64,000 nucleotides of DNA from Candidatus Nomurabacteria bacterium. Its GTDB lineage: Bacteria > Patescibacteriota > Minisyncoccia > Phycocordibacterales > UBA9973. This document shows, piece by piece, positions 1-64,000 of the stretch; the stretch's first letter is position 1; each line of letters starts with the position of its first letter. Position numbers and translations under genes: made by a program. The notes beneath the pieces were generated by a model. It did not search any database. It was not told the origin of the DNA and worked only from the letters and a program-made list of their open reading frames with translations. The stretch covers positions 1,597-65,596 of the forward strand of contig JAIOPO010000004.1 in the NCBI GenBank assembly GCA_021413905.1, in the 5' to 3' direction.

Positions 1-522
1 AAGTAAATTTTTACCTAGCAACACACTGTCTTGATCTGTGCTATTCAAATACGAACCGCGAATTATGAATTTTGAAATACCGGAAAACTTTTCTTCTTGT
101 ACAGGATCAATACCCAAAAGAGAACCACCAACACCGTCATTTTTTTCTCCCGGTTTTATGGTTTTACGATAGTCAGACTCCACAAAAGCACTACCAGTGT
201 ATCTTGTAGTATGATCTCTGTATCCCGGTATTGTTTTTATTATTTCTTCAACTTTTGGAGTTTGTTGTATCTCTGATCTATTTAAAAAAGGAGAAATCAC
301 AATATCACCAATAGCGTATTTTTTCTGTGCATCTTCGGAACCTTGAATAAGACCGATCAAAATACCAGACACAACTATCAAATTCAAAAAGGTCAATGTC
401 ATTACAAAAACAATCAAAGCGGTAGTCCATTTGTTAGCGTGTTTTATATCTCGCCAAGCCAAAAACCAACCAACGGATATATTTTGCGAAAAAGAATTTT
501 CTATTTTTATTTTATCCTTCAT
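1..522 (-). CDS. ABC transporter permease, FtsX/MacB-like (N-terminal part; gene runs off the window start)
   Basis: My own reverse-strand translation from the ATG at 522-520 gives MKDKIKIENSFSQNISVGWFLAWRDIKHANKWTTALIVFVMTLTFLNLIVVSGILIGLIQGSEDAQKKYAIGDI. That is an N-terminal TM helix followed by a loop, as in FtsX-like permeases. The start overlaps the stop of the upstream adaptor gene (TAATG coupling). Confidence 0.65.
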   Translation of the reverse strand, partial: MKDKIKIENSFSQNISVGWFLAWRDIKHANKWTTALIVFVMTLTFLNLIVVSGILIGLIQGSEDAQKKYAIGDIVISPFLNRSEIQQTPKVEEIIKTIPGYRDHTTRYTGSAFVESDYRKTIKPGEKNDGVGGSLLGIDPVQEEKFSGISKFIIRGSYLNSTDQDSVLLGKNLL

Positions 523-2063
523 TATTTATTTTGAATCAAAGCTATTTGATCATTCTCAGAAAGTCCAGAAACAATTTCTATCATATTATTATCTCCAATA
601 AAACCAGTCTGAACTTCTCTTTCTATGTATTTTTTACTTTTTATATTAGTTATAAAATCAACAAAATATTTTCCATCTTTTTGTATTATGCCGACATTTG
701 GTATAGCTAAAACATTATTCTTTTCTCCTGCTAAAATATTAACATTTGCATTCATGCCTGGACGAATGGTTTCATCTTTTTCATTTATTAATATTTTTAT
801 TTTATAATTAACCACTCCATTATTAGTCTCCGCAGAAGGATCTATTTGTGAAACAACACCAGTAAATGATTTATCTTTACCAAAAGCATCAAAAGTAATA
901 GAAACATTTTGACCTATTTTCAAATTTGCAATATTGGCTTCATTTATCAAAGCTTCAATGTATAAATTAGAAATATCTTGCAATGAAATAACAGCCTTTC
1001 CAACTTGAGATATTTCACCGTATTTTATATCAATTTTTGTAATAGTGCCGTCTGCTGGAGCACGAATAATAGTATCTTCATAAGCTGATTGCGCAGATTC
1101 TAAATTCCCTTCTGCTGACAAAATATCTGCATTCGCTAAATCAATATCAGATTGTCGTGCATTTGCTTTTTTTAAATTTAGTTCAGCTTGCTTTTGATCG
1201 ACTAAAGATTGCGCAGATGACAATGCTGACGTTTGAGTTTTCAATGCATTTTGATAAGCATTATAATTTGTTAAATAATTTGAAGCCTGTTTGTTTGGAA
1301 TAGAAACAACCCAGCTGTCTTGCACAGAATAATTTGTGGGAAATTGTATATATAAACCCGAATCTCCCAATGCTTGTGGAGAAGAATAACTTATTGATCC
1401 TGAAGTATTAAAAACACCTGAAGTATTAAAATAACCTCCATTACCACTTTGATATAAAGATATTTTTATATCTCCTTCTTTACCTAAAATATAAGTTCCT
1501 GATATGGTCGGAGATATTGCATTTGTAAATGAGCTGGTTGGATATGCTTGCAAATTTGAATTTAATAAATTTTGATATGCATTTGAAACTAAAACATTTT
1601 GAGCATTTTTAACATTTTCAAAGTCATTTTGAGAATTTTTCAAAGCAATCTCAGCTAAAACTATTTCTTCATTTGAAGCTCCTTGTAAAATTTTATTATA
1701 TTTTGCTTTAGCGGCGAGTAATGCTCCTTTTGCTTGTGTTAATACTGCTCCAGCTTGACCCTGATCAAGAGTCGCCAAGATTTGTCCTGTTTTTACAATA
1801 TCTCCAACATTAACTTTTACAGACTTTACAGTGCCTGTTTTATTAAAAGATAAATTTAAATCTGTTTTAGAAATAACTTGACCAGTGGCTTGTATATTTT
1901 TACTTAAATCTGAAAATTTAACTTGAGAAATTTGGATATTGTCACTCTTATCTCCTGAAAACATAAAAAAACCAACAATAGCGACAACTAAAAAACCAGC
2001 AATATACAAATTTCTTTTTTTAAATAAAAAACTTTTTATATTTTCAAGATTTATTTTATTCAT
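522..2063 (-). CDS. Efflux transporter periplasmic adaptor (HlyD/MacA family)
   Basis: The ORF track gives 522..2117. It has an N-terminal TM anchor, a lipoyl-like motif (VKSVKVNVGDIVKTGQILATLD), long coiled-coil segments and a C-terminal beta-barrel (TITKIDIKYGE). I prefer the start at Met19 (MNKINLENIK, 2063), which leaves the hairpin at about 2097-2126 intergenic. Confidence 0.75.
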   Translation of the reverse strand: MNKINLENIKSFLFKKRNLYIAGFLVVAIVGFFMFSGDKSDNIQISQVKFSDLSKNIQATGQVISKTDLNLSFNKTGTVKSVKVNVGDIVKTGQILATLDQGQAGAVLTQAKGALLAAKAKYNKILQGASNEEIVLAEIALKNSQNDFENVKNAQNVLVSNAYQNLLNSNLQAYPTSSFTNAISPTISGTYILGKEGDIKISLYQSGNGGYFNTSGVFNTSGSISYSSPQALGDSGLYIQFPTNYSVQDSWVVSIPNKQASNYLTNYNAYQNALKTQTSALSSAQSLVDQKQAELNLKKANARQSDIDLANADILSAEGNLESAQSAYEDTIIRAPADGTITKIDIKYGEISQVGKAVISLQDISNLYIEALINEANIANLKIGQNVSITFDAFGKDKSFTGVVSQIDPSAETNNGVVNYKIKILINEKDETIRPGMNANVNILAGEKNNVLAIPNVGIIQKDGKYFVDFITNIKSKKYIEREVQTGFIGDNNMIEIVSGLSENDQIALIQNK

Positions 2064-2151
2064 TATAAATTTATAATAACATATAAATATAAAACAAAAA
2101 AGGGCTCCTGAGAGCACCTTTTTTGAATCTTATTTTATTAAAAAATAAAAA

Positions 2152-2847
2152 TTATTTATGAGACATATCTTGTTTCAAATTAGACAAAAATTCACTAACA
2201 GAATCTTTTGCGCCTAATCCTAAAGCCAAAGCACCTCCGACAGCAAGCATACCGATGATGCCAGTGAAAAGGATACTCATATATGTATCAGCTACACCGA
2301 GTTGGCCCAATGCAATTATGAAAGCAAAAGTCCAAACAGCATACTTTGCGATAACACCAAGCATATTTGCTGAACGAAGATTCATAGCTTTTGAACCAGC
2401 TGTGATGAATTTTGACAAAGCATCAGCTACGATAGTAGCGATGATCAAAATAAATGCTGCAATAATAACTCTAGGCAAGAACATCAATACACCTTGTGTC
2501 AAAAATACAGAAACAGTATCAAGTCCTCCTACTAATTTCAAAGAAGGTAAAAGGAAAAGAACAATGATAAACCATTTAACAACTTGTCCAATAAAATAAC
2601 CTGAATTTAAATTCATTCCAGCCTTCTTGAAAAAATCACCGAAGCCTGCAGATTCTAAAAGTTTATCTACTTTTAACAAACCAAAAACATGTTCAAATGC
2701 TTTTGCAACAAGATTGCCAACCAACCAACCAATTATAAAAAGTACAACAGCCAAAATAAGTTTTGGAGCAAATTGTACAAAACCAAACCACAAATCTACG
2801 AGTGAAGAATTAAAAACATCACCCCATGTATACCAAATAGTATTCAT
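2152..2847 (-). CDS. Integral membrane protein with repeated TM-helix modules (MscS-N-terminal-like / conserved TM helix family)
   Basis: 231 aa with several hydrophobic helices and a repeated pattern (LILAVVLFIIGWLVGNLVAKAF ... VVKWFIIVLFLLPSLKLVG). The family assignment comes from pattern memory only. Confidence 0.45.
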   Translation of the reverse strand: MNTIWYTWGDVFNSSLVDLWFGFVQFAPKLILAVVLFIIGWLVGNLVAKAFEHVFGLLKVDKLLESAGFGDFFKKAGMNLNSGYFIGQVVKWFIIVLFLLPSLKLVGGLDTVSVFLTQGVLMFLPRVIIAAFILIIATIVADALSKFITAGSKAMNLRSANMLGVIAKYAVWTFAFIIALGQLGVADTYMSILFTGIIGMLAVGGALALGLGAKDSVSEFLSNLKQDMSHK

Positions 2848-2951
2848 AATAATAAATTTCGCTTTTGAGGCGAACAGCTAATAGCTGAAATTAATAATAA
2901 AACTTTTCTAAGTTCGACCTTATTAAAGCTCTAGTATTATTATATCAAATT

Positions 2952-3533
2952 CTACAACTTTTTTAAGATTTGTGTGGATAACTCTTTTGCTTGCAAAATA
3001 ATCTCATGAGGAAAATCTAGGATATCACGCACGAGCTTGTCATACATATTTAGTCTATATATAAAGTCTTTTGTTTCAAATACAGCATATACCAACTCTT
3101 TACCGATCTCAGCTTCCATTTTTTTTATATTATCTTCAATTTTTGATTTATTCAATTTATCACCAACCAATAACAAATCTACCCTGCTTTCCTTGTCTTT
3201 AATGAAAAAACCTGAAATAACCATAAATTTCAATTTTCCAACTTTTTTAAACATATCTAAAATAACATTATGTTCAAAAGTATCAGACTTTATTAAAAGA
3301 CTCTCGAATTCATTTGCATATCTAAAATTCATATCAAAATACCAATCATCATTGCGTTTTTTAACAAAACCCACAGAGCTCAAAAGACGTATTTCTCTAC
3401 GAACTGAATCTATCGCAACACGACTTCTTTTTGCCACATCTAAAGGAGTAAAAGCTTTGCTTTTATTTGATAAAAACAATCTCATAATCTTAACTCTAGC
3501 TTGATTTCCTAACAATTTTGCCAATATATCCAT
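2952..3533 (-). CDS. Winged-helix (ArsR/MarR-like) DNA-binding protein with uncharacterised C-terminal domain
   Basis: The N-terminus, LLGNQARVKIMRLFLSNKSKAFTPLDVAKRSRVAIDSVRREIRLLSSVGFVKKR, looks like a wHTH domain. Confidence 0.45.
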   Translation of the reverse strand: MDILAKLLGNQARVKIMRLFLSNKSKAFTPLDVAKRSRVAIDSVRREIRLLSSVGFVKKRNDDWYFDMNFRYANEFESLLIKSDTFEHNVILDMFKKVGKLKFMVISGFFIKDKESRVDLLLVGDKLNKSKIEDNIKKMEAEIGKELVYAVFETKDFIYRLNMYDKLVRDILDFPHEIILQAKELSTQILKKL

Positions 3534-3611
3534 GAATCATTTATAAACCTTTTTAAACAAAAAAACAAGCCTCCATAAGAAAACTTGTCTGTGTTCCAAT
3601 ATTTTTTTAAA

Positions 3612-4040
3612 TCATACTCTTCTTAACGGTTTAAACAAAAAAACTGTATCGAAAGTGAAGCAACTATTTGTATTTCCGAAACAAGTAGTAATCTCCAAAT
3701 TCCCTGATTCAGAAATAAAAATCTCTGCAAAAAGACAAGTCATGGCATCCTTATTTTCTTTAGTAAAACCAATCGGACTAAAACCAATTTTTACATTTTT
3801 GCCTGAAAAAATTTTTCTTAATTTTTCCTGATTTTTACCATTCAAAGTATCGAGAATATCATTCAATGATTCTTCTCTAAAGAAATCAATAGACTGAACC
3901 TCAAAAGCTTTCTTATAAATCTCTTCATAAGTAAAAGCTTGTTTATATCCAAGCTTTTTAGCTAAATTGAAAATAAAAAACTCTACTTCTGTCGTTTCCA
4001 TATTCTTTTGGTTTAAATGAAATAAACAATTAAAGGACAA
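3612..4040 (-). CDS. Hypothetical protein
   Basis: 142-aa ORF in a gap between supported genes. I recognise no motif. The start could be Met14 (4001). Confidence 0.35.
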   Translation of the reverse strand: MSFNCLFHLNQKNMETTEVEFFIFNLAKKLGYKQAFTYEEIYKKAFEVQSIDFFREESLNDILDTLNGKNQEKLRKIFSGKNVKIGFSPIGFTKENKDAMTCLFAEIFISESGNLEITTCFGNTNSCFTFDTVFLFKPLRRV

Positions 4041-4085
4041 CCCTATCCTGAGATGATATTAACTTTTTTTAAAAAAACACAAGTA

Positions 4086-4121
4086 AAAAGAAAAAGCCAC
4101 AATATATATTGTGGCTTTTTC
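4086..4121 (-). terminator. Rho-independent terminator downstream of rplL (bidirectional shape)
   Basis: Hairpin AGCCAC-aatatatatt-GTGGCT (4095-4116), flanked by an A-run on one side and a T-run on the other. Confidence 0.7.
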
Positions 4122-4140
4122 TAAATATTTGAAATTAAAT

Positions 4141-4506
4141 TTATTTAAGTTCAATTTTACCTCCTGCTTCTTCGATTTTCTTTTTCAATTCTTCAGCTTC
4201 AGCTTTCTTCATACCATCTTTCAATGTCGCTGGAGCGCCGTCTACCAAGTCTTTAGCTTCTTTCAAGCCAAGACCTAGAACTTCTTTTACGACTTTCATA
4301 ACAGCGATTTTTTGTTCACCTGCAGCCGCTAATACAACTGTAAATGAATCTTTTTCTTCAACTGCGTCTGCACCTGCTGCAGGACCAGCCACTGCTACTG
4401 CAGCAGCAGAAACTCCGAATTTTTCTTCAATAGCCTTTACTAAATCGTTAAGATCTAATACAGACATACCTTCTATTTTTTCTAACAAATCTTTAAATTT
4501 TTCCAT
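4141..4506 (-). CDS. rplL: 50S ribosomal protein L7/L12
   Basis: The sequence [45 protein letters not shown]...[41 protein letters not shown] is canonical L7/L12. Confidence 0.96.
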
Positions 4507-4532
4507 AATATTTTATTAATTAATATTTATAA

Positions 4533-5012
4533 TTATTTCTTTTTAGCAACCTCATTCAAACCTAATGCCAATCTTTGCATAGGAGATTTGAGCAAGAAAG
4601 CCAATCTTGAAAGCAACACTTCTCTGCCCGGGATAGTAGCGATTTCCATCATTCTACCACCATCTACGAATTTACCTTCAAAAATACCTCCCAAAATATT
4701 TAACATATTTTTATGAGTTTTTTGAAAATTGTAAATCTCACGAGCTGGAGCTATCTCATCTGCGGAATATGCCATTGCGACTTCTCCGCCAAGCTCTGGG
4801 ATTTCCCCTTCCGCTTTGCCAGTCAATGCGCGTTTCAACAAAGTCTTTCTTGAAACTTTATAAGAAACACCTTGATTTCTCAAGTCACGACGAAGAGATG
4901 TCTCATCTCCTGCTGTCATGCCATGAAAATTCACAAAGACAACAGATTTTGAACCGGAAACATTTGTCTCCAAATCCTTTATCATTTCTTCTTTTCTATT
5001 TTTTGTAAGCAT
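4533..5012 (-). CDS. rplJ: 50S ribosomal protein L10
   Basis: It lies directly upstream of rplL. The length and the sequence (VVFVNFHGMTAGDETSLRRDLRNQGVSYKVSRKTL) are typical of L10. Confidence 0.93.
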   Translation of the reverse strand: MLTKNRKEEMIKDLETNVSGSKSVVFVNFHGMTAGDETSLRRDLRNQGVSYKVSRKTLLKRALTGKAEGEIPELGGEVAMAYSADEIAPAREIYNFQKTHKNMLNILGGIFEGKFVDGGRMMEIATIPGREVLLSRLAFLLKSPMQRLALGLNEVAKKK

Positions 5013-5029
5013 AATTGATTTTATTTTTT

Positions 5030-5170
5030 AAATTAAAAAACGGCCTTTCAGCCGCAAATTTATACACCTAAATGTATCGACCCCTAGATAGGACCTCTTC
5101 CCTCGATAAACTCGGGATGCCTACCTTCATTGCGGTATTTAAAGTATAACACAAAACTATATTTTTGCAA
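5030..5170 (-). promoter_or_regulatory. Candidate rplJ promoter plus structured leader/attenuator
   Basis: On the minus strand: TTGCAA, 16 nt, then an extended -10 gTGtTATACT (about 5170-5142). A roughly 100-nt stretch follows that is more GC-rich than its surroundings. Its ends can pair (CCGCAA...TTGCGG). A small hairpin CGGC-tgaaag-GCCG and TTTTTT sit about 25 nt before the rplJ ATG. Confidence 0.35.
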
Positions 5171-5367
5171 ATGATTTTATTACAAACAAATCATCCAAAA
5201 TAATCAGTCAGAAAATAAGCAGTTAAACCTAAAATCAAAAGAAATAAAAAAATCAAAAGTGTCTTAAAAAAATGTTTATTTACCATCTTTTTATTATATA
5301 TGAAAATATAATATATTAAAAATATATAAAGCTTTATTTTAAAAATATTTTATGTATACTAATCTAT

Positions 5368-6651
5368 ATGGACAGATCAAGGAAAATGATACTTTTTGCG
5401 GGTGATATATCTATGTTATATATTGCAGGCTATTTAACACTCCTTATTCGTTTTGGTATTAAACAAGCTTCTAACGAAATACCGACTCATATTTTACCTT
5501 TTATTATTTGGACAATACTATTATCTATTATTTTTTATATTTTTAATCTTTACGAAACGACATCTGTAAAATTAACTTTTAAAAACTTAAAACAATTTTT
5601 ATTTGCATTATCTACGAGCATAGTCTCAGGTATAATGTTATTTTATTTATTTCCCTTTTCCATAACTCCAAAAACAAACTTATTATTGACTCAAATATTA
5701 TTTTCCTTATTTATTTTAATTTGGCGTAGATTTTACTACAATATTTTTTCAAAAAAATTTAAAAATCAAATTGCTTTCATTGGAAAAACAACACCTGAAT
5801 CAGAAATATTAATAAAAAATATAATTGAAAATCCACATATAGGATATTCATTTATTGGAAATTTTAAAAATTTCTCAGATTTACAAACAAGTAAAATAAA
5901 AATAAATACAATAGTTTATACTGAAAAAGATAATTCTATAAATTTGGAAGAGCTAAGCAAATCAGATTATGATTATCTAAACATAACAAAAGCATTTCAA
6001 ATCATTTTAAATAAAATACCGGTCAGTCTTATGGATAACGAAATTGCTTTAAATATTTTAGAAAACAAAAAGAACATTGTTTTTAACAGTATCAAAAGAT
6101 TAACTGATATAATATTTTCAATAACAATACTTATAATCACCTTACCAGTAACCATAATAACCGCACTTTTAATATTCATAGAAGACAGAAAAAATATATT
6201 TTATAAACAAATTCGTGTTGGTTACAAGAAAAAAAAATTTAATATAATAAAATTTCGTTCAATGAATATAAATGCCGAAAAAAATGGTGCTGTTTGGGCA
6301 ATAGAAAAAGATCCACGCACAACTTTTGTCGGAAAAATAATAAGAAAATTACATATAGATGAAATACCACAAATGATAAATATACTCAAAGGAGATATTT
6401 CACTAATAGGTCCCCGACCTGAAAGACCTGAATTTGTTGAAATTCTAGAAAAAGAAATTCCTTTTTACTTTTTACGTCAAACAATAAAACCTGGTTTCAC
6501 AGGCTGGGCACAAATAAAATTTCGATATGCACGATCAGTGGTAGACAGTAGAGAAAAATTTGAATACGATTTATATTATATCAACAATTGGAATTTGTTT
6601 TTAGACTTAGGAATTTTAATAAAAACAATTCAAATAATTTTTAGTCATTAA
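5368..6651 (+). CDS. Polyprenyl-phosphate glycosyl-1-phosphate transferase (WbaP/bacterial sugar transferase family)
   Basis: The C-terminal domain is KRLTDIIFSITILIITLPV...KFRSMNINAEKNGAVWAIEKDPRTTFVGKIIRKLHIDEIPQMINILKGDISLIGPRPERPEF. This is the Bac_transf signature. Confidence 0.9.
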   Translation: MDRSRKMILFAGDISMLYIAGYLTLLIRFGIKQASNEIPTHILPFIIWTILLSIIFYIFNLYETTSVKLTFKNLKQFLFALSTSIVSGIMLFYLFPFSITPKTNLLLTQILFSLFILIWRRFYYNIFSKKFKNQIAFIGKTTPESEILIKNIIENPHIGYSFIGNFKNFSDLQTSKIKINTIVYTEKDNSINLEELSKSDYDYLNITKAFQIILNKIPVSLMDNEIALNILENKKNIVFNSIKRLTDIIFSITILIITLPVTIITALLIFIEDRKNIFYKQIRVGYKKKKFNIIKFRSMNINAEKNGAVWAIEKDPRTTFVGKIIRKLHIDEIPQMINILKGDISLIGPRPERPEFVEILEKEIPFYFLRQTIKPGFTGWAQIKFRYARSVVDSREKFEYDLYYINNWNLFLDLGILIKTIQIIFSH

Positions 6652-7741
6652 TAATCTCTTTATAAATTTGTATTGTTTCTTGAATCATTTTTTCTAAAGA
6701 GAAATTATTTTTTGCTCGCAAAAAAGCATTTTGACTCATGCAAGTCAAAATATTTGGATTTTTATATAAATATTCAATATATTCAGCTAATTCTTGTGCT
6801 GTATTCTTTTTTAACAAAAAACCAATATCTGATGTTACTATTTCGGAAACACCTCCAACGTCACTTGCAATGACCGGCAAACCTTTAGAAATTGCTTCTA
6901 ATATAGAACGAGGTAATCCTTCTTGTTTAGTAGGTAAAATAAATAAGTCATTTTTTTCCAAAAAAGATAAAATTTCCAATCTAGATAAAGCACCCATAAA
7001 AATAACTTTTTCATTTAAATCATTTTGAATAACCAAAGAATTCAATTTGTCATAATTAGGACCATCACCCACAATATAAACAATAATATTATTTATAATA
7101 TCTTTAGGTAAAATATTTAAAGCATTTAAAAGTAATTCTGGTTTCTTTTGATTAGACAATCTACCCACAAATATTATAGATTTCAAACTTTCACGAATTA
7201 AAGGTTTTTCACTTGGTATCTCCGCTCCATTGTGTATATTTATTAATTTATAAAGAGGAGCAACTTTTAATTTAATAGCTAAATTTAAATCATATTTTGA
7301 AACACATATTATCTTTTTACAAAAATGAGAAGCCAATAATTCAGAAGGATATGTAATAATTTTTTGCAAAAAAGGTGAACCTTGTCCAAATGACCAACCA
7401 TGCGCAGTAAATATTGTTGGTTTTTTATTTAAAATAGACAATCTACCAAAAATTCCAGCAATACCACTATGGCAAGACACGATGTCTGGATCAAAACTAT
7501 CCACAGTATTTAAAATTATTTTTTTTGATTTTAAAAAATTTAAAAAACTATAAGAATTTTTAAAATAATCATTTGAAATAAAAATTCCACCCAAATCTTT
7601 TATCGCAAATTCCAACCATCCGCCAGGACTACTCATTACGGCCACATCGTGTCCTTCTTTTTTCAAAGCTCGACACAATTGAAATATATGTGTCTGTGCT
7701 CCCCCTTCTGTTGATTTAGTTATTAAAAAAAGTATTCTCAT
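6641..7741 (-). CDS. Glycosyltransferase family 4
   Basis: GT-B fold pattern: an N-terminal GGAQTH motif and a C-terminal EGLPRSILEAISKGLPVIASDVGGVSEIV (E-x7-E type). Confidence 0.85.
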   Translation of the reverse strand: MRILFLITKSTEGGAQTHIFQLCRALKKEGHDVAVMSSPGGWLEFAIKDLGGIFISNDYFKNSYSFLNFLKSKKIILNTVDSFDPDIVSCHSGIAGIFGRLSILNKKPTIFTAHGWSFGQGSPFLQKIITYPSELLASHFCKKIICVSKYDLNLAIKLKVAPLYKLINIHNGAEIPSEKPLIRESLKSIIFVGRLSNQKKPELLLNALNILPKDIINNIIVYIVGDGPNYDKLNSLVIQNDLNEKVIFMGALSRLEILSFLEKNDLFILPTKQEGLPRSILEAISKGLPVIASDVGGVSEIVTSDIGFLLKKNTAQELAEYIEYLYKNPNILTCMSQNAFLRAKNNFSLEKMIQETIQIYKEIIND

Positions 7742-7750
7742 AGATTAAAT

Positions 7751-8884
7751 TTAATTAAAAAGATTTTTAATTTTCAAAACAAGATTTTCCCATTTATAAT
7801 TTTCATAAACAAAATCCTTAGCTTCTTTTATTAAATTATTTTTTAAATTTAAATCTTGTAACATTAAAATCTTTTCTGCTATATCATTAGGATTAAATGG
7901 ATCACAAAACAAACCAGTTTTTTTATCAAATAGAAAATCTACAATACCGCCAACTTTTGTGCCAATAATAGGTAGACCAAAAGACATGGCTTCAATAAAA
8001 GAATTTCCTAATCCTTCTGAAAAAGAAGGCCTGATGAATATGTCAGCATATTTAAAATAACTTGGTATTTTTTTATGTTCCACATCACCAATAAAAAAAA
8101 CTCTATCATTTAATTTATGATCGAAAACTATTTTTTTTAATTTATTTTCAAGAAACCCTGAGCCAATAATTAATAATTTGTAATTATCAGATAAATAATT
8201 TAAAGACAAAATACAATTTGCTATATTATTTTTTTCAACTAACCTAGAGGTGGTTATTAAATAAATATCATCTTGTTTCTTGTTTAAAACAATATCAGAA
8301 TTCTGTTTTACATCAGAAGAAAAAATATTTATATCTACACCGTTAGGTATTATTTCAATTTTTTTTGCTCCCATTTCAACGGCAAAAAATGCCAAATAAT
8401 TAGAAATAACATGAACTATTTTAGCTCTTTTAAATATCAATTTATAAAAAGGCATTATGAAAAAAAATTTTCTTTTAATAATTTCTACAGATTTTCCTTC
8501 TTGAATAGTTAAAATATATGGAATTTTTGAATATAAAAAATTAAAAAACAAAACGGCAAACCCTGCATAACTTGCCATTAAAGACCAAGTGAAATCGTAT
8601 CTTTTTTTATTATTCAATTGAATTGCTTTAAATAAAGCAAGCAGAGGAAATATTATTTTTTGAAAAGAAAAAAATATTTCATTTTTTGTACACCAACCTA
8701 CATTATACACATTGATGTTTCCTATTTTTTTAAATAAAGAATTATTTTTTCTTAAAGTTATCATATCAAAAACAAAACCGTCATCCATACGATCAGTAAA
8801 TTCTTTTATTGCTATTTCTGCTCCACCGACAAATTCAGGCAAAAAAACAACAGAAAATATTAAAATTTTTTTACTATTTTTCAT
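7751..8884 (-). CDS. Glycosyltransferase family 4
   Basis: The C-terminal motif SFSEGLGNSFIEAMSFGLPIIGTKVGGIVDFL supports the call. I prefer the start at MKNSKKILIFS (8884), which overlaps the stop of the upstream gene by 11 nt. Confidence 0.8.
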   Translation of the reverse strand: MKNSKKILIFSVVFLPEFVGGAEIAIKEFTDRMDDGFVFDMITLRKNNSLFKKIGNINVYNVGWCTKNEIFFSFQKIIFPLLALFKAIQLNNKKRYDFTWSLMASYAGFAVLFFNFLYSKIPYILTIQEGKSVEIIKRKFFFIMPFYKLIFKRAKIVHVISNYLAFFAVEMGAKKIEIIPNGVDINIFSSDVKQNSDIVLNKKQDDIYLITTSRLVEKNNIANCILSLNYLSDNYKLLIIGSGFLENKLKKIVFDHKLNDRVFFIGDVEHKKIPSYFKYADIFIRPSFSEGLGNSFIEAMSFGLPIIGTKVGGIVDFLFDKKTGLFCDPFNPNDIAEKILMLQDLNLKNNLIKEAKDFVYENYKWENLVLKIKNLFN

Positions 8885-9671
8885 CTTTAAACAAGATACT
8901 TGGTTTAATAAAATCAAAGCCTAATTCTTGGGCATAATCGACTATTTCTAAAAATATTTTTTTATTTTCTTCGGACATCATGTGTAAATGATTCACCAAT
9001 ATGAAATTTCCATTGATTTTTTTTGCATACAATAAACCCTTTTTTAATATATCTAAACCCAGCTCAACACGAAAAGAATATGCTTCTTGATGCTTACCAC
9101 AATCAACAATATAAGGATAAGCTGGCATTTCCAAAGAAGATAAATTAAAAAAATTTAATTTATGTAAAATCATTTTAAGAATAACAAAAACATATTCTAT
9201 TCTAAATAAAAAATTTTTTGAACCCTTGCTTCTAATTATATTCATACGAGCATTTTCTATTGCTATTATGCCATTATTGGATATTTGATCATGTGGAGGA
9301 ACAAAAATATCAACTTTTCTTTTAAAAGTTTTTTCTAACTCTTCTTTACCTCTTAATGTTTCAATTTTTAAATTCTTATTTTGTAAATATTCAAAGACAT
9401 TATTTATTTTTTCATGAGTACAACCATGTTGAAAAATATCAATATTGATATTACTGTTTATATAATTTACCAAATCAATATTTTCTGACACTAAATACTC
9501 TTTTTTTTCTTCTGAAATATTCCAAGGATATACATCACTCAACGAAGAAACAAAAGGAATAACGGAAAGTCCAACTGATATATTTCTTTTAAAAATAGAA
9601 GAATACAGATTTTCAATATCTTGAGGTTTAGTAAAAAAATTCGTATCATCATCTCTTATAATAAATTTCAT
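8874..9671 (-). CDS. Polysaccharide deacetylase-like protein (DUF2334-type)
   Basis: The pattern MKFIIRDDDTNFF...GLSVIPFV...QHGCTHE...DIFVPPHD matches the RxDD / HG-x-H / fvPP pattern I associate with DUF2334/carbohydrate esterase folds. This is memory-based. Confidence 0.45.
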   Translation of the reverse strand: MKFIIRDDDTNFFTKPQDIENLYSSIFKRNISVGLSVIPFVSSLSDVYPWNISEEKKEYLVSENIDLVNYINSNINIDIFQHGCTHEKINNVFEYLQNKNLKIETLRGKEELEKTFKRKVDIFVPPHDQISNNGIIAIENARMNIIRSKGSKNFLFRIEYVFVILKMILHKLNFFNLSSLEMPAYPYIVDCGKHQEAYSFRVELGLDILKKGLLYAKKINGNFILVNHLHMMSEENKKIFLEIVDYAQELGFDFIKPSILFKDEK

Positions 9672-9672
9672 T

Positions 9673-10833
9673 TTATTTTATATTTTCTATTTTTAATATA
9701 TTTTCGTAAATACAAAAAACTTTCTCGTTAAAACATTCTTTTTTTAAAACCGCTTCTCTGCTCGCAACACCCATATCAATACATTCTTCTTTATTTGAAT
9801 ATAAATAATTTAATGCTTTTAAAATATCATCTGATTCACCTTCACGAACAATAATACCATGTTTTCTATCTTGAAAAAAATTCTCTGTATCTGTTGCATT
9901 TTTTGTGGTAATAACAGGCACACCGCAAGACATAGACTCCGCAACTGAACGACTAAAACCTTCGGTAAAAGAAGGTAATATGGTTACATCCGAAGAGCCT
10001 AAAATAAATTCCGGATTATTCACTATTCCCAATTCTTTTATTGAAATATCTTTTTTTATTATTTTTTCGTATTTTTCTTTCATCTCAATCGGCCAAAGAT
10101 TTTTTTTACCAAGAATAATTAATTTTTTATTAGGTATATCAAATTCTTGCCACGCATCTAAAACATATTGCAAACCTTTTAATATTCCAATATTAGAAGC
10201 AGGAAAAACAACAGTAAAGTAATTCTCATTTTTTTTTAATGGAACAAATCTTTCGGTATTAATATCCAAATTAGCAACAAAAATTTTATTTTCAGGGTAG
10301 CCATTTTCTACATATGTTTTTTTTGAAAAAGGAGACAAAGCAATTAAATAATCCATATTAAAAGCATAGTCTGCTTCAATAGTGTTTTTAGGGATTATTT
10401 TTATATTATTTTTTTCTAATTCTTTTTTCATTAAACTTTCGGTATGCAAAGGATGAGAGTTTACAGCAATACCAATACATAAATTATTATTTGTTTTGTT
10501 TATATTTATAGTCTTTGGAAATTTAGGAGGATGAAAAAAAACAATTTTATCTTTTAAAATAAATTTACTTGCAAAAAAATCAAAAAAATATTCTTCTATT
10601 TTCCTTGAAGGAAAATCTTTAAAGAATTTACCAAAACCTGCAATCAAAAAATGTAAAAATAATGGTAATGCTGAATACTGATAAAAATCTTTTTTTTTAT
10701 CAGTACCAATACGAGAAATGACCCCAAATATAGCTTTTTTATTTTCAAAATAATCAATCACTCCTGCAATATCCTCAGTTTTCAAATTTCTATATTTTCC
10801 CCTATCTGCATAAGTAACAAATAATGATTTCAT
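9673..10833 (-). CDS. Glycosyltransferase family 4
   Basis: The C-terminal motif PSFTEGFSRSVAESMSCGVPVITTKNATDTENF supports the call. I prefer the start at MKSLFVTYADRG (10833), which avoids overlap with the divergent flippase gene. Confidence 0.75.
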   Translation of the reverse strand: MKSLFVTYADRGKYRNLKTEDIAGVIDYFENKKAIFGVISRIGTDKKKDFYQYSALPLFLHFLIAGFGKFFKDFPSRKIEEYFFDFFASKFILKDKIVFFHPPKFPKTININKTNNNLCIGIAVNSHPLHTESLMKKELEKNNIKIIPKNTIEADYAFNMDYLIALSPFSKKTYVENGYPENKIFVANLDINTERFVPLKKNENYFTVVFPASNIGILKGLQYVLDAWQEFDIPNKKLIILGKKNLWPIEMKEKYEKIIKKDISIKELGIVNNPEFILGSSDVTILPSFTEGFSRSVAESMSCGVPVITTKNATDTENFFQDRKHGIIVREGESDDILKALNYLYSNKEECIDMGVASREAVLKKECFNEKVFCIYENILKIENIK

Positions 10834-10891
10834 AAATATGATATAGTATATCATATAAATACTCTTATTTAAAAAGTATTTATATATAAAA

Positions 10892-12130
10892 ATGTCTTTA
10901 AAAATCAACCTAAAATCCATACTAAGAGATAATTCAATAAATTACACCTTAAAGAATACCTCTCTGGCAATAGTTGGTAAAACTATAATTTTTATTTTTG
11001 GTTTTCTTTTAATGAAAGCTTTTTCTCATTTTACCAGCAAAGAAACAATTGGATTATATAATTATGTTATTGCTGTACTTACAATAATAAGTATAACCAC
11101 ATTACCAGGGACAACATCGGCTCTAGTGCGCGCAATATCTAATGGTAAAGAAGGTAGTTTTTTGCATATGACCAATGCGCGTTTACGTGGTGGAATATTT
11201 GCCTTCATTTTATCTTTTTGTATTGGTATTTTTTATATAATAAAGGGAAATAATACAATTGGTTATGTCTTTTTTGTCGGCGCTTTATGCACCCCTTTCA
11301 TAGACACCCTAAGCGAAATGGCATTTGCTTATTGGCAAGGTAAAAAAAATTTCAAAAAAAGTATCTATCTTTCTATAATTTATCAAATATTATTCACAAT
11401 ACCTTCAATTCTTGTTTTAATTTTTATAAAAAAAACAATCCTATTAATTAGCTTAATATTTTTATTTCAAGCATTAAGTGGTTTTTTGATTTATAAAACA
11501 ATATCTACGGAGAACAAAGAACGCGACATTGAATCAGAAAATTTTAGCCTGCATCTTACAATAGTAAACGGATTGCATACAATAGGTATGACAATAGACA
11601 GAATAATAATCTGGCATCTTTTTGGTAGCATATCATTGGCAATATATACATTTGCAATAATACCCATAACAAAATTAGAACAACTTATTCCTATTGAATT
11701 TTTATCTTTACCTCATTTAAGCAATCAAATAAAAATAACAAATAATAAAAAAGATATCAATGAAAAAACATTACTGCTTTTTATAATACTAATCCCGTTT
11801 ATTTTATTTGGCTGGTTTATTGCACCGCTTTTTTATAAAATAATTTTTCCAAATTTTCCTGAATCAATACATCTATTTAGGATCCTTCTTTTGTTACCAT
11901 TATGTGCTTTTTTTAGTTTACCAAAAACAGCATTAATAGCGTGGAAACAACAAGAAAAATTATATTATTTAGAATTTTTTTCAATACTCATAAAAATACC
12001 GACACTTATATTTTTTGGTTTAAAATTCGGCATGACTGGTATAGCAGAAGGTTTGGTTATATCTCGAATAATTGAAGGTATAATGATTGTATATTTATTC
12101 AATAAAGTAAAAATAAAAAATGAAAACTAG
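10892..12130 (+). CDS. Oligosaccharide/polysaccharide flippase (Wzx, MOP superfamily)
   Basis: 412 aa and polytopic (roughly 12 hydrophobic segments). It sits inside a glycan gene cluster. Confidence 0.7.
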   Translation: MSLKINLKSILRDNSINYTLKNTSLAIVGKTIIFIFGFLLMKAFSHFTSKETIGLYNYVIAVLTIISITTLPGTTSALVRAISNGKEGSFLHMTNARLRGGIFAFILSFCIGIFYIIKGNNTIGYVFFVGALCTPFIDTLSEMAFAYWQGKKNFKKSIYLSIIYQILFTIPSILVLIFIKKTILLISLIFLFQALSGFLIYKTISTENKERDIESENFSLHLTIVNGLHTIGMTIDRIIIWHLFGSISLAIYTFAIIPITKLEQLIPIEFLSLPHLSNQIKITNNKKDINEKTLLLFIILIPFILFGWFIAPLFYKIIFPNFPESIHLFRILLLLPLCAFFSLPKTALIAWKQQEKLYYLEFFSILIKIPTLIFFGLKFGMTGIAEGLVISRIIEGIMIVYLFNKVKIKNEN

Positions 12131-13097
12131 AAATTTTAAAAAACCTAAAACAATAATAGTAACGGGTTGTGCTGGTTTTATAGGAAGTAATTTTGTAAAA
12201 GTTTTCAAAAAAGAATTTCCAAAAACAAATATAGTTGGAATTGATGATTTGTCTACAGGAAAAATTGAAAATATAAGCAATCAAATAAAATTTTACAAAA
12301 AATCTATTTTAAATGAAAAAGAAATGGAAAAAATATTCAAAGAACATAAACCAGAATACATTTTTCATTTCGCAGCATTACCAAGAGTTTCATATTCAAT
12401 AGAAAATCCAATAAAAACAAGTGAAATCAATATCACAGGAACAATAATTCTTTTAGAAAAATCAAAAAAATACAAAATAAAAAGATTTATATTATCATCG
12501 TCATCATCTATTTACGGTGGAGCAAAAAAAATGCCAACAAGTGAAAACAATAATCAACCAAATCCAAAAAGCCCTTACGCTCTTCAAAAATATGTAGACG
12601 AACAATTTTGTAAATTATTTAGTGATTTATTTGAAATGGAAACAATCGCATTAAGATATTTTAATGTTTTTGGACCTGGTCAATATGGAAAATCTGCATA
12701 CACTACGGTTATTTCTGGATGGCTGGAATCAATATATTTTCCAAAAAACAAAAAAGGATTTATCGAAGGTGATGGTAGCCAAACTCGTGATTTTTGTTTT
12801 GTTGAAAATATAGTTTTTGCAAACATATGTGCAATGAAAGCCACTGGAGTATTTAAAGGTGAAATTTTTAATATCGGTAATAATATAAGAATTAGTTTAA
12901 AAGAAGTAAAAGAAAAAATAGAAAAATATACAAATAAAAAATTGGAGCTTGAGAAAAGACCAAGTAGATTCGGTGATGTTAAACATACACACGCTGACAT
13001 TAAAAAAGCAATGAAATATTTAAAATATAAACCATTAATTAGTTTCTCAGATGGACTAAAAAAGACAATAGAATGGTTTGAGATGAGAAGAAAATAA
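12120..13097 (+). CDS. NAD-dependent nucleotide-sugar epimerase/dehydratase (extended SDR)
   Basis: It has the Rossmann motif TGCAGFIGSNF, the catalytic YALQK (YxxxK) and SSSSIYG. Confidence 0.9.
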   Translation: MKTRNFKKPKTIIVTGCAGFIGSNFVKVFKKEFPKTNIVGIDDLSTGKIENISNQIKFYKKSILNEKEMEKIFKEHKPEYIFHFAALPRVSYSIENPIKTSEINITGTIILLEKSKKYKIKRFILSSSSSIYGGAKKMPTSENNNQPNPKSPYALQKYVDEQFCKLFSDLFEMETIALRYFNVFGPGQYGKSAYTTVISGWLESIYFPKNKKGFIEGDGSQTRDFCFVENIVFANICAMKATGVFKGEIFNIGNNIRISLKEVKEKIEKYTNKKLELEKRPSRFGDVKHTHADIKKAMKYLKYKPLISFSDGLKKTIEWFEMRRK

Positions 13098-13106
13098 AAA
13101 ATTATA

Positions 13107-13973
13107 TTATTCTGCAATAATATTTATTAATGGTATTGAATTATATTTTTCAATATAATCAGTAACTTTGTTTAAAACCTCAATCTGTTCTGGTTCTAAT
13201 ATTTTCATTCTTTTTGTAGCAATATAAAAATTGTCCTTATCCCCTTCTAAATAAAAAGTGTTAAAAAAACGTTCGTATATTTTCTTGGTAAAATCAGGAC
13301 TTGGATTAACATTTTGATTTAAACTAAATTCAAAATAATCTAACGCTGATTTATATTTTTCAGGACTAGTTGTAGCCAAAACCAAACCCATATAATAATG
13401 ACCTTCTGGAATTGAATTATTTTTATTTAAAGAATTATTCAACAAATCAATTGCTTCTTTTTTCATACCCCTATTACTCAAATTAAAAGCATAAGCGTAG
13501 ATCACGTCTTGTCTTTCTGGTGCCAAAGCAAAAGCTTGCTTGTAGTATTTTAAAGCTTTTTCATACATACTTTTATCATTATATAAATATCCATTTTGAT
13601 CATAAGCTTTTCCTAAAGAAAGATAATAATTATAATAAGCTGGTTTTTCTTTATCTAAATAATCAGAAAATTTATCAATAGCAAAATCAAATAAAGGATT
13701 TGATTGAGTCAAATCTCCGTTTTTATATTTGTTAAAAAATTCATTTACCATTGTATACCTGATCTGTCCTTGTATATAAGTATCAGGTGAAAATATAAAA
13801 GTTTTTTTAGTAAATTTCAAAGGATCATTTAATAAAATTGAAGTAAAATGTTTTGAAAACGTAACTGTTTGTATAAAAGGTATAAATGTCCAAAAAACAA
13901 AAAAAGAAGAAATAACAAAAGTGAAAAAATAACTAAATATTAATAATAAAATCTCTGTATTATTTTTTTTCAT
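13107..13973 (-). CDS. Membrane-anchored TPR-repeat protein
   Basis: It has an N-terminal TM helix and TPR-like repeats (LSLGKAYDQNGYLYNDKSMYEKALKYYKQAFALAPERQDVIYAYAFNLSNRGMKKEAIDLL). I prefer Met12 as the start. The gene overlaps the upstream Wzy_C gene. Confidence 0.6.
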   Translation of the reverse strand: MKKNNTEILLLIFSYFFTFVISSFFVFWTFIPFIQTVTFSKHFTSILLNDPLKFTKKTFIFSPDTYIQGQIRYTMVNEFFNKYKNGDLTQSNPLFDFAIDKFSDYLDKEKPAYYNYYLSLGKAYDQNGYLYNDKSMYEKALKYYKQAFALAPERQDVIYAYAFNLSNRGMKKEAIDLLNNSLNKNNSIPEGHYYMGLVLATTSPEKYKSALDYFEFSLNQNVNPSPDFTKKIYERFFNTFYLEGDKDNFYIATKRMKILEPEQIEVLNKVTDYIEKYNSIPLINIIAE

Positions 13974-15267
13974 AAAATTCTTGTACATTAAAAATAATAA
14001 ATCCAATAATTACATAAAAAAATAAATAAGAAGTAATAGTATCCATTGCAAATAAACCTTGAACAAAGAAAGCTGACAATAAAAACAAAACAAATGATAT
14101 TTCTATTCTAGATAAATTTTTTATTTTAAAAAGTTCCTTAAAAAGAAAAAACCATAAAGATAAATAAGCAAAAAGACCGAGTAGTCCATTCATTGACCAT
14201 ATATCCAACAACTTGTTATGAGTTCTATCAAATATTCCCCTATCAAAAGAAAACAATTCAGCTGGATATATTTTTTGCCATAAAAAAGAATAATTATCCC
14301 AACCCCAACCAAGTAAATTATTTTTAAAACTATTCAATTTAGGACTTAAGGACTGAACAGTTGTTTTAGCTAAAAGTAAACGAGCCTGTGTATTACCATC
14401 AGAGGTATCAAAATCTGCTAAACGAGAAAATCCAGGTATTTTTTGCCAGAACATAAAATGCCTGGTCATAAAAAATAAGGCACTAAAAGAAACGATTAGA
14501 ACAAGTATTCCAACAGATATTTTTTGTAAAGAATACTTATTTAAAAAATAAATATTTTTCCCTTTAAATACCAAATAAAAGAGAGCAAGAATTACACCTA
14601 AAAATATTCCCAACATCACCCCTCTTGATTCTGTAATCAAAATACCTAAAACAGAAAAGAGTCCGGCAAATATTCCAATAAACTTAAACCAATTATTATT
14701 CTCTTTTACACCTCTTGACCAAAACAAAAGACTAAAAAATAAAATAAAAAGCAAATAGACTGCCAAAAAAATAGGGTTATCTACCAAAGAACCAGGGCGT
14801 AAAGTTCCATTAAACTTCTCTACCATTTCAACTATAAATAAAATAAAACCTGAAAAAATACTAATTTGAAAAAAATCATACCAATCTTTTTTTTCAAAAA
14901 TTAAAATAAATAGAAAAAAGATAATATATAAAAAAGACAAACCGACAAGCCCTTCCCCGCGCTCCATTGTGCCAGTAAAAGCCACAGAAGGACTATAAGC
15001 AAAAATCGTACTTAAAACTAAAATAACATAAGAAAACAAAACACACCAAACAACTTTATTATTTTTAAATATTTGTATTTTTTCTATTATTTTTTTTCTA
15101 AATTTTAAATCAAGAGATATTAAAACAGTAAATAAAAATAGAGCTAAAAAAACCAAAGTTCTAAAAAAGAATACTTTTGGTGTAGTATATGGAATCAATA
15201 TGCTTTTCCAAAACACAACTGGAGTCAAAGCAGTAGCAAATAAAGACAATTTAAGTAAATTCTTCAT
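13960..15267 (-). CDS. O-antigen ligase/polymerase family (Wzy_C) membrane protein; possible O-oligosaccharyltransferase
   Basis: 435 aa and polytopic, with a central loop SRGVMLGIFLGVILALFYL typical of the Wzy_C region. It sits in the glycan cluster. Confidence 0.7.
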   Translation of the reverse strand: MKNLLKLSLFATALTPVVFWKSILIPYTTPKVFFFRTLVFLALFLFTVLISLDLKFRKKIIEKIQIFKNNKVVWCVLFSYVILVLSTIFAYSPSVAFTGTMERGEGLVGLSFLYIIFFLFILIFEKKDWYDFFQISIFSGFILFIVEMVEKFNGTLRPGSLVDNPIFLAVYLLFILFFSLLFWSRGVKENNNWFKFIGIFAGLFSVLGILITESRGVMLGIFLGVILALFYLVFKGKNIYFLNKYSLQKISVGILVLIVSFSALFFMTRHFMFWQKIPGFSRLADFDTSDGNTQARLLLAKTTVQSLSPKLNSFKNNLLGWGWDNYSFLWQKIYPAELFSFDRGIFDRTHNKLLDIWSMNGLLGLFAYLSLWFFLFKELFKIKNLSRIEISFVLFLLSAFFVQGLFAMDTITSYLFFYVIIGFIIFNVQEFYEKK

Positions 15268-15292
15268 ACTACTATATTAACAAATACAAAAC

Positions 15293-15324
15293 AAAAAACC
15301 ACCCCTTTCGGAGTGGTTTTTTGT
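15293..15324 (-). terminator. Rho-independent terminator after the large surface-protein gene
   Basis: Minus-strand hairpin CCACTCC-gaaa-GGGGTGG (15299-16), flanked by A and T runs. Confidence 0.75.
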
Positions 15325-15379
15325 TTCGATTACGATTCGAAAACGTTTCTACTGTCCTTAGACATTTAGATCAGATCTA

Positions 15380-18300
15380 CTAATTGTAGATTGTTGAACT
15401 GAATGTGTTAGGGAAGTTGTAGATATTAGCAGTACCAGTCAATGAACCACCAGCACCTGCAACGTCTGTCCAACTAAATGCTGAACCTGTCGCAAGAGAT
15501 GTTGTCATAGAAGCACCGTTAACACCTGTACCTGTAACAGCAGTTGGAGTTACATAGACACGGAATGTCTTTGAAGTTCCAGCTGGGATCAAGTATGAAC
15601 TACCAAAAGTAATTGTACTTGAACCTCCTGTTGTAGCAGAGAAAGCTGAGTTTGATACAGATACTGTTTGACCATCAGAAGTTACAACTGAAATGTTACT
15701 TGTTGATGTTGTACTTACAGTAGCAGCATTAAGAGCAACAGTTATTGGGAAAGCATCAAGAGAAATATCTCCTTTTGAATCCGCAGCGATTGTTACGTCT
15801 ATAGCTTCTGTAGCAGCTGCAGCAAGAGTTGCTGTAGGTTTAGAAGCAGTTACTGTAGGTTTAGAACCAACGAGTGTCATTGTTGTTGTTGAAGCAACTG
15901 GTGTTATAGCACCTGATGTTGTTGTACCACCGATTGTGTATTTTCTGTAAGTCAATTCAATGATTGAAGTTGAGCCAGAAGATACACCGTTTGTACCAAC
16001 ATGGTTGTAAGAAACATAAACATCAGTTTGTAGACCTGAACCACCGTTAGGAACAGTTAGGTTAACACCTGACAAATATGCCATACCGTAAGTTGTTACA
16101 GCAGCACTATTTGAGTGAGTAGCAGCAGATGTACTGTTAACACCACGAGTTACTGTCAAAGTTGTTCCAGAAACTGCTGTTACCAACATTTCTTCAGAAT
16201 CAACTAAGAATACAGAACCAACATCCATACCAGCAGCTGAAGTAACAGAAACTGAAGTAGCTGTTGTTGTTGTTATCGCAGCACTAAGAGTAGTAGCAGC
16301 AGGAGTTACTACTGGAGCTGTTAGAGATCCTACGCGGATTGATCCAACTGTACCAGCTGTACCTCTTGTTACAAATTTCAATTCAGAAACTGTAGCTGTA
16401 CCATTTGTAGCTGAGAATTTGAATGTTTGTTTTACAGCATCTGTAGCACCACCGTTTGCTGCAACGTATTGAGCAACTGTTGATGAAGAAGCAGTAAATG
16501 TAGGTGAACCGAATGTACCACTTGACATAGTGATTGTTTGACCTGTAGTAAATGCACTAGGAGTCAAAGTAACACTTGAAGAAGTACCGACTGCTGTAGG
16601 TTTTAACTTAGCAATCACTGTAGGAGAACCTGTTGTTGAACCAATATCAGCAAATACATCAACTGTCTTTGTTGCACCTGGAGCAAGCTCGAAGTTAACA
16701 GAGAAGTTGTTTACTGAATCTTGACCAGCCGCTGCTGTTGCAGGGTTGATTGGAGTTGAACCTGAACCTGAAGTTTCAGATGTTCTCAAATTTGCGTAGT
16801 TTGTAGATGCAGCTGTAGTAAGACTAAGAGTTACTGCAAGATTAGTTACGCGAATTGATTCAGAGGTACCTTGGTTTTGAAGAACGAAAGATCCGATCTT
16901 TGCACCAGTAGCATTTGGACTCAATGTGTAATCAGCATAACCAGTATTTTTTGATACTGATAATGTACCTGTTTGAATTGTCAAACCTGAAGTAGTAACA
17001 GAAGTAGCAGGAACATTAACTGAATAAAGTGATGTCATACCTTGTGCATTATTTGAACCAGTTGAGAGTGCTACAGTAATAGATCCATCAGAGTAGTTAA
17101 GGTTTGTACTATATGTTGTAAGATCTGCACGAACTTCAAGAATTGAATCAACTCCTGCAGGAACGATCAAAGATGAACCAAGTGTAAATGTAAGTGCTTG
17201 TGTAGTAGCACTTGTCATATTTGTACTTGAACCAACTTGTGAACCATTAAAGAATAAAGTCACATTATTAAGACCTGCAGCAGTAACTGCTGATTGTCCT
17301 GACAATGTAGGTGTAACTGTAAGAGTTTGAATCTTTACATCTTCACCATATCCATGAAGTTTGAATTTCGCAATAGCAGTATTTGTAGCACCACCAGTTA
17401 CGTTACTCATAAGTTGGAAAGCAGGGTCAACATTTGCAGTTACTGAACCGTAACTAACACTAATTTTACCTGCAGTATTTGAAGCAAATGCTGTTGGACA
17501 AGTACCTGAACAAGCAGCAATATTAATACCAAGTTGTGAATCAGTAACCATTAGATCAGCCGCATTTTGAATTGAAAATGTGAAATCTCTATTAGAACCT
17601 TTTTGAACATCTCCACGAACATCAATTGTATGTGTACCTGTGTTCAATGAAAGTGGGTTTGAACCAAAATCAAAGAAAGCATAGTTGTTAGATCCAACAG
17701 TTGTTGCTGAACCTATAGCTGTACCGTCTACATAAAGTTTGATGTTTTGAACAGCGTCAATTGGAGCAGATCCAACGACACGGAAGTTAGCACCTTTTAA
17801 GAATGCTGAACGTCCACTAACTGTCAAAGGAGCTGACCATACTGTGTATCCAGGAGAACCAGCATTAATAGTTGCTACTGGTACAGTGTTTGCACCAAGA
17901 GCAATCTGACTACTGTTACTTGGTATTGCAGAAACATAGAAAACATTAGCAGCAACATTAGCAGTATTTGCTGTTGTTGAACCTGTTACCATGTAACTTG
18001 TCAAAGTAACACCAAGAGATACTGATGAAACTGGTGACGCCATATCAACTTTAACAGAAAGAGTCTTTGAACCATTAACAGCGATATTTAAACCACTGAA
18101 AACGATTTGACCATTTGTGTTAACACTTGCTCCGTCAGTTAGACGCATATTTCCATCAAAAAGGTAGACACTAGAAATGTCAGCACTTGTTGAAAGACCT
18201 GTGCGTTGTAATGTTACGTTTGAAAGTGTTCCAGAACCTGTGAAAGTAAAGTGCGCAAGATCAGCCAAAGCTTGACTTGAAAGCACAGTTCCTGCAGCAG

Positions 18301-18661
18301 GATTATCTGTAGACAACATTACTGACAATGGGCCAGTAGGAGTTGGTGTTGGATTAGGAGTTGGAGTTGTTGTTCCAGCTACTTTTCCAAGAGTCATCTT
18401 TCCAGCGATACCATCAGCTTTTAAGCCGTTAGCTGTTTGGAAAGCCATAACTGCAGCTTTTGTTAATTTACCGAAGTATCCAGTTGCTGGAGTTACTCCG
18501 AGAGCTGTTTGGAGACATGTGACTCCAGAACTTCTCATACCGAACTTAAGAGTTGTAGTACCACAATCTGTCGCAGCACTTGCTACTGTAGCAACGCCTA
18601 CGAACATAACCATAGCAACCATAACTCCAAGAAGGAATTTTGATTTGAATAATTTATTCAT
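15380..18661 (-). CDS. Large secreted cell-surface protein: signal peptide, PG_binding_1-like domain, then about 950 aa of Thr/Ser/Ala/Gly/Val-rich beta-repeat region (S-layer-like candidate)
   Basis: Signal peptide MNKLFKSKFLLGVMVAMVMFVGVATVASA. A peptidoglycan-binding-like segment follows (CLQTALGVTPATGYFGKLTKAAVMAFQTANGLKADGIAGKMTLGKV), then a TTPTPNPTPTPTG linker. The remainder has low-complexity composition without charged runs. Confidence 0.85.
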   Translation of the reverse strand: MNKLFKSKFLLGVMVAMVMFVGVATVASAATDCGTTTLKFGMRSSGVTCLQTALGVTPATGYFGKLTKAAVMAFQTANGLKADGIAGKMTLGKVAGTTTPTPNPTPTPTGPLSVMLSTDNPAAGTVLSSQALADLAHFTFTGSGTLSNVTLQRTGLSTSADISSVYLFDGNMRLTDGASVNTNGQIVFSGLNIAVNGSKTLSVKVDMASPVSSVSLGVTLTSYMVTGSTTANTANVAANVFYVSAIPSNSSQIALGANTVPVATINAGSPGYTVWSAPLTVSGRSAFLKGANFRVVGSAPIDAVQNIKLYVDGTAIGSATTVGSNNYAFFDFGSNPLSLNTGTHTIDVRGDVQKGSNRDFTFSIQNAADLMVTDSQLGINIAACSGTCPTAFASNTAGKISVSYGSVTANVDPAFQLMSNVTGGATNTAIAKFKLHGYGEDVKIQTLTVTPTLSGQSAVTAAGLNNVTLFFNGSQVGSSTNMTSATTQALTFTLGSSLIVPAGVDSILEVRADLTTYSTNLNYSDGSITVALSTGSNNAQGMTSLYSVNVPATSVTTSGLTIQTGTLSVSKNTGYADYTLSPNATGAKIGSFVLQNQGTSESIRVTNLAVTLSLTTAASTNYANLRTSETSGSGSTPINPATAAAGQDSVNNFSVNFELAPGATKTVDVFADIGSTTGSPTVIAKLKPTAVGTSSSVTLTPSAFTTGQTITMSSGTFGSPTFTASSSTVAQYVAANGGATDAVKQTFKFSATNGTATVSELKFVTRGTAGTVGSIRVGSLTAPVVTPAATTLSAAITTTTATSVSVTSAAGMDVGSVFLVDSEEMLVTAVSGTTLTVTRGVNSTSAATHSNSAAVTTYGMAYLSGVNLTVPNGGSGLQTDVYVSYNHVGTNGVSSGSTSIIELTYRKYTIGGTTTSGAITPVASTTTMTLVGSKPTVTASKPTATLAAAATEAIDVTIAADSKGDISLDAFPITVALNAATVSTTSTSNISVVTSDGQTVSVSNSAFSATTGGSSTITFGSSYLIPAGTSKTFRVYVTPTAVTGTGVNGASMTTSLATGSAFSWTDVAGAGGSLTGTANIYNFPNTFSSTIYN

Positions 18662-19160
18662 AATATTATTTTTAATGTCCGCTTATCGGCTTCCGTCTCA
18701 GCTTTTTACGCTGAGAAAAATTTCCAAGGCGAACGATATGCCGTTAATTAGTTTCGACTTGCTCAATGTATTTTAATTACACGAGCAAAACTAAAAGCAT
18801 ATTTTTCTAATCACTATATTTTTAATTATAGTGAACAGATGAACTTTAATTGAAAACAAACACGTCTTGTTTTACAGAATATTATTCCGTAAAACTTTCG
18901 ATATTTAGTTTTCAATGATCTTGCCTTTGCTGTTTTTATTTAGAAACTTTTAAAGCAATTTCCAAACAAAAACAAGACAATTTTTGCAATGCACATACAA
19001 ACATAAATGTTTTCATATGCATCACAATATAAGTATAATACTTGCTGTAAATTACAGCAAATTATATGTGGATAAACAGCCTTTTCAGGCAATAATAACC
19101 ACTTGTTTATCTTAGCATTTTTTATACAAAAAAGCAATAAATTATTTAGATGATAAATAA

Positions 19161-20027
19161 TTAATTGATTGAATATTTTGACCAGCGTTTCTCTCCTGCT
19201 TTCTTAAGGACACCGGAGTTTACCATGGCGACTAATTCTCTTTGTAATGTCTTTTCTCCGCACGTAGAAAGATGTCCGTTAGAAGATTTAACAATGTCCT
19301 TTATCTCTGCAATAGTAGCGTCTTTTTTACCTTGTCCTTTAGATAAATCTTTTAAAATATTAACTATTTCGGATTGTCTGTCCTTTTTCAATTTATCAAA
19401 ATTATTAATTGGTTTTATTAGTGGCATCTTGTCCGTTAAAGCTTTCAACAAAGTGCTTCCCTTTTGGACACCGAGACGAGTAGTCTGATGGTTTACCGGA
19501 GCTGGAATCTGTATCGGATATTTCACAAAAAGCTGTCCTTTATTTTGATCTTTTTTATCTACAGAGTAATTATTTTTATTTTCAGTATTTAAAGAATTTT
19601 CAATATCTTTATCTTGCAAAAGAGTATCTAAAAATATATGTGTTTTATCTTGAGAAAATTCAATCAAAGAATCGTGTAATTTTACAAATTCTCTTTTTAA
19701 AATATCATGATTCATTTCAGAAATTAAATGCACTGTAAAGGCAATGTCCAATAGAGACAAAATCTGCTTAACATTACGGACACCATTATTTTTAAAGGTA
19801 GAAAATGTGTCTGATATAATTTCTACAGCCAATGTCCTTAATTGAATCCTGATAGGTTCATCAGTGTCCATTATGTCCGTAACCATGTATAAAGCGCTTA
19901 TAAGTTTATTTGTTTTTGAATAGGACCCGGAACCAAAACCTTCAGCTTGGTATGGGGCAGGTATTGACGTGGTGTCTTTTATAGAATTAGTCTTGGAAGT
20001 TTTATTTTCTTCAAACATATTGTCCAT
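19161..20027 (-). CDS. Hypothetical protein with C-terminal winged-helix-like domain
   Basis: 288 aa. The C-terminus, ATIAEIKDIVKSSNGHLSTCGEKTLQRELVAMVNSGVLKKAGEKRWSKYSI, resembles a wHTH. Confidence 0.45.
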   Translation of the reverse strand: MDNMFEENKTSKTNSIKDTTSIPAPYQAEGFGSGSYSKTNKLISALYMVTDIMDTDEPIRIQLRTLAVEIISDTFSTFKNNGVRNVKQILSLLDIAFTVHLISEMNHDILKREFVKLHDSLIEFSQDKTHIFLDTLLQDKDIENSLNTENKNNYSVDKKDQNKGQLFVKYPIQIPAPVNHQTTRLGVQKGSTLLKALTDKMPLIKPINNFDKLKKDRQSEIVNILKDLSKGQGKKDATIAEIKDIVKSSNGHLSTCGEKTLQRELVAMVNSGVLKKAGEKRWSKYSIN

Positions 20028-20124
20028 TATATATAAAGGACAAATAAATGCAAGATTATTATTTTCTATTTATACAAAATTAGACTTATCCACAATATTT
20101 TTTTTATGTTAAAATATAATCTAT

Positions 20125-22377
20125 ATGGCAAAAAAAGAAAAAAATTCTAATAAAAAAAATGGGGATAAAAGTGGACGTGTAAATAAAGATTATTCAATGA
20201 AAATATCTACACCAAAAGTAAACTTAAAATCTGAAACAAAACACACGATTGCTTCTATCGCGTGTTTCTTGTTAGCATTATTTTTAATAATGTCCGTATT
20301 TGATATGACAGGTATGGCGGGCAGATTTATTTATAAAGTTTTTCACTATTTATTTGGCTTAGGTTATGCATTATTACCCACTCTTTTTATTTTGCTCGGA
20401 TCTTCTTTTATAAAATCTGAATATCCTCACATAGGATGGGAACGCGCATTCAGTGGATTTTTATTTTTAATTTCAGGACTCGGTATCATAGATATCGCTT
20501 CTATGAAACATGCCGGTGGTATTTTAGGCGAAATCTCTGGAGCACCATTGGTGTATTTATTTGACCCAACAGCGAGTATTTTAATACTCGGTGCAATTCT
20601 AATAATTTCTATTTTAATAATGTTTGATACTCGTCCAGAATTTATTCCTTTCTTTAAAAAATTATGGGCAATAATCACAAGAAAAAAATCTACAGATATG
20701 GCAGAAGAAATAGACACTATACCAACAACAATAGAAAATAAAGAAGAGAAAGAAAAAGAAGAAGACAAAAAAGAAAACACTAGTGAGAAAATAAAAAAAG
20801 CGTTAGGTGTAAATAAGAAAATTTCAAAAGAAGACGAAGAGGAAGAAATGCCGATTAAAAAAATGCGAGCATTGCCATCTACCTACACCCCGCCTCCTTT
20901 GTCTCTACTTGAAGAAGACAAAGGTAAACCAAATACAGGAGATATAAAAGCAAATGCAAATATAATAAAACGCACACTTGCGAATTTCGGTATTGAAGTG
21001 GAAATGGATGAGATAACAGTCGGCCCGACTGTCACACGTTATGCTTTGAAACCTGCCGAAGGAGTAAAACTCTCTCGTATAGTCGGACTTCAAAGTGATT
21101 TGGCTTTAGCACTCGCAGCGCACCCTATCCGTATCGAAGCTCCAATCCCCGGCAAATCACTCGTAGGTATAGAAATTCCAAACAAAGTAAAATCAACAGT
21201 CGGACTCGCTACTCTTTTGGCTGATGACAAATTTAAAAATTCTCCAAAGCCCCTCAATATAGCACTCGGTCGTGGAATATCCGGAAAAGCTGTATTTGAT
21301 GATTTGGCAAAAATGCCACACGCGCTAATCGCAGGAACTACAGGTTCCGGAAAATCTGTCACCATACACTCTGTCATCACTTCCCTTTTATACAGAAATG
21401 GACCAGACGATTTGAAATTTATCATGGTTGACCCAAAAAGAGTGGAGCTGACTCTTTACAATAAAATTCCCCACCTGCTGACGCCTGTTATCACTGACGC
21501 AAAGAAAACAATTCTTGCTTTGAAATGGGCAGCAAAAGAAATGGATAGACGTTATGACATATTGGGAGCTGAATCTGTCCGCGACATTGAGTCATATCAC
21601 AGTACTATATTCAACAAAAATCAAAAGAAAACAAAAATAAATGAAAATGGCGAAGAAGTATCAGATGCACCAGAACGTATGCCATATATAGTCATTATCA
21701 TAGATGAATTGGCGGATATTATGATTGCATATCCTCGTGAACTTGAGAGCGCAATAGTGCGCCTCGCTCAAATGTCTCGTGCTGTTGGTATTCACCTCAT
21801 ACTTTCCACTCAACGTCCGGAAGTAAATGTCATTACAGGTCTGATCAAAGCTAATGTCCCCGCTCGTGTAGCCCTCAAAGTATCTTCTCAAATAGATTCT
21901 CGTACTATACTCGATGCCGGAGGAGCGGAAAAACTTTTGGGTGCCGGAGACATGCTTTATTCTTCAGGCAAAGCTCAACCAGAACGTTTGCAATCAGCAT
22001 ACATAACCGAAGGTGAAGTTAAAAAAGTTGTAAAATATTTATCTGATGCTTATGCTGATGAAATATTGGAAGAAATATCATTAACATCAGGTTCTATTTC
22101 AGCTGATAAAAGTATTTTTGAAAGTACTTTAGATGATGAAAACAGTGATGATGATGAACTTTATGAAGATGCTCGTGCTTGTATCATAGAAGCAGGCAAA
22201 GCTTCTACGTCATATTTGCAAAGAAAACTCAAAGTCGGTTATGCTCGTGCAGCGAGACTCATGGATATGCTCGAAGAGCGTGGAGTGATAGGTCCGGGTG
22301 ATGGCGCAAAACCTAGAGAAGTTTTGGAAAGAATAGAAAGAGATGAGACAGGCAATAATGTAAACACGATGGAATAA
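20125..22377 (+). CDS. ftsK: DNA translocase FtsK/SpoIIIE
   Basis: It has N-terminal TM helices, Walker A (GTTGSGKSV), IIIDELADIM, and a C-terminal gamma domain (ASTSYLQRKLKVGYARAARLMDMLEERGVIGP). Confidence 0.96.
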   Translation: MAKKEKNSNKKNGDKSGRVNKDYSMKISTPKVNLKSETKHTIASIACFLLALFLIMSVFDMTGMAGRFIYKVFHYLFGLGYALLPTLFILLGSSFIKSEYPHIGWERAFSGFLFLISGLGIIDIASMKHAGGILGEISGAPLVYLFDPTASILILGAILIISILIMFDTRPEFIPFFKKLWAIITRKKSTDMAEEIDTIPTTIENKEEKEKEEDKKENTSEKIKKALGVNKKISKEDEEEEMPIKKMRALPSTYTPPPLSLLEEDKGKPNTGDIKANANIIKRTLANFGIEVEMDEITVGPTVTRYALKPAEGVKLSRIVGLQSDLALALAAHPIRIEAPIPGKSLVGIEIPNKVKSTVGLATLLADDKFKNSPKPLNIALGRGISGKAVFDDLAKMPHALIAGTTGSGKSVTIHSVITSLLYRNGPDDLKFIMVDPKRVELTLYNKIPHLLTPVITDAKKTILALKWAAKEMDRRYDILGAESVRDIESYHSTIFNKNQKKTKINENGEEVSDAPERMPYIVIIIDELADIMIAYPRELESAIVRLAQMSRAVGIHLILSTQRPEVNVITGLIKANVPARVALKVSSQIDSRTILDAGGAEKLLGAGDMLYSSGKAQPERLQSAYITEGEVKKVVKYLSDAYADEILEEISLTSGSISADKSIFESTLDDENSDDDELYEDARACIIEAGKASTSYLQRKLKVGYARAARLMDMLEERGVIGPGDGAKPREVLERIERDETGNNVNTME

Positions 22378-22378
22378 A

Positions 22379-22735
22379 ATGAATAGAGATGCTAAAAAAA
22401 TATTCAGTATTGCTTCCCTCTCAGTATTGTTTTTAACAATACTTGTCTATGCTTTTTTCAGCTCAAGATCTTTAATCTTTGGAGTAAAAATTAAAAATGT
22501 AAATATAACAGACGGTGCAAAAGTAGAAAAAAATATTCTAGAAATTAAAGGAAATGCTAAAAATGCAATAAATATAACACTAAATGGACGTGAAATATCC
22601 ATAAATCAACAAGGTGATTTCGATGAGACAATTATATTACTTTCGGGGTATAATGTAATAGACATAAAAGCCAAAGACAAATTTGGCAAAGAAGATGAAA
22701 AAATTTTTCGCCTCATCGGCGAATTCGCCAAATAG
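22379..22735 (+). CDS. Small membrane-anchored protein with beta-sandwich-like ectodomain (hypothetical)
   Basis: 118 aa with a TM helix (IFSIASLSVLFLTILVYAFF). It starts 1 nt after the ftsK stop. Confidence 0.45.
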   Translation: MNRDAKKIFSIASLSVLFLTILVYAFFSSRSLIFGVKIKNVNITDGAKVEKNILEIKGNAKNAINITLNGREISINQQGDFDETIILLSGYNVIDIKAKDKFGKEDEKIFRLIGEFAK

Positions 22736-22768
22736 GCGAAATAATTATTAATAGTTTAAAAAAACAAT

Positions 22769-23824
22769 ATGATTAAAAAAGCAAAAAAAGCGGGCAATAG
22801 TGAAACAATGAATGACAGAGGTTTAGAAGATACACTAAAATCAATCCAAACTAAATTTGGAGAAGGAGCCATAATGAAACTTGGCGAAAAACCAAAAGTA
22901 GATGTGGACGTCGTCCCTACTGGTTCACTTGGTCTAGATATGGCCCTCGGTATCGGAGGTGTTCCTCGTGGCAGAATTATTGAAATATTCGGACCGGAAT
23001 CAAGTGGTAAAACTACTTTAGCTTTGCATATAGTCTCCGAAGCACAGAAAAAAGGTGGTGTGTGTGCATATATTGATGCCGAACATGCGATGGATCCTGT
23101 ATACGCAAAAGCTCTCGGAGTAAAAATAGACGATTTGTTGATTTCTCAACCAGACACAGGAGAACAAGGTCTTGAAATCACAGAGTCTCTCGTCCGTTCA
23201 GGGAAAATAGATGTCATTGTCATAGACTCTGTCGCAGCATTGACTCCAAAAGACGAAATCGAAGGTGATATGGGCCAAGCGCATGTCGGTCGCCAAGCTC
23301 GCCTTATGTCTCAAGCATTACGTAAACTCACAGCCATAGTCGCTCGCTCAAAGACTATTGTTATTTTCATTAACCAAATCCGTATGCAAATCGGTGTAAT
23401 GTTTGGTAATCCAGAAACAACAACCGGAGGTAAAGCTTTGAAATTCTACACTTCTATTCGCCTGGACATTCGCAGAATTGCACAAATTAAAAAAGGAGAA
23501 GAAGTAGTCGGAGGACGCACACGCGTAAAAGTCGTAAAAAACAAAGTTGCAGCTCCATTTAAACAAACTGAATTTGATATTATTTATGGTGAAGGTATTT
23601 CACACGAAGGTGAACTCATGGCTCTCGGAGAAAAACTCGGCATAATAGAAAAATCCGGAGCTTCATATTCAATGAAAGACAAAGAAGGAACTAAAGTTTC
23701 TATGGGACGTGGTTATGATGCTACTCGCACATGGCTAAAAGAAAATCCAAAAGTCGCAAAAGAAATTGAAAAAGAAGTAAAAAATCGCTTTAGTGAAATA
23801 CAAGTGGCGAGTTCGGGAGAATAA
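22769..23824 (+). CDS. recA: Recombinase RecA
   Basis: The motifs [47 protein letters not shown] and others are canonical RecA. Confidence 0.98.
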
Positions 23825-23866
23825 ATATTTAGTTGATTTTATAAAATATTTTGTTAATATAAATTT

Positions 23867-24445
23867 ATGGCAACATTAGAATACAGTGAAATACGAGAAA
23901 AGAAAATAATATTACATGATGATGAACCTTGTGAAGTTGTAGAAAGCCATGTAGCTCGCACACAACAACGCAAACCTCAAAACCAAGTAAAACTTAAAAG
24001 TTTAATAACTGGTAAGACATTTGCAGCGACATTTCATGTTTCTGACAAAGCAGACGAAGCAGAAATAGAGAAAAGAGATGTTAAATTCTTGTACCATAAC
24101 AAAGGTGAATATTGGTTCTGTGATCCAGCTGATCCTAAAAACAGATTCAAACTTGATGAAATGATGCTCGGTAATACCGTTAAATTCTTAAAAGCAAATG
24201 AAAATGTTTCTGCTTTGGTTTGGGATAATGATGGAGAAGAAAAAATAATAGGACTTAAATTACCTATCAAAATGCAATTCAAAGTAAAAGAAGCTCCCCC
24301 TGCAGTACGTGGAGACACTTCAAAAGGTGGTAATAAATTTATTGTCCTTGAAAATGGTGCATCTATCACTGCTCCGATGTTCATAAATGAAGGCGACACC
24401 GTGATAGTAAATACCGAAAACGGCGAATATTACGAAAGAGCGTAA
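23867..24445 (+). CDS. efp: Translation elongation factor P
   Basis: 192 aa with the three-domain EF-P pattern (HVARTQQRKPQNQVKLKSLITGK ... VKEAPPAVRGDTSKGGNK). Confidence 0.93.
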   Translation: MATLEYSEIREKKIILHDDEPCEVVESHVARTQQRKPQNQVKLKSLITGKTFAATFHVSDKADEAEIEKRDVKFLYHNKGEYWFCDPADPKNRFKLDEMMLGNTVKFLKANENVSALVWDNDGEEKIIGLKLPIKMQFKVKEAPPAVRGDTSKGGNKFIVLENGASITAPMFINEGDTVIVNTENGEYYERA

Positions 24446-24477
24446 ACATTTGACTAAAAATATAAAAAATGTAAACT

Positions 24478-24509
24478 AAAAACACCTACTAATTAGTAGG
24501 TGTTTTTAG
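24478..24509 (+). terminator. Rho-independent terminator after efp
   Basis: Hairpin ACACCTACT-aatt-AGTAGGTGT (24482-24503) followed by TTTTT. Confidence 0.8.
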
Positions 24510-24620
24510 TTCTTTTACATAGTGCTCCCCTGTTTTGAGTTTATTTAATAAAATAATTTCAAAACAGGGGAAGCCGAAAACCTGTTCCAGAGTAGGCACG
24601 ATCAAAAAAAATGAACAAAA

Positions 24621-25259
24621 ATGAAAAATCAAAAAAGTGATCAAAATTTACTTGAGCAAGAAATCTCACAAGAACTTGCCAATGCAGAAAAAATTGCAAA
24701 ACAAGTAATAGCTAAAAAAAACAGAGCTAATTCTTTAAAAGAAGAATTGGACAAAGCAAAAAAAATAAAAGTATCTAGCGTCGTTCATAAATATCAAAAC
24801 CATGCGACTACTGTTACATGGAAAGATATAGAGGAATTCAATATTAAAACCGATAAACTTCTCCTTGATATAATAGAAGAAGTTTTTCAAAAAAACAAAA
24901 CAGTTCACTCTCCAAAACAGACTTATTTTCATTCGAAAATAGAAGAGTACTCAACAGACTTTGAGGTAATCAAAAACCTTAAAATAAATACTTTTCTGAG
25001 TATTGAGGAAATAATAATACTCTGTTATGATCTTATTTTAACAGAAAGATCCGGTAGTGGGCCATTGTATAACTCGGATTTTAAAAAATCAAAAATCCTT
25101 AATCTTGGCTATATAAATCACCCAGATTTAGGACTTGCATCAATCAGACTGGAAAGAAAAAGACTAAACCATTCTGAAGGCGAAGCAAGAGAGTATCACT
25201 TGCATTTTTACAGTGAAACAAGGCGATATTACGCGGGAAATGAATTTCTCGTTAAATAA
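24621..25259 (+). CDS. Hypothetical protein
   Basis: 212-aa ORF bounded by strong terminators on both sides. It has an N-terminal coiled coil and no motif I recognise. Confidence 0.45.
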   Translation: MKNQKSDQNLLEQEISQELANAEKIAKQVIAKKNRANSLKEELDKAKKIKVSSVVHKYQNHATTVTWKDIEEFNIKTDKLLLDIIEEVFQKNKTVHSPKQTYFHSKIEEYSTDFEVIKNLKINTFLSIEEIIILCYDLILTERSGSGPLYNSDFKKSKILNLGYINHPDLGLASIRLERKRLNHSEGEAREYHLHFYSETRRYYAGNEFLVK

Positions 25260-25267
25260 AACAAAGC

Positions 25268-25298
25268 AAAAGCCCCCGACGAAGTCGGGGGCTTTTTT
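25268..25298. terminator. Terminator between the convergent hypothetical gene and rpsR
   Basis: Hairpin AGCCCCCGAC-gaa-GTCGGGGGCT (25271-25293) followed by TTTTTT. Confidence 0.8.
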
Positions 25299-25309
25299 AA
25301 TTGCATTTT

Positions 25310-25510
25310 TTATTTAGCTACGAAAGGCAATAATCCTAGAAATCTTGCTCTTTTGACTGCTGTCGATAGAGCGCGTTGATTTTTAGAAGTCACACCTGTG
25401 CGCTTGTGATTCATTATCTTTCCATTTGGATTCAAAAACTTTTTCAAGATTTCAATATCTTTATAGTCGATAAATTTTATGTTATTTGATGAGAAATAAT
25501 CTTGTTTCAT
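25310..25510 (-). CDS. rpsR: 30S ribosomal protein S18
   Basis: The sequence [50 protein letters not shown] is canonical S18. Confidence 0.95.
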
Positions 25511-25526
25511 AATTTTATATTAACTT

Positions 25527-25982
25527 TTAAAAAGGAATATCTTCAGGGTTTATATCTTCTTCAGGATATTCGATCATATCTGCTTCAGCTTCTTCCCCTT
25601 TTGGTCCGGAAGTCATCCCCGGAGCTGTTTGAGTACCACCACTAGAACCTGCATTACCCTTTGGGCCAAATTGAGTTCTGTCAGCGATAATTTCTGTGCG
25701 ATATTTCTTTGAACCGTCTTTATCGTCCCAACTTCTTGTTTGCATTCTGCCTTCCACTAACATTGAATTTCCTTTCTTCATATATTGAGCGACAGTCTCA
25801 GCTTGTCTACCGAAAACCACAACATTGTGATAATCAGCGGATTCTTGTTTAGCTCCATTTTTGTCTTTCCAAACACGATTTGTAGCCAAAGAAAACGAAC
25901 AAACTTTTATACCAGATGGTAATGCGCGAAGTTCCGGATCGCGAGTAAGATTTCCTATAACGATTGCTTTATTTAGATACAT
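25527..25982 (-). CDS. ssb: Single-stranded DNA-binding protein
   Basis: It has an OB fold (MYLNKAIVIGNLTRDPELR...), a Gly-rich tail and an acidic C-terminal tip (EDIPF). Confidence 0.95.
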   Translation of the reverse strand: MYLNKAIVIGNLTRDPELRALPSGIKVCSFSLATNRVWKDKNGAKQESADYHNVVVFGRQAETVAQYMKKGNSMLVEGRMQTRSWDDKDGSKKYRTEIIADRTQFGPKGNAGSSGGTQTAPGMTSGPKGEEAEADMIEYPEEDINPEDIPF

Positions 25983-26022
25983 AATTTATTTTTGGTTTTT
26001 TAAAAAACCTATTAATTAATAA

Positions 26023-26508
26023 TTAAGCCTCTACCATAGCATCGATTTCTTTATCGATTTCTTCTTTGTTTATTTCAACTGGAGTCTCTTCCCCTTCTTT
26101 CTTTGGAGAATGTTTGTATTTACCCATATCAGCACGGACAAATTTCTTTGTTGCGATAGTATTTTCTTTTACAGTTTTAGTTGTCAAAAATCTGATAACT
26201 TTAGGATCCAAGTCCATTTTCTTTTTCAAGTCAGCGACTTTTTCAGGATTCATTTCAAATTTAATCCAACCAAAATATGCAGTGTCAAATTTATTTCTGA
26301 TATTTTGCACAACTTTAAGCATTTGATATGCAAGGTTGATTTGTTTTGGCATTTCATCAGCAATAACTTCCCCACCCAAAGATGAGATAAGTTCTTTTAG
26401 ATTTCCATAAACAGCAGGCACTTCATCACCTGGAATTGTGGGAACCAAAAGATAACCGACTTCATACACGCGAGCATCAGAATCTGTATTTTTTATATTT
26501 TCTTCCAT
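26023..26508 (-). CDS. rpsF: 30S ribosomal protein S6 (with C-terminal extension)
   Basis: YEVGYLLVP...INLAYQM is S6-like and the gene sits in the conserved rpsF-ssb-rpsR order. At 161 aa it is longer than the roughly 100-aa core. Confidence 0.88.
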   Translation of the reverse strand: MEENIKNTDSDARVYEVGYLLVPTIPGDEVPAVYGNLKELISSLGGEVIADEMPKQINLAYQMLKVVQNIRNKFDTAYFGWIKFEMNPEKVADLKKKMDLDPKVIRFLTTKTVKENTIATKKFVRADMGKYKHSPKKEGEETPVEINKEEIDKEIDAMVEA

Positions 26509-26630
26509 TTTGTTTAAATTTTAAATTAATTAATATATGTCATGGCCATTGTCACATAAGGACAAATGCAGTACAGACGACCTGCTGTATTGAACATATA
26601 AGCTCATATTAGCGAAAAATAGCCTTGTTG

Positions 26631-27422
26631 TCAAACACTAAACACTCTTTTGGCATTTTTGATGATAGCTTCAGCCACTTCGTTCTCAGGAAGTTCTTTT
26701 ATGCGAGCAATGGCTTTCACAATTTCACACACCATATATGGTTCACAAGTTTTACCCCTATAAGGCACAGGGGCTGCGAAAGGCGCATCGGTCTCGGACA
26801 TTATATATTCCAAAGGCAAAAATCTAATAACTTCATCATAATCTGACGTGAAAGTAATAGGCCCATCAAAAGACATCGTAAAATCTATATTCATCGCGCG
26901 TTTTGCGATATTTATATCACCGACAAAAAAATGAAAATTGCCGGACAAAATAGAACCATGTTCTTTTTTATAATTTTCTAAAATATCGAGAGCGTCTTCA
27001 TATGCATCCATGCTCCCCTTTGATGGACGTGCGTGTATCATGAGAGGTTTTTTCATTTTAATTGCAAGCTCGATATGTTTCTTGAAAATTTCTTTTTGTT
27101 TTTCTTTTATATTTTCATCTGCTCCACGAAAATAATCCAATCCGCATTCTCCAACACAAACGACTTTTTTATCTTGCGCCAATATTTCATATTTTTCAAT
27201 ATTAAAAATTTCATTTGTATTATCTGTCGGATGAAGCCCAACTCCAGCCCAAACAAAATCATATTTATTGGCTATTTTTATAGCTTGTTTTGATGTCTCG
27301 TAATCCACACCGATAGTTATAGTGCTCACATTATTTTCTACCATGCGAGCAATAACCCCTTCATGGTCAGCATTGAGAGGTTCTAAATTCAAATGTGAAT
27401 GTATATCTATGTATTTCTGCAT
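26631..27422 (-). CDS. tatD: TatD-family metal-dependent hydrolase/DNase
   Basis: Motifs YIDIHSHLN, GECGLDY, PLMIHARP and ETDAPF. Confidence 0.9.
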   Translation of the reverse strand: MQKYIDIHSHLNLEPLNADHEGVIARMVENNVSTITIGVDYETSKQAIKIANKYDFVWAGVGLHPTDNTNEIFNIEKYEILAQDKKVVCVGECGLDYFRGADENIKEKQKEIFKKHIELAIKMKKPLMIHARPSKGSMDAYEDALDILENYKKEHGSILSGNFHFFVGDINIAKRAMNIDFTMSFDGPITFTSDYDEVIRFLPLEYIMSETDAPFAAPVPYRGKTCEPYMVCEIVKAIARIKELPENEVAEAIIKNAKRVFSV

Positions 27423-28897
27423 TAATCTTTTCGTAAAAACAAAGGCTCAATGGGCATTTTACCTGACTTCACTATTTCAATAATTTTTTTACTGGTTTCC
27501 GGAAGAACGGGCGTCAACATCTGACCTATATTATGCAATTTTATTACCAAATTTTTTATTATTTCCAACGCTTCTTCTTTGTTAGTTTTAACAAGTTTAA
27601 ACGGTTGTTTACTTTGAATTGTTTCATCTAATTCTGTAACATGTTCAAATACAATATTCATTGCTTCTGTAATATTAAAATTATTCATTGCAATCAATGC
27701 AGGCGTCCAGTCTTCAGACAATTGCATTTGTGGAATTTCTACAGGTTTTTCAAAATTCGTCTCCGCCATTTTCATAATTCTACTTGTTAAATTTCCCAAA
27801 CCATTCGCCAATTTTGCATTGTAACAATCTTTAAAACGCTCCATTGTCACAGGAGAATCTTCGAAAGAAGAAATTTCGGAAAGAAGAAAAAATCGCAAAG
27901 CGTCTGTACCATATTCATCCACGATATCTTTCGGATTTATAACATTACCCAAAGATTTTGACATTTTTACACCTCCTCCACCCATAATAAAACCATTGAT
28001 TATTATCTGATGAGAATTTGGCAAATCAGCTGCCATTAGCATCGCTTGCCACATTGCAGACTGAAAACGCAAATTGTCTTTTCCGCAATACTGCGTAGGG
28101 TTTCCATTTACCCAGTATTTTTGAAATTTCTCACTTGCGACAAGACTCTCCAAAGTATCCACACCTTCATCCGCCAATGTAGAAATATAATTCGTCAAAG
28201 CATCAAACCACACATACATCACATGTTCGCTATCGTTGGGCACTTCTATTCCCCACGGCATTTTATTTTTCAACCTTGAGATTGAAAAATCTTGCAAACC
28301 TCTTTCTACAAAAGATTTTATTTCATTAAATCTAAAATCAGGCACGACAAAATCCGGACGTTCTGCATAAAATTTATTCAATTTTTCTGTAAATGCACTA
28401 TATTTGAAAAAATAATTTTCTTCTTTGATTATTTCGAGCTTTGAACCCGGATGATCCGGACATTCGCCATTTTCATTTAATTCAGAATCGGTTTTTTCAC
28501 TTTCACAACCCACGCAATATTTTGTCTCATAATTTTTCTTGTAAATGTAGCCGTTGTTAAAACATTTCATCCAAAAATCTTTAGCAATGTTTTCATGTTT
28601 TTTATCTGTAGTGCGAATAAAATTCAAATCGTCGCTCATTCCAAAAATCTTCACGGATTCTTTGAAATTTAAAAAACTCTGATCTACAAATTCTTGCACG
28701 GAAATATTTTGCCCTTTTGCTTTTTCAAAAATCTTCATACCATGTTCATCCGTGCCAGTGTTAAAATAAACATCAAAATCTGCAAGCTTTTTATAACGAG
28801 CAATACTGTCAGCACGCACAAATTCAAGAGCATGACCCAAATGAAGATCTGCGTTCACATATGGCAAAGTTGTAGTAATGTAAAAACTATTTTTCAT
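27422..28897 (-). CDS. metG: Methionyl-tRNA synthetase
   Basis: It has a HIGH-type motif (PYVNADLHLGHA), KMSKS, and the zinc-knuckle region CVGCESEK...CPDH. Confidence 0.96.
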   Translation of the reverse strand: MKNSFYITTTLPYVNADLHLGHALEFVRADSIARYKKLADFDVYFNTGTDEHGMKIFEKAKGQNISVQEFVDQSFLNFKESVKIFGMSDDLNFIRTTDKKHENIAKDFWMKCFNNGYIYKKNYETKYCVGCESEKTDSELNENGECPDHPGSKLEIIKEENYFFKYSAFTEKLNKFYAERPDFVVPDFRFNEIKSFVERGLQDFSISRLKNKMPWGIEVPNDSEHVMYVWFDALTNYISTLADEGVDTLESLVASEKFQKYWVNGNPTQYCGKDNLRFQSAMWQAMLMAADLPNSHQIIINGFIMGGGGVKMSKSLGNVINPKDIVDEYGTDALRFFLLSEISSFEDSPVTMERFKDCYNAKLANGLGNLTSRIMKMAETNFEKPVEIPQMQLSEDWTPALIAMNNFNITEAMNIVFEHVTELDETIQSKQPFKLVKTNKEEALEIIKNLVIKLHNIGQMLTPVLPETSKKIIEIVKSGKMPIEPLFLRKD

Positions 28898-29963
28898 GGC
28901 TCATTCTGGCAAAAATCTTATCTTTTTCAATATCATTCAAAAATTCCATTATACAAACAGCAAAAGGAATAGCGAGTATTAAGCCCCACACTCCACCCAA
29001 ATCAAAACCGATCAACACTGCCAAAATCACAACCAAAGGAGACAAGCCGATAACTTTTCGCACTATTAAAGGAGCTAAAAGATAAACTTCAAATTGATGA
29101 ATTATTAAATATGCTCCGGCAACCATCAATGAACTGGACAATCCTCCGGACAAATACGCCAAAGCTATTGCAGGAATCATTGCTATTAAAAATCCATAAG
29201 GGACGAGTTCCACAATACCTGTCAAAATTGCAAGTAAAAATGCATATTGTATGCCAAGCAAAGACAAAACCAAATAAACCAAAATACCCACAAGTAAACC
29301 AAGCAACATTTGTCCCTTTATCCAAAGGGCTATCTTTCTGCGTGAGCGTTCCCACAAATCCACTGCATAATTTTCATGTTTAGCCGGCACAACAATACGT
29401 AAGAAATTCTCTATACCCTTTTCTTGAATAGATAAATAAAAAGAAATTATTATAATCATACCGACATTGAACAAACTTCCGAAAGCAACGGACAATGTTT
29501 GGAAAAATCCTCCGGAAAGATTTGAAATGAAAGCTTTTGAAGTTGCAAGCAATGTGCCAAGAGAAAAATTATGAGAAAGAGTATTTACAATATTTTTTGC
29601 TCCGGAGAAAGCATCATTTTGAAAGAAATCCAAGAAATTCGCATCTGGAATATATGATTCTAAAAATACTGAAAAATTATATATTTCAGTTATGAGCAAT
29701 GGAGCGAAAAGATAAAACAAACCCGCTAAAAATAAAATGGAAATAACATACAAAATAACAACAGTGGAAACTCTGCCAATACCTATCTTTTTAAATCTTG
29801 AAACAGCAGATTCCATAAAAGAAGCTATAACTATCGAGGTCAAAAAGACTAAAACAATATCTCTCAAGAAATATATTAAAAAGAAACCCAAACCCACTAA
29901 TACAGCACGAATCATTGTATTGGTAGATATGGACACATTTATATTTTTGTCTTTTTCTTGCAT
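28887..29963 (-). CDS. AI-2E family transporter (PerM-like permease)
   Basis: 358 aa and polytopic, with the characteristic C-terminal region LVELVPYGFLIAMIPAIALA...PLVVILAVLIG. Confidence 0.82.
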   Translation of the reverse strand: MQEKDKNINVSISTNTMIRAVLVGLGFFLIYFLRDIVLVFLTSIVIASFMESAVSRFKKIGIGRVSTVVILYVISILFLAGLFYLFAPLLITEIYNFSVFLESYIPDANFLDFFQNDAFSGAKNIVNTLSHNFSLGTLLATSKAFISNLSGGFFQTLSVAFGSLFNVGMIIIISFYLSIQEKGIENFLRIVVPAKHENYAVDLWERSRRKIALWIKGQMLLGLLVGILVYLVLSLLGIQYAFLLAILTGIVELVPYGFLIAMIPAIALAYLSGGLSSSLMVAGAYLIIHQFEVYLLAPLIVRKVIGLSPLVVILAVLIGFDLGGVWGLILAIPFAVCIMEFLNDIEKDKIFARMSHEK

Positions 29964-29985
29964 TTATACATTGTAACACTAAACA

Positions 29986-31254
29986 CTAAACTTTCAAAAA
30001 AGGCAGAAATTCTTTACTGTCATTAAATGGACCAATAAGAGCAAGATTTAATTTGTCATTTTTAAATATTTCTCTAGCCATATCACGCACTTGTTTTGGG
30101 GTCACCATCTTTATTTTTTTTGCTTTTTCTTCAGCTGATTCTATTTTCTTTAAAAGTATTTCTTGTCCTCCGTAAAAATTGGCAATATCATCTGTGGCTT
30201 CCAAACCCATTTTCATACCGGAAATAAAAATCTCTTTTACTTTATTTAATTCTTTTTCTGAAACAAGTTCATCTTTTAATTTTGAACATTCTTCCAATAT
30301 CGCAGTGATGACTTCTTTGACACGCTTATTGTCCACACCAGAAGAAATCTGAAATACTCCGTGGTCAGTATACGGGTCTGTATTTGCGCGAACATAATAA
30401 CAAACTCCCATTTCTTCGCGAAGTTTATAAAAAAGTCTGGAGCTCATCCCTGCACCCAAAACACCGGACAATACGGACAGTATTGCATTTTTTTTGTTAA
30501 AAATATCAAATGCGCGAAAACCTAAAACAAAATGTGTTTGATCTGTGGCTTTATGTTTTATTTTAATATTTGGCTTATCTTGTTTTTCAATTGTCTTTAT
30601 TTTTCCAAATTTTTTATCATTCTTTAAATCACCAAAAGCTTTTTTAATTTCCTGCATCATTTCTTTTTCAGATACTCCCCCTGCGACGACCACCGTTGTG
30701 GCTTTTGGAACATATTGTTCTTTTTTATATTTAACAAAATCATCGCGTTTCATTTTTTTAATATTCTCAATCGGACCGGCAATATTCCAACCCGCAGGCT
30801 GATCTCCATACAATACTTCCATAAGCATGTCTTGCACATGACGCATTGGTAAATCTTCATACATATTTATTTCTTCTATTATCACTCCTTTTTCTTTTTC
30901 CATTTCAGTTTCTGGAAAAGTGGAATTCAAATAAATATCAGAAACTACATCAAAAATTTTCTTGAAATGTTTCACATCACTTTTTGCATAATAACCTGTA
31001 TATTCTTGGCCGGTAAAAGCATTGTATTGCGCTCCCATAGTGTCTAACTCTGTAGAAATATCACGCGCAGTCGGACGCTTTACAGTACCCTTGAAACACA
31101 TATGTTCCAAAAAATGTGATAAACCGTTTAACTCTCGAGTCTCATATTTGGAACCTGTTTCCACCAACACCAAAGCTGTCACCGTCGGGCTTTCTTTCAT
31201 TGGTATTGTAATAACTCGTAACCCATTCTTTAAAATTGTTTTTTTAGCTTTCAT
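29986..31254 (-). CDS. M16-family zinc peptidase (insulinase/pitrilysin-like)
   Basis: It carries the inverted zinc motif HFLEHMCFKG (HxxEH) near the N-terminus. The 422-aa length is typical. Confidence 0.9.
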   Translation of the reverse strand: MKAKKTILKNGLRVITIPMKESPTVTALVLVETGSKYETRELNGLSHFLEHMCFKGTVKRPTARDISTELDTMGAQYNAFTGQEYTGYYAKSDVKHFKKIFDVVSDIYLNSTFPETEMEKEKGVIIEEINMYEDLPMRHVQDMLMEVLYGDQPAGWNIAGPIENIKKMKRDDFVKYKKEQYVPKATTVVVAGGVSEKEMMQEIKKAFGDLKNDKKFGKIKTIEKQDKPNIKIKHKATDQTHFVLGFRAFDIFNKKNAILSVLSGVLGAGMSSRLFYKLREEMGVCYYVRANTDPYTDHGVFQISSGVDNKRVKEVITAILEECSKLKDELVSEKELNKVKEIFISGMKMGLEATDDIANFYGGQEILLKKIESAEEKAKKIKMVTPKQVRDMAREIFKNDKLNLALIGPFNDSKEFLPFLKV

Positions 31255-31264
31255 GCCTTTTATA

Positions 31265-31762
31265 TTAGCACATTTTTGAAAGTGTTTCTTTTATCTCTTT
31301 ATTATTATGAACAATGAAAACTTGTTTTGTATCTTTATAGCTTTCAGCTAAGACAAGCATTTCTTTGTTTGGCCATAGGAGAATGTATTTTATTAAATCA
31401 AAACTAATCTTTTGTTTTGCTCCATCTGGTTTATCAAATGGCTTATCTGTATTAAAAATTCTTACAAAAGCTCTCCATACACATCTCCACTTTGGAAAAT
31501 CAAAAAATATAATTACATCAGCTCTTTCTAATCTACTAGGAAGAGTTTTTTTATAATTACCATCAATAATCCATTTGTCTTGTTTTACAAATGGCTCTAC
31601 TGCATTTTTAAATTCCATTTTTGTGGAATATACTTCTTTCCAGTCTTTAGTCCAGTACAATTTATCAAGATGCACCACTGGTAAATCTAATTTCTTTCCA
31701 AGCTCATTTGCCAATGTAGACTTCCCTGATCCAGATACTCCAAAAATAGTTATTCGATCCAT
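31265..31762 (-). CDS. P-loop NMP-kinase-like protein (adenylate kinase / topology-modulation FlaR-like family)
   Basis: It has Walker A (IFGVSGSGKSTLA) and a length of about 165 aa. Confidence 0.65.
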   Translation of the reverse strand: MDRITIFGVSGSGKSTLANELGKKLDLPVVHLDKLYWTKDWKEVYSTKMEFKNAVEPFVKQDKWIIDGNYKKTLPSRLERADVIIFFDFPKWRCVWRAFVRIFNTDKPFDKPDGAKQKISFDLIKYILLWPNKEMLVLAESYKDTKQVFIVHNNKEIKETLSKMC

Positions 31763-31795
31763 AAAATTATTCTATCACAGAATTCCAATAACTCA

Positions 31796-31815
31796 ATCTA
31801 CGCCATGGCGTAGAT
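31796..31815. repeat. Perfect 20-bp palindrome ATCTACGCCATGGCGTAGAT (copy 1)
   Basis: The sequence is self-complementary as read. It lies between the Cas2-like gene stop (31823) and the kinase-like gene promoter. Confidence 0.9.
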
Positions 31816-31822
31816 ATAAAAT

Positions 31823-32200
31823 CTACATACTACTCTTTTTTGTATCATAAGGTTTAGCTAATTTAAAAGTTTTAAAGTTATCCCCTATTTTTATTTCTTT
31901 CAAATAGCTCGTAAAATCTTTCGGTAAGGGTGAAGGTCCTACCCAAACACTTTTTTGAATCATTACATAACCGAACTTAATTAAATGCCTACGAAACCAA
32001 TCGCGTTCTTTCTTTTGCTCACTAGGAATGTCGTACATGATGATTAAATTTTTTACAGAATCTTTTTGAAAAGGTGACAAAAAAGAGCCAAGATAAAGCC
32101 GCTTTGGATTTTTTATTATTGAATTTTTCTTTTCGCTAATTAAAATGGGTAAACCAAAAGAATTTACTTTTACACCTTTATAATATTTAGACATGAACAT
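31823..32200 (-). CDS. Small Cas2-like / PaaX-central-domain-like protein (orphan)
   Basis: The segment NLIIMYDIPSEQKKERDWFRRHLIKFGYVMIQKSVWVG follows the Cas2 ferredoxin-fold pattern (hydrophobic-YDI ... helix ... G-x-x-x-Q-x-SV). The window holds no CRISPR array and no other cas gene. The start may be the second ATG (32194). Confidence 0.4.
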   Translation of the reverse strand: MFMSKYYKGVKVNSFGLPILISEKKNSIIKNPKRLYLGSFLSPFQKDSVKNLIIMYDIPSEQKKERDWFRRHLIKFGYVMIQKSVWVGPSPLPKDFTSYLKEIKIGDNFKTFKLAKPYDTKKSSM

Positions 32201-32218
32201 ATTATACCACCAAAATTC

Positions 32219-32238
32219 ATCTACGCCATGGCTGAGAT
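32219..32238. repeat. Near-identical copy of the 20-bp palindrome (ATCTACGCCATGGCTGAGAT; GT to TG swap)
   Basis: Direct comparison with 31796-31815. This copy sits immediately upstream of the extended -10 (TGGTATAAT, 32209-32201) of the Cas2-like gene. Confidence 0.85.
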
Positions 32239-32288
32239 GTAAGAAAAGTTATTCTTTCTATTCGAAATAAAAGCTTTTAGTTGATTAT

Positions 32289-32933
32289 TTAATAACTAAA
32301 GTCTTGTATCTTTAAAAATACAAGATTATCTTTTTTATTATCGTCATAAAAACCATTTATAAATTTCTCGAAAACATCCCATTCTTTATGGTATCCATAA
32401 ATAAATTTATTATATTGTTTTAAATATTTTGGCAAAAATTTCATAAACGCAAATTCAGAAAGAATATAATGAGTTCCAATTTGAATATCACTTAATTCAA
32501 TACTTTTCTTTTTAAAAGGATTTTCTATCAAAACATTTTTTGTTGCTTGATTTATATCTTTTTCAAAGTCTTTATTTGTAAAATATAAATTTTTAACGTA
32601 ATTATATTCTTTTTTATAATCATTATTATTTTCAATATTTTCTTTTTGCCAATCAAAAACTAGAATATGACTTTCATTAAGATTTTGATTTTTAATAGAT
32701 CTTTTTACTCTATTTTTAAAATTATTACCTTGAGGAATTGCTTTTTTACCACGTGCAATATTTTCTGAATAACCAAGAGCTAGGTATGTTGAAATTGCTG
32801 GAACATCTGGAATAAATATTCCTAAATTTAAATACTCATCTGAATATTTTTTTAATATCCTATCAATAACCTCTTGTTTAAAGTAGCCATTACCAGGACT
32901 CATCCCTATAACTAAAAAATCTTCTACGTTCAT
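32289..32933 (-). CDS. tRNA-dependent cyclodipeptide synthase (CDPS), NYH-type
   Basis: FLVIGMSPGNGYF matches the CDPS catalytic-Ser motif (G-[IM]-S-P-x-N-x-[YF]-F). HYILSEFAFM matches the Y-x-x-x-E motif. YGYHKEW matches the Y-H pair of the NYH subfamily. The roughly 215-aa length is typical. Confidence 0.8.
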   Translation of the reverse strand: MNVEDFLVIGMSPGNGYFKQEVIDRILKKYSDEYLNLGIFIPDVPAISTYLALGYSENIARGKKAIPQGNNFKNRVKRSIKNQNLNESHILVFDWQKENIENNNDYKKEYNYVKNLYFTNKDFEKDINQATKNVLIENPFKKKSIELSDIQIGTHYILSEFAFMKFLPKYLKQYNKFIYGYHKEWDVFEKFINGFYDDNKKDNLVFLKIQDFSY

Positions 32934-32935
32934 TT

Positions 32936-34264
32936 CTAATTCAATTTATTTTTTATATAAGAAATTAATTCAGAAATTTTTATTCTTTCTTGGTTTCCGG
33001 TATCTCGATCGCGGATAGTCACAGTATCCAAAAGCTCTGGATTTTCACCAAGGGTGTCGAAGTCGATGACGATGCACCACGGCGTGCCGATTTCGTCTTG
33101 TCGGCGATAACGCTTGCCGATGTTGCCATTGTCATCCCAAGCCACACGGCCGAATTCTTTTTTTAACATAGAAAATACTTCCCTACTTTTTGATACTAAT
33201 TCTGGTTTATTTTTCAACAGTGGAGACACAGCACAAAGCACAGGGGCAATTTGTGGACGAAGTTTTAAATATATACGAACTTCTCCACCCATTTCATCTT
33301 CAGTATATGCAGATAATAATATAGCTAATAATGCCCTCTCTACACCAAATGAAGGCTCTATCACATGTGGAGTAATCTTTTCGCTGTTCTCCTCGTCTAC
33401 ATATTCAAGCTTGTGTATCTTCAAATCAAAATCTCCTCGATATGCAAGACCGAAAAGCTCTTTTCGGCCAAAAGGATAATCAAACTCAAAATCTACTGTG
33501 CGTTTTGAGTAGTGTGCCAAATCTTCTGATACTACTTCAAGCTCGTGTACTTTATTCATATCAATACCCACGCTACTCATCCATAAATGCATTTCATTTT
33601 TCAATTCATTAAAAGCATTTTCCCAATTATTTTCTCGTACAAAATATTCTATTTCCATTTGCTCAAATTCACGAGAACGAAAAATAAAATCTCTGGGTGT
33701 AATTTCATTTCTAAAAGCTTTACCAATTTGAGCAATACCAAATGGAATCTTTGGATGATGTGTGTCCACAATGTTTTTAAAATTCACAAATATTCCTTGT
33801 GCAGTCTCTGGGCGAAGATATGAAATAGCAGAGGAATCTTCTGAGGCTCCCACTTTTGTTTGAAACATCATATTGAATTGGCGAGCTTCCCCTAGTTTGC
33901 CTCCACAATCAGCACAATTATTTTTATCTTCAATTTGATCTATTCGAAAACGATGCTGACATTTTTCACATTCTACCATTGGATCTGCAAAATGCTCCGC
34001 ATGTCCGGTAGCTTGCCACACTTCTTGACGCATCAAGATTGCAGCACGAATACCATACATATCTTCACGATTAGAAACAAATTTTTCCCACCAAGAATTT
34101 TTTATATTATTTAAAATTTCATTTCCAAAATGCCCATAATCCCAAGTGCCCGCAAATCCCCCGTAAATTTCAGAACCCGGAAAAATAAAACCGCGTCTCT
34201 TACAAAGACTCACTATTTTTTCCATTAACTCACTTTCTTCTTTTTTATTTTCTTTATTAGACAT
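32936..34264 (-). CDS. glyQS: Glycyl-tRNA synthetase (class II, homodimeric GlyQS type)
   Basis: Supporting segments are RRGFIFPGSEIYGGFAGTWDYG, the class II motifs (FRNEITPR, GVERALLAIL) and the C-terminal anticodon-binding domain. Confidence 0.95.
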   Translation of the reverse strand: MSNKENKKEESELMEKIVSLCKRRGFIFPGSEIYGGFAGTWDYGHFGNEILNNIKNSWWEKFVSNREDMYGIRAAILMRQEVWQATGHAEHFADPMVECEKCQHRFRIDQIEDKNNCADCGGKLGEARQFNMMFQTKVGASEDSSAISYLRPETAQGIFVNFKNIVDTHHPKIPFGIAQIGKAFRNEITPRDFIFRSREFEQMEIEYFVRENNWENAFNELKNEMHLWMSSVGIDMNKVHELEVVSEDLAHYSKRTVDFEFDYPFGRKELFGLAYRGDFDLKIHKLEYVDEENSEKITPHVIEPSFGVERALLAILLSAYTEDEMGGEVRIYLKLRPQIAPVLCAVSPLLKNKPELVSKSREVFSMLKKEFGRVAWDDNGNIGKRYRRQDEIGTPWCIVIDFDTLGENPELLDTVTIRDRDTGNQERIKISELISYIKNKLN

Positions 34265-34276
34265 ATTTATATTAAA

Positions 34277-36217
34277 TTATTGTATAACAGTATTGGACCC
34301 TGCCGAAGCATTCGAATCATTTGATAAACTTATATTAAGCGTGCCTTTATTGACCTGTATATTCACATTAGCAAAATCATCGTGTCCCGTCAAAACGAGA
34401 TTATTTACCAATGTCGGAGATGTAGCCACTTGAGAAGAAGAAGGAGTAAATGCTAATTGAAAAGATATTTCTCTATCGGCTTCTGTAATACCAGTTCCGC
34501 GTGGAATACCGCCGATATTCCAAACTAAATCATGAGTTGAAGGATTGTAATTCAAATCTTCATTTGCCGGAGAAATACTTCCGACAAATCTGACCCATGG
34601 TGGCAATGTCGTCATGAGTTGAGCTTTGGAAATATTGTTGGCTGTATTTGAAAGAGTCCAGACTACTGTATAGGTAGTCTCTTGTCCGACTTTCGGAGGA
34701 ATGGGTCCATTATTTTTAAATGAACCGGAATAATACAAAATTTTATTTGCAATACCTAAATCAGAAGTGATACGAATTATTTTTGATTCAGAATTATTTA
34801 ATTGTTGCAATACATTGCCTTCTACAGCTTGTTTGCCATTTATAGAAACATCGATATTTACAGTGGGTGAATTTGCAATACTCCCTGCAGAAAATAAAGA
34901 TATTGGAGAAAATGAAAAAGACAAAGCACCAGACGCTCCGGGTTCTACTTCAGACAAAGTACTATCAGCATTTTTATCCCAAATAATAGTATTTTGATTT
35001 GAATCATAAAATCCACCTTGTGTATTTATGGTTTTCCTATTCACAGCATTGCCGGAAATCTTTGCGACAATTTGCAAATCATTTACTTTTGTAGGTAAAT
35101 TATTTACCCAATTTATTTGTCCTTGTATTGGTGTTTTAGAATCCACTGCGTATTCTCTTTGGTATACTCCATTTATAAAAAGCTGAGCATCGATAAATGG
35201 TTTTTTGATATTTATAGTATGACCTAAAGAATTAAATACAATACCTATCAAAGTCTTGTCATTGTCAGCTTGTGAACCACTCCAAACATGAAAAGTTTTA
35301 TCTTCACCATCGGAAACATCGGACATTTTGCCTAAAATTGTAATATTGCTTTCTGCTCCTGGAGCCAAATCACCCAAAGACCAAACGTTATTACCAAAAG
35401 AAGGCATCGGTATTGCTTTATCAAATTGAAAACCAATAGGATAATCCACTCTTAACAACATTTTATTTACTGTTTTTGTTGAATTGAGAGTCGCTTTTAT
35501 ATTCAAAGTAATATCTTGATTCGGACTTGCTTCTGTCGGCGCATCTATGGATAAATTAATCGGGGCTGAACTTATAGACACAGGATAATCTTTTTCTTTT
35601 ACGAAAATAGCATTGGAGCCTTCGACCCTGTATTCAATTGAAATCTTTACTGGTTGAATACTGTCTTGTTCTCCAAACAAAACTATTTTTGTATTTTCAG
35701 TATGAACAGATCCGGCTGATACCGTTCCGATTGATTGACGCAAATGCGACATATTTCCGGAAGCATCACTGGAGCCTTTTGGATAATCAATAACGAGATC
35801 CACTAATTGCAAATCGGCATTATTTCTATTTGTTATTTCTATTTGCAAAGGCAATTCTTCCCCACCGGCAGTAAAAGTATTTCCCAAAACAGCAATATCT
35901 ATATTGTCATTCGACACTGTATTTCCGCCAAAGAAAAAAGAATACGAAGCAAATAACATAGCCAATATAAAAAAACCTATCGAGAACATAAAGAATTTCT
36001 TGAACATTGAAGTTTTCATAAAAAATTTATTCATAGTATTTTCTTGTTTTTCCGTAGCCCAAACATCAGGCACGTCTATTTCTTTTGATTCTGAAAAACT
36101 CGTATGATATGGGTCGTGCACTTTATAACCCTTGCTAAACAATCTGACTTTCATCTCTTCAAGTCTATTTAATTTACCTTTATCATTTTCTAACATCTGA
36201 TAATTATACCATTTCAA
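34277..36217 (-). CDS. Large membrane-anchored protein with repeated beta-sandwich ectodomains (hypothetical)
   Basis: 646 aa. A short cytoplasmic N-terminus is followed by one TM helix (FFMFSIGFFILAMLFASYSFFF) and a long extracytoplasmic region with CARDB/DUF11-like character. Confidence 0.55.
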   Translation of the reverse strand: MKWYNYQMLENDKGKLNRLEEMKVRLFSKGYKVHDPYHTSFSESKEIDVPDVWATEKQENTMNKFFMKTSMFKKFFMFSIGFFILAMLFASYSFFFGGNTVSNDNIDIAVLGNTFTAGGEELPLQIEITNRNNADLQLVDLVIDYPKGSSDASGNMSHLRQSIGTVSAGSVHTENTKIVLFGEQDSIQPVKISIEYRVEGSNAIFVKEKDYPVSISSAPINLSIDAPTEASPNQDITLNIKATLNSTKTVNKMLLRVDYPIGFQFDKAIPMPSFGNNVWSLGDLAPGAESNITILGKMSDVSDGEDKTFHVWSGSQADNDKTLIGIVFNSLGHTINIKKPFIDAQLFINGVYQREYAVDSKTPIQGQINWVNNLPTKVNDLQIVAKISGNAVNRKTINTQGGFYDSNQNTIIWDKNADSTLSEVEPGASGALSFSFSPISLFSAGSIANSPTVNIDVSINGKQAVEGNVLQQLNNSESKIIRITSDLGIANKILYYSGSFKNNGPIPPKVGQETTYTVVWTLSNTANNISKAQLMTTLPPWVRFVGSISPANEDLNYNPSTHDLVWNIGGIPRGTGITEADREISFQLAFTPSSSQVATSPTLVNNLVLTGHDDFANVNIQVNKGTLNISLSNDSNASAGSNTVIQ

Positions 36218-36238
36218 ACAAAATTTTAAAATGTCTTT

Positions 36239-36820
36239 TTACAAATGTGTTTCTTTTAAAGCACGATTTATTTCATTTAATATTTTCAAACGATTTTTAC
36301 CCATTTCAAAAATCAAATCTTCTTCAAATGGTGATTTTGTGAATTTTCCAAAATCATCCCCCGCTCCGACATAACCTAAATTATTTAGAATACGCAATAC
36401 CATGACAGATTCTATATTTTTTATTTCTTCTTTATTTTCAGCTTTTTCCAAAACCGAAAAACCTGAAATCAAATCGGTAAACAAAATATCATTTTTTTCT
36501 TCTCCCGCCAACAGGCGTTTCAGTAAACGCGCAATATTAAAAATTATTGCGAAAGTATCCGGATTTCTAGAAAGATTCTCTAGAGCATTTGTTTTCGATG
36601 CACTAGTCAAACGCCAAAAATCTTTACCCCGCACGAGGTCGAGTTTGATATAAGAAAAATCCTGCAAAACATAACGAAGTTTCGAAGACATTTTTCGCAC
36701 ACCTTGCGCAGATGCAAAAATCATCCCTAAATCACGCGTAAAAATGTAATAACATTTCCCCGCCTCGCCATAATTCTTGCTTCCCAATATTATTCCCTCC
36801 GTGTGATAAATGTGATGCAT
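36239..36820 (-). CDS. recO: DNA repair protein RecO (short form)
   Basis: The N-terminal OB-fold pattern TEGIILGSKNYGEAGKCYYIFTRDLGMIFASAQGVRK is typical of RecO. Confidence 0.75.
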   Translation of the reverse strand: MHHIYHTEGIILGSKNYGEAGKCYYIFTRDLGMIFASAQGVRKMSSKLRYVLQDFSYIKLDLVRGKDFWRLTSASKTNALENLSRNPDTFAIIFNIARLLKRLLAGEEKNDILFTDLISGFSVLEKAENKEEIKNIESVMVLRILNNLGYVGAGDDFGKFTKSPFEEDLIFEMGKNRLKILNEINRALKETHL

Positions 36821-36864
36821 AAAATTAAACTAAACCTTTCCTAAAGGGAAAGATTTTCATACCT

Positions 36865-39800
36865 TTATTCTATCACAACCTTAAATACCAATTCGTTGAT
36901 TTTTATTTCATTGCCGTCATTTTTTGTAAAATCAATTTGTTTAACGCCGACAATCTTCAAAAATTCATCTTTGAATTTATTTATTATTTCTTTGCCTTTT
37001 TCATCAGTATCAATTTTCAACACTATCAAATCACTAGGCATCAAACCTTTTGTTTTCCGCATATCTTGCACAGCTCGCACTAGCTCGCGATAATTGCCTT
37101 CTATTTTTAATTCTGGTGTGATTTCTGTATCTAATTTTATAACATCTTCTACATTTTCAGATTTAATAAATTCAACATTTTTTATATTCAATTCTTCTTT
37201 TAGAATCTCTATATAATTTATATTAAATTCATGATAAAAAATTTGAATATTACTCAAAGGCTGTCTTACGGGAATTCCTGATTTTTGTCTTTCTTTTAAA
37301 CCAGATGAAACAATTTCTCTGACTTGTTTCATATTTTCTAAAATTTCATCATTAAAATTTAAAATATTTACTTCCGGCCATTCTGCCAAATGTACAGATT
37401 CTACATCATTTTTATTTTTTAATTTTTGCCAAATATCTTCGGACGCAAAAGGCGCAAATGGGGCCATAATTTTCACTAAATTTTTCAACACAAAATACAG
37501 AGTTTGTTTTGCTTCGATATCTCCATTTTTAATTCTCTCTCTTGAACGACGCAAATACCAAGTAGAAAGATCATCGATAAAATCACGAACAGCACGCACT
37601 GGTTCCAATGTTCTATAATTGTCTAAATTATCTGTTACAGTTTTATTCAATTCATTTAAACGCGCCAAAATCCATTGATCTAAAATATTTTCAGATTTTA
37701 ATTCTGTGAATACTTCTAATTGTGGATCTCTATAGAGTTCATAAAAAGCGACGACGTTATAAAGCAAACCAAAAAATTGACGATGAATTTCCATGACAGT
37801 TCTCTCATCAAAATTCTTTGATTCACCCGGTTGATTTACGGAATACATCCAAAGACGAATAGTGTCCGCGCCATATTTTTCAAACATAAGCCAAGGGTCC
37901 ACGACATTTCCTTTTGACTTTGACATTTTTTGTCCATTTGCGTCTAAGATATGCCCCAAACAAACGACATTTTTATAAGCATTACCAGGTTCATCAGAAA
38001 GTAAATTTATAACTGCATGCAAAGTATAAAACCATCCGCGAGTCTGATCTATCGCTTCAGAAATATAATCCGCTTTTATCGGATTAAAATCAATCTCTTT
38101 ACCCAGAATATGATTTTGAGCATAAGGCATAGCCCCAGAATCAAACCACACATCCATCACTTCTCCCGTGCGAATCATTTTTTGACCATTATCTTCCAAA
38201 ACTATCTCATCAATATATGGCTTATGAAAATCCAATTCGTAATTTGCATTATGAGGTAATGGCACAAAATCTAATTCCTTGATTTCAGCATTTTGAAAAA
38301 AATGAAAATCTTTTTTATCTAAAATCATTTTTAATGTTTCTTTTACATTTTTTCCTTCAATACCTGCACACAACAACCAAGCAGGACCACCATGAGTCAC
38401 AAATAAAATATTTTTGTCTTTGTATTTTTCTTCAACATCATACAAAAATGCTGTCATACGATTTTTCACATCTTGATATGATTCATCATCCTCTACATGC
38501 AAATTAAAATTTGCTTCCGTTTTTATGTGATATTTATGATATTCTTCCCAATTCTTTCCATCAAAAGAATACGCTCCTATTTCTCGCAGTCTTTCATCTT
38601 TGATAATATTTTCTTTATTCAATCCCAATTTTTGAGCGACGATTTCCGCAGTTTCAATAGTACGAGTAAAATCAGAAGTAAATATCAAATCAATTTTTTT
38701 ATCTTTCAGAAATTCTGCGGAAATTTCCACTTGCTCTTTACCGTCTTTATCTAAATGCCATTTACCTGAAGGTTGTGTGCAAATTATATTTTTTTTATTT
38801 GCTTCTGTTTCTCCATGTCTCATTACAAAATATTTATTGCCTGATTTTTTAGTATATTTTTTCAAATCAGCCAAAGAACCGACAACTTTATAAGAGCCAT
38901 CTTCTTTTTGCCAAACAGGTATCGGTGTACCCCAATATCTATCTCTGGATATAGCCCAATCTTTTATACCATCAAGCCATTCACCAAAACGTCCTTTTTT
39001 AATATATTCCGGCTCCCAATTTATTTTTTCATTTCCTGCGAGCAATTGTTCGCGAAGCGCACTCATGCGGAAATACCAAGAAGAACGTGCGTAATAAATG
39101 AGCGGTGTATCACAACGCCAACAATGCGGATAGCTATGCATATAATTTTCTTTTTTAAACAAAAGACTTCGTTCTGTTAAATGATTTATTATATCCACAG
39201 CCAAAGTAGGTTTACCGTTCTCATCTGTTTCTTTTACATATCTACCTGCTAAGAAATCCGTACCGATGACGAATTTTCCTTCTTCATTTACTGTATGATA
39301 TTTAGGCAAACCGACTTTTGTACCAAGCTCAAAATCATCTGCTCCATACATAACAGCGGTATGCACTATACCCGTACCGTCAGTAGTCGTAACAAAATCC
39401 GCTCCGTAAATTTTAAAAGCATTTTTTATTTTTTCATCATCTTTAGCCAAATCTTTTAAATATGGGAACAATGGTTCGTATTCCATACCAATCATTTCAC
39501 TGCCTTTATGTTCAGCAATAATTTCATACGGCTGATTTAATATTTCCAATCTTTCTTTTGCCAACACTAAAATCTCATCACCGACTTTTGCCTCAACGTA
39601 AATAAAATCATTACCAACTGCAAGTCCGACATTTCCCGGTAAAGTCCAAGGCGTTGTCGTCCATGCCAAAAAATATGCGTGATCGAAATTTTTAATTTTA
39701 AATTTTATATATACGGACAAATCTTTCACATCCTTATATGCTCCCGGTTGTGAGAGTTCATGACTTGAGAGGGCCGTACCACAACGTGTACACCAAGGCA

Positions 39801-40344
39801 AAACCTTAAAATCTTTATATAAAAATCCTCTATCATTTATTTTCTTTACAACACCCCACAATGCTTCTATATAACTGTTTTCATATGTCACATATGGATT
39901 TTCTTGGTCAATCCAATAACCCATTCTTTCTGTAAATTTATTCCAAAATTCCAAATATTCCCAAACATTCTCTTTACACTTTTGATTAAAAAGTTTTACA
40001 CCATAATTTTCTATTTCTTTTTTTGATTTTAAACCAAGAGCTTTTTCCACAGCCAATTCAACAGGCAAACCATGTGTATCCCAACCCCCTTTTCTACCAA
40101 CATGAAAACCTTGCATTGTTTTGTAACGAGGAACAACATCTTTGAAAGAACGAGCTTCTAAATGATGAATACCTGGTTTACCATTTGCTGTCGGTGGTCC
40201 TTCATAAAAAATATAATCTCCTTTTGGATTATCTTTTCGATTTATCGTCTTTTCAAAAATTTTATTTTCTTTCCAGAATTCTAAAACTTTTTCCTCACGC
40301 AAAGCTGTCTCACTTTTTGTAATATTTTCTTTATTTTCAGACAT
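36865..40344 (-). CDS. ileS: Isoleucyl-tRNA synthetase (type 2) carrying an inserted histidine-phosphatase (PGAM-like) domain
   Basis: IleRS features are the HIGH region (PPTANGKPGIHHLEA), the editing-domain motif WTTTPWTLP, DVWFDSG and KMSKS. Between PIPVW and DFHKPYID there is a segment of about 190 aa with RHGETEAN, FTSDFTRTIETA, REIGAYSFDG and VTHGG. Confidence 0.95.
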   Translation of the reverse strand: MSENKENITKSETALREEKVLEFWKENKIFEKTINRKDNPKGDYIFYEGPPTANGKPGIHHLEARSFKDVVPRYKTMQGFHVGRKGGWDTHGLPVELAVEKALGLKSKKEIENYGVKLFNQKCKENVWEYLEFWNKFTERMGYWIDQENPYVTYENSYIEALWGVVKKINDRGFLYKDFKVLPWCTRCGTALSSHELSQPGAYKDVKDLSVYIKFKIKNFDHAYFLAWTTTPWTLPGNVGLAVGNDFIYVEAKVGDEILVLAKERLEILNQPYEIIAEHKGSEMIGMEYEPLFPYLKDLAKDDEKIKNAFKIYGADFVTTTDGTGIVHTAVMYGADDFELGTKVGLPKYHTVNEEGKFVIGTDFLAGRYVKETDENGKPTLAVDIINHLTERSLLFKKENYMHSYPHCWRCDTPLIYYARSSWYFRMSALREQLLAGNEKINWEPEYIKKGRFGEWLDGIKDWAISRDRYWGTPIPVWQKEDGSYKVVGSLADLKKYTKKSGNKYFVMRHGETEANKKNIICTQPSGKWHLDKDGKEQVEISAEFLKDKKIDLIFTSDFTRTIETAEIVAQKLGLNKENIIKDERLREIGAYSFDGKNWEEYHKYHIKTEANFNLHVEDDESYQDVKNRMTAFLYDVEEKYKDKNILFVTHGGPAWLLCAGIEGKNVKETLKMILDKKDFHFFQNAEIKELDFVPLPHNANYELDFHKPYIDEIVLEDNGQKMIRTGEVMDVWFDSGAMPYAQNHILGKEIDFNPIKADYISEAIDQTRGWFYTLHAVINLLSDEPGNAYKNVVCLGHILDANGQKMSKSKGNVVDPWLMFEKYGADTIRLWMYSVNQPGESKNFDERTVMEIHRQFFGLLYNVVAFYELYRDPQLEVFTELKSENILDQWILARLNELNKTVTDNLDNYRTLEPVRAVRDFIDDLSTWYLRRSRERIKNGDIEAKQTLYFVLKNLVKIMAPFAPFASEDIWQKLKNKNDVESVHLAEWPEVNILNFNDEILENMKQVREIVSSGLKERQKSGIPVRQPLSNIQIFYHEFNINYIEILKEELNIKNVEFIKSENVEDVIKLDTEITPELKIEGNYRELVRAVQDMRKTKGLMPSDLIVLKIDTDEKGKEIINKFKDEFLKIVGVKQIDFTKNDGNEIKINELVFKVVIE
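38266..38835 (-). other. Histidine phosphatase superfamily (branch 1) domain embedded in ileS
   Basis: My hand mapping places the RHG codons at 38820-38812. The domain ends at ...KELDF (38266). Confidence 0.75.
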
Positions 40345-40388
40345 AATAGGATTTTAGCATAAATTGAACTTTTTTCCAGCCCAAAAAA

Positions 40389-41738
40389 TTAAAAAGAATT
40401 CAAATAATTTTTGTGCATCTTTTGAGTTTCTTCTTTTGAGAGTTTACCGAAAACTTTCACCGCTTCGGAAGATTGATCTTTGAAAAAAATATCTTTTTCT
40501 AAAATATCTGGATGCACTTTAAAAGCTCTATCATTTATGCCGAGCAAATACAAACCCGACAATCTACGCACACGAGAAAGCGCCACATATCCTTGCCCGT
40601 ATTCAAAAACTTGTGACAAATCCATAATAGCCGAATCGAGCGACATTCCCTGGCTTTTATGCACTGTCATCGCCCATGCCAAACGCAAAGGCACTTGCGA
40701 AATCATCGCGCGCACTTTGCCATTTTCTTCGACAACCCAATCCAATGGTGAAACTGTAAAACTTTTTCCGTTTTTCTTTTTAATTATCGGGTAACCGGTA
40801 AACTCTTCAAAATCCTCCACTACACCGAGTGTGCCATTCACATAACCTTCTTTCGGATTGTTTTTCGTGCACATTACCACTGCACCGATTTTAAGCGTCA
40901 AAATTTCCGGTGACAAGCATCCTTTCTTGAGTGACATTACCAAAGGTTCACGCCCTTCGGAAACCATTTCAAAAATTCTTTTCTCTTCACTTATTTTTTC
41001 AAGCTCAATATTATTTATCTGATCCACATTATAATTGTGCGAAAAAAGTTTCGTGACATCGTCTGGCACATCGTCTAAAATGGTTTGCCTAGCTGTGACG
41101 TATTCCATATGCTCGTCATTTATTTTATCTGCGCGTATTGCCGAAAGTAAATTTAAAAAATCCGGATCATCCTGACGATGTTGTTCTGTCAGATAGCAAA
41201 TGACCAAGCCCGCCCTACCCCAAGACACTGCGTCATATGCAAAAATACTTTTCTTTTTTTCTATCAAAAGACTATTTTGTTTTTCTTCTGTATTGCTACG
41301 CACTATCGGTGGCAATTGAAAAAAATCTCCAACTAAAATTATTTGTATTCCGCCAAAAGCTTCACTGTTTTGTTTTACTTCTCTGCACACTGCGTCTATC
41401 ATATCGAGCATATTTGCCGTTAGCATTGATATCTCATCAATTATCAAAACACGCGTTTTCCTAATGCGTCTTGAAATATATTCAGTGCTCGCTATTTTGT
41501 CCAATTCGTATTTATCAAGTTTCGTGCGTATACCTATGCCACTCCAAGAGTGTATCGTCATCCCGCCTATATGCGTCGCGGCTATACCTGTTGATGCGGT
41601 TATCGCGGGCTCCACGCCATTGTTACGCAAATAATTCACAAAAGAATTGATAGTATAACTTTTACCTGCCCCCGGCTCGCCAGTCAAAAAAACATTCGCT
41701 CCCGTTTTTAAAATATTTAGCGCTTGCTCTTGGGTCAT
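40389..41738 (-). CDS. PIF1/RecD-family 5'-3' DNA helicase
   Basis: It has Walker A (GEPGAGKSYT), DEISML, the QLPPI motif, and a C-terminal TVHKSQG ... ALSRV. Confidence 0.85.
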   Translation of the reverse strand: MTQEQALNILKTGANVFLTGEPGAGKSYTINSFVNYLRNNGVEPAITASTGIAATHIGGMTIHSWSGIGIRTKLDKYELDKIASTEYISRRIRKTRVLIIDEISMLTANMLDMIDAVCREVKQNSEAFGGIQIILVGDFFQLPPIVRSNTEEKQNSLLIEKKKSIFAYDAVSWGRAGLVICYLTEQHRQDDPDFLNLLSAIRADKINDEHMEYVTARQTILDDVPDDVTKLFSHNYNVDQINNIELEKISEEKRIFEMVSEGREPLVMSLKKGCLSPEILTLKIGAVVMCTKNNPKEGYVNGTLGVVEDFEEFTGYPIIKKKNGKSFTVSPLDWVVEENGKVRAMISQVPLRLAWAMTVHKSQGMSLDSAIMDLSQVFEYGQGYVALSRVRRLSGLYLLGINDRAFKVHPDILEKDIFFKDQSSEAVKVFGKLSKEETQKMHKNYLNSF

Positions 41739-41779
41739 TAAACTATTCTACTACATACGCACGAGTAAAGAAACGAAAA

Positions 41780-42409
41780 TTATTCTACTTTCCAAGAATT
41801 CTCATCAAAATATAACTTTGATGCATCCATATCCTTCTTATAAAAGAGAACACTGTAACTTTTTCCATTATAATCGTAAAAAACAAACTTAATCTCTTCA
41901 AAATTAAGAACTAATTTAAAATCTGTTGATTTTTCTTTTTCAACAACAAAACTAACATAATAAGAATTAGCTTTATCTTGTTTTAAATAAGTTATAAACA
42001 AAAGATCTTTATCTGATGGAATTCTCAAGATATTTTTTTTACCATTGTTAAATTTATATTCAACATCGTCAGATTTATAAGCTTTAGCAGAATAATACTT
42101 TTCATCTCCTGGGTATTTTACAAATACATCAAAATCTTTTATATTTATTGCTTTCTTTAGAACTGTTAAAGAAACCTGTAAAGTATACCCAAAACCATTT
42201 ATAGTTTTATTTTCTAAGTTAATATCTGTATGTGTATAAGAGATACTTGGACTCCCAGTAAGACTTATAATTCTACCATTAATTTCTGGCTTAATTGGCC
42301 AATAAGGCCTACTAGCAATGATTAAAGCTAAAATAGAAATTACTATAGTTGCCCAATCTTTAAAAGAAAAAGATTCACAATTATTTACCATAAAATTTAT
42401 TATACACAT
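41780..42409 (-). CDS. Hypothetical membrane-anchored protein
   Basis: 209 aa with one N-terminal TM helix (WATIVISILALIIA). I recognise no motif. Confidence 0.4.
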   Translation of the reverse strand: MCIINFMVNNCESFSFKDWATIVISILALIIASRPYWPIKPEINGRIISLTGSPSISYTHTDINLENKTINGFGYTLQVSLTVLKKAINIKDFDVFVKYPGDEKYYSAKAYKSDDVEYKFNNGKKNILRIPSDKDLLFITYLKQDKANSYYVSFVVEKEKSTDFKLVLNFEEIKFVFYDYNGKSYSVLFYKKDMDASKLYFDENSWKVE

Positions 42410-42420
42410 AATATTAATTA

Positions 42421-44136
42421 CTACATTCTCTCCGGCAATTTAATGCCCAAAAGCCAAAGACCATTTTGCATTGTGGTTAGGAATGATTTTGTGAGAGAAA
42501 TATAATACGGAGAATATTTGTCTTCCGAATTTAAGATTTGTGTTTGTGCGTAAAAAGAATTGAAGCTGGAAGCCAAAGCTGTCAGATATGTGGCAATGTG
42601 ATGCGGTTCTAGTTCTTCATATGAGTGAACGACGACTTCCGGGAAACGATAAATTATTTTTTCTAATTCAGAAATTTGTTCAGGAATTTCTGAAGCTTTT
42701 TTTATTTCACCAGCTTTCACGAGGATTGATTTCGCGCGCATTGCGGAATATTGTAAATATGGACCGGAATCCCCTTCAAAAGAAATTGATTTTTCAAAAT
42801 CATAAATAATATCAGAACCCAAAGATGAGCGAAGAATAGAATATTTCAAAGCAGACACGCCAACAATTTCTGAAACTTTCTTTTTTTCTTCTTCGGTGAA
42901 ATCTCTGTCTTGGATTTTCTCCAATACTACATCCATAGAATCCCGCAACAAAGATTCCCCTGTTATGACATTGCCTTTTCGTGAAGACATCTTGCCGGAA
43001 GCAAGGCGCATCATACCGTGCGTGATATGTTTCATTCTTTTTTCAAGTTCCGGATGCATCAATGCAATCGCTTGCTGGACGACTTTCATATATTCTCCTT
43101 GCTCGATGGCTGTATCAACTATAGAAATATCCGGATTTTCTTTTTCAAACTTTATCATTGTCAGTCCTATTTCTTTCGTCTCATAAAGCGGTATGCCTTG
43201 AGAAGTCAAAAATACTCGCGTATGAAGTTTCGGATTATATTTTTCTGCGTGAAAAACTATAGCGCCTTCTGATTCTTCAAAGACATTTGGCACATTTGCG
43301 CGGACAATTTTCTCACCTATAGGCGCCATCTCACTTTCAAAAAAATAATAATCAAATTTTGTGCCAAGAATTTTATAAATTTCTTCAAATGCTTCAAGAG
43401 TAACTTTCCTACCCCAATCATAAATTTTATTTATTTCCGCATCGCTCCTGTCGTAAACTTTTTTATTTATTATGTCGATTTCTTTTTTCGCTTCTTGGTC
43501 ATTGTCATACAAATCACTGCCTTTTGAATAGCACTCACCAATATATTGAGCAAGAACAGAAGCAGGCGCAGATTCATCTGCCGGAGCACCTGCTTTATAC
43601 ATCCCATAAATCGCTTTCGCAATATGCGGACCGACGTCGCCTTGATAATTTGCACGGATAGTTTTCGCTCCGGAGAATTCCACAATTCTCGAAACTGATT
43701 CCCCAATAGCATTACTCATCAAATGCCCAATATGAAAAGGCTTGAAAGGATTTGGCTGAGTGTATTCCACCATTACTTTTTTGCCAGACAATACTTCATT
43801 TTTCCCCCAATCTTCTCCTTTATGTAAAATATCTTTTACATAATCACTGAAAAATTCTCTTGTTAAATAAAAATTAATAAACCCTGCGCCGGCTATTTGA
43901 ATAGTGTCTACTCCTACTATTCCTTTTTCATTTGTATCTTCATAAAGTTCAGCAATTAGTTTCTCTGCTAAATCTATTGGTTTCATTTTTAATTTTTTCG
44001 CGCAAACCATAGCGACATTTGTAGAATAATCCCCATTCTTTAAATCTTCCGGATGCTCCACGACAAAATTCATCTCTTCGTTTATATCAAGTTTTTTTAA
44101 CGCCTCTTTTATTAAATTTTCTATTTGTTGTTTCAT
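42421..44136 (-). CDS. argS: Arginyl-tRNA synthetase
   Basis: It has a HIGH-type motif (PNPFKPFHIGHLMS), the MSSRKG (KMSKS-like) motif and the C-terminal DALR anticodon-binding domain. I prefer the start at MKQQIENL (44136), directly after the dut stop. Confidence 0.94.
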   Translation of the reverse strand: MKQQIENLIKEALKKLDINEEMNFVVEHPEDLKNGDYSTNVAMVCAKKLKMKPIDLAEKLIAELYEDTNEKGIVGVDTIQIAGAGFINFYLTREFFSDYVKDILHKGEDWGKNEVLSGKKVMVEYTQPNPFKPFHIGHLMSNAIGESVSRIVEFSGAKTIRANYQGDVGPHIAKAIYGMYKAGAPADESAPASVLAQYIGECYSKGSDLYDNDQEAKKEIDIINKKVYDRSDAEINKIYDWGRKVTLEAFEEIYKILGTKFDYYFFESEMAPIGEKIVRANVPNVFEESEGAIVFHAEKYNPKLHTRVFLTSQGIPLYETKEIGLTMIKFEKENPDISIVDTAIEQGEYMKVVQQAIALMHPELEKRMKHITHGMMRLASGKMSSRKGNVITGESLLRDSMDVVLEKIQDRDFTEEEKKKVSEIVGVSALKYSILRSSLGSDIIYDFEKSISFEGDSGPYLQYSAMRAKSILVKAGEIKKASEIPEQISELEKIIYRFPEVVVHSYEELEPHHIATYLTALASSFNSFYAQTQILNSEDKYSPYYISLTKSFLTTMQNGLWLLGIKLPERM

Positions 44137-44137
44137 T

Positions 44138-44566
44138 TTATTTATGTCCTGTGCTACCTTCCCTGCTATCACCACGCACCGTATCAGTCAAATCTTCCAC
44201 TTCTTCTACAATATCACAATGTTCGAATTTTTGTATCAACATCTGAGCAATTTTATTTCCTTTTTCCAAAGTCACTTCCTTATCAGAAGTATTTAGCATA
44301 CACATAATTATTTCTCCGCGATAACCAGCATCAATGACTCCACCCATAACTTTTAAACCCATATTAAAAGAAATACTGGATTTATCCCAAATCAAACCCA
44401 CATATCCTTCGGGTATTTCCACAGCCACACCAGTATGTATTTTCATTTGTTTTCCGGCAGGAATCGTAACATCATTCACAGTATAAAAATCCATACCCGC
44501 ATCCCCCGGATGTCCGTGTGTCAGCAATTTTGCATCATTATTTAATTTTTTTACTTTTAGTTGCAT
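44138..44566 (-). CDS. dut: dUTP diphosphatase
   Basis: Motifs GDAGMDF, GVIDAGYRGEI and RGDSREGSTG. Confidence 0.93.
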   Translation of the reverse strand: MQLKVKKLNNDAKLLTHGHPGDAGMDFYTVNDVTIPAGKQMKIHTGVAVEIPEGYVGLIWDKSSISFNMGLKVMGGVIDAGYRGEIIMCMLNTSDKEVTLEKGNKIAQMLIQKFEHCDIVEEVEDLTDTVRGDSREGSTGHK

Positions 44567-44582
44567 GAATTTTACTTAATTT

Positions 44583-45272
44583 TTATTTTACTACTTTTTT
44601 AACTATCTCATAAACCTCCTCGTGTATATCTTCTCGAGTGCAAATTTGATTTTTATTTGCGCAATTTATTTTTACAAAGTTTTTTAAATAAGAAGAAAGC
44701 CACAATGCACTTTTACGAGAATTTTCTAAAAAATCAACATCGCTCTCATGCACATCTTTTTTCTTTTTCAAATATTCTCTTTTCATTTTAGATTGACGTT
44801 CTTTCATTAAATCCAAACTAATACTAACAGGCAAAGATAAATACAATGTCATATCTGGACGAGGAATCTTAAAAACTTCGTATTCCATTTCATCTAACCA
44901 TTTTATAAATTCTGATCTTTTTTTAGCGTTTTTTATTTTACCCCCCTGGTGAATCTGATTCGCGGAAACGTATCTATTAGCTATGATTATTTTTCCTTGT
45001 TTTAACCATTTTACAATATTTTCTTTTGTCTCCCATCTATCAGCGGCATACAAAACAGAAGCTATCTTTGGATGCACATTTAAAAAATTATAATATTGTT
45101 CAGAAAGACAGTGTCCGATAAATTTACCAAAAAAATTATTATAGTATTCTGGAAAATCCAACATCTCTACTTTGTGTCCTTCTTTTTTCAAACGTTTGAT
45201 CAGTAAATCCACCTGTGTCGCTTTCCCCGACCCATCAGTGCCATCTATTACTATGAGTTTTCCTTTTTTCAT
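44583..45272 (-). CDS. tmk: Thymidylate kinase
   Basis: It has the P-loop (IVIDGTDGSGKATQ) and DRY-like (ANRYVSAN) motifs. I prefer MKKGKLIV as the start. Confidence 0.88.
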   Translation of the reverse strand: MKKGKLIVIDGTDGSGKATQVDLLIKRLKKEGHKVEMLDFPEYYNNFFGKFIGHCLSEQYYNFLNVHPKIASVLYAADRWETKENIVKWLKQGKIIIANRYVSANQIHQGGKIKNAKKRSEFIKWLDEMEYEVFKIPRPDMTLYLSLPVSISLDLMKERQSKMKREYLKKKKDVHESDVDFLENSRKSALWLSSYLKNFVKINCANKNQICTREDIHEEVYEIVKKVVK

Positions 45273-45279
45273 ATTATTT

Positions 45280-46524
45280 TTACACAAACTTTTTAGGTAT
45301 TGGGAATTTTTTGGCGAGTTGTTTTATCTTCTTTGCAATTTCTTCTTTTTTCTTTTTATTGTCTTTATTGCGTAATGTTTCAAGCAAAAGCTCTGCTACG
45401 AGTGCGCATTCTTTTTCTTTAAATCCGCGTGTTGTGATAGCTGGAGTGCCGAAACGAATTCCAGATGGATCAAGCGGTTTACGAGTATCCCCTGCAATAG
45501 AATTCATATTTAAAGTCATACCCACTTCATCCAAAACAGTCTGCGCTTCTTTACCAGTAACACCGAGAGAGCCGAAAACATCTGCAAGTATCAAATGATT
45601 ATCTGTGCCTCCGCCGATCATTCGCACTTTGTTTTTCTTCATAACCTTTTCCATCGCTTTCGCATTTTTCAAAACTTGTTTTGCGTATTTTTTAAATGCC
45701 GGAGTTAATGCTTCTCCGAAAGCCACAGCTTTAGCAGCGATAGTATGCATATGTGGACCACCTTGAATGCCAGGGAAAATAGCTTTATCTATTTTTTTCG
45801 CAATTTCTTCACTCTCGCGTGTCAAAATAATTCCTCCACGTGGTCCGCGCAAAGTCTTGTGTGTAGTGGAAGTAATAATATCAAAACCATCATCAAAAGG
45901 ATTTCGCAATACTCCGGCTGCGATGAGCCCTGCAATATGCGCCATATCCGCCATCGTGATAGCACCAACTTCTTTTGCAATACTGACAAACTTTTTATAA
46001 TCAAGAGTTCTGGAGTATGCAGAAAATCCGGCAATGATTAATTTTGGTTTAGTTTCTTTTGCAACTCGGAGCATGTCCTCATAATCAATTTCACCTGTCT
46101 CCGGATTTTTCATTTTGTAAGTGACAAATTTATAAATCTTTGCCGGCAATGTCATTGGATGTCCGTGTGTCAAATGCCCTCCATGAGAGAGATCCATACC
46201 GAGCACTGTGTCTCCTGGCTCAAGGAGCGCTGAATAAACAGCCAAGTTTGCCGGAGCGCCAGAATGTGGCTGAACATTTGCAAATTTACATTTGAAAAGT
46301 TTACATACACGTTCTATTGCAAGGCGTTCCACTGCGTCAGTCCAATCTTGCCCTCCATAGTACCGCCTACCCGGATAACCTTCAGAATATTTATTAGTAA
46401 AAATCGAGCCATTTGCAGTCAGCACATCAGCGGATACATAATTTTCAGATGGTATAAGTTCCAATCCTTCGGATTGTCTTTTAGCTTCGTTTTTAATAAA
46501 CTGCTCGATTTTTTTGTCTTTCAT
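45280..46524 (-). CDS. glyA: Serine hydroxymethyltransferase
   Basis: Supporting segments are LELIPSENYVS, the PLP-lysine motif TSTTHKTLRGPRGG, and others. Confidence 0.97.
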   Translation of the reverse strand: MKDKKIEQFIKNEAKRQSEGLELIPSENYVSADVLTANGSIFTNKYSEGYPGRRYYGGQDWTDAVERLAIERVCKLFKCKFANVQPHSGAPANLAVYSALLEPGDTVLGMDLSHGGHLTHGHPMTLPAKIYKFVTYKMKNPETGEIDYEDMLRVAKETKPKLIIAGFSAYSRTLDYKKFVSIAKEVGAITMADMAHIAGLIAAGVLRNPFDDGFDIITSTTHKTLRGPRGGIILTRESEEIAKKIDKAIFPGIQGGPHMHTIAAKAVAFGEALTPAFKKYAKQVLKNAKAMEKVMKKNKVRMIGGGTDNHLILADVFGSLGVTGKEAQTVLDEVGMTLNMNSIAGDTRKPLDPSGIRFGTPAITTRGFKEKECALVAELLLETLRNKDNKKKKEEIAKKIKQLAKKFPIPKKFV

Positions 46525-46588
46525 CAGTATTTAATATAATTAATTTTAATATACTCATTCTATCATATTATTAACACAACAAGGAAAG

Positions 46589-47458
46589 TTATTTTAAAAA
46601 AGAAAAATTAAAAGTTTTTCCGTTTGATTTCATCACTATTGTGCCTAATAAATCAGTACGAAAAACCTTTGCTTTAAACTGATTTAGAATATCCAGAGTT
46701 TCCTTGTGCGGATGTCCGTATTTATTATTTTTACCATCTGAAATCATCGCATATATAGGAGAAACAGCCTGCATAAATTCAGGTGAAGTGGAGGTATGCG
46801 AACCGTGATGCCCGACTTTTAAAATCGTCGATTTTAAAAGTCGGGCATCATTTTCCTTTAACACTATCCTCTCCGTCAATTTTGTCGCATCCCCCGTCAA
46901 CATCACCGAAGTTTCTCCGTACGACAAACGCGCAATCACCGATCCATCATTCGTCTCCCAGTTCGCAACATCTCTATCCGGAAATAAAATATCAATTACT
47001 GCTCCGCCACCAAGATTCAACCTCATTCCCTTTTTTACTAAAATGTCCGGAATATTTTGCCTTTTTATTTCTGCTTCTAAATTCTTATAAGTTTTCGAAT
47101 TATTAAATGTTCCCGGCTCAAAAACTTTTCCTACTTTATAATTTTTCAAAATATCTAAAAATCCTGCAATGTGATCTGCATCCGGATTAGTGATAACAAT
47201 AGCATCTATTTTTTTATCATATATCGGCATCACTTGAGAAAGCGGACTTAAAACTTTATGTGCTAGACCTGCATCAAACATCACCTGCACCCCAGCCGGC
47301 GATTCTATAAAAAGCCCGTCCCCTTGCCCGATATCAAGCATAGCAAAAGTCAGACCACGATGAACATTTTGTCTGTCTAAAGAAAAAATATAAATATTTA
47401 CACCTAAAAGCATCACTGCAAGAATCAACAAATAGTATTTTTTGCAATTTTCAAACAT
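46589..47458 (-). CDS. Membrane-anchored MBL-fold hydrolase (ComEC C-terminal beta-lactamase-like domain encoded as a separate gene)
   Basis: An N-terminal TM helix is followed by FAMLDIGQGDGLFIESPAG...VITNPDADHIAG...KVGHHGS. Confidence 0.8.
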   Translation of the reverse strand: MFENCKKYYLLILAVMLLGVNIYIFSLDRQNVHRGLTFAMLDIGQGDGLFIESPAGVQVMFDAGLAHKVLSPLSQVMPIYDKKIDAIVITNPDADHIAGFLDILKNYKVGKVFEPGTFNNSKTYKNLEAEIKRQNIPDILVKKGMRLNLGGGAVIDILFPDRDVANWETNDGSVIARLSYGETSVMLTGDATKLTERIVLKENDARLLKSTILKVGHHGSHTSTSPEFMQAVSPIYAMISDGKNNKYGHPHKETLDILNQFKAKVFRTDLLGTIVMKSNGKTFNFSFLK

Positions 47459-47472
47459 GCTATAATATTACC

Positions 47473-48066
47473 ATGCAACAATTTATACAAAAAGAATTTA
47501 ATTTAAAAGATTTAAAAGGAATTTCAAATAAAAACATTGAAGAGCATTTGAAGCTTTATGCAGGATACGTGAAAAGTGCAAACTTGATAGTGGAAAAAAT
47601 TAGCGAACTTATGGCTGACCCAGAGAAGAATACTTACACTATCGGCGAATTGCAAAGAAGATTTGGTTTTGAATTCAACGGAATGAGAAATCACGAATAC
47701 TATTTCAAGTCTTTGGAAGGCGGAGCGAAACCATTGCCAGAAAATTCTGAATTAAAAACTGCTATTGAAAAACAAGCGCCATCTTTTGATGCTTGGCTTA
47801 GTGGTTTTAAAATGCTCGCTATGACTCGCGGAGTCGGCTGGGCAGTTTTGTATTACGATAAACAAACAGACCAATTAATACATACTTGGGTAGACGAACA
47901 GCATTTAGGACAATTAAATGGCTTGCCATATATCCTCGGTATTGATATGTGGGAACACGCTTACGTTTATGATTACCCCACTTCTGAAAAGAAAAAATAT
48001 GTGGAAGCGTTTTTTGAAAATCTAAATTGGGAGGTTATTGAGCAGAATTTTTTAAACTCCCGCTAA
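47473..48066 (+). CDS. sodA: Fe/Mn-family superoxide dismutase
   Basis: Supporting segments are HLKLYAGYV, FNGMRNHEYYF, and the C-terminal DMWEHAYVYDY (D-x-W-E-H-A-Y). Confidence 0.88.
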   Translation: MQQFIQKEFNLKDLKGISNKNIEEHLKLYAGYVKSANLIVEKISELMADPEKNTYTIGELQRRFGFEFNGMRNHEYYFKSLEGGAKPLPENSELKTAIEKQAPSFDAWLSGFKMLAMTRGVGWAVLYYDKQTDQLIHTWVDEQHLGQLNGLPYILGIDMWEHAYVYDYPTSEKKKYVEAFFENLNWEVIEQNFLNSR

Positions 48067-49501
48067 ACAACCAATAAGCAAAATAAATATAAATAGCTAT
48101 TGTCAAAATCAACGGAAAATTTGGCACAGCGAAAGCAGCAAAAGGCAGATGCGAAAAGAAGCTTATAGTGCTGAGTTCATAGTGCAATAAAAGATAAGAA
48201 ATATATCCAAAAGGCAAAGCTAAAATATGCCAGATAAGTCCGGCAAAACCTGTAATAAAACCAAAAATCATAGTGATAGGAATAAAAGGCAAAATCATAA
48301 TATTTGCCGGCAATGCCACTATTGAAAGATTACCCATTTTGTAAAGTATAAATGGTAAAACGAAAACATAAGCAGAAAACGTGACACACACAACATCGCG
48401 CAAGCCCCATCTTTTTGTAATCCAATAAAAATATTTTTCCATTTTCGGCGAGACGAATATCACAGCCACTGTGGCAATAAAAGAAAGCTGAAAAGAAACA
48501 TCGTATACTAAAATATACGGATTAAATAAAATCATAATTACTCCTGCGAGGACTAATGCTCGCGCAATGTCATATGTGCGCCCTGTCGCGCGAGCTATGA
48601 GTGCCAAACTCGCCATCATTCCCGCTCGCACAGCCGTGGACTGCCCGCCCGCCATCACAACAAAAAGCAAAATACCAAGTATTCCCATTCCGAAACCAAA
48701 ATTCCTCGGCAGAAATGCAAAAGCTTTCATTATCCATTCGGCGACTATCGTGACATTGTATCCAGACAAAGCGACTATATGTATCGTGCCAGTATCAATA
48801 AATTTCTGCCTCATTGCTTGATCAAAAGAAGAACGCTCACCTAAAATCAGCCCGCCCATCAAAAGCGATTCTGGTTCTCGTATCGCCATATTCATTTTCT
48901 CCAAGAATTTTTCTTTCGCAGAAAATAAAATACTTTTTATAAAATTGCCATTATCTCGCGACAATATTTCAATCTTCGGATATTGCATCACATAAAAAAT
49001 CCCGTCTTTACGCAAATAATTTACATAATCAAATTCTTTACCTTGATCTGTCAAAAAATTCTCTGGTTTTTCTAAAATCCCTGAGAAATTTATTTCGTCG
49101 CCGTATTTATAATCTTCATCCAGCCCCGCAGATAATAGTATTTTTGTTTTGTATCCATTATCATCTGCCTTTATTGTCAGCTTCACATTGTTTTCTCTGC
49201 CATCTGGCTCGTCTATTATTTCTCCGTGAAGTGCCACTTTTTTGCCAAGCTGTGATTCGAAAACATACGGCGCAGGTTTATCTGCAATATGAAATCTAAA
49301 AATTCCAAAAGAAAATGCAATTATAAAAATACTCACTAATATGCCAATATTATTTTTAGAAATTAAATTAAAAAATATAAATAAAAATACAGATATCAAA
49401 CCGAGAAATAAAGCAAAGTATAAATTTATCTCAACCAAAGAACGTAAAAGAATTCCGAAAGCAAATCCGAAACATAATAAATAAAAAATTTTATCTCGCA
49501 T
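48035..49501 (-). CDS. comEC: ComEC/Rec2 competence channel protein (DUF4131 + competence domains, no MBL domain)
   Basis: 488 aa and polytopic. It has an OB-like N-terminal periplasmic segment and a competence-domain region (FIDTGTIHIVALSGYNVTIV). Confidence 0.83.
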   Translation of the reverse strand: MRDKIFYLLCFGFAFGILLRSLVEINLYFALFLGLISVFLFIFFNLISKNNIGILVSIFIIAFSFGIFRFHIADKPAPYVFESQLGKKVALHGEIIDEPDGRENNVKLTIKADDNGYKTKILLSAGLDEDYKYGDEINFSGILEKPENFLTDQGKEFDYVNYLRKDGIFYVMQYPKIEILSRDNGNFIKSILFSAKEKFLEKMNMAIREPESLLMGGLILGERSSFDQAMRQKFIDTGTIHIVALSGYNVTIVAEWIMKAFAFLPRNFGFGMGILGILLFVVMAGGQSTAVRAGMMASLALIARATGRTYDIARALVLAGVIMILFNPYILVYDVSFQLSFIATVAVIFVSPKMEKYFYWITKRWGLRDVVCVTFSAYVFVLPFILYKMGNLSIVALPANIMILPFIPITMIFGFITGFAGLIWHILALPFGYISYLLLHYELSTISFFSHLPFAAFAVPNFPLILTIAIYIYFAYWLFSGSLKNSAQ

Positions 49502-49502
49502 T

Positions 49503-49970
49503 TTAGTGAGTTATTAATTCTATTGGTTCCCCGTCTGCAAAGCTCGTCGCTATCACATCTGCGCGTTCATTGTATTTTATTCCTGAATGCCCTTCTACGT
49601 AAGTCCATTTTATTTTAAAATCTTTTACCAAATCATAAAGCTCTATCCAAAGCTCTTTGTTTAAAACAGGTTTTTTCGCCGTATTTCGCCAATTATTTTT
49701 TTGCCAATTAAAAATCCATTCTGTGATTCCCAATATCACATATTTTGAATCAGAACATATTTCAATGTCTCCATTAAACTTGATATGTTTTAAATATTTC
49801 AACGCTCCTATCGGCGCAGAAAGTTCCATTTGATTATTTGTAGCGTGGTCTGCCCTGCCTCCCAATTCATGTACCTTTTCACCCGAAATCACAATAGCCC
49901 CCCATCCGCCTTTCCCCGGATTCCCCCTCGCCGCCCCGTCTGTATAAATAATTACTTTTTCATTTTGCAT
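49503..49970 (-). CDS. rnhA: Ribonuclease HI
   Basis: Motifs IYTDGAARGNPGKGGWGAIV, TNNQMEL, SDSKYV and NERAD. Confidence 0.92.
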   Translation of the reverse strand: MQNEKVIIYTDGAARGNPGKGGWGAIVISGEKVHELGGRADHATNNQMELSAPIGALKYLKHIKFNGDIEICSDSKYVILGITEWIFNWQKNNWRNTAKKPVLNKELWIELYDLVKDFKIKWTYVEGHSGIKYNERADVIATSFADGEPIELITH

Positions 49971-49982
49971 ATTTATATTATA

Positions 49983-51758
49983 TTACATAATATCAACAAT
50001 CCTAAGCCTCAGCTCTTCACGACCGCGGAAACGAGATAAATCAAAAGTCGCCAGTAAGTTTACAGACAATCCTTCGGCTAAAGGAATTTTAAAGGAATCT
50101 AAGCCAGAGAAAAATGAAATCGCTGTGGCTTTTTTGTTATTATCGGAAAAAATAATTTCTAGATGTTCTTGTGAATTATTTTTTCCGAATTTTTTCAATT
50201 TTTCTATTTTCACATTTTCAAAAAGAAAAATAGGCTTTGGATTTTCACAACCAAATGGCGCCATTTTTTCTATTTCTTTCCAATTTTTCATATTTACGTC
50301 AGTGAGAGATAATTTTAAATCAAAAAGTGTGGGAGATTGCTTTTCTGTAGCCGAGGACTGTCTGAGCGTAGCGAGTTCCGCAGGCAAAGAAAAAATATCA
50401 CCTGCACTTTTTGCACGAATATTTACAAAAGAACTAGACAAAGCTTCCTCCAAAAAATGCACTTTTTCTGTATGCACTGTAAATCCTCCCGCGCCTTCGT
50501 GCCCGCCAAATTCCAAGAAATACTCACGTGTTTCTGTCATCAACTCAACAACAGACACTGAGCCATCTGACCGACAAGAACCTTTTATAAAATCATTCTC
50601 ATCTTTACCCCACACAAACACGGGCTTTTTATGTTCATCACAAATCTTACCCGCAACAAGACCGAGCACACCCACTTTCCATTCCGGATGCCCTATAACT
50701 ATCACTTCGTTCATTTCACGTTTCTCGAATTTTTTATTCACATCTTTCATAATACCAGCAACCATTTTTTTTCTTTCGTCATTTATTTTCGTCAAATGAT
50801 TTGCCAAAATTCCTGCCTCCGTTTCATCTTGCGTTGCCAACAATTCAAAAGCTCGGCGCGGATCATCCATACGCGATGCAGCATTAAGTCGAGGCGTCAC
50901 CATAAAACCAATATCGTCTTCAGAAATATATTTCTGATCTATGCTCATCTTTGCCAAAAGTTTTTGCAAACCCGGACGCGGAGATTTCCTAAAAACTTTC
51001 AAACCAAAATATGCAATCACTCTATTTTCTCCCAACAACGGCACCATGTCAGAAAGTGTCGCTAGCCCCGCCATATCAAGCAACCATTTCTCCCAAGAGA
51101 GAGGCGCGGGTATTGTGTTTTCTGTAGCCGAGGACTGTCTGAGCGTAGCGAGTTCCGCAGGCAAAGGAAACACAATACCCGCGCCTCCATACTTCTTCAA
51201 AAAACCTTGCACCAATTTAAAAACAACCCCAGACCCACATAACATTTTTTCCGAATATTCGTCTACTTTCGGATTCAAAATAGCATACGCTCGCGGAAGC
51301 TCTGCGTGCGGAATATGGTGATCTGTAATTATAACATCAATGCCGTACACAATAGCTTGAGCTACTTCTGCCACAGCTGTGATGCCTAAATCAATCGTGA
51401 TTAAAAGCTTCACACCGTCTGCGTCCATTTTTTTTACCATTTCCAAATTCAAACCATATCCTTCAGAATTTCTTTGCGGAATATATACTTCAAAATTTTT
51501 ATAATTTAATTTATTAAAAAAGTCATTCAATATCACCGCGCCTGGAATGCCGTCGCAATCATAATCCGCATATACCAATATTTTTTCTCCAGCTTCCATC
51601 GCTTCAAAAATCCGCACGCAAGCTTTTTCCATATCGCGCATTAAAAAAGGATCGTGCATATCGCGTTCATAATTTGGATTTAGGAAAATCTCTTTTTGCT
51701 CGGCTGTTGTAATGCCTCGTTTTTCCAATAATTCATTTAATAGGCTACTTGGTTGCAT
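49983..51758 (-). CDS. recJ: Single-stranded-DNA-specific exonuclease RecJ
   Basis: It has DHH motifs (YADYDCDG, ITIDLGI, ITDHH) and the DHHA1 motif GGHEGAGG. I prefer the start at MQPSSLLNELLEKRGI (51758). The ORF-track extension to 51908 would run across the HIT gene start. Confidence 0.9.
   Translation of the reverse strand: MQPSSLLNELLEKRGITTAEQKEIFLNPNYERDMHDPFLMRDMEKACVRIFEAMEAGEKILVYADYDCDGIPGAVILNDFFNKLNYKNFEVYIPQRNSEGYGLNLEMVKKMDADGVKLLITIDLGITAVAEVAQAIVYGIDVIITDHHIPHAELPRAYAILNPKVDEYSEKMLCGSGVVFKLVQGFLKKYGGAGIVFPLPAELATLRQSSATENTIPAPLSWEKWLLDMAGLATLSDMVPLLGENRVIAYFGLKVFRKSPRPGLQKLLAKMSIDQKYISEDDIGFMVTPRLNAASRMDDPRRAFELLATQDETEAGILANHLTKINDERKKMVAGIMKDVNKKFEKREMNEVIVIGHPEWKVGVLGLVAGKICDEHKKPVFVWGKDENDFIKGSCRSDGSVSVVELMTETREYFLEFGGHEGAGGFTVHTEKVHFLEEALSSSFVNIRAKSAGDIFSLPAELATLRQSSATEKQSPTLFDLKLSLTDVNMKNWKEIEKMAPFGCENPKPIFLFENVKIEKLKKFGKNNSQEHLEIIFSDNNKKATAISFFSGLDSFKIPLAEGLSVNLLATFDLSRFRGREELRLRIVDIM
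50321..50413 (-). repeat. In-frame GC-rich hairpin element inside recJ, copy A (93 bp)
   Basis: It shares a 49-bp core (50341-50389, ttttctgtagccgaggactgtctgagcgtagcgagttccgcaggcaaag) with copy B. The core is flanked by imperfect inverted arms whose outer 9 bp pair perfectly (caaaaagtg / cactttttg). Confidence 0.8.
51101..51187 (-). repeat. In-frame GC-rich hairpin element inside recJ, copy B (87 bp)
   Basis: It carries the same 49-bp core (51118-51166). The core is flanked by a perfect 20-bp inverted repeat: gaggcgcgggtattgtgttt (51101-20) and aaacacaatacccgcgcctc (51168-87). Confidence 0.85.
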
Positions 51759-51794
51759 AAAGACAATTTTAACACAGTTTGATATAATATTGAT

Positions 51795-52205
51795 ATGGAA
51801 GAGTGTATATTTTGTAAAATAATAAAAGGGCAAATCCCTAGCACGAAAATTTATGAGGATGATAAAACCCTCGCCTTTTTGGATATTGCGCCAGTAAACA
51901 TCGGGCACGCTTTAATAATACCTAAAGAACATTATGCAAATATATATGAAACTCCGGAAGACACTATGTCAGACATAATAAAAGTAGCTAAAAAAATATC
52001 TCTCGCTGTGAAAGAAGCAGTAAAAGCAGAAGGAGTAAATATTACAATGAACAATAACCACGCTGCCGGGCAAGTAATATTCCATTCACACATTCACGTC
52101 ATCCCCCGTTTCTCAAACGATGGCTTTGAACTCTGGCACGGTAAAAGAGCATACGAAGATGACGAAATGAAATCTGTTGCTGAAAATATTACTTCAAAGC
52201 TTTAA
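51795..52205 (+). CDS. HIT-family nucleotide hydrolase/transferase
   Basis: It has CIFCKII and the histidine triad HSHIHVIP. Confidence 0.9.
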   Translation: MEECIFCKIIKGQIPSTKIYEDDKTLAFLDIAPVNIGHALIIPKEHYANIYETPEDTMSDIIKVAKKISLAVKEAVKAEGVNITMNNNHAAGQVIFHSHIHVIPRFSNDGFELWHGKRAYEDDEMKSVAENITSKL

Positions 52206-53232
52206 TTAAATTTTTATCATTAAAAAATTTAGAAAGTTTATACCCCCTACAATGAGACAAAATTCCTAAATAAGAAAACTTTGACTCTTTGAATAAATTT
52301 TGTTTCACTTTTCGTAAAATTCTTTTTTTAGTGGAAGTTCGCAAAACTTTATAATGTGTAAGAACTACATAACCAAGAAAATCCACTCCTTGCGATACTT
52401 TTCTAATTTCAACTTTTTTGGGATGTAATTTTAATTTAAGTTTCTCTTCTAAAAATTCGGAAATTTTTGGTAAAAGTAATTCAAGAAAATATTTATCTTT
52501 TGAAACGCACACGAAATCGTCACAATATCTTGCATAATATTTTACTTTTAAAACATGTTTCATAAACTGATCAAAAACATTCATATAAACATTTGCAAAA
52601 AGTTGACTTGTCACATTACCAAGAGGAAGACCTTTGCCTTCTAATTTTTCAAAACTTTTTATAATATTTTCTAAAAGCCATTTGGTTTCCAAGCACTCAA
52701 TTTTTTCAAAAAGAATTTTCTTTAAAATTTCGTGATCTATTGAATCAAAAAATTTAGAAATATCACACTTTAATACCCAAGCATTATTTTTATAATTTTT
52801 TGTTTCTTTTCTTAAAAAACTTTCAAGACGCTCAACTCCCGCGTGAGTGCCTTTATTAAATCGGCAAGCATAAGAATCATAAATAAAAGATGGATCATAA
52901 ATTTTATAAAGTTGGCGAAAAACAGCTTGATGCACTACCCTGTCTCGAACCTGTGCTTTGTGTATATGTCTTATTTTGGGGTCGCAAACATAAAAAGGCA
53001 CATATGGCTCATTTATATATGTTTTTCTTCGTAGAGAAAAATGAATATCCAAGATATTTTTTTCTAAATTAAATTCAAATTTCTGTATATCAGTTTTTTT
53101 ATTTTTTCCACGACGAAACTCTCGCCACGCAGACAAAAGATTGGAAGTGGAAATAATATGATAGAATAAATCACTATGATGACCCCCCCACTTACTTCCA
53201 ATAAAATTATCGAGCTCCCTGTTATTCTCCAT
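52189..53232 (-). CDS. Diversity-generating retroelement reverse transcriptase
   Basis: RT motifs present include VRDRVVHQAV, SYACRFNKGTHAG and KCDISKFFDSIDH. It also has the DGR-diagnostic LPLGNVTSQLFANVY ([ILV]GxxxSQ) and YARYCDDFV (YxDD). A TR/VR pair lies adjacent. Confidence 0.9.
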   Translation of the reverse strand: MENNRELDNFIGSKWGGHHSDLFYHIISTSNLLSAWREFRRGKNKKTDIQKFEFNLEKNILDIHFSLRRKTYINEPYVPFYVCDPKIRHIHKAQVRDRVVHQAVFRQLYKIYDPSFIYDSYACRFNKGTHAGVERLESFLRKETKNYKNNAWVLKCDISKFFDSIDHEILKKILFEKIECLETKWLLENIIKSFEKLEGKGLPLGNVTSQLFANVYMNVFDQFMKHVLKVKYYARYCDDFVCVSKDKYFLELLLPKISEFLEEKLKLKLHPKKVEIRKVSQGVDFLGYVVLTHYKVLRTSTKKRILRKVKQNLFKESKFSYLGILSHCRGYKLSKFFNDKNLIKALK

Positions 53233-53562
53233 GTAAAGAGATTATATAAAATAATATATCAATTGGGAATAAAAATGCCGAAACAAAATAAATTGGGCAT
53301 ACATAAAGTGTTGGAAGAAAAAACATTACTAATACTTACTACATTAATTGATTCAGCACTTAGAAGTAGGCAAGACAAAATACAAACTCTAAATCAAGCT
53401 CGTAGAGATATTGAAGTCTTGAAACATCTTATTCGCCTAGAATATGAATTAAATATAATACAAGAGAAATCTTATATAAATTTATCAGCGATGCTTGAAA
53501 ATATCTCTATGATGACAACCGGTTGGATAAAGTCTCTCGGAACACAAAAGCCCCTCTATTGA
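53176..53562 (+). CDS. avd: Avd-like accessory variability determinant (four-helix-bundle protein)
   Basis: LYKIIYQLGIKMPKQNKLGIHKVLEEKTLLILTTLIDSA...LKHLIRLEYELNII...ISMMTTGWIKSL follows the four-helix-bundle/Avd pattern, and helix 1 needs the upstream residues. An extended -10 (TGATAGAAT, 53159-67) lies 8 nt before the ATG at 53176. The alternative start is 53275. The long form overlaps the RT 5' end by 57 nt on the opposite strand. Confidence 0.72.
   Translation: MMTPPLTSNKIIELPVILHVKRLYKIIYQLGIKMPKQNKLGIHKVLEEKTLLILTTLIDSALRSRQDKIQTLNQARRDIEVLKHLIRLEYELNIIQEKSYINLSAMLENISMMTTGWIKSLGTQKPLY
53241..53246 (-). promoter_or_regulatory. -10 box (TATAAT) 8 nt upstream of the RT start codon
   Basis: The minus strand reads ttTATAATctctttacATG. 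There is no SD, so the arrangement looks leaderless. Confidence 0.4.
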
Positions 53563-53865
53563 GGAGCTTTATGAGAAACTTCTGACGGAGACCGTTGTCG
53601 GAATTACGGTTGTCGCGATTGTCGTTGCTGATGTTGAACTGACCATTGTCGTTGCGGTTCATGTTCATCGCGTTACCGTCTGAATCGAGGGCTCTTTCTG
53701 TGAGTGTCCACCAATATCACCACATATCTTTTTCAAAATATGTTGAATTTTCCGGCACTAAAGCCGTCTCTGTTTGGAATCTAAATTCCCTAGACTCTCG
53801 CAGGCAGTTTCTATTGTTTGGCAAACTGTCATCACATTTTTTAAACGGATCAGCTTAACAGCCGA
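53545..53865 (-). ncRNA. Predicted DGR TR-containing RNA (promoter-proximal spacer, TR, 3' hairpin)
   Basis: The upstream bound is the extended -10 at 53870-53878. The downstream bound is the hairpin GCTCCTC-aata-GAGGGGC (53567-53550) followed by TTTT on the minus strand. The transcript limits are inferred, not observed. Confidence 0.45.
53583..53693 (-). repeat. DGR template repeat (TR), 111 bp
   Basis: It aligns colinearly with 53958-54068 at an offset of 375. In the VR reading frame it contains 11 AAY codons (8 AAC, 3 AAT, hand count). Confidence 0.88.
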
Positions 53866-53869
53866 GTTA

Positions 53870-53878
53870 ATTATAACA
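53870..53878 (-). promoter_or_regulatory. Extended -10 promoter (TGTTATAAT) for the TR RNA
   Basis: On the minus strand, ttTGtTATAATtaac follows the target-gene terminator directly. Confidence 0.45.
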
Positions 53879-53885
53879 AAATTGT

Positions 53886-53926
53886 AAAAAAAAGTTCCCC
53901 TTGAATTAAAAAATCCAAAGGGAACA
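53886..53926 (-). terminator. Rho-independent terminator of the DGR target gene
   Basis: Minus-strand hairpin GTTCCCTTTGG-attttttaatt-CAAGGGGAAC followed by TTTTTTTT. It may also serve as the hairpin that DGR homing often needs just 3' of the VR. Confidence 0.7.
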
Positions 53927-53944
53927 AGATAATAGTCAAGAGGT

Positions 53945-54691
53945 TTAGAAACCTACTTGACGGAGACCGTGGTCGGAAAGACGGCCGCCGCGATGGCCGC
54001 TGCCGATGTAGAACTGACCATAGTCGCGGCGGATCATGAACATCGCGTGCCCGCCTGAATCGAGGGCTGCAAAACGTGTGAGTCCTTTGACATCATACAT
54101 TTTACTAGTCTCAGTCCGATGACGAAAAGCGGCGATGATGCCTTCTTTCGGCACCATAAACTTGGTGCCGGCTTCGATACCGTCATCATAGCTTTTGCCT
54201 AGCATGTCGGGCTCGTCTCCGCCGACGTGGCACATGGGATAGTCGCCTTCGGGGCGCGCTTGCTGTTCGCGAATTGCATCGGTGATGCTGTCGTAATATT
54301 TCCATACAGCATCCTTTCCGAACTTTTTCGCATAGGCTTCAAGTGCCTGATCCTCGGTGATGTCGGAAAAAATAACCTCAAGGCGAGACATTTTTTCAGT
54401 TTTCACCGGCAAAGAAAGTTTCGTCCAGTCAACCTGACGGTTGAAGAATTTTTTGTAAAATATTTCTATCTTACGTTTTTCTTCAGTCCAGTGGTCAACT
54501 TTTACACCGAGAACTTCTTCGCAGAATTTCTCGGTCAGTTCTTCAAGCTCTTTTTTGTCACTCAAGACAAAGTGTTGCGCTTGGTCAAAACTGAAACCTC
54601 CATCGCCCAGCACACGAATAATGGTGCCGGCAATTTTAAAACCAATTGCAGACAACTGCCCCGTGGTTGCGGGTTTTTGCTGATTTGTCAT
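53945..54691 (-). CDS. DGR target (variable) protein, 248 aa, C-terminal VR
   Basis: It contains the VR in its last roughly 41 codons (...ALDSGGHAMFMIRRDYGQFYIGSGHRGGRLSDHGLRQVGF*). A strong SD (AAAGGAGGAGTCTT-ATG) precedes the start. Its GC content and codon usage differ sharply from those of its neighbours. Confidence 0.88.
   Translation of the reverse strand: MTNQQKPATTGQLSAIGFKIAGTIIRVLGDGGFSFDQAQHFVLSDKKELEELTEKFCEEVLGVKVDHWTEEKRKIEIFYKKFFNRQVDWTKLSLPVKTEKMSRLEVIFSDITEDQALEAYAKKFGKDAVWKYYDSITDAIREQQARPEGDYPMCHVGGDEPDMLGKSYDDGIEAGTKFMVPKEGIIAAFRHRTETSKMYDVKGLTRFAALDSGGHAMFMIRRDYGQFYIGSGHRGGRLSDHGLRQVGF
53958..54068 (-). repeat. DGR variable repeat (VR), 111 bp
   Basis: It has 20 hand-counted mismatches to the TR. 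Nineteen are at TR adenines (coding/minus strand) and one is at a TR thymine. It ends 10 nt before the stop codon. Confidence 0.88.
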
Positions 54692-54857
54692 AAGACTCCT
54701 CCTTTAAAAAGAACATTAATTTGTTGAGCCAAAAACCACAAAGGTTATCAAGGGTGCTCATACCCTTAATATCTAAAGTATACACCTTTTAGAGTAAAAA
54801 GTCAAGAGCTAAAAATAGCTGTAAAATAAAGCTTTTCCCTATGTCAGACATATGTAT

Positions 54858-55925
54858 TTATTTCAAAGCTTTAATTCCAGGCAAGGTGCCATTAGCGAGA
54901 AAGTCCAGTGTCGCCCCTCCGCCAGTGGAAACAAAAGAAAATTTGTCTTCCATTTTATTTTCAGAAATTAAAGATACCGTGTCTCCTCCACCAATAATGC
55001 TTTCAGCTTTAGAATTGGCAACCAACTTCAAAACACTTTTTGTGGCTCCACCATTCAATACTTCGTATTTCCCCAAAGGTCCGTTCCAGAGAATCATTTT
55101 AGCTTTCCTTATTATTAGTGCGAGATTTTTTATTGATTCAGACCCAACATCTAAAATGATTTCATCTTTTTGTACTTCAGTTACTTTTTTATTTATAAAA
55201 GTCCCATCAGTTTTTTTTACCACTACATCAGTAGGTAAAATAAGTTTTTTATTATTTATAAATTTATTAATCCCAAAGTCACTTTCATCAACAAGAGACT
55301 TACCCACTTCATAACCTTTCGCTTTCAAAAAGTCATTTACTAGAGCGCCCCCTATGAAAATATTATCAGCGAGATTTAAATACTTTTTAATCAAAGGCAT
55401 TTTAGTGGAAAACTTCGCTCCGCCTAGAATAAACAAAAATGGATGCTTTGGATTTTTCATAACCTTGGAAAGATTTTTCACTTCTTCTTCAAGCTGAAAG
55501 CCCGCATAGCTGGGCAAATATTTTGGAACGCCGACAACAGATGCATGCGCTCTATGAGAAACAGAAAATGCGTCATTCACATAAATGTCTGCGAGACTTG
55601 CCAAATGTTTCGCAAAATCTTTATCATTCTTTTCTTCACCGGGGAATTTACGAACATTTTCAAAAAATTCTATTTTGTTTTTAGGAATTTTAGAAAGAGT
55701 AAAAAAATTTTTAATCACTGGCTCAAGTGAAGCTGTACCGTCTTTACCTAAATGAGTTAGCAAAATTACTTGCGCACCTTTTTTTAATAAATAATTTATA
55801 GTTGGCAAAGATTTGCGAATACGAAAATCATCTTCAACCTTGCCATTTTTAATAGGCACATTGAAATCCACCCTCACGAGAACTCTTTTACCTTTTATGT
55901 TTTTTAATTTTTTGATTGATTGCAT
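54858..55925 (-). CDS. pgk: Phosphoglycerate kinase
   Basis: Supporting segments are RVDFNVP, LTHLG, AFSVSHRAHAS, GGAKFSTK and the C-terminal STGGGATLDFL. Confidence 0.95.
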   Translation of the reverse strand: MQSIKKLKNIKGKRVLVRVDFNVPIKNGKVEDDFRIRKSLPTINYLLKKGAQVILLTHLGKDGTASLEPVIKNFFTLSKIPKNKIEFFENVRKFPGEEKNDKDFAKHLASLADIYVNDAFSVSHRAHASVVGVPKYLPSYAGFQLEEEVKNLSKVMKNPKHPFLFILGGAKFSTKMPLIKKYLNLADNIFIGGALVNDFLKAKGYEVGKSLVDESDFGINKFINNKKLILPTDVVVKKTDGTFINKKVTEVQKDEIILDVGSESIKNLALIIRKAKMILWNGPLGKYEVLNGGATKSVLKLVANSKAESIIGGGDTVSLISENKMEDKFSFVSTGGGATLDFLANGTLPGIKALK

Positions 55926-55990
55926 TTTTTTATTATGAAGCAGAAACTTGTTTTTTAAAAGCCTTGGTAGGAGCGACGGCGACGGACAGA

Positions 55991-56014
55991 GAAAGTTTTC
56001 AACAGAAAACTTTC
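55991..56014. terminator. Perfect 10-bp-stem hairpin in the tpiA-pgk spacer (terminator or processing-site candidate)
   Basis: GAAAGTTTTC-aaca-GAAAACTTTC. No clean U-tract follows on the minus strand, so its function is uncertain. Confidence 0.3.
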
Positions 56015-56021
56015 GTGCTTT

Positions 56022-56798
56022 TTAAAAATTAGTTTCTGCGGAGCTTACTATTGATAAAAACTTCTTCACATCCAAACTATCCCTGCCGACTAAAAATCCA
56101 TCTGCGCCTTCCGCCAAAAAACCCTGCACATTTTCCGGATGCACAGAACCGCCATAAATTATTCTGGGCATATTTATTTTAATTCCAAATTTATCTGACA
56201 AAATTTTCTTTACATAAATACTCATCTCACGAAATTCCGCAGGAGTAGCTTCCCTTTTTGCATTCTTACCAATAGCCCAGATTGGTTCATACGCAATAAT
56301 CATTCTTGAAATATTTTCTTTTGATATTTTTTCTAAACATTCTTCGATTTGTTTTTTAATAAAAATCAAATATTCATGATTTTCATCTCTTTCATTTTCA
56401 CCAAAACAAAAAACAGGAACAAGGCTTGAATCTAATGCCATTTTTATTTTTTTATTTACATCTTGATTACTTTCCCCGCTTAGCGGGGCAAGCACCCCTG
56501 CGCGTCTTTCTGAATGCCCTAATATTACATATTTTGCTTTTATGTTTATCAACATTTCTGCTGACACTTCTCCGGTATAAGACCCAACACCATTTTCCAA
56601 ACAAATATTTTGTGCTCCTAAAGAAACTTTTTTTGATATTTTGCCCAACTTTTCCAAATATAAAAATGGCGGACAAATAGCCACTTCTGTTTTTTTATTT
56701 TTTAAATTTTTAGAAATTCCAGAAAAGATTTTCTCCGCTTCTTTCATAGTCAACGGATTCATTTTCCAATTACCAATAATTATTTTCTTTAAAATCAT
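56022..56798 (-). CDS. tpiA: Triosephosphate isomerase
   Basis: Motifs GNWKMN, ILGHSERR, AYEPIWAIG and YGGSV. Confidence 0.93.
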   Translation of the reverse strand: MILKKIIIGNWKMNPLTMKEAEKIFSGISKNLKNKKTEVAICPPFLYLEKLGKISKKVSLGAQNICLENGVGSYTGEVSAEMLINIKAKYVILGHSERRAGVLAPLSGESNQDVNKKIKMALDSSLVPVFCFGENERDENHEYLIFIKKQIEECLEKISKENISRMIIAYEPIWAIGKNAKREATPAEFREMSIYVKKILSDKFGIKINMPRIIYGGSVHPENVQGFLAEGADGFLVGRDSLDVKKFLSIVSSAETNF

Positions 56799-56801
56799 AA
56801 T

Positions 56802-56831
56802 ACTATTATAACAAAAAAATCCCCATTTGGG
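56802..56831 (-). terminator. Rho-independent terminator after the 617-aa secreted protein gene
   Basis: Hairpin ATCCCCA-tt-TGGGGAT (56809-24), flanked by A7 and T7 runs. Confidence 0.75.
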
Positions 56832-56857
56832 GATTTTTTTGTAAAGTTAAATTAAAT

Positions 56858-58711
56858 TTACTTAACACACATTTTCATAGGTCCAGCACTTGTTATATTA
56901 TATGAAGTGCCAGAGCTACCAGTAGTTAAACCCATTGTAGCAACACCAACACCAAGATCTTGTACTGTAAAACCAGTAGGACAAGAACACCCAGCAGTAA
57001 AAGTGTTTGATTTTAAACAAGTTGAATTATCAAAACCAACAATATAAGAACCTCCAAAACCATAAGTAGCTCCCCGAATAGTTGAAGTAGATCCAGCAAT
57101 AACAACATTCCCAGAATTTGTTAAAACTCCAAAAGAGTCTATACCGCCAGTAAGATAAGATTTACCATTTACAGTTAAAGCATGACCAGAAACTGGTGTT
57201 GTGCCTATAGCAACATTTCCACTTCCATAAGTAATATCATTTCCTGACACAGTCCAAGATGGTGATGGTAATGTTTGCCAACTTGCTAAACCATTAGCAT
57301 CAGAAGTTAAAACTTTTCCAGCTCCAGGTGAACCACCAGAAATTTTTATTTTTCCATTTACATCTAGATTTGTTGCAGGAGTTGAAGTACCAATACCTAC
57401 ATATTTATTATTTGTATTATAAATACTTGTATTACCAGTCTCTGGATCTGTTGCAGAAGCCCAAGGTGAAGTTACAGTTCCACCACCAGTAGCTGGTGTC
57501 TGCCAACTTGCCAAACCATTAGCATCAGAAGTCAAAACTTTTCCAGCTCCAGGTGAACCACCAGCAACAGTAAGTTGCCCAGGAATTTTAAAATTAGCCG
57601 GACCATAGACATTGCCTGTCGCTGTCGGAGTATTACCAGTGCCTAATATAAAAGTTTTTTCATTTGGATACCAAGATATATTTCCATGCGCAACGCCAGA
57701 TCCTCCAAAAAATATTCCTTGACTAGCTGTACCAGCACCACCCGCTGTACCATTCAAATAAAAACCACCATTTGAATTTAAAGTATTCGCTACACCTAAA
57801 TCACCGTTTACAGACAAAGTATTTGTCGGTGTATTTGTACCAATTCCAACTTTTCCTGCTGTGTAAAAAATATCATTTGTGGAACCGATGCCTGTTCCAG
57901 CAGACCAATAAGAACTAGCAGTGGAAGCAGAACCTATATCAGTCCAAGCTGTTCCATTACAAAACTGCATTTTCATTGGCATCAGTAAATTATTATATCT
58001 TTGAGTACCAGCTAATGCTGTAGTACAAGGAGCATTTGTATTACCAATTTTTACAGTACCAGAAACATCAGCATTTCCATTTATTTTTAAACCGGTAGCA
58101 GTAATCAAACCATCTGAAGTAAGTCCCGCATCAAAAATCGCAGAAGTCATACTACGAAGACCTCCTAAAACAATATTTGCTGACTGTAAAAAAGTAGGAC
58201 CTGCAACAGTCAATCCATCAGAAATCTGAACATCACCACGAACATCAAGACGAGAGGTTGGAGAAGTTGTACCAATACCAACACTTCCATTATCTTGGAA
58301 AGTCATTATTGAGCCAGTTGTACCAGTATTAAAAGCACCGTTTACTGTTTCTTTTAATCTGCCTATATGAAATTTCCATCCTGTTTTATCACCAAAACGC
58401 AAATAACCAGCATTTGGTGAAGAATCACTTTTATTCAACATAAAAGAACCCAGAGATAGATTGTCAGAAGTAACAGTACCAGACGAAGTAATCCCTTGAT
58501 CAAAAATAGAAGGACCAAAAGATCTAAAACCATTTACCAAAACAGATCCTGGTTTATATTGAGTAGAAGTACTTACATTCAAAGGAGCTGAGACATTAGC
58601 ATTTGGAGGTGTTCCTGTTGGATTTTGCCATACAGCCAAAGCTTGAACAGAAAAAGCAATAGCCAAAATAACAAATGCTGATTTAAATATTGTTTTGTTT
58701 ATATAATTCAT
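56858..58711 (-). CDS. Secreted Gly/Thr/Ser-rich repeat protein with tail-fibre-like GxxGxVLTSDxxGxxSW modules
   Basis: It has a signal peptide (FKSAFVILAIAFSVQALA). The module GGSPGAGKVLTSDANGLASWQT is duplicated and the C-terminus is Cys-containing. Confidence 0.7.
   Translation of the reverse strand: MNYINKTIFKSAFVILAIAFSVQALAVWQNPTGTPPNANVSAPLNVSTSTQYKPGSVLVNGFRSFGPSIFDQGITSSGTVTSDNLSLGSFMLNKSDSSPNAGYLRFGDKTGWKFHIGRLKETVNGAFNTGTTGSIMTFQDNGSVGIGTTSPTSRLDVRGDVQISDGLTVAGPTFLQSANIVLGGLRSMTSAIFDAGLTSDGLITATGLKINGNADVSGTVKIGNTNAPCTTALAGTQRYNNLLMPMKMQFCNGTAWTDIGSASTASSYWSAGTGIGSTNDIFYTAGKVGIGTNTPTNTLSVNGDLGVANTLNSNGGFYLNGTAGGAGTASQGIFFGGSGVAHGNISWYPNEKTFILGTGNTPTATGNVYGPANFKIPGQLTVAGGSPGAGKVLTSDANGLASWQTPATGGGTVTSPWASATDPETGNTSIYNTNNKYVGIGTSTPATNLDVNGKIKISGGSPGAGKVLTSDANGLASWQTLPSPSWTVSGNDITYGSGNVAIGTTPVSGHALTVNGKSYLTGGIDSFGVLTNSGNVVIAGSTSTIRGATYGFGGSYIVGFDNSTCLKSNTFTAGCSCPTGFTVQDLGVGVATMGLTTGSSGTSYNITSAGPMKMCVK
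57276..57339 (-). repeat. Intragenic 64-nt repeat, copy 1
   Basis: It matches 57501-57564 with 2 mismatches by eye. The period is 225 nt (75 aa). Confidence 0.85.
57501..57564 (-). repeat. Intragenic 64-nt repeat, copy 2
   Basis: See copy 1. Confidence 0.85.
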
Positions 58712-58762
58712 ATTTTTAATTTAATTAATAATTTATTCTAATAATTATAACATATATTACTT

Positions 58763-60061
58763 TTAATTCGCCGCGCCATCTGTTTTTATTTTGATATTTG
58801 GACTCAATCCTTGTCCTGGTTCAACATATTTTGGATCTCCAGGCTTTGGAGTAGTATCATTTGGATTTTTTATTCCACTAGATACAAATACCGGATTAGC
58901 ATCTATCTTAGAACCATCAACAGTATTAAAACAATACAAATCATATCTGGTAGGATTGTACAAGACATCAACTTTTTTTGAAGAAATAGAATCAGACAAA
59001 TTTCCATTCCAACCTTGTATAGTACTAGCATTGTTAGAACTGCTTGCCACACAACTTTTAATGGAAACATTTGAATTCCAATTCAAAGTGACAGTTGAAG
59101 GCAAAGAAGCTACAGAACCAGGAGTAGCATAAAATGTAATACTTGGAATATTTACACCGATTGAGACATTACTATTTGCTGTGGTGCCAGCAGTTAATCC
59201 ATCACAATTGATAGTATAAGTAATATTTTGAATCAAAGAAGAAGTCGTGAAAGTACCAGAAGGAGAAGGAACTTTTATTTTATCTGAATTCAAAGAATTA
59301 GCGATGACACATCCTTCTGCACTATTTACCAAATTCAAACCAGTCCAAGACAATGTAACTTTTGAATTTTTTGGAACAGAATATGAATTAGAACTCAAAC
59401 TAACAACAGGAACAGTAATAGGATCATAAGAAACACTATAAGGTATTTTTAAATCTGAAAAATTAATCCAACCAACAATATCAGAACCCCAAGCGTAACC
59501 ATTTATTTTTTTTGTTTCTTTATCAAAAGAAACTTTATAATCTTTACCATTAAGACTCACCCATCCATCCCAACCACCATTAGAAGTATTATTCCCAGCA
59601 AAACCTAAACAAGTATTTGTATTAGATGCAACAGAACAAAATCTTGCCCAACCTGTAACAATCCCAGTAGATAAATCAAGTTTTGCATTTTCTGATACAG
59701 TACCAGAGCCAATTGGAAAATCAGAGAGTCCTCCGAATTTCAACCAACCATAATTAGGAGACCAAGCATAACCGGAAATAATTCCAGTATCTGGGTTTAT
59801 ATTTACTCCATAAGAAGAACTTGCACAGGAATTATTGTCTTTACAATTAAAACTTAAAAAACCAACACCTCCAGTTTCTTCATTAGGAAAATCTTGAGTA
59901 TTATTATAAGGCAATAAATCCATCCAAGATCCACCCCAAGCATAACCGGAAACATTGTCTATATTACTAGAATTTACAAAACTAAAAAAACCCAAAAACA
60001 ATAAAAAGGAAGCAGTAATAAATACAGAAACCCACTTTTTTTTAAAATTATTTTTTTGCAT
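58763..60061 (-). CDS. Secreted protein with repeated GYAW-x-x-x-GW-[IL]-x-F modules and C-terminal Ig-like region
   Basis: It has a signal/anchor segment (WVSVFITASFLLFLGFFSFV). The motifs SGYAWGGSWMDL, SGYAWSPNYGWLKF, TGWARF and NGYAWGSDIVGWINF recur. Confidence 0.7.
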   Translation of the reverse strand: MQKNNFKKKWVSVFITASFLLFLGFFSFVNSSNIDNVSGYAWGGSWMDLLPYNNTQDFPNEETGGVGFLSFNCKDNNSCASSSYGVNINPDTGIISGYAWSPNYGWLKFGGLSDFPIGSGTVSENAKLDLSTGIVTGWARFCSVASNTNTCLGFAGNNTSNGGWDGWVSLNGKDYKVSFDKETKKINGYAWGSDIVGWINFSDLKIPYSVSYDPITVPVVSLSSNSYSVPKNSKVTLSWTGLNLVNSAEGCVIANSLNSDKIKVPSPSGTFTTSSLIQNITYTINCDGLTAGTTANSNVSIGVNIPSITFYATPGSVASLPSTVTLNWNSNVSIKSCVASSSNNASTIQGWNGNLSDSISSKKVDVLYNPTRYDLYCFNTVDGSKIDANPVFVSSGIKNPNDTTPKPGDPKYVEPGQGLSPNIKIKTDGAAN

Positions 60062-60063
60062 AT

Positions 60064-60351
60064 TTATTGTTTTTTAACAGAACCTAGTTCTTGTAATACT
60101 TTATCATTATCAATAGATTTTATTGATGGATTTGGAATAGAATTCAAATCTTTCAATATTTCTTCTGGATTTCTCATGTTATCGGAAGACTTATACTGCA
60201 TTAATTCTTTTGTAGCGGGATCTGTAATTTCAACATTTATATTTTGATTTAATTTTTGTGTATTTTTTGATTGAAAATATAAAAATCCAACAACCAACAA
60301 TACTAAAAAAATCAAAATAACTAAAAATAAAACTAAAGTTCTTTTAGACAT
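60064..60351 (-). CDS. Small membrane-anchored protein (hypothetical)
   Basis: It has a TM helix (LVLFLVILIFLVLLVVGFLYF). I prefer MSKRTLV as the start. Its stop lies 2 nt from the start of the downstream gene. Confidence 0.4.
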   Translation of the reverse strand: MSKRTLVLFLVILIFLVLLVVGFLYFQSKNTQKLNQNINVEITDPATKELMQYKSSDNMRNPEEILKDLNSIPNPSIKSIDNDKVLQELGSVKKQ

Positions 60352-60493
60352 ATACAATATTATACAACTAAAGCATATTAATTGAAACAAAATTTTGACT
60401 CTTGTGTGGATAAACGAAGTATGATATACTGCATTTCAGTAGAGTCCTGCGAAACAGGGCTTTTTATATTAAAAAATTAAATAAAATAGACAT

Positions 60494-61681
60494 ATGTTGG
60501 ACATAAAAACATTTAAATCAGCATTAGAACAACTTGAACAAGAAAGAAAAATACCCAAAGAAAAGGTATTGGATGCTATTGAACAAGCCATGGCTGCAGC
60601 TTATAAAAAAGATTACGGCAAAAAAGGGCAAATAGTCCGTGCTAAATTTGATATGGAAACAGGTAAAACTGACTTTTTTCAAATTAAAATAGTTGTCGAT
60701 GACACAATAGTCCGAATGGAAGAAAAAAGCGAAGAAAATAATGAAGAATACACAAAAGACGAAGACGAACGTCCATATTTCAATGATGAACATCATATTT
60801 TACTTGAAGATGCTAGAAAAATTAAAAAGGATGTTGAATTAAACGATGAAGTAGTATTCCCTCTTGAACCAAAAGAAGATTATGGACGTATTGCGGCTCA
60901 AACAGCAAAACAAGTCATTATTCAAAGAATTAGAGAAGCTGAACGTACATCTATAATAGACGAATACGGCATAAAAGAAGGTCAAATCATCTCTGGTGTT
61001 GTTCAAAAAGTTGAAAGAGGTAATGTTTATATAGATTTTAACCGTGCAACAGGTATTTTACCCGCTGAAGAACAAATTCCTGGTGAATTTTTCCAAAGAG
61101 GACAACGTGTACGTGTTTACCTATATTCAGTAGAAGATACACCAAGAGGCATAAATCTTCGTCTTTCTCGTACACATCCTAAATTCTTGCAAGAATTATT
61201 TACTGTTGAAGCTCCTGAAATCGCAAGTGGAGTAGTAGAAATAAAGTCCATTGCCCGCGAAGCAGGATCACGTTCCAAAATCACAGTGCATTCAAATGAT
61301 TCTCACATAGACCCAGTTGGATCTTGTGTTGGACAAAAAGGTGCTCGTGTAAATACTGTTACAACAGAGCTCGGTGGTGAAAAAATCGATATTATTCCAT
61401 GGTCAGAAGACCCTAAAGAATTTATTACAAATTCTCTTTCTCCAGCGAAAGTTCTTTCTATTGAAGTTGATGAAAAAGAACACAAAGCTGTGGTAGAAGT
61501 AGCAAATGATCAATTATCCCTGGCTATCGGTAAAGGCGGACAAAATGTGCGTTTGGCAGCGAAACTCACAGGCTGGAGAATCGACATAAAGGGCGACGGC
61601 ACAGAAGTGGCAAAAACAGATGGAAATAAAGTTGAAATTGCAGAAGATATAGCTCCTTCAGTTGAAGAATCAATGGAATAA
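60494..61681 (+). CDS. nusA: Transcription termination/antitermination factor NusA
   Basis: It has the N-terminal domain, an S1 domain (GQIISGVVQKVERGNVYIDF) and two KH domains (GSCVGQKGARV, AIGKGGQNVRLA). Confidence 0.95.
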   Translation: MLDIKTFKSALEQLEQERKIPKEKVLDAIEQAMAAAYKKDYGKKGQIVRAKFDMETGKTDFFQIKIVVDDTIVRMEEKSEENNEEYTKDEDERPYFNDEHHILLEDARKIKKDVELNDEVVFPLEPKEDYGRIAAQTAKQVIIQRIREAERTSIIDEYGIKEGQIISGVVQKVERGNVYIDFNRATGILPAEEQIPGEFFQRGQRVRVYLYSVEDTPRGINLRLSRTHPKFLQELFTVEAPEIASGVVEIKSIAREAGSRSKITVHSNDSHIDPVGSCVGQKGARVNTVTTELGGEKIDIIPWSEDPKEFITNSLSPAKVLSIEVDEKEHKAVVEVANDQLSLAIGKGGQNVRLAAKLTGWRIDIKGDGTEVAKTDGNKVEIAEDIAPSVEESME

Positions 61682-61722
61682 TATATAATTAATATATTAA
61701 AAAATAAATAAAAAATAAAAAC

Positions 61723-62259
61723 ATGAATCTTTGGCACGACATAACAATAGGAAAAAATTCTCCGGAAGAATTCAATTGCATAATTGAAATTCCAAAAGGG
61801 TCACACAATAAATACGAGATAGACAAAGAAACCGGTTTGATAAAACTCGATAGAGCCAACTACGGACCGGCGGCGTATCCTTTTGACTACGGCTTTGTCC
61901 CTCAAACTCTCTGGGAAGACGGCGATGCGCTAGATGTGATTTTACTTTCCACATTTCCTGTGAATACAGGAGTCTTGGTAAATGCCCGTCCTGTGGCTCT
62001 TTTAGAAATGACAGATTCAGGTGAATCAGATTACAAGATAATCGCTGTGCCTGTGGAAGACAGAAGATGGGAAGATGTGAAAGACTTGGCAGATTTAAAC
62101 AATCATTCCCTGCGCGAATTCCAGAATTTCTTTGAAACTATAAAGCAATTAAAGGGCAAGCCTGCTGTAGTCGAAATACACGGGTATAAAGGAAAAGCTG
62201 AAGCTATAGAAGCCATAGAAAAAGCGCAAAAACTTTACTCTGAAAAGTTTGGTAAATAA
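61723..62259 (+). CDS. ppa: Inorganic pyrophosphatase (family I)
   Basis: Motifs IEIPKGSHNKYEID, YPFDYGFVPQT and DGDALDV. Confidence 0.95.
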   Translation: MNLWHDITIGKNSPEEFNCIIEIPKGSHNKYEIDKETGLIKLDRANYGPAAYPFDYGFVPQTLWEDGDALDVILLSTFPVNTGVLVNARPVALLEMTDSGESDYKIIAVPVEDRRWEDVKDLADLNNHSLREFQNFFETIKQLKGKPAVVEIHGYKGKAEAIEAIEKAQKLYSEKFGK

Positions 62260-62321
62260 AATATTAGGTATATAATATTAGCAGGTCTAATTATTATAAG
62301 TTTTTTAATGTGCAAAATTTT

Positions 62322-63023
62322 ATGAAAAAATATTTAGGATTGTTTATAGTTTTAATTATGACTTTTAGTTTAGCGAATATAGCAAAAGCGGAAGATGGAG
62401 CAAGTGAAAATTCAGATGATTCATTAAAAACAGGATTGCAACAAGAAAGACAAGATATGCGTGAAGGTATCAAAGAAAACAGATTAAAAATGCGCGCGCA
62501 AATTTTAGGTGACAAACAAGGTTTAAAAGAAGATTTAAAAAATGAAAGAGATACTTTTCATGATGACCTAAAATCAAAAATGGATGCATTTAAAATTGAA
62601 GTAGAGAAACAAAAATCTGATTTTAAAACAAATATAAAAACAAAAAGAAGTGAATTTAGAAAAAATGCCGAAGAAGTAAAAACAACAAAATTCACTGGAG
62701 CAATCACAAGTATTGAAGCAATACAAACAAAACTCTCAGAGAGAATTGCAAAAATGACAACAGATGGAAAGGATACAAAAACAGCAAAAGAATATCTTGA
62801 TGCTTCTGTTAAAGATTTAGCTGACGCAAAAATAAAAATAGCAGAAATAAAAATTCCTACTACTGACACAGCATTAACAGCTGATGATTTTGCTCAAATA
62901 AAAATCACAGTACGTGATGCGAGAAATCTATTAGAAAAAGCAAAAAATGATTTGCAAAATGCTATTAAAAGTCTAAAAACTGCAAACACTGCAAAAACAT
63001 CTGCAGAAAATACAAATCAATAA
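62322..63023 (+). CDS. Secreted Lys/Glu-rich coiled-coil protein (hypothetical)
   Basis: It has a signal peptide (MKKYLGLFIVLIMTFSLANIAKA) followed by charged helical repeats. Confidence 0.45.
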   Translation: MKKYLGLFIVLIMTFSLANIAKAEDGASENSDDSLKTGLQQERQDMREGIKENRLKMRAQILGDKQGLKEDLKNERDTFHDDLKSKMDAFKIEVEKQKSDFKTNIKTKRSEFRKNAEEVKTTKFTGAITSIEAIQTKLSERIAKMTTDGKDTKTAKEYLDASVKDLADAKIKIAEIKIPTTDTALTADDFAQIKITVRDARNLLEKAKNDLQNAIKSLKTANTAKTSAENTNQ

Positions 63024-63054
63024 ATTATTATCAACATTAATTAATAAAAAAATT

Positions 63055-63267
63055 ATGGAACAAAAATCAAATGGTGCATTAATAAGTTTGATAATTATAG
63101 TTGCTTTGCTTGTTATTGGTGGATTTTATTTATATCAAAATAAAATGAAAGAAAATGCAAAAACAAAAGAAATTCAAATTCAACAACAAGTACAACAAGA
63201 TGATTTGTCAGACATTGAGACAGATTTAAACAACACAGATCTAGAAAGTATAGATAAAAATCTGTAA
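63055..63267 (+). CDS. Small single-pass membrane protein (hypothetical)
   Basis: 70 aa with a TM helix (ALISLIIIVALLVIGGFYL). A terminator follows. Confidence 0.4.
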   Translation: MEQKSNGALISLIIIVALLVIGGFYLYQNKMKENAKTKEIQIQQQVQQDDLSDIETDLNNTDLESIDKNL

Positions 63268-63285
63268 AAATAAAAAATAAAATTA

Positions 63286-63313
63286 AAATACACAGGATAT
63301 CCTGTGTATTTTA
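63286..63313 (+). terminator. Rho-independent terminator
   Basis: Hairpin ATACACAGG-atat-CCTGTGTAT followed by TTTT. Confidence 0.75.
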
Positions 63314-63351
63314 ATTTTGACAAAATGAGTCAATAAATATAATATGGAAAT

Positions 63352-64000
63352 ATGAATATAAAAATAAACAAATTACCAAAAAGTGAAGTGGAAATAGACG
63401 GCGAACTAAATGCTGATATTTTTGAAAGTTATTACGAAAAAGCTTTAAAACACTTAGGTGAACACGTAGAAATAGATGGATTCAGAAAAGGAAAAGCACC
63501 AGAAAATGTGTTAATTTCTAAAATACCTGAAATAAAAATATTGGAAGAAATGGCGGAAATGGCATTAGGTGAACATTACCCAAAAATATTGGAAGAAAAC
63601 AAAATAGATGCTATTGGCAATCCTCAAATTTCTATCATCAAACTTGCTCGCAAAAACCCTTTGGCTTTTAAAATAAAGACAGCTGTAATACCGGAAATAA
63701 AACTCCCTGAATACAAAAAACTCGCAAAAAAAATAATGTCTGAAAAAAACGAAGGAGGGAAAGATCTTGAAGTTACAGATGAAGATGTTGAAAATACTAT
63801 TATGGATATCCGTAAATCTCGCGCACCAAAGAAACACATGACTGAAGCTCACACCCATGAAGACGGCACAGTACACACACCCACTGAAGAAGAAAAAAAT
63901 ACCGAACCAGAACTTCCTGAATTCAATGACGAATTTGTGCAAGCGCTTGGACCCTTTGAAAATGTAGAAGATTTTAAAATAAAACTTCGCGAAAATATAA
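63352..64000 (+). CDS. tig: Trigger factor (N-terminal part; runs off the window end)
   Basis: My own translation gives MNIKINKLPKSEVEIDGELNADIFESYYEKALKHLGEHVEIDGFRKGKAPENVL... The GFRKGKAP signature is typical of the trigger-factor ribosome-binding domain. The frame stays open to 64000. Confidence 0.85.
   Translation, partial: MNIKINKLPKSEVEIDGELNADIFESYYEKALKHLGEHVEIDGFRKGKAPENVLISKIPEIKILEEMAEMALGEHYPKILEENKIDAIGNPQISIIKLARKNPLAFKIKTAVIPEIKLPEYKKLAKKIMSEKNEGGKDLEVTDEDVENTIMDIRKSRAPKKHMTEAHTHEDGTVHTPTEEEKNTEPELPEFNDEFVQALGPFENVEDFKIKLRENI

Follow-up and report, generated by a model that had tools for sequence, protein, structure and literature searches.

A single homopolymeric G·C tract, read on opposite strands by the avd and RT genes of a DGR, lies within the overlapping 5' ends of these genes and may act as their common switch. 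We propose that this tract, being prone to slippage, gates Avd and RT together through phase variation at the DNA level, with slippage at the RNA level possibly helping, and we give this reading an even chance. Altering the tract by one base would probably turn avd and RT, and with them the entire mutator, on or off. The DGR is located in a 64,000-nt stretch of DNA (the window, by which we mean the whole stretch analyzed) from Candidatus Nomurabacteria, a CPR bacterium.

The DGR of the window is complete and lies on the minus strand, with a plus-strand avd between TR and RT. TR (53583-53693) and VR (53958-54068), both on the minus strand, form 111-nt direct repeats of 82% identity with 20 mismatches, 19 of which coincide with an adenine of the TR (minus strand). 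The 3' end of the minus-strand target gene (ORF 54691..53945) contains the VR, which is confined to the final 40 codons; the encoded protein has 248 aa, and a Pfam search returned no family for it. Just 3' of the target gene there is a terminator-like hairpin and T-run on the minus strand (53894-53925), consisting of a 14-pair stem and then TTTTTTTT. The RT (52189-53232, minus strand, 347 aa; Pfam RVT_1, E = 1.9e-25) is identical to NCBI protein P0023 of Ca. Nomurabacteria, and its translation includes LGNVTSQ, which conforms to [ILV]GxxxSQ, the hallmark motif of DGR RTs. The entire cassette is enclosed by two copies of a 19-nt direct repeat (family D4), one at the 3' end of the RT (52189-52207, where the translation ends in IKALK and the stop) and one at the 3' end of pgk (54858-54876). 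As the original prediction had stated, avd (53176-53562, plus strand) is antisense to the axis formed by TR and RT on the minus strand. The same prediction treated this as a departure from the canonical order, an ‘inversion’, but it is not new: in the account of DGR architectures given by Wu et al. 2018 (PMC5758913), architecture B3, TR-(avd)-RT with avd on the reverse strand, makes up 90% of CPR DGRs. The comparison of homologous loci in related genomes, which had been suggested as a check, gave the same layout wherever the avd-RT junction and TR are retained, and the overlap is conserved in relatives.

The long form of Avd has 128 aa, with an internal ATG at 53275 (M34). It matches the Pfam family bAvd (PF22296) over residues 20-120 (profile positions 7-106 of 107, E = 4.2e-9) with a score of 37.3 bits, slightly below the curated cut-off of 40 bits, and PF22296 is among the precomputed Pfam hits of 21 of 22 homologue clusters. 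The AlphaFold model (mean pLDDT 80) has four helices, at residues 13-33, 42-60, 65-91 and 97-123, preceded by a disordered N-terminal tail (residues 1-12, pLDDT <50). Foldseek searches of the PDB with this model gave 2rld, 2gsc, 4dwl (Bordetella Avd) and 8ub8 as the best matches, all of them weak (E ~0.04, TM 0.48-0.57). Helix 1 is encoded upstream of ATG 53275, and the model thus supports the earlier claim that a complete four-helix Avd would require the start at 53176. The avd frame opens after a TAA at 53167-53169, and the only canonical starts before helix 1 are the ATGs at 53176 and 53179, of which homologues keep the former.

Most gene calls point to a shorter protein: automatic annotation gives an Avd of 95 aa in 15 of the 22 homologue clusters and of 90-98 aa in two more, while for one relative the NCBI pipeline annotates the long form (P0001, 123 aa). 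Calls of this kind, with Avd beginning at the equivalent of 53275, had been named as a result that would remove the overlap, but the helix-1 codons are conserved everywhere. Their variation favors third positions (10:5:17), showing that they are conserved as protein, and distant homologues have no Met at the position of M34 (‘LFPKQ’ in L016, ‘HIPKL’ in L005, ‘KIPKR’ in L070). We judge the calls at the 53275 equivalent to be a gene-caller artefact, and full-length Avd is presumably needed for function. Synonymous diversity of avd is lowest at its 5' end, which overlaps the RT and the RT promoter. A hidden RNA constraint on the 3' end of avd, in the form of a long spacer downstream of TR, was also considered and rejected; synonymous diversity is not reduced there.

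On the other strand, the RT frame opens after a TAA at 53242-53244, and ATG 53232 is the only canonical start before the conserved N-terminal motif. Since the canonical starts at 53176 for avd and 53232 for RT retain helix 1 and the RT N-terminus, the coding 5' ends of the two genes overlap head-to-head by 57 nt (53176-53232, both strands), in agreement with the original prediction. Both ATGs are conserved in 14 close lineages. The extended -10-like box TGATAGAAT described earlier occupies 53159-53167 of the plus strand and stands 8 nt ahead of the avd ATG; so short a distance implies a leaderless or near-leaderless avd mRNA. Homologues retain TGnTAnAAT-like boxes, and the same stretch is also RT coding sequence. 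The RT has a promoter-like site on the minus strand (53241-53269; -35 TTCCCA, 17-nt spacer, -10 TATAAT), which with 10 of 12 matches is the top site of the region and whose -10 box stops 8 nt short of the RT ATG. Each gene's candidate -10 box thus lies inside the other gene, as predicted, and the mRNAs of both genes are probably leaderless. The candidate promoters had been described as facing away from each other; in fact they face each other, and are convergent with 57 nt between the starts. The two mRNAs would be complementary over their first 57 nt.

Within this overlap lies the tract that we propose as a frameshift switch, which runs from 53183 to 53189 and reads as C7 in the avd sense and as G7 in the RT sense. 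It covers avd codons 3-5 (T-P-P) and RT codons 15-17 (W-G-G), and for both genes it is located between the ATG and the body of the gene. The tract is absent from the original prediction. It is the only G/C run of at least 7 nt in the 64 kb; about 0.45 such runs are expected in a stretch of this length, so that the C7 of the window is not significant by itself and the case rests on comparative data. GGG accounts for 8% of Gly codons and CCC for 5.6% of Pro codons in the 64-kb stretch. When GGG stands opposite CCC in codon register (Gly-Gly-Gly on one strand, Pro-Pro-Pro on the other), selection on both peptides would by itself enforce G/C purity, a point against the switch. With C7/G7, both genes of the window are in frame. 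This is the shortest tract of the family and hence probably the most stable, and an independent assembly (L067) has the identical 7 nt.

Both ATGs and a pure tract of 7-12 nt are retained in homologous DGRs, even where the RTs are only ~50% identical. In 17 of 18 lineages the run consists of 7-12 uninterrupted G despite saturated synonymous sites (dS 0.6 to >2). The tract of L045 is a G8 interrupted by T and is out of frame. Elsewhere, none of 14 RT bodies contains a G/C run of at least 6 nt. This purity in the face of saturated synonymous sites, together with the rarity of GGG and CCC, argues that the tract is selected at the nucleotide level. Changes by whole codons should be tolerated, because the tract encodes part of the disordered N-terminal tail of Avd. 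Among the 120 closest RT clusters, 77 have a run of at least three Gly in the N-terminal tail, and many of the others are annotated from starts downstream of the tract.

Tract length places the genes in all three frames. Six of the 18 lineages are in frame, eight are at +1 and four (L058, L066, L055 and L007) are at +2, near one third each, and the frame state of avd and RT is identical at every locus, including the distant L005, L007, L016, L070 and L072. The genes of the out-of-frame (OFF) lineages are otherwise largely intact. In 11 of the 12 the RT body remains uninterrupted over 302-324 codons, the exception being L055-57, in which the RT is truncated to 179 codons, and pairwise dN/dS values of 0.05-0.18 indicate purifying selection on the RT bodies. 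The helix-1 codons of Avd are also open and conserved in OFF lineages, where full-length Avd has no canonical start and a TGA occurs directly upstream in the frame of the body. For the RT, three of the four +2 lineages (L055, L058 and L066) have no start ahead of the conserved N-terminal motif. In most +1 lineages a shorter RT could start from a TTG or ATG that stands in frame beside the tract, which means that the RT may be less tightly gated than Avd. These loci share two of the features by which contingency loci are recognized, namely a pure 5' homopolymer kept against codon bias and length differences that switch the frame of intact genes.

Differences in tract length also occur among nearly identical sequences. 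Over 5.27 kb, L060 to L063 differ from one another only in the tract (G10, G9, G9 and G11, respectively), in four substitutions that directly follow it in L063, and in one further column; in L045 to L049 the sole variable column in 3.2 kb falls within the tract. Several lineages that were sampled repeatedly have a constant tract length (G10 in nine assemblies, G9 in six and G10 in four). The tract is also a site of sequencing trouble: substitutions or errors directly follow it in L063 and L064, the L065 contig ends in G15, and contigs ending at the tract do so with G14-15 or C51, the latter being the start of L006. The differences within lineages in L060-L065 could therefore be technical. Tract length may nevertheless change reversibly and at high frequency within populations.

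TR and avd converge, and between them lies a conserved hairpin (53536-53571) that straddles the avd stop codon and has both an A-run and a U-run. Folded as the minus strand, 53600-53455 scores z = -3.25, with none of 200 shuffles as good. All 13 of the 13 lineages have a hairpin of -15 to -23 kcal/mol at the avd stop, with stem sequences that differ from one lineage to another; conservation was assessed by folding each lineage singly, as a MAFFT alignment with RNAalifold misplaced the hairpin. It probably serves as a bidirectional terminator and as the 3' structure of the TR RNA. The suggestion that read-through of the TR RNA would be antisense to the whole of avd is thus unlikely to apply, given a hairpin and U-run right after TR in all 13 lineages. 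An Rfam scan of 51500-55500 on both strands returned no matches at E ≤1. In a single-sequence fold the TR 3' end formed a long-range helix with antisense avd codons for ‘MMTTGW’; this helix was set aside because its bases are explained by protein conservation and show no co-variation.

In the mechanism that we propose, slipped-strand mispairing at the tract would gain or lose one base pair and thereby move avd and RT out of frame, or back into frame, simultaneously. In the Bordetella system, cDNA synthesis needs Avd as well as RT. Because both proteins are needed, one mutable site would switch the whole mutagenic machine. Switching would be heritable, reversible and stochastic, forming a contingency switch on top of a diversity generator; the locus of the window would represent the ON state, and the OFF state would presumably silence retrohoming. 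VRs are the same across the assemblies and samples of one lineage, in OFF and mixed lineages alike, so that the ON state could not be linked to VR diversification as a sign of DGR activity; these are consensus assemblies, in which minority variants are invisible. That one hypermutable G·C tract makes mutagenic retrohoming phase-variable throughout this clade of CPR DGRs, with its thousands of RT homologues, is a tentative extension to which we assign slightly less than an even chance.

Other explanations of the tract and the overlap have to be weighed against this switch. Recoding at the RNA level, which we regard as unlikely, would make some Avd and RT in frame regardless of the DNA frame, either by slippage of RNA polymerase on at least 9 G/C or by a ribosomal +1 shift on CCC-CCC-CCC-C (a poly-proline stall), and the tract would then set low expression rather than a heritable state. 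Consistent with this, most tracts are 9-12 nt long and so are no shorter than the RNA-DNA hybrid, several OFF lineages have a stable tract length over repeated samples, and genes that are intact in all three DNA frames are expected if the frame hardly matters. tRNA-Pro can shift +1 on CCC-C, which could correct the commonest out-of-frame state (+1 in eight lineages vs. +2 in four). However, 0, +1 and +2 all occur, so that no single direction of shift would do, and the tracts of the window (7 nt) and L045 are too short or impure for efficient polymerase slippage. Nor was a stimulatory structure found by the slippery run: the first 115 nt of both mRNAs fold like shuffled sequences (z = -0.62 and -0.82). 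Recoding of this type is compatible with DNA-level switching. A programmed +1 ribosomal frameshift on CCC-C was considered as a general explanation while the OFF loci of the first nine lineages all had one extra base, and was dropped because further lineages (the four listed above) gave +2. It is less likely again that the 5'-5' overlap itself is the main logic, with promoter interference and mRNA pairing coupling or limiting Avd and RT, along the lines of the original prediction, and the tract being incidental; the comparative data point to the tract instead. The candidate -10 boxes, each 8 nt before its own ATG and inside the other gene, fit this idea, as does the conservation of boxes and overlap in relatives. 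The overlap is present in L012, which has no tract, and would be ~17-23 nt in tract-less L004 if the RT starts at ATG 3980 or 3986 and not at ATG 4007. Conservation of the boxes is not independent evidence, because they lie in the coding sequence of the other gene; antisense read-through from TR is unlikely given the conserved terminator hairpin; and both the purity of the tract and the two thirds of lineages in which both ATGs are out of frame are left unexplained.

The remaining explanations question whether the overlap or the OFF state is real. If there were no functional overlap, Avd would be translated from ATG 53275 (95 aa) and RT from or after the tract, and the tract region would be a flexible Gly/Pro linker or a divergent leader at the 5' end, with no part in switching. 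The prevalence of the 95-aa form among the calls speaks for this, as do called RTs of 326-334 aa that start at the tract and, in some lineages, a weak Shine-Dalgarno-like element (GGGA/GGGAG) before M34. We nevertheless find it improbable, since an Avd of 95 aa would be without helix 1 of the four-helix bundle, the residues of that helix are conserved as protein, M34 is absent from distant homologues, the NCBI pipeline itself calls the long form in P0001, and L055, L058 and L066 are without any RT start before the N-terminal motif. Finally, the out-of-frame lengths could be assembly errors in a homopolymer, or the OFF loci could be dead DGRs. Contigs do break or degrade at the tract (C51 in L006, G15 in L065, errors in L063 and L064), and the RT of L055-57, cut to 179 codons, looks like decay. 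But different assemblers and archives agree on the out-of-frame length, in up to nine samples per lineage, and lesions occur only at the tract, with the remaining RT under strong purifying selection; the explanation would need errors, or recent death, at a single site in 12 of the 18 lineages. This is the least probable of the explanations that we considered.

No natural protein diversifier more powerful than DGRs is known, and to our knowledge little has been learned about how cells keep them in check. As a switch, which is how we prefer to read it, the shared tract would offer a simple and general answer to the question of DGR control for a very large CPR clade. The mutator would be OFF in most cells and turned ON by slippage in a minority, and the design would be unusual in that one repeat is read both ways by two overlapping genes. 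There are also consequences for annotation. Pipelines systematically shorten or miss avd in such elements and often start the RT at the wrong position, and CPR DGRs that have been called ‘inactive’ or ‘lacking Avd’ may partly be OFF-phase or mis-annotated loci. Searches of the literature for a DGR tract or for phase variation of DGRs found nothing relevant, in a coverage that excludes Paul et al. 2017.

The element resembles the B3 DGRs of CPR bacteria in its host and in having target gene with VR, TR, reverse-strand avd and RT in the same order; the B3 description in Wu et al. is one of gene order, and in that part of the paper neither a 5' coding overlap of avd and RT nor a homopolymer tract is mentioned (PMC5758913). 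With the Bordetella BPP-1 DGR (mtd-avd-TR-brt) it shares adenine-specific transfer from TR to VR, a four-helix Avd and the [ILV]GxxxSQ motif of the RT, and the chemistry is presumably the same. The BPP-1 parts all share a strand; avd precedes TR there, and a long spacer separates TR from brt. In the window, by contrast, avd converges with TR, the two have a terminator hairpin in common, the RT promoter-like site is inside avd, and the two genes overlap at their 5' ends. Overlapping 5' ends and facing promoters are known from IS10 (RNA-IN/RNA-OUT) and coliphage 186 (pR/pL), which have convergent transcripts that overlap at their 5' ends or promoters that stand face to face. The window is similar in having promoters that face each other at a distance of tens of nt and complementary 5' ends, here predicted from sequence; in IS10 and 186 one partner regulates the other, whereas both products of the window genes are needed together. 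In Haemophilus influenzae, TA repeats in the overlapping divergent promoters of hifA and hifB provide another case of one mutable repeat that co-regulates two opposite, cooperating genes. The effect there is transcriptional, because the repeat alters promoter spacing, while the tract of the window would act on the reading frame, because it lies inside both coding sequences. The closest parallel to the proposed switch is found in the poly-G/C contingency loci of Campylobacter, Neisseria and Haemophilus, which have their tracts in the 5' coding regions of genes. Such tracts have lately also been described in phages (PMC12633550). Like these loci, the DGRs have a pure G/C tract of 7-12 nt near the start, ON and OFF frames among close relatives, and intact ORFs with signs of purifying selection. 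They differ in what would be controlled, a machine for targeted hypermutation in place of a surface structure, and in that one indel would switch two genes, because the tract is read on opposite strands.

The region holds a complete diversity-generating retroelement (DGR) with its axis on the minus strand. The template repeat (TR, 53583-53693) and variable repeat (VR, 53958-54068) form a 111-nt direct repeat, with 19 of 20 differences at TR adenines in the minus-strand reading, and the VR occupies the 3' end of a target ORF (54691..53945, minus). The reverse transcriptase (RT) ORF (53232..52189, minus; Pfam RVT_1, E 1.9e-25) contains LGNVTSQ, an instance of the [ILV]GxxxSQ motif typical of DGR RTs, and its product has the same sequence as P0023, an NCBI protein from a Candidatus Nomurabacteria genome, which places the host in the Candidate Phyla Radiation (CPR). 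An avd ORF with a Pfam bAvd match lies between TR and RT on the plus strand (53176-53562). About 20 nt past the target-gene stop is a 14-pair hairpin with T8 (53894-53925, minus), which could be a terminator or a VR-downstream target-recognition hairpin as in some DGRs.

The original prediction placed avd antisense to the TR-RT axis and treated this as an inversion. The orientation is as described, while the oddity disappears: Wu et al. 2018 (PMC5758913) describe an architecture, B3, with the order TR-(avd)-RT and avd on the reverse strand, reported for 90% of CPR DGRs, so antisense avd is the norm for such hosts. Every homologous locus fetched that keeps the avd-RT junction and TR has antisense avd; the orientation is neither an inversion nor an assembly artefact.

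Avd residues 20-120 align with positions 7-106 of the 107-position bAvd profile (E 4e-9; 37.3 bits, cut-off 40). The AlphaFold model (mean pLDDT 80) starts with a disordered tail (residues 1-12) and continues with four helices (13-33, 42-60, 65-91, 97-123), and its best PDB matches, with weak scores, are 2rld and 2gsc (23S-rRNA-IVS family) and 4dwl (Bordetella Avd). The avd frame opens past TAA 53167-69, and ATG 53176 and 53179 are the only canonical starts 5' of helix 1; the next, ATG 53275 (M34), would remove that helix, so the four-helix pattern does need the long start. Automatic gene calls give Avd exactly 95 aa, from the M34 equivalent, in 15 of 22 clusters (90 and 98 aa in two others), and only one NCBI relative (P0001, 123 aa, PGAP) is long in the window's manner. 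Homologues beginning at 53275 had been named as grounds for rejecting the overlap; most calls do begin there, yet the helix-1 codons (IIELPVILHIKRLYKIIYQLGxK) are open and protein-conserved at the DNA level in 14/14 close lineages, and distant homologues lack Met at the M34 position (L016, LFPKQ; L005, HIPKL; L070, KIPKR). Where avd overlaps RT, variation by codon position is 10:5:17, showing that the avd frame dominates there. From these sequence comparisons, we take the long form to be the real Avd protein. At one distant locus (L070, 1214-2001) gene callers leave avd uncalled because it overlaps RT, and in calls of other loci it begins at the internal Met, without helix 1; DGR surveys listing CPR elements “without Avd” may be affected by such mis-calling.

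The RT frame opens past TAA 53242-44, and ATG 53232 is the sole canonical start before the conserved N-terminal motif. The available canonical starts thus give the predicted 57-nt 5'-5' overlap of avd and RT (53176-53232), in which each ATG pairs with a His codon (CAT) of the opposite gene. The box proposed upstream of avd (TGATAGAAT, 53159-53167) is present 8 nt 5' of its ATG, and the best promoter-like site in the region (TTCCCA, 17 nt, TATAAT; 53269-53241, minus) ends 8 nt 5' of the RT ATG. These spacings suggest mRNAs with little or no 5' leader for both genes. The sites face each other, not away from each other as originally described.

Inside the overlap is a feature that the original prediction overlooked, a C7 run (53183-53189) falling in avd codons 3-5 (T-P-P); on the RT strand it is a G7 run in RT codons 15-17 (W-G-G). 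No other G or C run of at least 7 occurs in the 64-kb window (32.8% G+C), where ~0.45 are expected, so the run is not significant by itself and comparison with relatives carries the case. Junction sequences gathered from genome and metagenome collections keep both ATGs with a pure G run between them, of 7 (window), 8, 9, 10, 11 or 12 nt; only one lineage (L012) has lost the tract. Like geometry recurs at 50-58% RT identity (L005 and L007, G11; L016, G10; L070, G12; L072, G9). A run of at least three Gly is present in the RT N-terminal tail in 77 of the 120 closest RT clusters (best 120 of 5,145 with E below 1e-60), and in many of the other 43 the called start lies 3' of the tract. Tract purity looks selected at the nucleotide level, because GGG and CCC are rare in long ORFs of the window (8% of Gly and 5.6% of Pro codons, respectively), no other G/C run of at least 6 was found in the 14 RT bodies checked, and synonymous sites are saturated between lineages. 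Purity would also follow from Gly-Gly-Gly and Pro-Pro-Pro facing each other in codon register, if both peptides matter; against this, the Avd share of the tract falls in the disordered tail and L012 manages without it.

Because the tract separates each ATG from the body of its gene, an indel of one or two bases shifts avd and RT together. The two genes are in identical frame states in all 18 lineages. Six lineages are in frame (window, G7; L001/L011, G12; L061/L062, G9; L012, no tract; L016, G10; L070, G12), eight carry one extra base (L002, L010, L005, L072 and the L003, L029, L038 and L045 groups) and four carry two (L055-57, L058/59, L066, L007), or near one third each. Out-of-frame copies are judged not to be decaying, since RT bodies remain open for 302-324 codons in 11 of 12 such lineages (L055-57 is the only truncated one) and pairwise dN/dS among them is 0.05-0.18. 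In out-of-frame loci a TGA closes the body frame just upstream, leaving full-length Avd with no canonical start. Most +1 loci have a TTG or ATG beside the tract, reported by gene callers as the RT start, that could initiate a slightly shorter RT; three of the four +2 lineages (L055-57, L058/59, L066) have no RT start ahead of the conserved motif.

Evidence for tract variation on short time scales points both ways. Four loci from one lake series (L060-L063) differ over 5.27 kb only in the tract (G10, G9, G9, G11), in four substitutions directly after it in L063 and in one other column. L064 and L065 derail or end in G14-15, with a string of substitutions directly after the tract in the former and the contig end in G15 in the latter; L006 opens with 51 C at the tract (positions 1-51), and the sole variable column in 3.2 kb of L045-L049 is inside it. 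These patterns fit hypervariability and also Illumina trouble at poly-G. Short-read assemblies of these elements systematically run into difficulty at the tract, breaking or degrading exactly there. Other lineages have one tract length in up to nine assemblies from different pipelines, which argues against random assembly error behind the out-of-frame states and is not itself proof of switching; the window locus is identical in an independent assembly (L067). VR differences between samples, which might have paired frame state with activity, were found in none of the lineages compared.

The best explanation, to which we give about an even chance, is that the tract is a slippage-prone frameshift switch co-gating Avd and RT. 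Slippage would shift both reading frames jointly and make the DGR phase-variable, with the window in the ON state; switching is what we infer. The main rival, compatible with such a switch and in our view unlikely, is recoding at the RNA level, by polymerase slippage on runs of at least 9 or a ribosomal +1 shift on CCC-C at poly-proline. Recoding would explain both a DNA frame seemingly free to drift and the stable tract lengths across samples, but states 0, +1 and +2 fit no single shift direction, and folding found no stimulatory structure. Antisense pairing or promoter interference between the overlapping 5' ends, as first proposed, is doubtful as the main account and possible as an added layer; it leaves the tract and frame states unexplained. 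The least likely readings, in falling order, are an overlap without function, which is at odds with helix-1 codons conserved as protein and with distant homologues lacking Met at M34, and artefact or decay, which sits poorly with intact RT bodies, dN/dS of 0.05-0.18 and out-of-frame lengths recurring across pipelines.

Read-through of the TR RNA had been expected to run antisense to the whole of avd. A hairpin of 12-15 bp, missed by a simple terminator scan, directly follows the TR in the minus-strand reading (~53571-53536), with A-run and U-run flanks and the avd stop codon inside it. The window folds there with z = -3.25 (0/200 shuffles fold as well), and such a hairpin occurs in 13/13 lineages examined (-15 to -23 kcal/mol) with differing stem sequences. 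It probably acts as a bidirectional terminator for the TR and avd transcripts, which converge here, and also forms the 3' structure of the TR RNA. In that case the predicted TR RNA would extend no further than the avd stop, contrary to the read-through proposal, and RT would rely on its own promoter inside avd. Reduced synonymous diversity was sought at the avd 3' end and not found, which gives no sign of a long functional RNA across avd.

The whole cassette is bounded by a 19-nt direct repeat (52189-52207 and 54858-54876; 95% identity) that corresponds to the 3' end of pgk, the host gene upstream; pgk and RT both end ...IKALK*. In L058 the fusA 3' end is repeated (~1193 and ~3833, RT-forward, reverse of the stored locus; 22 nt exact, ~40 nt with 3 mismatches), and EF-G and RT both end ...ETIIAARK*. 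This suggests that cassettes insert at gene 3' ends, duplicating them. Cassettes with Avd 70-88% identical (L029, L038, L045/L050/L066, L055, L058, L060) have quite different neighbourhoods (e.g., TrwB-like/peptidase M24, cation ATPase, DHFR/thymidylate synthase, RuvA, EF-Tu/EF-G, D-Ala carboxypeptidase/SMC pair), so the cassette appears mobile or horizontally transferred, though it encodes no integrase. Elsewhere, a 65-nt G+C-rich direct repeat (91% identical; 50341-50405 and 51118-51182) lies in an A+T-rich RecJ-like ORF (49983..51908, minus); both copies are in frame, encoding ...PAELATLRQSSATE..., and could represent a repeat element inserted in small pieces that preserve the frame.

The DGR, Avd and the B3 layout are already known. 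In L060-L065 an in-frame indel within an AAC-rich stretch leaves the VR 3 nt short of the TR length; Wu et al. describe non-adenine differences of this type. The searchable literature, which does not include Paul et al. 2017, yielded neither overlapping 5' coding ends that share a conserved homopolymer tract nor the frame-state pattern. The overlap-tract arrangement would come as a surprise to DGR specialists, concerns a very large clade and is testable with existing reads.

Follow-up and report, generated by a model that had tools for sequence, protein, structure and literature searches.

A diversity-generating retroelement with an antisense avd gene

The window, by which we mean the whole 64-kb stretch of DNA that was analysed, carries a diversity-generating retroelement (DGR) composed of a template repeat (TR)/variable repeat (VR) pair, a reverse transcriptase (RT) gene and a homologue of avd, arranged as follows.

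54691-53945, minus strand: DGR target ORF, 248 aa, with the VR at its 3′ end
54068-53958, minus strand: VR, at the 3′ end of the target ORF
53693-53583, minus strand: TR, 111 nt including 36 adenines
53176-53562, plus strand: avd homologue, 128 aa, with NCBIfam DivGenRetAVD and Pfam bAvd matches below the curated cut-offs
52189-53232, minus strand: DGR RT, 347 aa, RVT_1 match at E 1.9e-25, containing LPLGNVTSQ

TR and VR align over 111 nt at 82% identity, and 19 of their 20 mismatches fall at TR adenines. The differences are thus almost confined to TR adenines and the VR is terminal in the target ORF, whose stop codon lies 11 nt beyond the VR end, as expected of a DGR. No second VR matching the TR was found within the 64-kb window, and the target protein returned no Pfam or NCBIfam match. 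The product of the 53176-53562 ORF is very likely Avd, judging from its match to NCBIfam DivGenRetAVD (E 4.1e-12; 46.3 bits, the curated cut-off being 80; profile positions 1-104, full coverage) and to Pfam bAvd (E 2.9e-8; 34.6 bits against a cut-off of 40), and the family assignment was consistent in 68 loci. As to the RT, its closest relatives are RTs encoded beside TR/VR pairs and Avd genes, and a score of 69 bits against the retron RT model, where the cut-off is 235, failed to place it among the retrons. Its LPLGNVTSQ segment fits [LIV]GxxxSQ, the motif of DGR-type RTs.

Read along the minus strand, the order is target gene, TR, reverse-strand avd and RT. This is architecture B3, TR-(avd)-RT, in which a reverse-strand avd gene separates TR from RT (Wu et al. 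2018; PMC5758913); those authors report it for 90% of their CPR DGR set and note that it requires at least two transcription units. The avd gene converges on the TR unit and shares 57 nt with the start of the RT gene in a head-to-head overlap. The preliminary description of this DNA had placed the RT about 340 nt downstream of the TR; that gap is present, and the plus-strand avd gene lying inside it had been overlooked. The TATAAT (53246-53241, minus strand) located 8 nt ahead of the RT ATG at 53232 falls within the avd coding sequence of the other strand, and the ATG itself is not in frame with the RT in three of the four closest relatives.

For comparison, we assembled 90 Patescibacteria or metagenome loci with RT identities of 46-81%, drawn from Patescibacteria MAGs and from metagenome contigs of unassigned taxonomy. 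In all 68 sources with an Avd match, the homologue occupied the interval between TR and RT on the strand opposite the RT; an antisense avd was present in 50 of the 52 loci having enough upstream sequence. Since avd is antisense in this interval, any read-through from TR to RT would be antisense to avd, and the B3 layout is therefore in itself an argument for a separate TR transcript.

The region upstream of the TR is a conserved structured RNA

Between the promoter-like element described below and the TR lies what the preliminary description had regarded as an unusually long 5′ spacer with no assigned function. Far from being featureless, this segment shows the best conservation of any structured part of the locus. 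Its elements, all on the minus strand, are listed in 5′ to 3′ order.

53865-53694, minus strand: leader ("5′ spacer"), 172 nt between the -10 element and the TR
53863-53820, minus strand: P1 hairpin (GGCUGUUAAGCUGAUCC...GUGAUGACAGUUUGCC), at the predicted 5′ end of the RNA; supported by compensatory pairs in the RNAalifold consensus
53812-53806, minus strand: candidate primer strand AGAAACU, the complement of AGUUUCU in the TR 3′ flank
53805-53804, minus strand: GC, the 2-nt linker joining the primer strand to P3
53803-53698, minus strand: P3 domain, with a 12-bp closing helix (53803-53792 with 53709-53698)
53790-53776, minus strand: P3a hairpin inside P3, followed by AAAC
53766-53753, minus strand: P3b hairpin inside P3
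53743-53722, minus strand: P3c hairpin inside P3
53721-53709, minus strand: conserved single-stranded motif GGUGAUAUUGGUG inside the P3 domain

A covariance model of the leader (R1) built from five close loci matches 35 sources, each on the RT strand, with the leader ending 470-630 nt upstream of the RT match where avd intervenes. Switching the filters off yielded nine further weak matches at the expected place, and a weak match on the reverse strand of one locus (L050) is the sole exception to the RT-strand rule. With the models used, about 3 of the 52 loci showed no leader. In the loci inspected in detail, the leader is followed by a segment of TR length and then by a conserved 3′ flank.

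Covariation in related loci had been put forward in the preliminary description as a check on both the spacer (53694-53865) and the hairpin found beyond the TR (53550-53567). Across the 35 loci, 92.1% of the cells of the whole leader are paired, versus 58.9% in shuffles and 39-48% when the alignment is slid, with both-side changes in 43 of the 44 leader pairs; helices 1 and 2 are 91-93% paired, and P3 is 96% paired with both-side changes in 11 of its 12 pairs, these counts having been made on a model-fitted alignment that is biased toward structure. P1 appears to be homologous to the first hairpin of a longer 5′ domain present in more distant relatives. Only 4 nt separate the end of the 3′ strand of P3 from the TR. 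The leader is a conserved structured RNA. A coding role was ruled out, as the five close loci share no open frame in this region. A potential pairing of leader GAGACGG with TR CCGUC was also discarded; the leader side is altered in two loci (L001 and L010) where the TR is unchanged. Searches of Rfam 15 returned no match at E <= 1 in positions 52000-55000 of the window and nothing at the leader in eight related loci, and the leader may be viewed as a new, well-supported structured RNA family absent from Rfam.

A predicted pairing of a leader segment with the 3′ flank of the TR

The strand complementary to AGAAACU lies on the far side of the template.

53582-53574, minus strand: TR 3′ flank GA-AGUUUCU, in which AGUUUCU (53580-53574) is the proposed template-side strand

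This long-range helix is predicted by RNAalifold with seven of seven pairs in all five close loci and is also present in the single-sequence MFE fold. As the duplex is invariant in these five loci, they show no covariation there, and the wider set was used. Primer strands paired better with their own flanks than with swapped ones (9.47 versus 8.30 +/- 0.20 pairs; 0 of 20000 permutations; 18 distinct primer types). In an ungapped alignment the duplex was 70.2% paired, versus 58.5 +/- 1.4% in shuffles (0 of 500) and 36-48% with the register slid, and its covariation score was 0.281 versus 0.140. The best pairing register coincided with a flank anchor set independently of the primer in 23 of the 35 loci. 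The register-based test was used in place of an RNAduplex energy test, which was weak per locus and mostly not significant at single loci, A-rich primers pairing with U-runs too, and of which the across-locus permutation alone was significant (p ~0.001). The duplex is short. Both the A that precedes it and its first A are invariant (32 of 32 loci), and copying would begin at the A at 53581.

By analogy with the Bordetella phage element, we propose that AGAAACU is the primer strand for cDNA synthesis. The strongest competitor to this proposal accepts the leader as a genuine part of a separately transcribed DGR RNA and has the AGAAACU/AGUUUCU duplex merely close or position the TR, in the manner of retron a1/a2, with priming from elsewhere, such as the 3′-OH of a nicked RNA, a different nucleotide or the target DNA. 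The structure and covariation, solid as they are, are silent on chemistry; many loci have mismatches next to the presumed priming site, the two pairs closest to it often being C x C and U x C in a large group of relatives ("group B"); and a rival model, priming by nicked template RNA, exists even for the Bordetella element (PMC5703328). Weighing against this explanation, the succession of a primer strand, a 2-nt GC and a 12-bp helix abutting the TR is the geometry of the cis-priming active site seen by cryo-EM, and the duplex ends in an invariant U-A pair with an invariant A before it. On balance, we consider a purely structural duplex unlikely and retain AGAAACU as the candidate primer.

Promoter- and terminator-like elements flank the predicted template RNA

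Three further elements, all on the minus strand, frame the leader and the TR.

53925-53886, minus strand: hairpin and T8 after the target gene, found by terminator scan as a 14-pair hairpin (53925-53894) followed by TTTTTTTT
53878-53870, minus strand: extended -10 element TGTTATAAT, a perfect TGnTATAAT read directly from the sequence
53570-53541, minus strand: 3′ hairpin followed by UUUUGUGUU, with a core at 53567-53550 and an extended stem at 53570-53547

All motif coordinates given in the preliminary description held on the minus strand, including those of what it had called a textbook terminator and a perfect extended -10. The 53925-53894 hairpin is the sole minus-strand terminator reported by the scan, and relatives carry a hairpin and T-run at the same site after the target gene, with unrelated stem sequences. 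The element thus reads as the intrinsic terminator of the target gene. Because it begins 32 bp past the VR end, it may, by analogy, also serve as a DGR target-site hairpin, BPP-1 homing being dependent on a hairpin 4-34 bp downstream of the VR (PMC3240598).

The -10 element escaped a two-hexamer promoter scan because no usable -35 accompanies it. A G at about 53863, some 7 nt past the -10 box, is the predicted transcription start. In nearly all of the 35 leader-bearing loci, a -10-like hexamer (background rate 0.53% per position) lies 6-7 nt upstream of the conserved 5′ end of the leader (GG... or GAGU...), and TGn is present at the box in 17 of them. We know of no promoter rules established by experiment for Patescibacteria. 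In the single sequence, promoter-like sites numbered 11, versus 8.6 +/- 3.2 in shuffles, and terminator-like sites 4, versus 1.7 +/- 1.2, such that the listed motifs are by themselves statistically unremarkable in the AT-rich DNA of the window. What makes them convincing is the conservation of their positions across related loci.

The 3′ hairpin (GCTCCTC-aata-GAGGGGC) has seven pairs, one of them G-U, or ten with its AAA/UUU extension, and overlaps the stop codon of avd (53560-53562) on the other strand. Its stem carries compensatory changes among the five close loci, and a hairpin and T-run occupy the same place after the TR in most of the 35 loci. Given that the last avd codons coincide with the U-run and with the 3′ arm of this stem, coding could explain part of the conservation; the same element is found at three loci (L030, L022 and L049) that have no opposite-strand avd. 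The terminator scan returned no call for the 3′ hairpin, whose U-run is interrupted, possibly owing to the fully extended stem leaving only four T in the next eight bases. The census of terminators is approximate, since the hairpin finder, which required perfect stems, overlooked some hairpins or put them in the wrong place.

The preliminary description had considered this hairpin as a possible self-priming element. Since the leader houses the flank-pairing strand as well as the GC linker and the proposed stop helix, a primer role is unlikely, and the hairpin is more likely to be a terminator of the TR RNA and/or, by analogy, an Avd-binding stem-loop. The region downstream of the TR holds only this hairpin and then antisense avd, and so does not qualify as a Bordetella-type Spacer; RNAalifold found no pairs of a Spacer-like consensus structure there across 14 diverse loci. 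A GAGAC/GUCUC complementarity downstream of the TR in the window was considered as a primer and rejected, being not conserved in relatives.

Taken together, leader-bearing loci display the same order of elements: target-gene hairpin and T-run, -10, GG start, structured leader, TR, flank, and hairpin with U-run, the -10 spacing being kept in nearly all and the 3′ hairpin and T-run in most of the 35. In agreement with the proposal of a discrete TR unit of about 320 nt made in the preliminary description, the promoter-like element and the hairpin with U-run keep their positions in relatives at about 50% RT identity, which suggests that such a unit exists.

It could be argued that there is no discrete TR RNA at all, the template being read through from the target-gene promoter and/or on through antisense avd into the RT, with the motifs weak or incidental. 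Intrinsic terminators are frequently leaky, and the single-sequence counts of promoter- and terminator-like sites fall within chance expectation, the promoter lacks a -35 element, and the U-run after the unflagged 3′ hairpin is interrupted. Against such read-through, both hairpin and T-run elements and the -10 keep their places in 35 loci while their sequences change, the spacing from -10 to GG is constant at 6-7 nt, and a transcript continuing to the RT would be wholly antisense to avd in an architecture that, as Wu et al. note (PMC5758913), needs at least two transcription units. We consider it improbable that the TR is carried only on such a read-through transcript. Less probable still is a purely regulatory leader, acting either in cis (as a riboswitch, thermosensor or attenuator) or as a separate small RNA to control the TR or neighbouring genes, with no part in reverse transcription. 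In favor of this view, the leader is structured, conserved and directly downstream of a predicted promoter, and an alternative pairing of P1 CAGUUU with primer-strand AAACUG could act as a switch in close relatives. Against it, no terminator/anti-terminator lies between the leader and the TR, which the 3′ strand of P3 approaches to within 4 nt; the leader's pairing partner is on the distal side of the TR, and this pairing covaries; leaders sit upstream of a DGR RT on the RT strand (bar the weak L050 match) and have no Rfam match; and the order of their elements is that of the Bordetella Spacer.

A model for a stand-alone, permuted DGR RNA

We favor a reading, to which we assign a probability of roughly 0.6, in which positions 53878-53541 of the minus strand constitute a stand-alone RNA gene of a B3 DGR whose leader acts as an upstream equivalent of the Bordetella phage Spacer (Sp). 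The model starts from what was computed, namely the structure, its covariation, the conserved positions of the promoter- and terminator-like elements and the antisense avd. From these we infer the ends of the transcript, which would begin at the G about 7 nt past the extended -10 box and terminate at the 3′ hairpin and U-run, 14 nt past the end of TR/VR homology, yielding an RNA of about 320 nt expressed separately from the RT and from the antisense avd gene. From 5′ to 3′, this RNA would comprise P1, the primer strand AGAAACU, the GC linker, P3, the TR, the AGUUUCU flank and the 3′ hairpin.

Within this RNA, the leader would be a folded scaffold doing the job of Sp from upstream instead of downstream of the template, so that the DGR RNA would amount to the phage RNA circularly permuted, its topology resembling that of retrons. 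By pairing with AGUUUCU just past the TR, AGAAACU is proposed to set the start of cDNA synthesis, with priming expected from the 2′-OH at the end of the primer strand. The position of the 3′ strand of P3, ending so close to the TR, leads us to propose that it could stop reverse transcription. We further propose by analogy that the P3 domain is the equivalent of the cPRT-Stop, Thumb-Ring and RT-binding elements; it would harbor a small hairpin followed by adenosines, as well as hairpins and single strands that may dock the RT. The 3′ hairpin would terminate the transcript and may double as the Avd-binding stem-loop.

Whether the same arrangement characterizes the DGR clade of CPR/Patescibacteria as a whole, that is, a circularly permuted DGR RNA of 320-450 nt with all Spacer function 5′ of the template, its own promoter and terminator, and leader-primed cDNA, we regard as an evenly balanced question. 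A permuted RNA, if real, would explain why avd lies antisense directly after the TR. No description of a circularly permuted CPR DGR RNA was found in the literature searched. Should the leader be the Spacer equivalent, the cryo-EM model would generalize in rearranged form, the puzzling TR-(avd)-RT layout would have a simple explanation, and a small, self-contained template RNA with clear ends would be available that is directly testable in vitro and might serve engineered targeted mutagenesis.

Comparison with known systems

The framing elements resemble well-known signals. As in rho-independent terminators, a GC-containing hairpin with a T-run is found after the target gene and after the TR, the second differing by its interrupted U-run and its overlap with a stop codon of the other strand. 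TGnTATAAT without a -35 is likewise the form of extended -10 (TGn) promoters.

In retron msr-msd RNAs, a structured RNA recognized by the RT lies 5′ of the template, a 5′ segment pairs with the template 3′ end and priming occurs from a 2′-OH beside the duplex (also summarized in PMC8867640). The RNA proposed here would share this topology, with structured RNA 5′ of the template and a 5′ segment facing the template 3′ end, and its priming would likewise come from a 2′-OH adjoining the duplex. The element departs from retrons in having a DGR-clade RT, a TR template partnered by a VR, changes specific to adenines and an Avd, and in lacking the msr-type branching G context; the likeness is thus an analogy of layout alone.

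With regard to DGRs, the gene order and strands are those of the B3 class of Wu et al. 2018 (PMC5758913), which classified gene order only and, in the passages searched, describes no promoter, leader RNA or RNA structure. A later survey, the sole one of DGR RNAs beyond Bordetella, covered the 40 nt before and the 100 nt after the TR, and for this reason could not see the leader of the commonest CPR cassette type.

The closest parallel is the BPP-1 DGR RNA, in which the order is avd 3′ end, TR, Spacer (defined biochemically in PMC6182149 and by cryo-EM in bioRxiv 10.1101/2023.10.23.563531). In the Bordetella RNA, a primer strand running to A56 is followed by G57-C58, a 12-nt stop strand, a small stem-loop, A80/A81 and RT-binding elements, the stop duplex being completed by a strand immediately upstream of the TR (bioRxiv 10.1101/2023.10.23.563531). 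This succession of duplex, linker and stop duplex is found at the window locus: a template:primer duplex at the 3′ edge of the TR, a GC linker (53805-53804) identical to Sp G57-C58 after the primer strand, an adjoining helix of about 12 bp whose other strand lies just upstream of the TR (cPRT-Stop), and a small stem-loop then adenosines, followed by elements that are single-stranded or form long stem-loops. The resemblance extends to a stem-loop immediately past the template strand and to an RT with an Avd partner. The two systems differ in that the primer strand, linker, stop strand and putative RT-binding elements lie here 5′ of the TR in one closed domain, whereas in BPP-1 they belong to a 140-nt Spacer 3′ of the TR; in that avd is on the opposite strand here and no part of the RNA; and in that the window RNA is predicted to have its own promoter and to end right after the TR. 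The likeness of the two RNAs is thus one of anatomy and order, not of sequence homology.

Organization of the DGR cassette and its relatives

The window carries a complete DGR on its minus strand, the components and flanking signals of which are as follows.

54691-53945, minus: target ORF, the 3′ end of which is the VR
54068-53958, minus: VR, forming a repeat pair with the TR
53925-53886, minus: hairpin of 14 pairs followed by T8, the single minus-strand terminator reported by the scan
53878-53870, minus: extended -10, TGTTATAAT, as read from the sequence
53693-53583, minus: TR, 111 nt, 82% identical to the VR
53567-53550, minus: hairpin after the TR (3′ hairpin), GCTCCTC-aata-GAGGGGC, then UUUUGUGUU
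53176-53562, plus: avd ORF, matched over its full length by the DGR Avd profile (E 4e-12, below the curated cut-off)
53232-52189, minus: RT, by domain match to RVT_1

Comparison of the two repeats yielded 20 differences, 19 of which fell at TR adenines; the remaining one, a T in the TR (53675) against a G in the VR (54050), adjoins an adenine position. The opposite-strand avd gene, which the preliminary description had overlooked, occupies the ~340-nt interval separating TR from RT. This gene is convergent with the TR, its stop codon lying inside the loop of the 3′ hairpin, and its start overlaps that of the RT head-to-head by 57 nt (53176-53232), so that the promoter of each gene must lie inside coding sequence belonging to the other and the 5′ ends of their mRNAs would be complementary. 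The overlap was retained in the closest relatives; in L004, a more distant locus, the two start codons are 4 nt apart without overlap. At its other end (52189), the RT overlaps tail-to-tail by 17 nt (52189-52205) with a plus-strand HIT-family gene (51795-52205), which leaves no space for a terminator between the two.

Related loci were collected by scanning genomes with the RT (10 loci, RT identity up to 81%, all from Patescibacteria MAGs except one Bacteroidales MAG) and metagenomes with an alignment of RTs (80 further loci, 46-56% identity). An Avd homologue was detected in 68 sources, in every case directly upstream of the RT and on the opposite strand. By gene order and strands, the cassette has the TR-(avd)-RT layout that Wu et al. 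2018 class as B3; they report that B3 accounts for 90% of their CPR set and that such cassettes require at least two transcription units (PMC5758913).

The TATAAT located 8 nt 5′ of the presumed RT start codon (ATG, 53230-53232) is conserved, but also encodes Avd codons on the opposite strand. This ATG is in the RT frame in the window and L001 only. At the homologous site of three other relatives (L002, L003 and L010), a conserved ATGGAG is out of the RT frame, which has a later ATG in L002 and no canonical start nearby in the other two; this could be due to initiation at a non-canonical codon, to a frameshift or to errors of assembly.

Conserved pairing in the leader upstream of the TR

The 172-nt interval separating TGTTATAAT from the TR (53865-53694, hereafter the leader) had previously been left without a function. 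RNAalifold analysis of the five close loci (the window and its nearest relatives) predicted a 5′ hairpin, P1, and a 12-bp closing helix, P3, around three hairpins. A covariance model built from these loci matched 35 sources, in every case on the RT strand; where avd intervenes, the leader ends 470-630 nt 5′ of the RT match. By nhmmer, the leader was present in 40 of the 52 loci whose sequence upstream of the RT spans 800 nt or more, and an unfiltered model search added nine weak hits in the anticipated position, most of them within the same 52 loci. In the 35-sequence alignment, 92.1% of cells in leader pairs were standard, compared to 58.9% after shuffling and 39-48% after sliding, a large margin even though the alignment was fitted to the model and so favours structure. 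Changes on both sides were seen in 43 of 44 pairs, and P3 was 96% paired with 11 compensatory pairs. No open frame common to the close loci was found in the leader, nor did the leader match any Rfam family, either in the window or in eight related loci. The entire 323-nt RNA folded at -90.1 kcal/mol (z = -2.9). The leader, far from a functionless spacer, is the best-supported functional RNA of the locus.

More distant relatives (L072, L046, L078, L011, L004 and others) have a longer leader, the extra part of which lies ~130 nt upstream of the strand equivalent to the primer strand described below. This 5′ domain forms two hairpins, the loops of which share an ACGGUU-like motif, and showed compensatory changes in 21 of 29 predicted pairs; P1 of the window seems to be the counterpart of its first hairpin. 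On the 1.6-kb contig of L050, a sequence matching the leader's 3′ half (1535-1588, minus) lies downstream of the RT and opposite to its strand, and may represent a second cassette or a different arrangement.

A predicted long-range duplex around the TR

Both RNAalifold and single-sequence folding paired AGAAACU of the leader (53812-53806, the proposed primer strand) with AGUUUCU (53580-53574), which begins two bases past the end of TR/VR homology. As neither strand varies among the five close loci, the comparison had to extend to more distant ones, in which the two co-vary (leader/flank): GAUGGAA/UUCCAUC, AUAUGC/GCAUAU, AAACA/UGUUU, AAUAAAAA/UUUUUAUU, GAAGU/ACUUC and AAAUGAAGA/UCUUCAUUU. An ungapped comparison of the 13 nt 5′ of the linker (the GC 3′ of the primer strand) with a stretch of 60 nt surrounding the TR end placed the best register at a flank-only anchor in 23 of 35 loci, with ~47 registers possible in each. 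Across 18 distinct primer types, own partners formed 9.47 pairs versus 8.30 ± 0.20 for swapped partners with the register optimised equally for both, and none of 20000 permutations reached the own pairing. In an ungapped, primer-independent alignment, 70.2% of cells were paired, compared to 58.5 ± 1.4% upon shuffling (0/500) and 36-48% upon sliding, and the covariation score was 0.281 vs 0.140. In the largest subgroup, two positions frequently formed non-canonical pairs (C x C, U x C), and an energy-based version of the test reached only weak significance. The suggestion that the 3′ hairpin acts as a self-priming element was thus not borne out, the partner of the TR flank being located in the leader.

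The 3′ strand of P1 (53820-53835) resembles the template-side strand (AGUUU), and its CAGUUU can pair with either AAGCUG, thereby forming P1, or AAACUG of the primer strand (53806-53812). This could provide a conformational switch masking the primer strand; the alternative pairing is not kept in L013.

Signals bounding the predicted RNA

All motifs listed in the preliminary description were found at their positions upon checking the minus-strand sequence. Single-sequence scans returned 11 promoter-like sites (8.6 ± 3.2 in shuffles) and four terminator-like sites (1.7 ± 1.2 in shuffles), and the 3′ hairpin was absent from the terminator scan output; in this AT-rich DNA, single-sequence motif matches are not above chance. 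Comparison among loci was more informative. A strong hairpin with a T-run follows the target gene in the five closest loci, the stem sequences being unrelated. In nearly all of the 35 leader-bearing loci, the leader, which opens with conserved bases (GG..., or, for one subgroup, GAGU...), is preceded at a distance of 6-7 nt by a -10-like hexamer (mainly TATAAT, TATACT or TACAAT; background 0.53% per position), and 17 of the 35 have TGn. In most of these loci, the TR is succeeded by a 6-12-bp hairpin with a UUUUGU-type run behind it, within ~15 nt of where TR/VR homology stops; the stems show compensatory changes (e.g. GCUCCUC/GAGGGGC, GCCCUU/AAGGGC and GCCCUUGC/GCAGGGGC). In three loci (L022, L030 and L049), leader, TR and hairpin/U-run lie immediately upstream of the RT (170-210 nt); no avd intervenes, nor was one detected in the flanks stored for them. 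The hairpin is therefore not solely a by-product of avd coding, and an upstream leader is not strictly tied to an antisense avd.

The putative transcription-unit signals are thus conserved in position, not in sequence, and support a discrete RNA of 323 nt with predicted ends at ~53863 and ~53541. Together with the antisense avd, this comparative evidence supports the separate short TR transcription unit proposed earlier. The target-gene terminator begins 32 bp past the VR; since phage DGR homing requires a hairpin 4-34 bp from the VR (PMC3240598), it may serve as both terminator and homing hairpin.

Other repeats and RNAs

An ORF at 49983-51908, judged RecJ-like by eye from its translation, contains a 65-nt direct repeat (50341-50405 and 51118-51182, 91% identity) contributing the peptide LPAELATLRQSSATE twice. 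The second copy lies within an inverted repeat (51101-51187, arms of 34 nt); the feature resembles a small palindromic element whose insertion kept the frame. In L011, a LOOT RNA (309-433, minus; Rfam RF03000, 74 bits, above the gathering score) lies ~1.3 kb upstream of the DGR leader on the other strand.

Comparison with known DGR RNAs

Neither the DGR itself nor the B3 gene order is new. The literature searched, the scope of which did not extend to Paul et al. 2017, described neither a 5′ leader or permuted DGR RNA nor a dedicated promoter and terminator for B3 cassettes; the sole survey of RNA elements in DGRs was restricted to the 40 nt upstream and 100 nt downstream of the TR. The leader RNA is directly testable and should be of real interest to specialists of DGRs and retroelements.

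In Bordetella phage BPP-1, cDNA synthesis requires 20 nt 5′ of the TR and a 140-nt Spacer (Sp) 3′ of it. Sp47-56 pairs with TR118-129, priming from A56; G57-C58 joins this duplex to the cPRT-Stop duplex (Sp59-70 with avd369-379, just 5′ of the TR), and a small stem-loop, A80/A81, the Thumb Ring (single-stranded) and a long stem-loop that binds the RT follow. An Avd-binding stem-loop comes directly after the TR (Handa et al., bioRxiv 10.1101/2023.10.23.563531; element positions were checked against the BPP-1 sequence). The window RNA presents what appear, from their anatomy, to be equivalent elements in the same local order, but 5′ of the TR: a primer strand and GC linker, a 12-nt helix strand whose partner ends 4 nt 5′ of the TR, a small hairpin with AAAC behind it (the post-hairpin adenosines being conserved family-wide), then more hairpins along with single strands that are conserved. 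The counterpart of the Avd-binding stem-loop could be the 3′ hairpin, which matches its site relative to the template strand, or P1, which matches it relative to the primer strand. Over primer strand and linker, the window (53804-53817, ACAAUAGAAACUGC) and BPP-1 (Sp44-58, CAAUAGGUGGUCAGC) share CAAUAG...GC; only UAG and GC are kept in close relatives of the window, and this resemblance may therefore be coincidence. The simplest description of the window RNA would be a circular permutation of a BPP-1-type RNA, in which the Spacer would have shifted from 3′ of the TR to 5′ of the stop strand, giving a layout that resembles that of a retron.

Follow-up and report, generated by a model that had tools for sequence, protein, structure and literature searches.

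Why should one diversity-generating retroelement (DGR) carry a GC-rich target gene beside an AT-rich reverse transcriptase (RT) gene and avd? The question is raised by a locus in the window, the whole stretch of 64,000 nucleotides that we analyzed. A preliminary description of the sequence had noticed the break in composition and proposed that a foreign target and template repeat (TR) are serviced by a native RT/Avd pair. The locus is a complete Patescibacteria-type DGR. Its inserted cassette occupies 2,650 bp on the minus strand (52208..54857), where one reads in order the promoter, the leader, the target, a terminator, a structured RNA, the TR, avd (on the opposite strand), and the RT. The interval covered by the initial proposal (53563-54715) contains four minus-strand features: the TR, a spacer of 251 nt, the target ORF, and the target Shine-Dalgarno (SD) site.

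The protein content is that of a DGR. The RT (52189..53232, minus strand, 347 aa) matches RVT_1 of Pfam (E=1.9e-25), and its translation shows LGNVTSQ, a DGR-type motif 4 ([I/L/V]GxxxSQ), and YCDD (YxDD). In NCBIfam, whose set has no dedicated DGR-RT model, it gives only subthreshold matches to group II, retron, and Drt models. Its closest homologues are all from Patescibacteria. The probable avd accessory gene (53176..53562, plus strand, 128 aa) is transcribed divergently from the RT gene, the two ORFs sharing 57 nt at their 5' ends. Its product matches the expected families over their full length, yet under the curated cutoffs: DivGenRetAVD of NCBIfam (NF033474; E=4e-12, profile positions 1-104, 46 bits for a cutoff of 80) and bAvd of Pfam (PF22296; E=4e-9, 37.3 bits for a cutoff of 40). 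The position of avd is kept in all related cassettes, which supports the assignment. The target (53945..54691, minus strand, 248 aa) has no match in Pfam or NCBIfam. Its N-terminal part is helical, and its C-terminal domain has a C-type-lectin fold with the variable repeat (VR) at the C terminus, where the alignment of the target family has its hypervariable columns. Pfam and NCBIfam revealed no endonuclease domain in the cassette, which also has no integrase or transposase; the DGR RT is its sole polymerase- or recombination-related gene.

The VR (53958..54068, minus strand, GC 0.640) makes up the final ~37 codons of the target, and the TR (53583..53693, minus strand, GC 0.514) has 36 adenines among its 111 nt. 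The two differ by 20 mismatches over 111 nt, 19 of which are at TR adenines, and their last 13 nt, ACGGTCTCCGTCA, are the same and give the VR a GC-rich, IMH-like 3' end. The RT, together with Avd, would copy the TR RNA into cDNA and misincorporate opposite adenines, and this cDNA would then replace the VR, a step that is seen here through its footprint. For a comparison of VRs within a population, the protein cluster offers one member, from one contig. A hairpin followed by a T-run (53894..53925, minus strand) starts 20 nt past the target stop as a predicted intrinsic terminator, and the same place is occupied in all related cassettes. Besides being a terminator, it may be the homing-enhancing hairpin of the VR. 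A structured RNA domain lies directly 5' of the TR (53698..53863, minus strand). It shows covariation and has five helices, one of them a long-range closing helix. In an alignment of 15 cassettes, its 40 pairs are paired in 96.6% of the cells and 24 of them have compensatory changes. None of 500 shuffles reached these values, and slid controls were 32-52% paired. Rfam gave no match across 52000-55000, the domain included. The extended -10 box TGTTATAAT (53870..53878, minus strand) is a putative promoter of the TR RNA, a role that we read off the sequence. It was missed by the consensus promoter scan because it has no -35 element, and a -10-like box is kept at this position in related cassettes.

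How strong is the break in composition? Sliding GC, GC3, and codon statistics, as proposed at the outset, show a clear discontinuity at the target. The target has a GC of 0.486 and a GC3 of 0.518, against 0.284 and 0.198 for the RT and 0.315 and 0.271 for avd, the latter two being host-like. The 55 other ORFs of the window have a mean GC3 of 0.240 (sd 0.078), which places the target at z=3.6, and its third-position C is 0.33 versus 0.10±0.05 in other genes. The peak 300-nt GC of all 64 kb falls within the target (0.577; the runner-up is 0.487, and the window mean 0.328 with an sd of 0.061). The hand counts of the preliminary description were close to the computed values, and the contrast that they suggested is real. 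The low GC of the RT also stands, but not the figure of 20-25%, since the RT averages 28% and reaches 23-26% in some stretches. The codons said to be unusual in the target (GGC, CGC, GCC, and CTG) are ~4 to 5.5 times commoner there than elsewhere, and its synonymous codon usage is the most divergent of 58 genes (0.405 nats per codon; the rest have 0.138±0.052). The body of the target, by which we mean the target minus the VR, has a GC3 of 0.493 versus 0.240 in the host and a GC12 of 0.446 versus an expected 0.395 (z=3.3), and is thus off the host at all three codon positions. The RT is at host expectation (GC3 0.198 versus a predicted 0.195; GC12 0.326 versus 0.329). The insert as a whole is therefore not atypical in the way expected of genomic islets: the atypical parts are confined to the target, TR, and VR, and the RT and avd fall within the host range.

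The target also differs in its translation signals. It has a Shine-Dalgarno-like site, AAAGGAGGAG (54696..54705, minus strand), 6 nt ahead of its ATG, and a GGAGG or AGGAG site is absent from the other 57 window genes, as the initial reading had noticed. Its impression that neighboring genes look leaderless holds as well: a TATAAT-like box ends 3-12 nt before the start codon in 26 of 58 ORFs, RT and avd included. The RT has its TATAAT box 8 nt upstream of a leaderless-looking start, and the promoter scan placed a promoter-like site at 53269-53241 (minus strand). The target is preceded by a Sigma-70-type promoter, TTGACT-17-TATACT (54777..54805, minus strand), and a leader of ~80 nt. In the family, a TTGACTTTT promoter is kept ~100 nt upstream of the target, as are the leader and the SD. 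Across the target family, 19 of 38 targets have an SD, versus 5 of 468 host genes (Fisher p=9e-20). The 16S rRNA 3' end, against which the target's GGAGGAGTC would be checked for an anti-SD, is absent from the window and from the fetched loci. Part of the Parcubacteria has been reported to be without an anti-SD sequence altogether (PMC9297842).

Are the RT and avd native, as their composition had suggested? A 19-bp direct repeat, the tail of PGK, bounds exactly the cassette. The right copy, AATTAAAGCTTTGAAATAA (54858..54876, minus strand), is the current 3' end of PGK (protein ...GIKALK*), and the left copy, AATTAAAGCTTTGAAGTAA (52189..52207, minus strand), provides the final codons of the RT ORF (...LIKALK*). 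The copies are identical at 18 of 19 positions, with 15 nt exact; 30 shuffles gave matches of no more than 11 nt. The RT ORF thus terminates within the HIT-side copy with PGK's own IKALK*. RT orthologues end 3-10 residues past the conserved KGYKIxK motif, and their tails are unrelated. Since a repeat copy forms the final codons of the RT, the end of the RT and the end beyond the target promoter appear as the two ends of one insertion. Three relatives (L051, L052, and L053), whose PGK is 76-78% identical to that of the window, keep the order TIM-PGK-HIT-x-RecJ-RNaseH, x being one small ORF without a family match, and there PGK adjoins HIT with no DGR between them. In L053 the 3' ends of PGK and HIT overlap by 17 nt, and the left repeat copy of the window overlaps the HIT 3' end by 17 nt likewise. 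The cassette probably inserted at such overlapping 3' ends, duplicating 19 bp of the PGK tail. The whole 2.65-kb cassette probably entered as one discrete unit between PGK and HIT. The RT and avd are not native, because both are inside the repeat-bounded insertion and the site is empty in the three relatives.

Other cassettes have comparable limits. The L029 cassette sits between 84-bp repeats of the prfB 3' end whose starts are 2,679 bp apart, and its RT reads into the repeat likewise. L034 and L035 have only 2,655 bp in common, at 92% nucleotide identity, between unrelated flanks. Their left ends are at -166 and -162 relative to the target ATG, and the repeat-defined end in the window is at -166. 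No flanking repeats were seen at the ends of these two cassettes, and detectable repeats occur in only 2 of 23, so that we rejected them as a general trait of the cassettes. We found no synteny of the flanks with other cassette-bearing loci.

If the cassette came as one unit, how common is the contrast within it? Among related Patescibacteria cassettes, RT GC3 differs from that of the host by -0.078 on average and exceeds it in none of 20, and the target body minus RT GC3 averages +0.114 and is positive in all 18 adjacent cassettes. All 6 loci of a sister family have a higher GC3 in the target than in the RT, as in L045 (target 0.87, host 0.57, RT 0.42). In L001, with a host GC3 of 0.51, it is the RT (0.31) and avd (0.36) that look foreign. 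The DGR of Bordetella phage BPP-1, taken as a control, shows the same direction of bias, weakly (GC3 of 0.859 in mtd, 0.821 in brt, and 0.713 in avd). AT-rich RT/avd and a GC-richer, SD-led target are thus found family-wide whatever the GC of the host, and are no mark of a swap in the window. The contrast described at the outset remains, but it has lost its diagnostic value for a foreign target/TR on a native RT/avd, since 24 of 24 other cassettes are alike. The window target body is the extreme of the family, +0.25 GC3 over the host, and an outlier with z about 3.

We therefore favor, with moderate confidence, the view that the target contrast is a trait of the cassette family and that the window received it in a one-unit insertion, its large excess stemming from a GC-richer ancestry and still equilibrating. 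The donor would be a GC-richer relative like L001, and the target would be incompletely ameliorated. The RT and avd would have begun near the equilibrium of the AT-rich recipient, so that any donor excess is no longer visible in them. The target GC12 of 0.446 is close to the 0.453 of L001 and above the prediction from its own GC3 (z=1.6), which fits a falling GC in which GC3 drops first. One caveat is that a joint arrival from an L001-like donor, with the target ~50% ameliorated, leads one to expect an RT GC3 of ~0.25, and the actual 0.198 is ~2.4 standard errors lower, for a donor that is assumed. In addition, several targets are far above any plausible Patescibacteria donor, L045 with its GC3 of 0.87 among them, which hints that a directional force, and not ancestry alone, acts on the targets.

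Could such a force account for everything? The target GC could have been lifted in place, with no foreign ancestry, by a gene-specific pressure such as codon or mRNA selection tied to SD-dependent translation, or GC-biased repair or conversion at a gene that is targeted by the DGR and prone to recombination. The target exceeds the host GC3 in 29 of 34 family members and, in the sister family, does so strongly at 5 of 6 loci; an orphan target, that of L037, is +0.24 over its host although it is at an ancestral syntenic site; and, besides the extreme case of L045, the sole SD-led gene of the window is the target. In the narrow family, however, the excess over the host is almost all in the VR (last 40 codons, +0.18 and +0.36; rest, +0.00 to +0.07), where GC is especially high because the TR/VR codons are built as AAC or NNC. 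We thus rejected a whole-gene excess for the targets of this family and redid the comparison on the non-VR body, whose excess averages only +0.027, with some targets 0.15 below the host. Ordinary translational selection is not the cause, since host ribosomal-protein genes are not C3-rich (C3 is only 0.08-0.12 in the L7/L12, L10, and S6 genes, and likewise in the SSB gene). Nor is an adenine-specific depletion of the target by the RT, since T3 is depleted as well as A3 and C3 is elevated. Finally, GC12 is ahead of GC3, which fits a falling rather than a rising GC. A pressure acting entirely in place is therefore an unlikely explanation.

One could also imagine that a target and TR module from a GC-richer cassette displaced the original target and TR beside an AT-adapted RT/avd, before or after reaching the site. 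This would suit a target far above host expectation in GC3 and GC12 next to an RT exactly at it, and modules are exchanged in the family. L034 and L035 have an RT and avd sister to those of L004 and a target N-terminal part from another subfamily; L028 and L037 represent one chromosomal site with and without TR-avd-RT; and L037 and L023 have targets of different subfamilies at one syntenic site. Hence, the modular exchange that was first suspected here does occur elsewhere in the family, but the window shows the same nearest relatives throughout and no breakpoint. Separate searches with the target and the RT, suggested at the outset as a comparison of taxonomic affiliation, gave best matches in Patescibacteria for both, often on the same contigs. 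By gene, the target is nearest to L022 and L001, the RT to L001, and avd to L001 and L003. The cassette is colinear over ~2.46 kb, from the target through the TR and avd to the RT, with L003, L001, L004, and L022 (single HSPs, 74-77% nucleotide identity). RT/avd and target/TR differ neither in affinities nor by a breakpoint, at a resolution limited by nearest relatives that are only 70-82% identical in amino acids, and the known sequences include no close donor above 72% amino-acid identity. The swaps observed in the family have their breakpoint inside the target (~54145-54196 in window coordinates), with the C-terminal domain, VR, and TR staying with the RT. Moreover, RT/avd share the repeat-bounded insertion of the target, and the contrast that the swap is meant to explain is present in all 24 other cassettes compared. 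We regard such a displacement in the window as quite improbable. A chimeric metagenome assembly joining two organisms near 53560 and 54700, which the sharp GC change and the origin of the sequence (a single contig of a metagenome-assembled genome) might suggest, is very unlikely indeed, because the order and spacing of target, hairpin, RNA domain, TR, avd, and RT recur in more than 25 independent assemblies and the repeat (15 nt exact, 18/19 overall) is judged too short and imperfect to mislead a k-mer assembler, and it is further opposed by the TR/VR match with its adenine-specific differences and by the synteny of both flanks with relatives.

The probable one-unit insertion of a family-wide cassette can be placed among known systems. 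The closest known kind are the cellular DGRs of Patescibacteria (CPR), "DGR clade 2" of Roux et al. 2021 (PMC8144416) or the "CPR set" of Wu et al. 2018 (PMC5758913). As in these, the RT homologues are Patescibacterial, the element is cellular without viral relatives, the target is small, lacks a Pfam annotation, and has a C-terminal VR, and the DGR genes evolve largely as one cassette. Our search of viral contigs gave no relatives of the target and hence no phage vehicle. Wu et al. already inferred horizontal transfer from the atypical GC of entire DGRs (PMC5758913). In the CPR DGR literature that we compared (PMC8144416, PMC5758913), we found no split within the cassette between an AT-rich, leaderless RT/avd and a GC-richer, SD-led target, no discrete unit of 2.65 kb that has defined ends and is flanked by duplications, and no covarying RNA domain 5' of the TR.

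The prototype, the BPP-1 DGR (mtd-avd-TR-brt), shares with the window the adenine-specific transfer from TR to VR, the Avd partner (probable in the window), and a GC-rich VR 3' end followed by a hairpin. Unlike it, the window has the order target, TR, avd, and RT, in which avd is inverted relative to its TR and RT neighbors; its TR is ~250 nt downstream of the target, with the structured RNA domain ahead of it; the sequence 3' of its TR is no dedicated spacer but runs antisense to avd; and the element is chromosomal, whereas that of BPP-1 is on a phage. Horizontally acquired genomic islets and their amelioration are the subject of the model of Lawrence and Ochman. As in ameliorating islets, GC3 and codon usage are atypical, the site is empty in relatives, direct repeats flank the insert, and GC12 lags behind GC3. 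The window differs from typical islets in that one gene of the cassette alone is compositionally atypical and in that there is no integrase or transposase.

There is also a resemblance, and we take it as no more than that, to non-LTR retrotransposons and other target-primed retroelements: flanking duplications that differ in length (19 bp in the window, 84 bp in L029) and an element that ends at the 3' end of the RT gene, with an A/T-rich 3' tail. Unlike them, the cassette has no identified endonuclease domain, carries its own promoter, and has repeats in 2 of 23 cases. DGR RTs are known to self-prime on their own RNA, not on nicked DNA. It is conceivable, if doubtful, that the ~2.65-kb cassette of this Patescibacteria DGR lineage is a self-mobilizing retroelement. 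In that case, a full-length sense RNA, with the target leader at one end, the TR and antisense avd in between, and the open-ended RT gene at the other end, would serve the DGR RT as a template, and the resulting copy would enter the chromosome at new sites. Such insertions would yield target-site duplications of variable length, such as those of the window and L029, and an RT ORF running into host sequence.

These results have consequences for how DGRs are annotated and how they spread. A strong GC and codon break within a DGR should not be taken to indicate chimerism or misassembly; for the cassettes of this lineage it is normal. The target seems to be read out via a conserved promoter, leader, and SD, as judged from their sequences, amid genomes that are almost SD-free and largely leaderless. 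Neither the Bordetella model nor Rfam contains an equivalent of the covarying RNA domain that is joined to the TR on its 5' side. CPR DGR cassettes have the character of discrete insertions of 2.65 kb, with defined ends and, in two cases, duplicated host-gene tails, which bears on how DGRs spread without an integrase of their own. If self-mobilization were true, DGRs would not be wholly immobile, domesticated retroelements, and composition and translation signals would travel with the cassette.

The interval 53563-54715, for which a modular exchange had been proposed, is part of a complete diversity-generating retroelement (DGR) in a window whose overall GC is 0.328 and whose source, a Candidatus Nomurabacteria contig, agrees with the names on 100%-identical proteins. 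The reverse transcriptase (RT; 52189-53232, minus strand) has an RVT_1 domain (E=1.9e-25) with the LGNVTSQ and YCDD motifs. The best matches of the accessory gene avd (53176-53562, plus strand) are Avd families, covered at full length with scores under the curated cut-offs. The target gene (53945-54691, minus strand) ends with the variable repeat (VR; 53958-54068, minus strand), which differs from the template repeat (TR; 53583-53693, minus strand) at 20 of 111 nt, 19 of these being TR adenines. A terminator-like hairpin (53894-53925) stands 3' of the target and a sigma-70 promoter about 100 nt 5' of it. RT and avd lie divergently on opposite strands with their 5' ends overlapping by 57 nt (53176-53232), an overlap also present in the related loci L004, L028, and L025, and each has its own -10-like box close upstream.

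The compositional break described preliminarily is real. The target has a GC of 0.486 and a GC3 of 0.518, against a GC3 of 0.240±0.078 in the 55 other ORFs of the window (z=3.6), and its C3 is 0.33 versus 0.10±0.05. Its codon usage diverges most among 58 genes (0.405; others, 0.138±0.052), with GGC, CGC, GCC, and CTG enriched about 4 to 5.5 times, and it contains the 300-nt GC maximum of the whole window (0.577; runner-up, 0.487). The second-highest local GC near the DGR comes from recJ (49983-51908, minus strand), where two GC-rich palindromic elements of about 90 nt (50321-50413 and 51101-51187) are inserted in frame; their arms of 34 to 37 nt are 19 nt apart, their 65-nt cores are 91% identical, and each adds a peptide "...LPAELATLRQSSATE...". 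RT and avd are host-like, as had been thought, with GC3 values of 0.198 and 0.271 inside the host range. The observation that the target alone is led by a Shine-Dalgarno (SD) site also stands: AAAGGAGGAG lies 6 nt 5' of its ATG, and every other gene of the window lacks a GGAGG/AGGAG site. The neighbors are frequently leaderless in pattern, with a -10 box 3 to 12 nt before the start codon in 26 of the 58 ORFs, RT and avd included. More generally, the host genomes are nearly SD-free (GGAGG/AGGAG in 0 window host genes and in 5 of 468 host genes over all loci), and a TATAAT-like box at this distance in about 45% of window ORFs suggests that leaderless mRNAs may be widespread in the host.

Is the target then a foreign gene served by native partners? 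Its composition is indeed foreign, but neither RT nor avd is native, and the whole cassette is a single insertion. In three relatives, whose PGK is 76 to 78% identical, the gene order TIM-PGK-HIT-x-RecJ-RNaseH is maintained (x, one small ORF, matches no family), and none of them has a DGR between PGK and HIT, which adjoin each other (97-nt gap in L052, 17-nt overlap in L053). In the window, these genes are separated by 2,650 bp (52208-54857) flanked by a 19-bp direct repeat of the PGK 3' end, AATTAAAGCTTTGAA[A/G]TAA. The copy at 54858-54876 is the real PGK end; the one at 52189-52207 provides the final RT codons (...LIKALK*, compared with ...GIKALK* in PGK) and runs into the HIT end in the same way as PGK in L053. 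The RT orthologues stop 3 to 10 residues past a conserved KGYKIxK motif, with tails that are unrelated, and hence the right-hand cassette end leaves the RT ORF open. In another locus, L029, the cassette lies between two copies (9782-9865 and 12461-12544; 94% identical; 2,679 bp from start to start) of an 84-bp stretch of the prfB 3' end, and the RT reads into this repeat. In both the window and L029, the RT ORF lacks an intrinsic stop codon and ends within a duplicated host tail. Loci L034 (755-3408) and L035 (8476-11123) share only 2,655 bp, at 92% nucleotide identity and with sharp boundaries, in two different genomic contexts with unrelated flanks. Their left ends lie at -166 and -162 relative to the target ATG, compared with -166 in the window, and no flanking repeat is visible at either. 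L029 and the L034/L035 pair thus confirm, independently of each other, that the unit is discrete. Flanking repeats are detectable in only 2 of 23 cassettes, and no relatives were present in the viral contigs searched. L029 also carries, 3' of its right-hand repeat, a second and diverged target gene (12735-13529), which has a VR-like copy of its own, 70% identical to the first VR, and a terminator hairpin conserved at 92%, suggesting that one RT may serve two targets.

The composition contrast characterizes the cassette family as a whole. The target family comprises 75 homologues, every named one from Patescibacteria; we sampled 43 loci through target homologues and six sister-family cassettes through more distant RTs. 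All cassettes have the order target, hairpin, TR, avd (reversed), and RT. The GC3 of the RT is on average 0.078 below that of the host (0 of 20 RTs above it), that of the whole target 0.074 above it (positive in 29 of 34), and the target exceeds the RT in 20 of 20. In L001, where host GC3 is 0.51, the RT has 0.31, avd 0.36, and the target 0.71; RT and avd look native in the window only because its host is AT-rich. In the narrow family, the target excess is mainly in the VR (+0.18 and +0.36 in the last 40 codons, +0.00 to +0.07 elsewhere), which results from the TR/VR codon design. Without the VR, the target body exceeds the host by only 0.027±0.076, and still exceeds the RT in 18 of 18. A large body excess is found in five of the six sister-family loci, e.g., L045 (target 0.87, host 0.57, RT 0.42). 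Two others are in obviously mobile contexts: L046 adjoins a DDE transposase, a restriction-modification system, and a Bro-N gene, and L049 a serine recombinase, a tyrosine integrase, and AbiEii. In the BPP-1 control, the bias has the same direction and is weak. Upstream of targets, the SD is conserved together with a leader motif and a TTGACT promoter: GGAGG/AGGAG precedes 19 of 38 targets against 5 of 468 host genes (Fisher p=9e-20), and it stands before 2 of 18 avd genes and 0 of 20 RTs. This 5' region (54692-54810 in the window; 150 nt upstream in L001-L037) has a conserved TTGACTTTT promoter, followed by an approximately 80-nt leader that includes a short palindrome (e.g., GAACAATATTGTTC in L003), then GTTCTT(T)AA as a motif, and finally (A)GGAGGAGTC(A)AA-ATG. 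Its GAGTC part is kept even in targets without GGAGG and may be regulatory, instead of or besides acting as an SD.

The window target remains the family extreme. Its body GC3 of 0.493 is 0.253 above the host (z about 3 versus the family), followed by L037 (+0.236) and L001 (+0.193). Its body GC12 of 0.446, near the 0.453 of L001, likewise stands out from what the host predicts (z=3.3), and the RT matches the host prediction exactly for both GC3 and GC12. In the target, GC12 is slightly ahead of GC3 (z=1.6), the pattern expected of a GC-richer gene decaying to an AT-rich equilibrium. Together, these values show a GC-richer history or pressure in the target that the RT does not display. We consider it probable that the extra GC reflects incomplete amelioration after transfer of the whole cassette from a GC-richer relative. 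A GC-raising pressure acting in place seems unlikely given the lead of GC12. A separate swap of target and TR, as first proposed, is rather doubtful. Modular change is real in the lineage: homology to L034, L035, L029, L012, and L008 begins only at about 54145-54196 of the window, and the module exchanged there is, by alignment, the target N-terminal part and leaves out the C-terminal domain with its VR and TR. Likewise, at one syntenic site (L028 10914-12480 compared with L037 10951-11052), L028 has target, TR, avd, and RT and L037 the target only, this orphan being strongly GC-enriched (+0.24 GC3 over host); L037 and L023 have targets of different subfamilies there. Yet this is not what the GC break of the window shows. 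Its target is nearest to L022 and L001, its RT to L001, and its avd to L001 and L003; the cassettes align as single colinear HSPs of about 2.46 kb (L003, 77%; L001, 76.6%; L004, 75.5%; L022, 74%), and neither comparison gives any sign of a swap inside the cassette. Misassembly is very improbable for a cassette with this gene order throughout its family. The GC break is largely accounted for by a DGR cassette that was inserted horizontally and is intrinsically heterogeneous; its target probably retains part of the GC of a richer donor.

The cassette also contains a conserved and well-supported structured RNA domain (53698-53863, minus strand; about 165 nt), directly 5' of the TR and downstream of a -10 box. 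It comprises five helices, one of them a long-range closing helix. In the alignment of 15 cassettes (the window with L001, L003, L004, L005, L007, L008, L009, L012, L021, L025, L028, L029, L035, and L037), 96.6% of the cells of 40 pairs are paired and 24 of the 40 pairs have compensatory changes, values matched in 0 of 500 shuffles; slid controls were 32 to 52% paired. Rfam has no match to it. The domain is retained after the L037 orphan target, with no avd or RT nearby. The sequence itself shows the DGR anatomy, the footprint at adenines, the presence of separate expression signals, and that the cassette was inserted as a unit. Transcription from the target's own promoter would give a leadered mRNA that is SD-dependent and ends at the hairpin, a second RNA starting at the TGTTATAAT box (53870-53878) would fuse the structured domain to the TR, and RT and Avd would come from divergent leaderless mRNAs.

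The element belongs to the Patescibacteria-restricted cellular DGR clade (PMC8144416) and to the "CPR set" (PMC5758913). These surveys used the GC deviation of whole DGRs as evidence of transfer and remarked on cassette co-evolution. In the DGR literature that we compared, we found no description of a systematic within-cassette split in composition and translation signals, of a discrete unit of 2.65 kb that carries duplicated tails of host genes, or of an RNA domain 5' of the TR. About half of Parcubacteria have lost the anti-SD (PMC9297842), which makes the conserved SD-like site of the targets worth testing.
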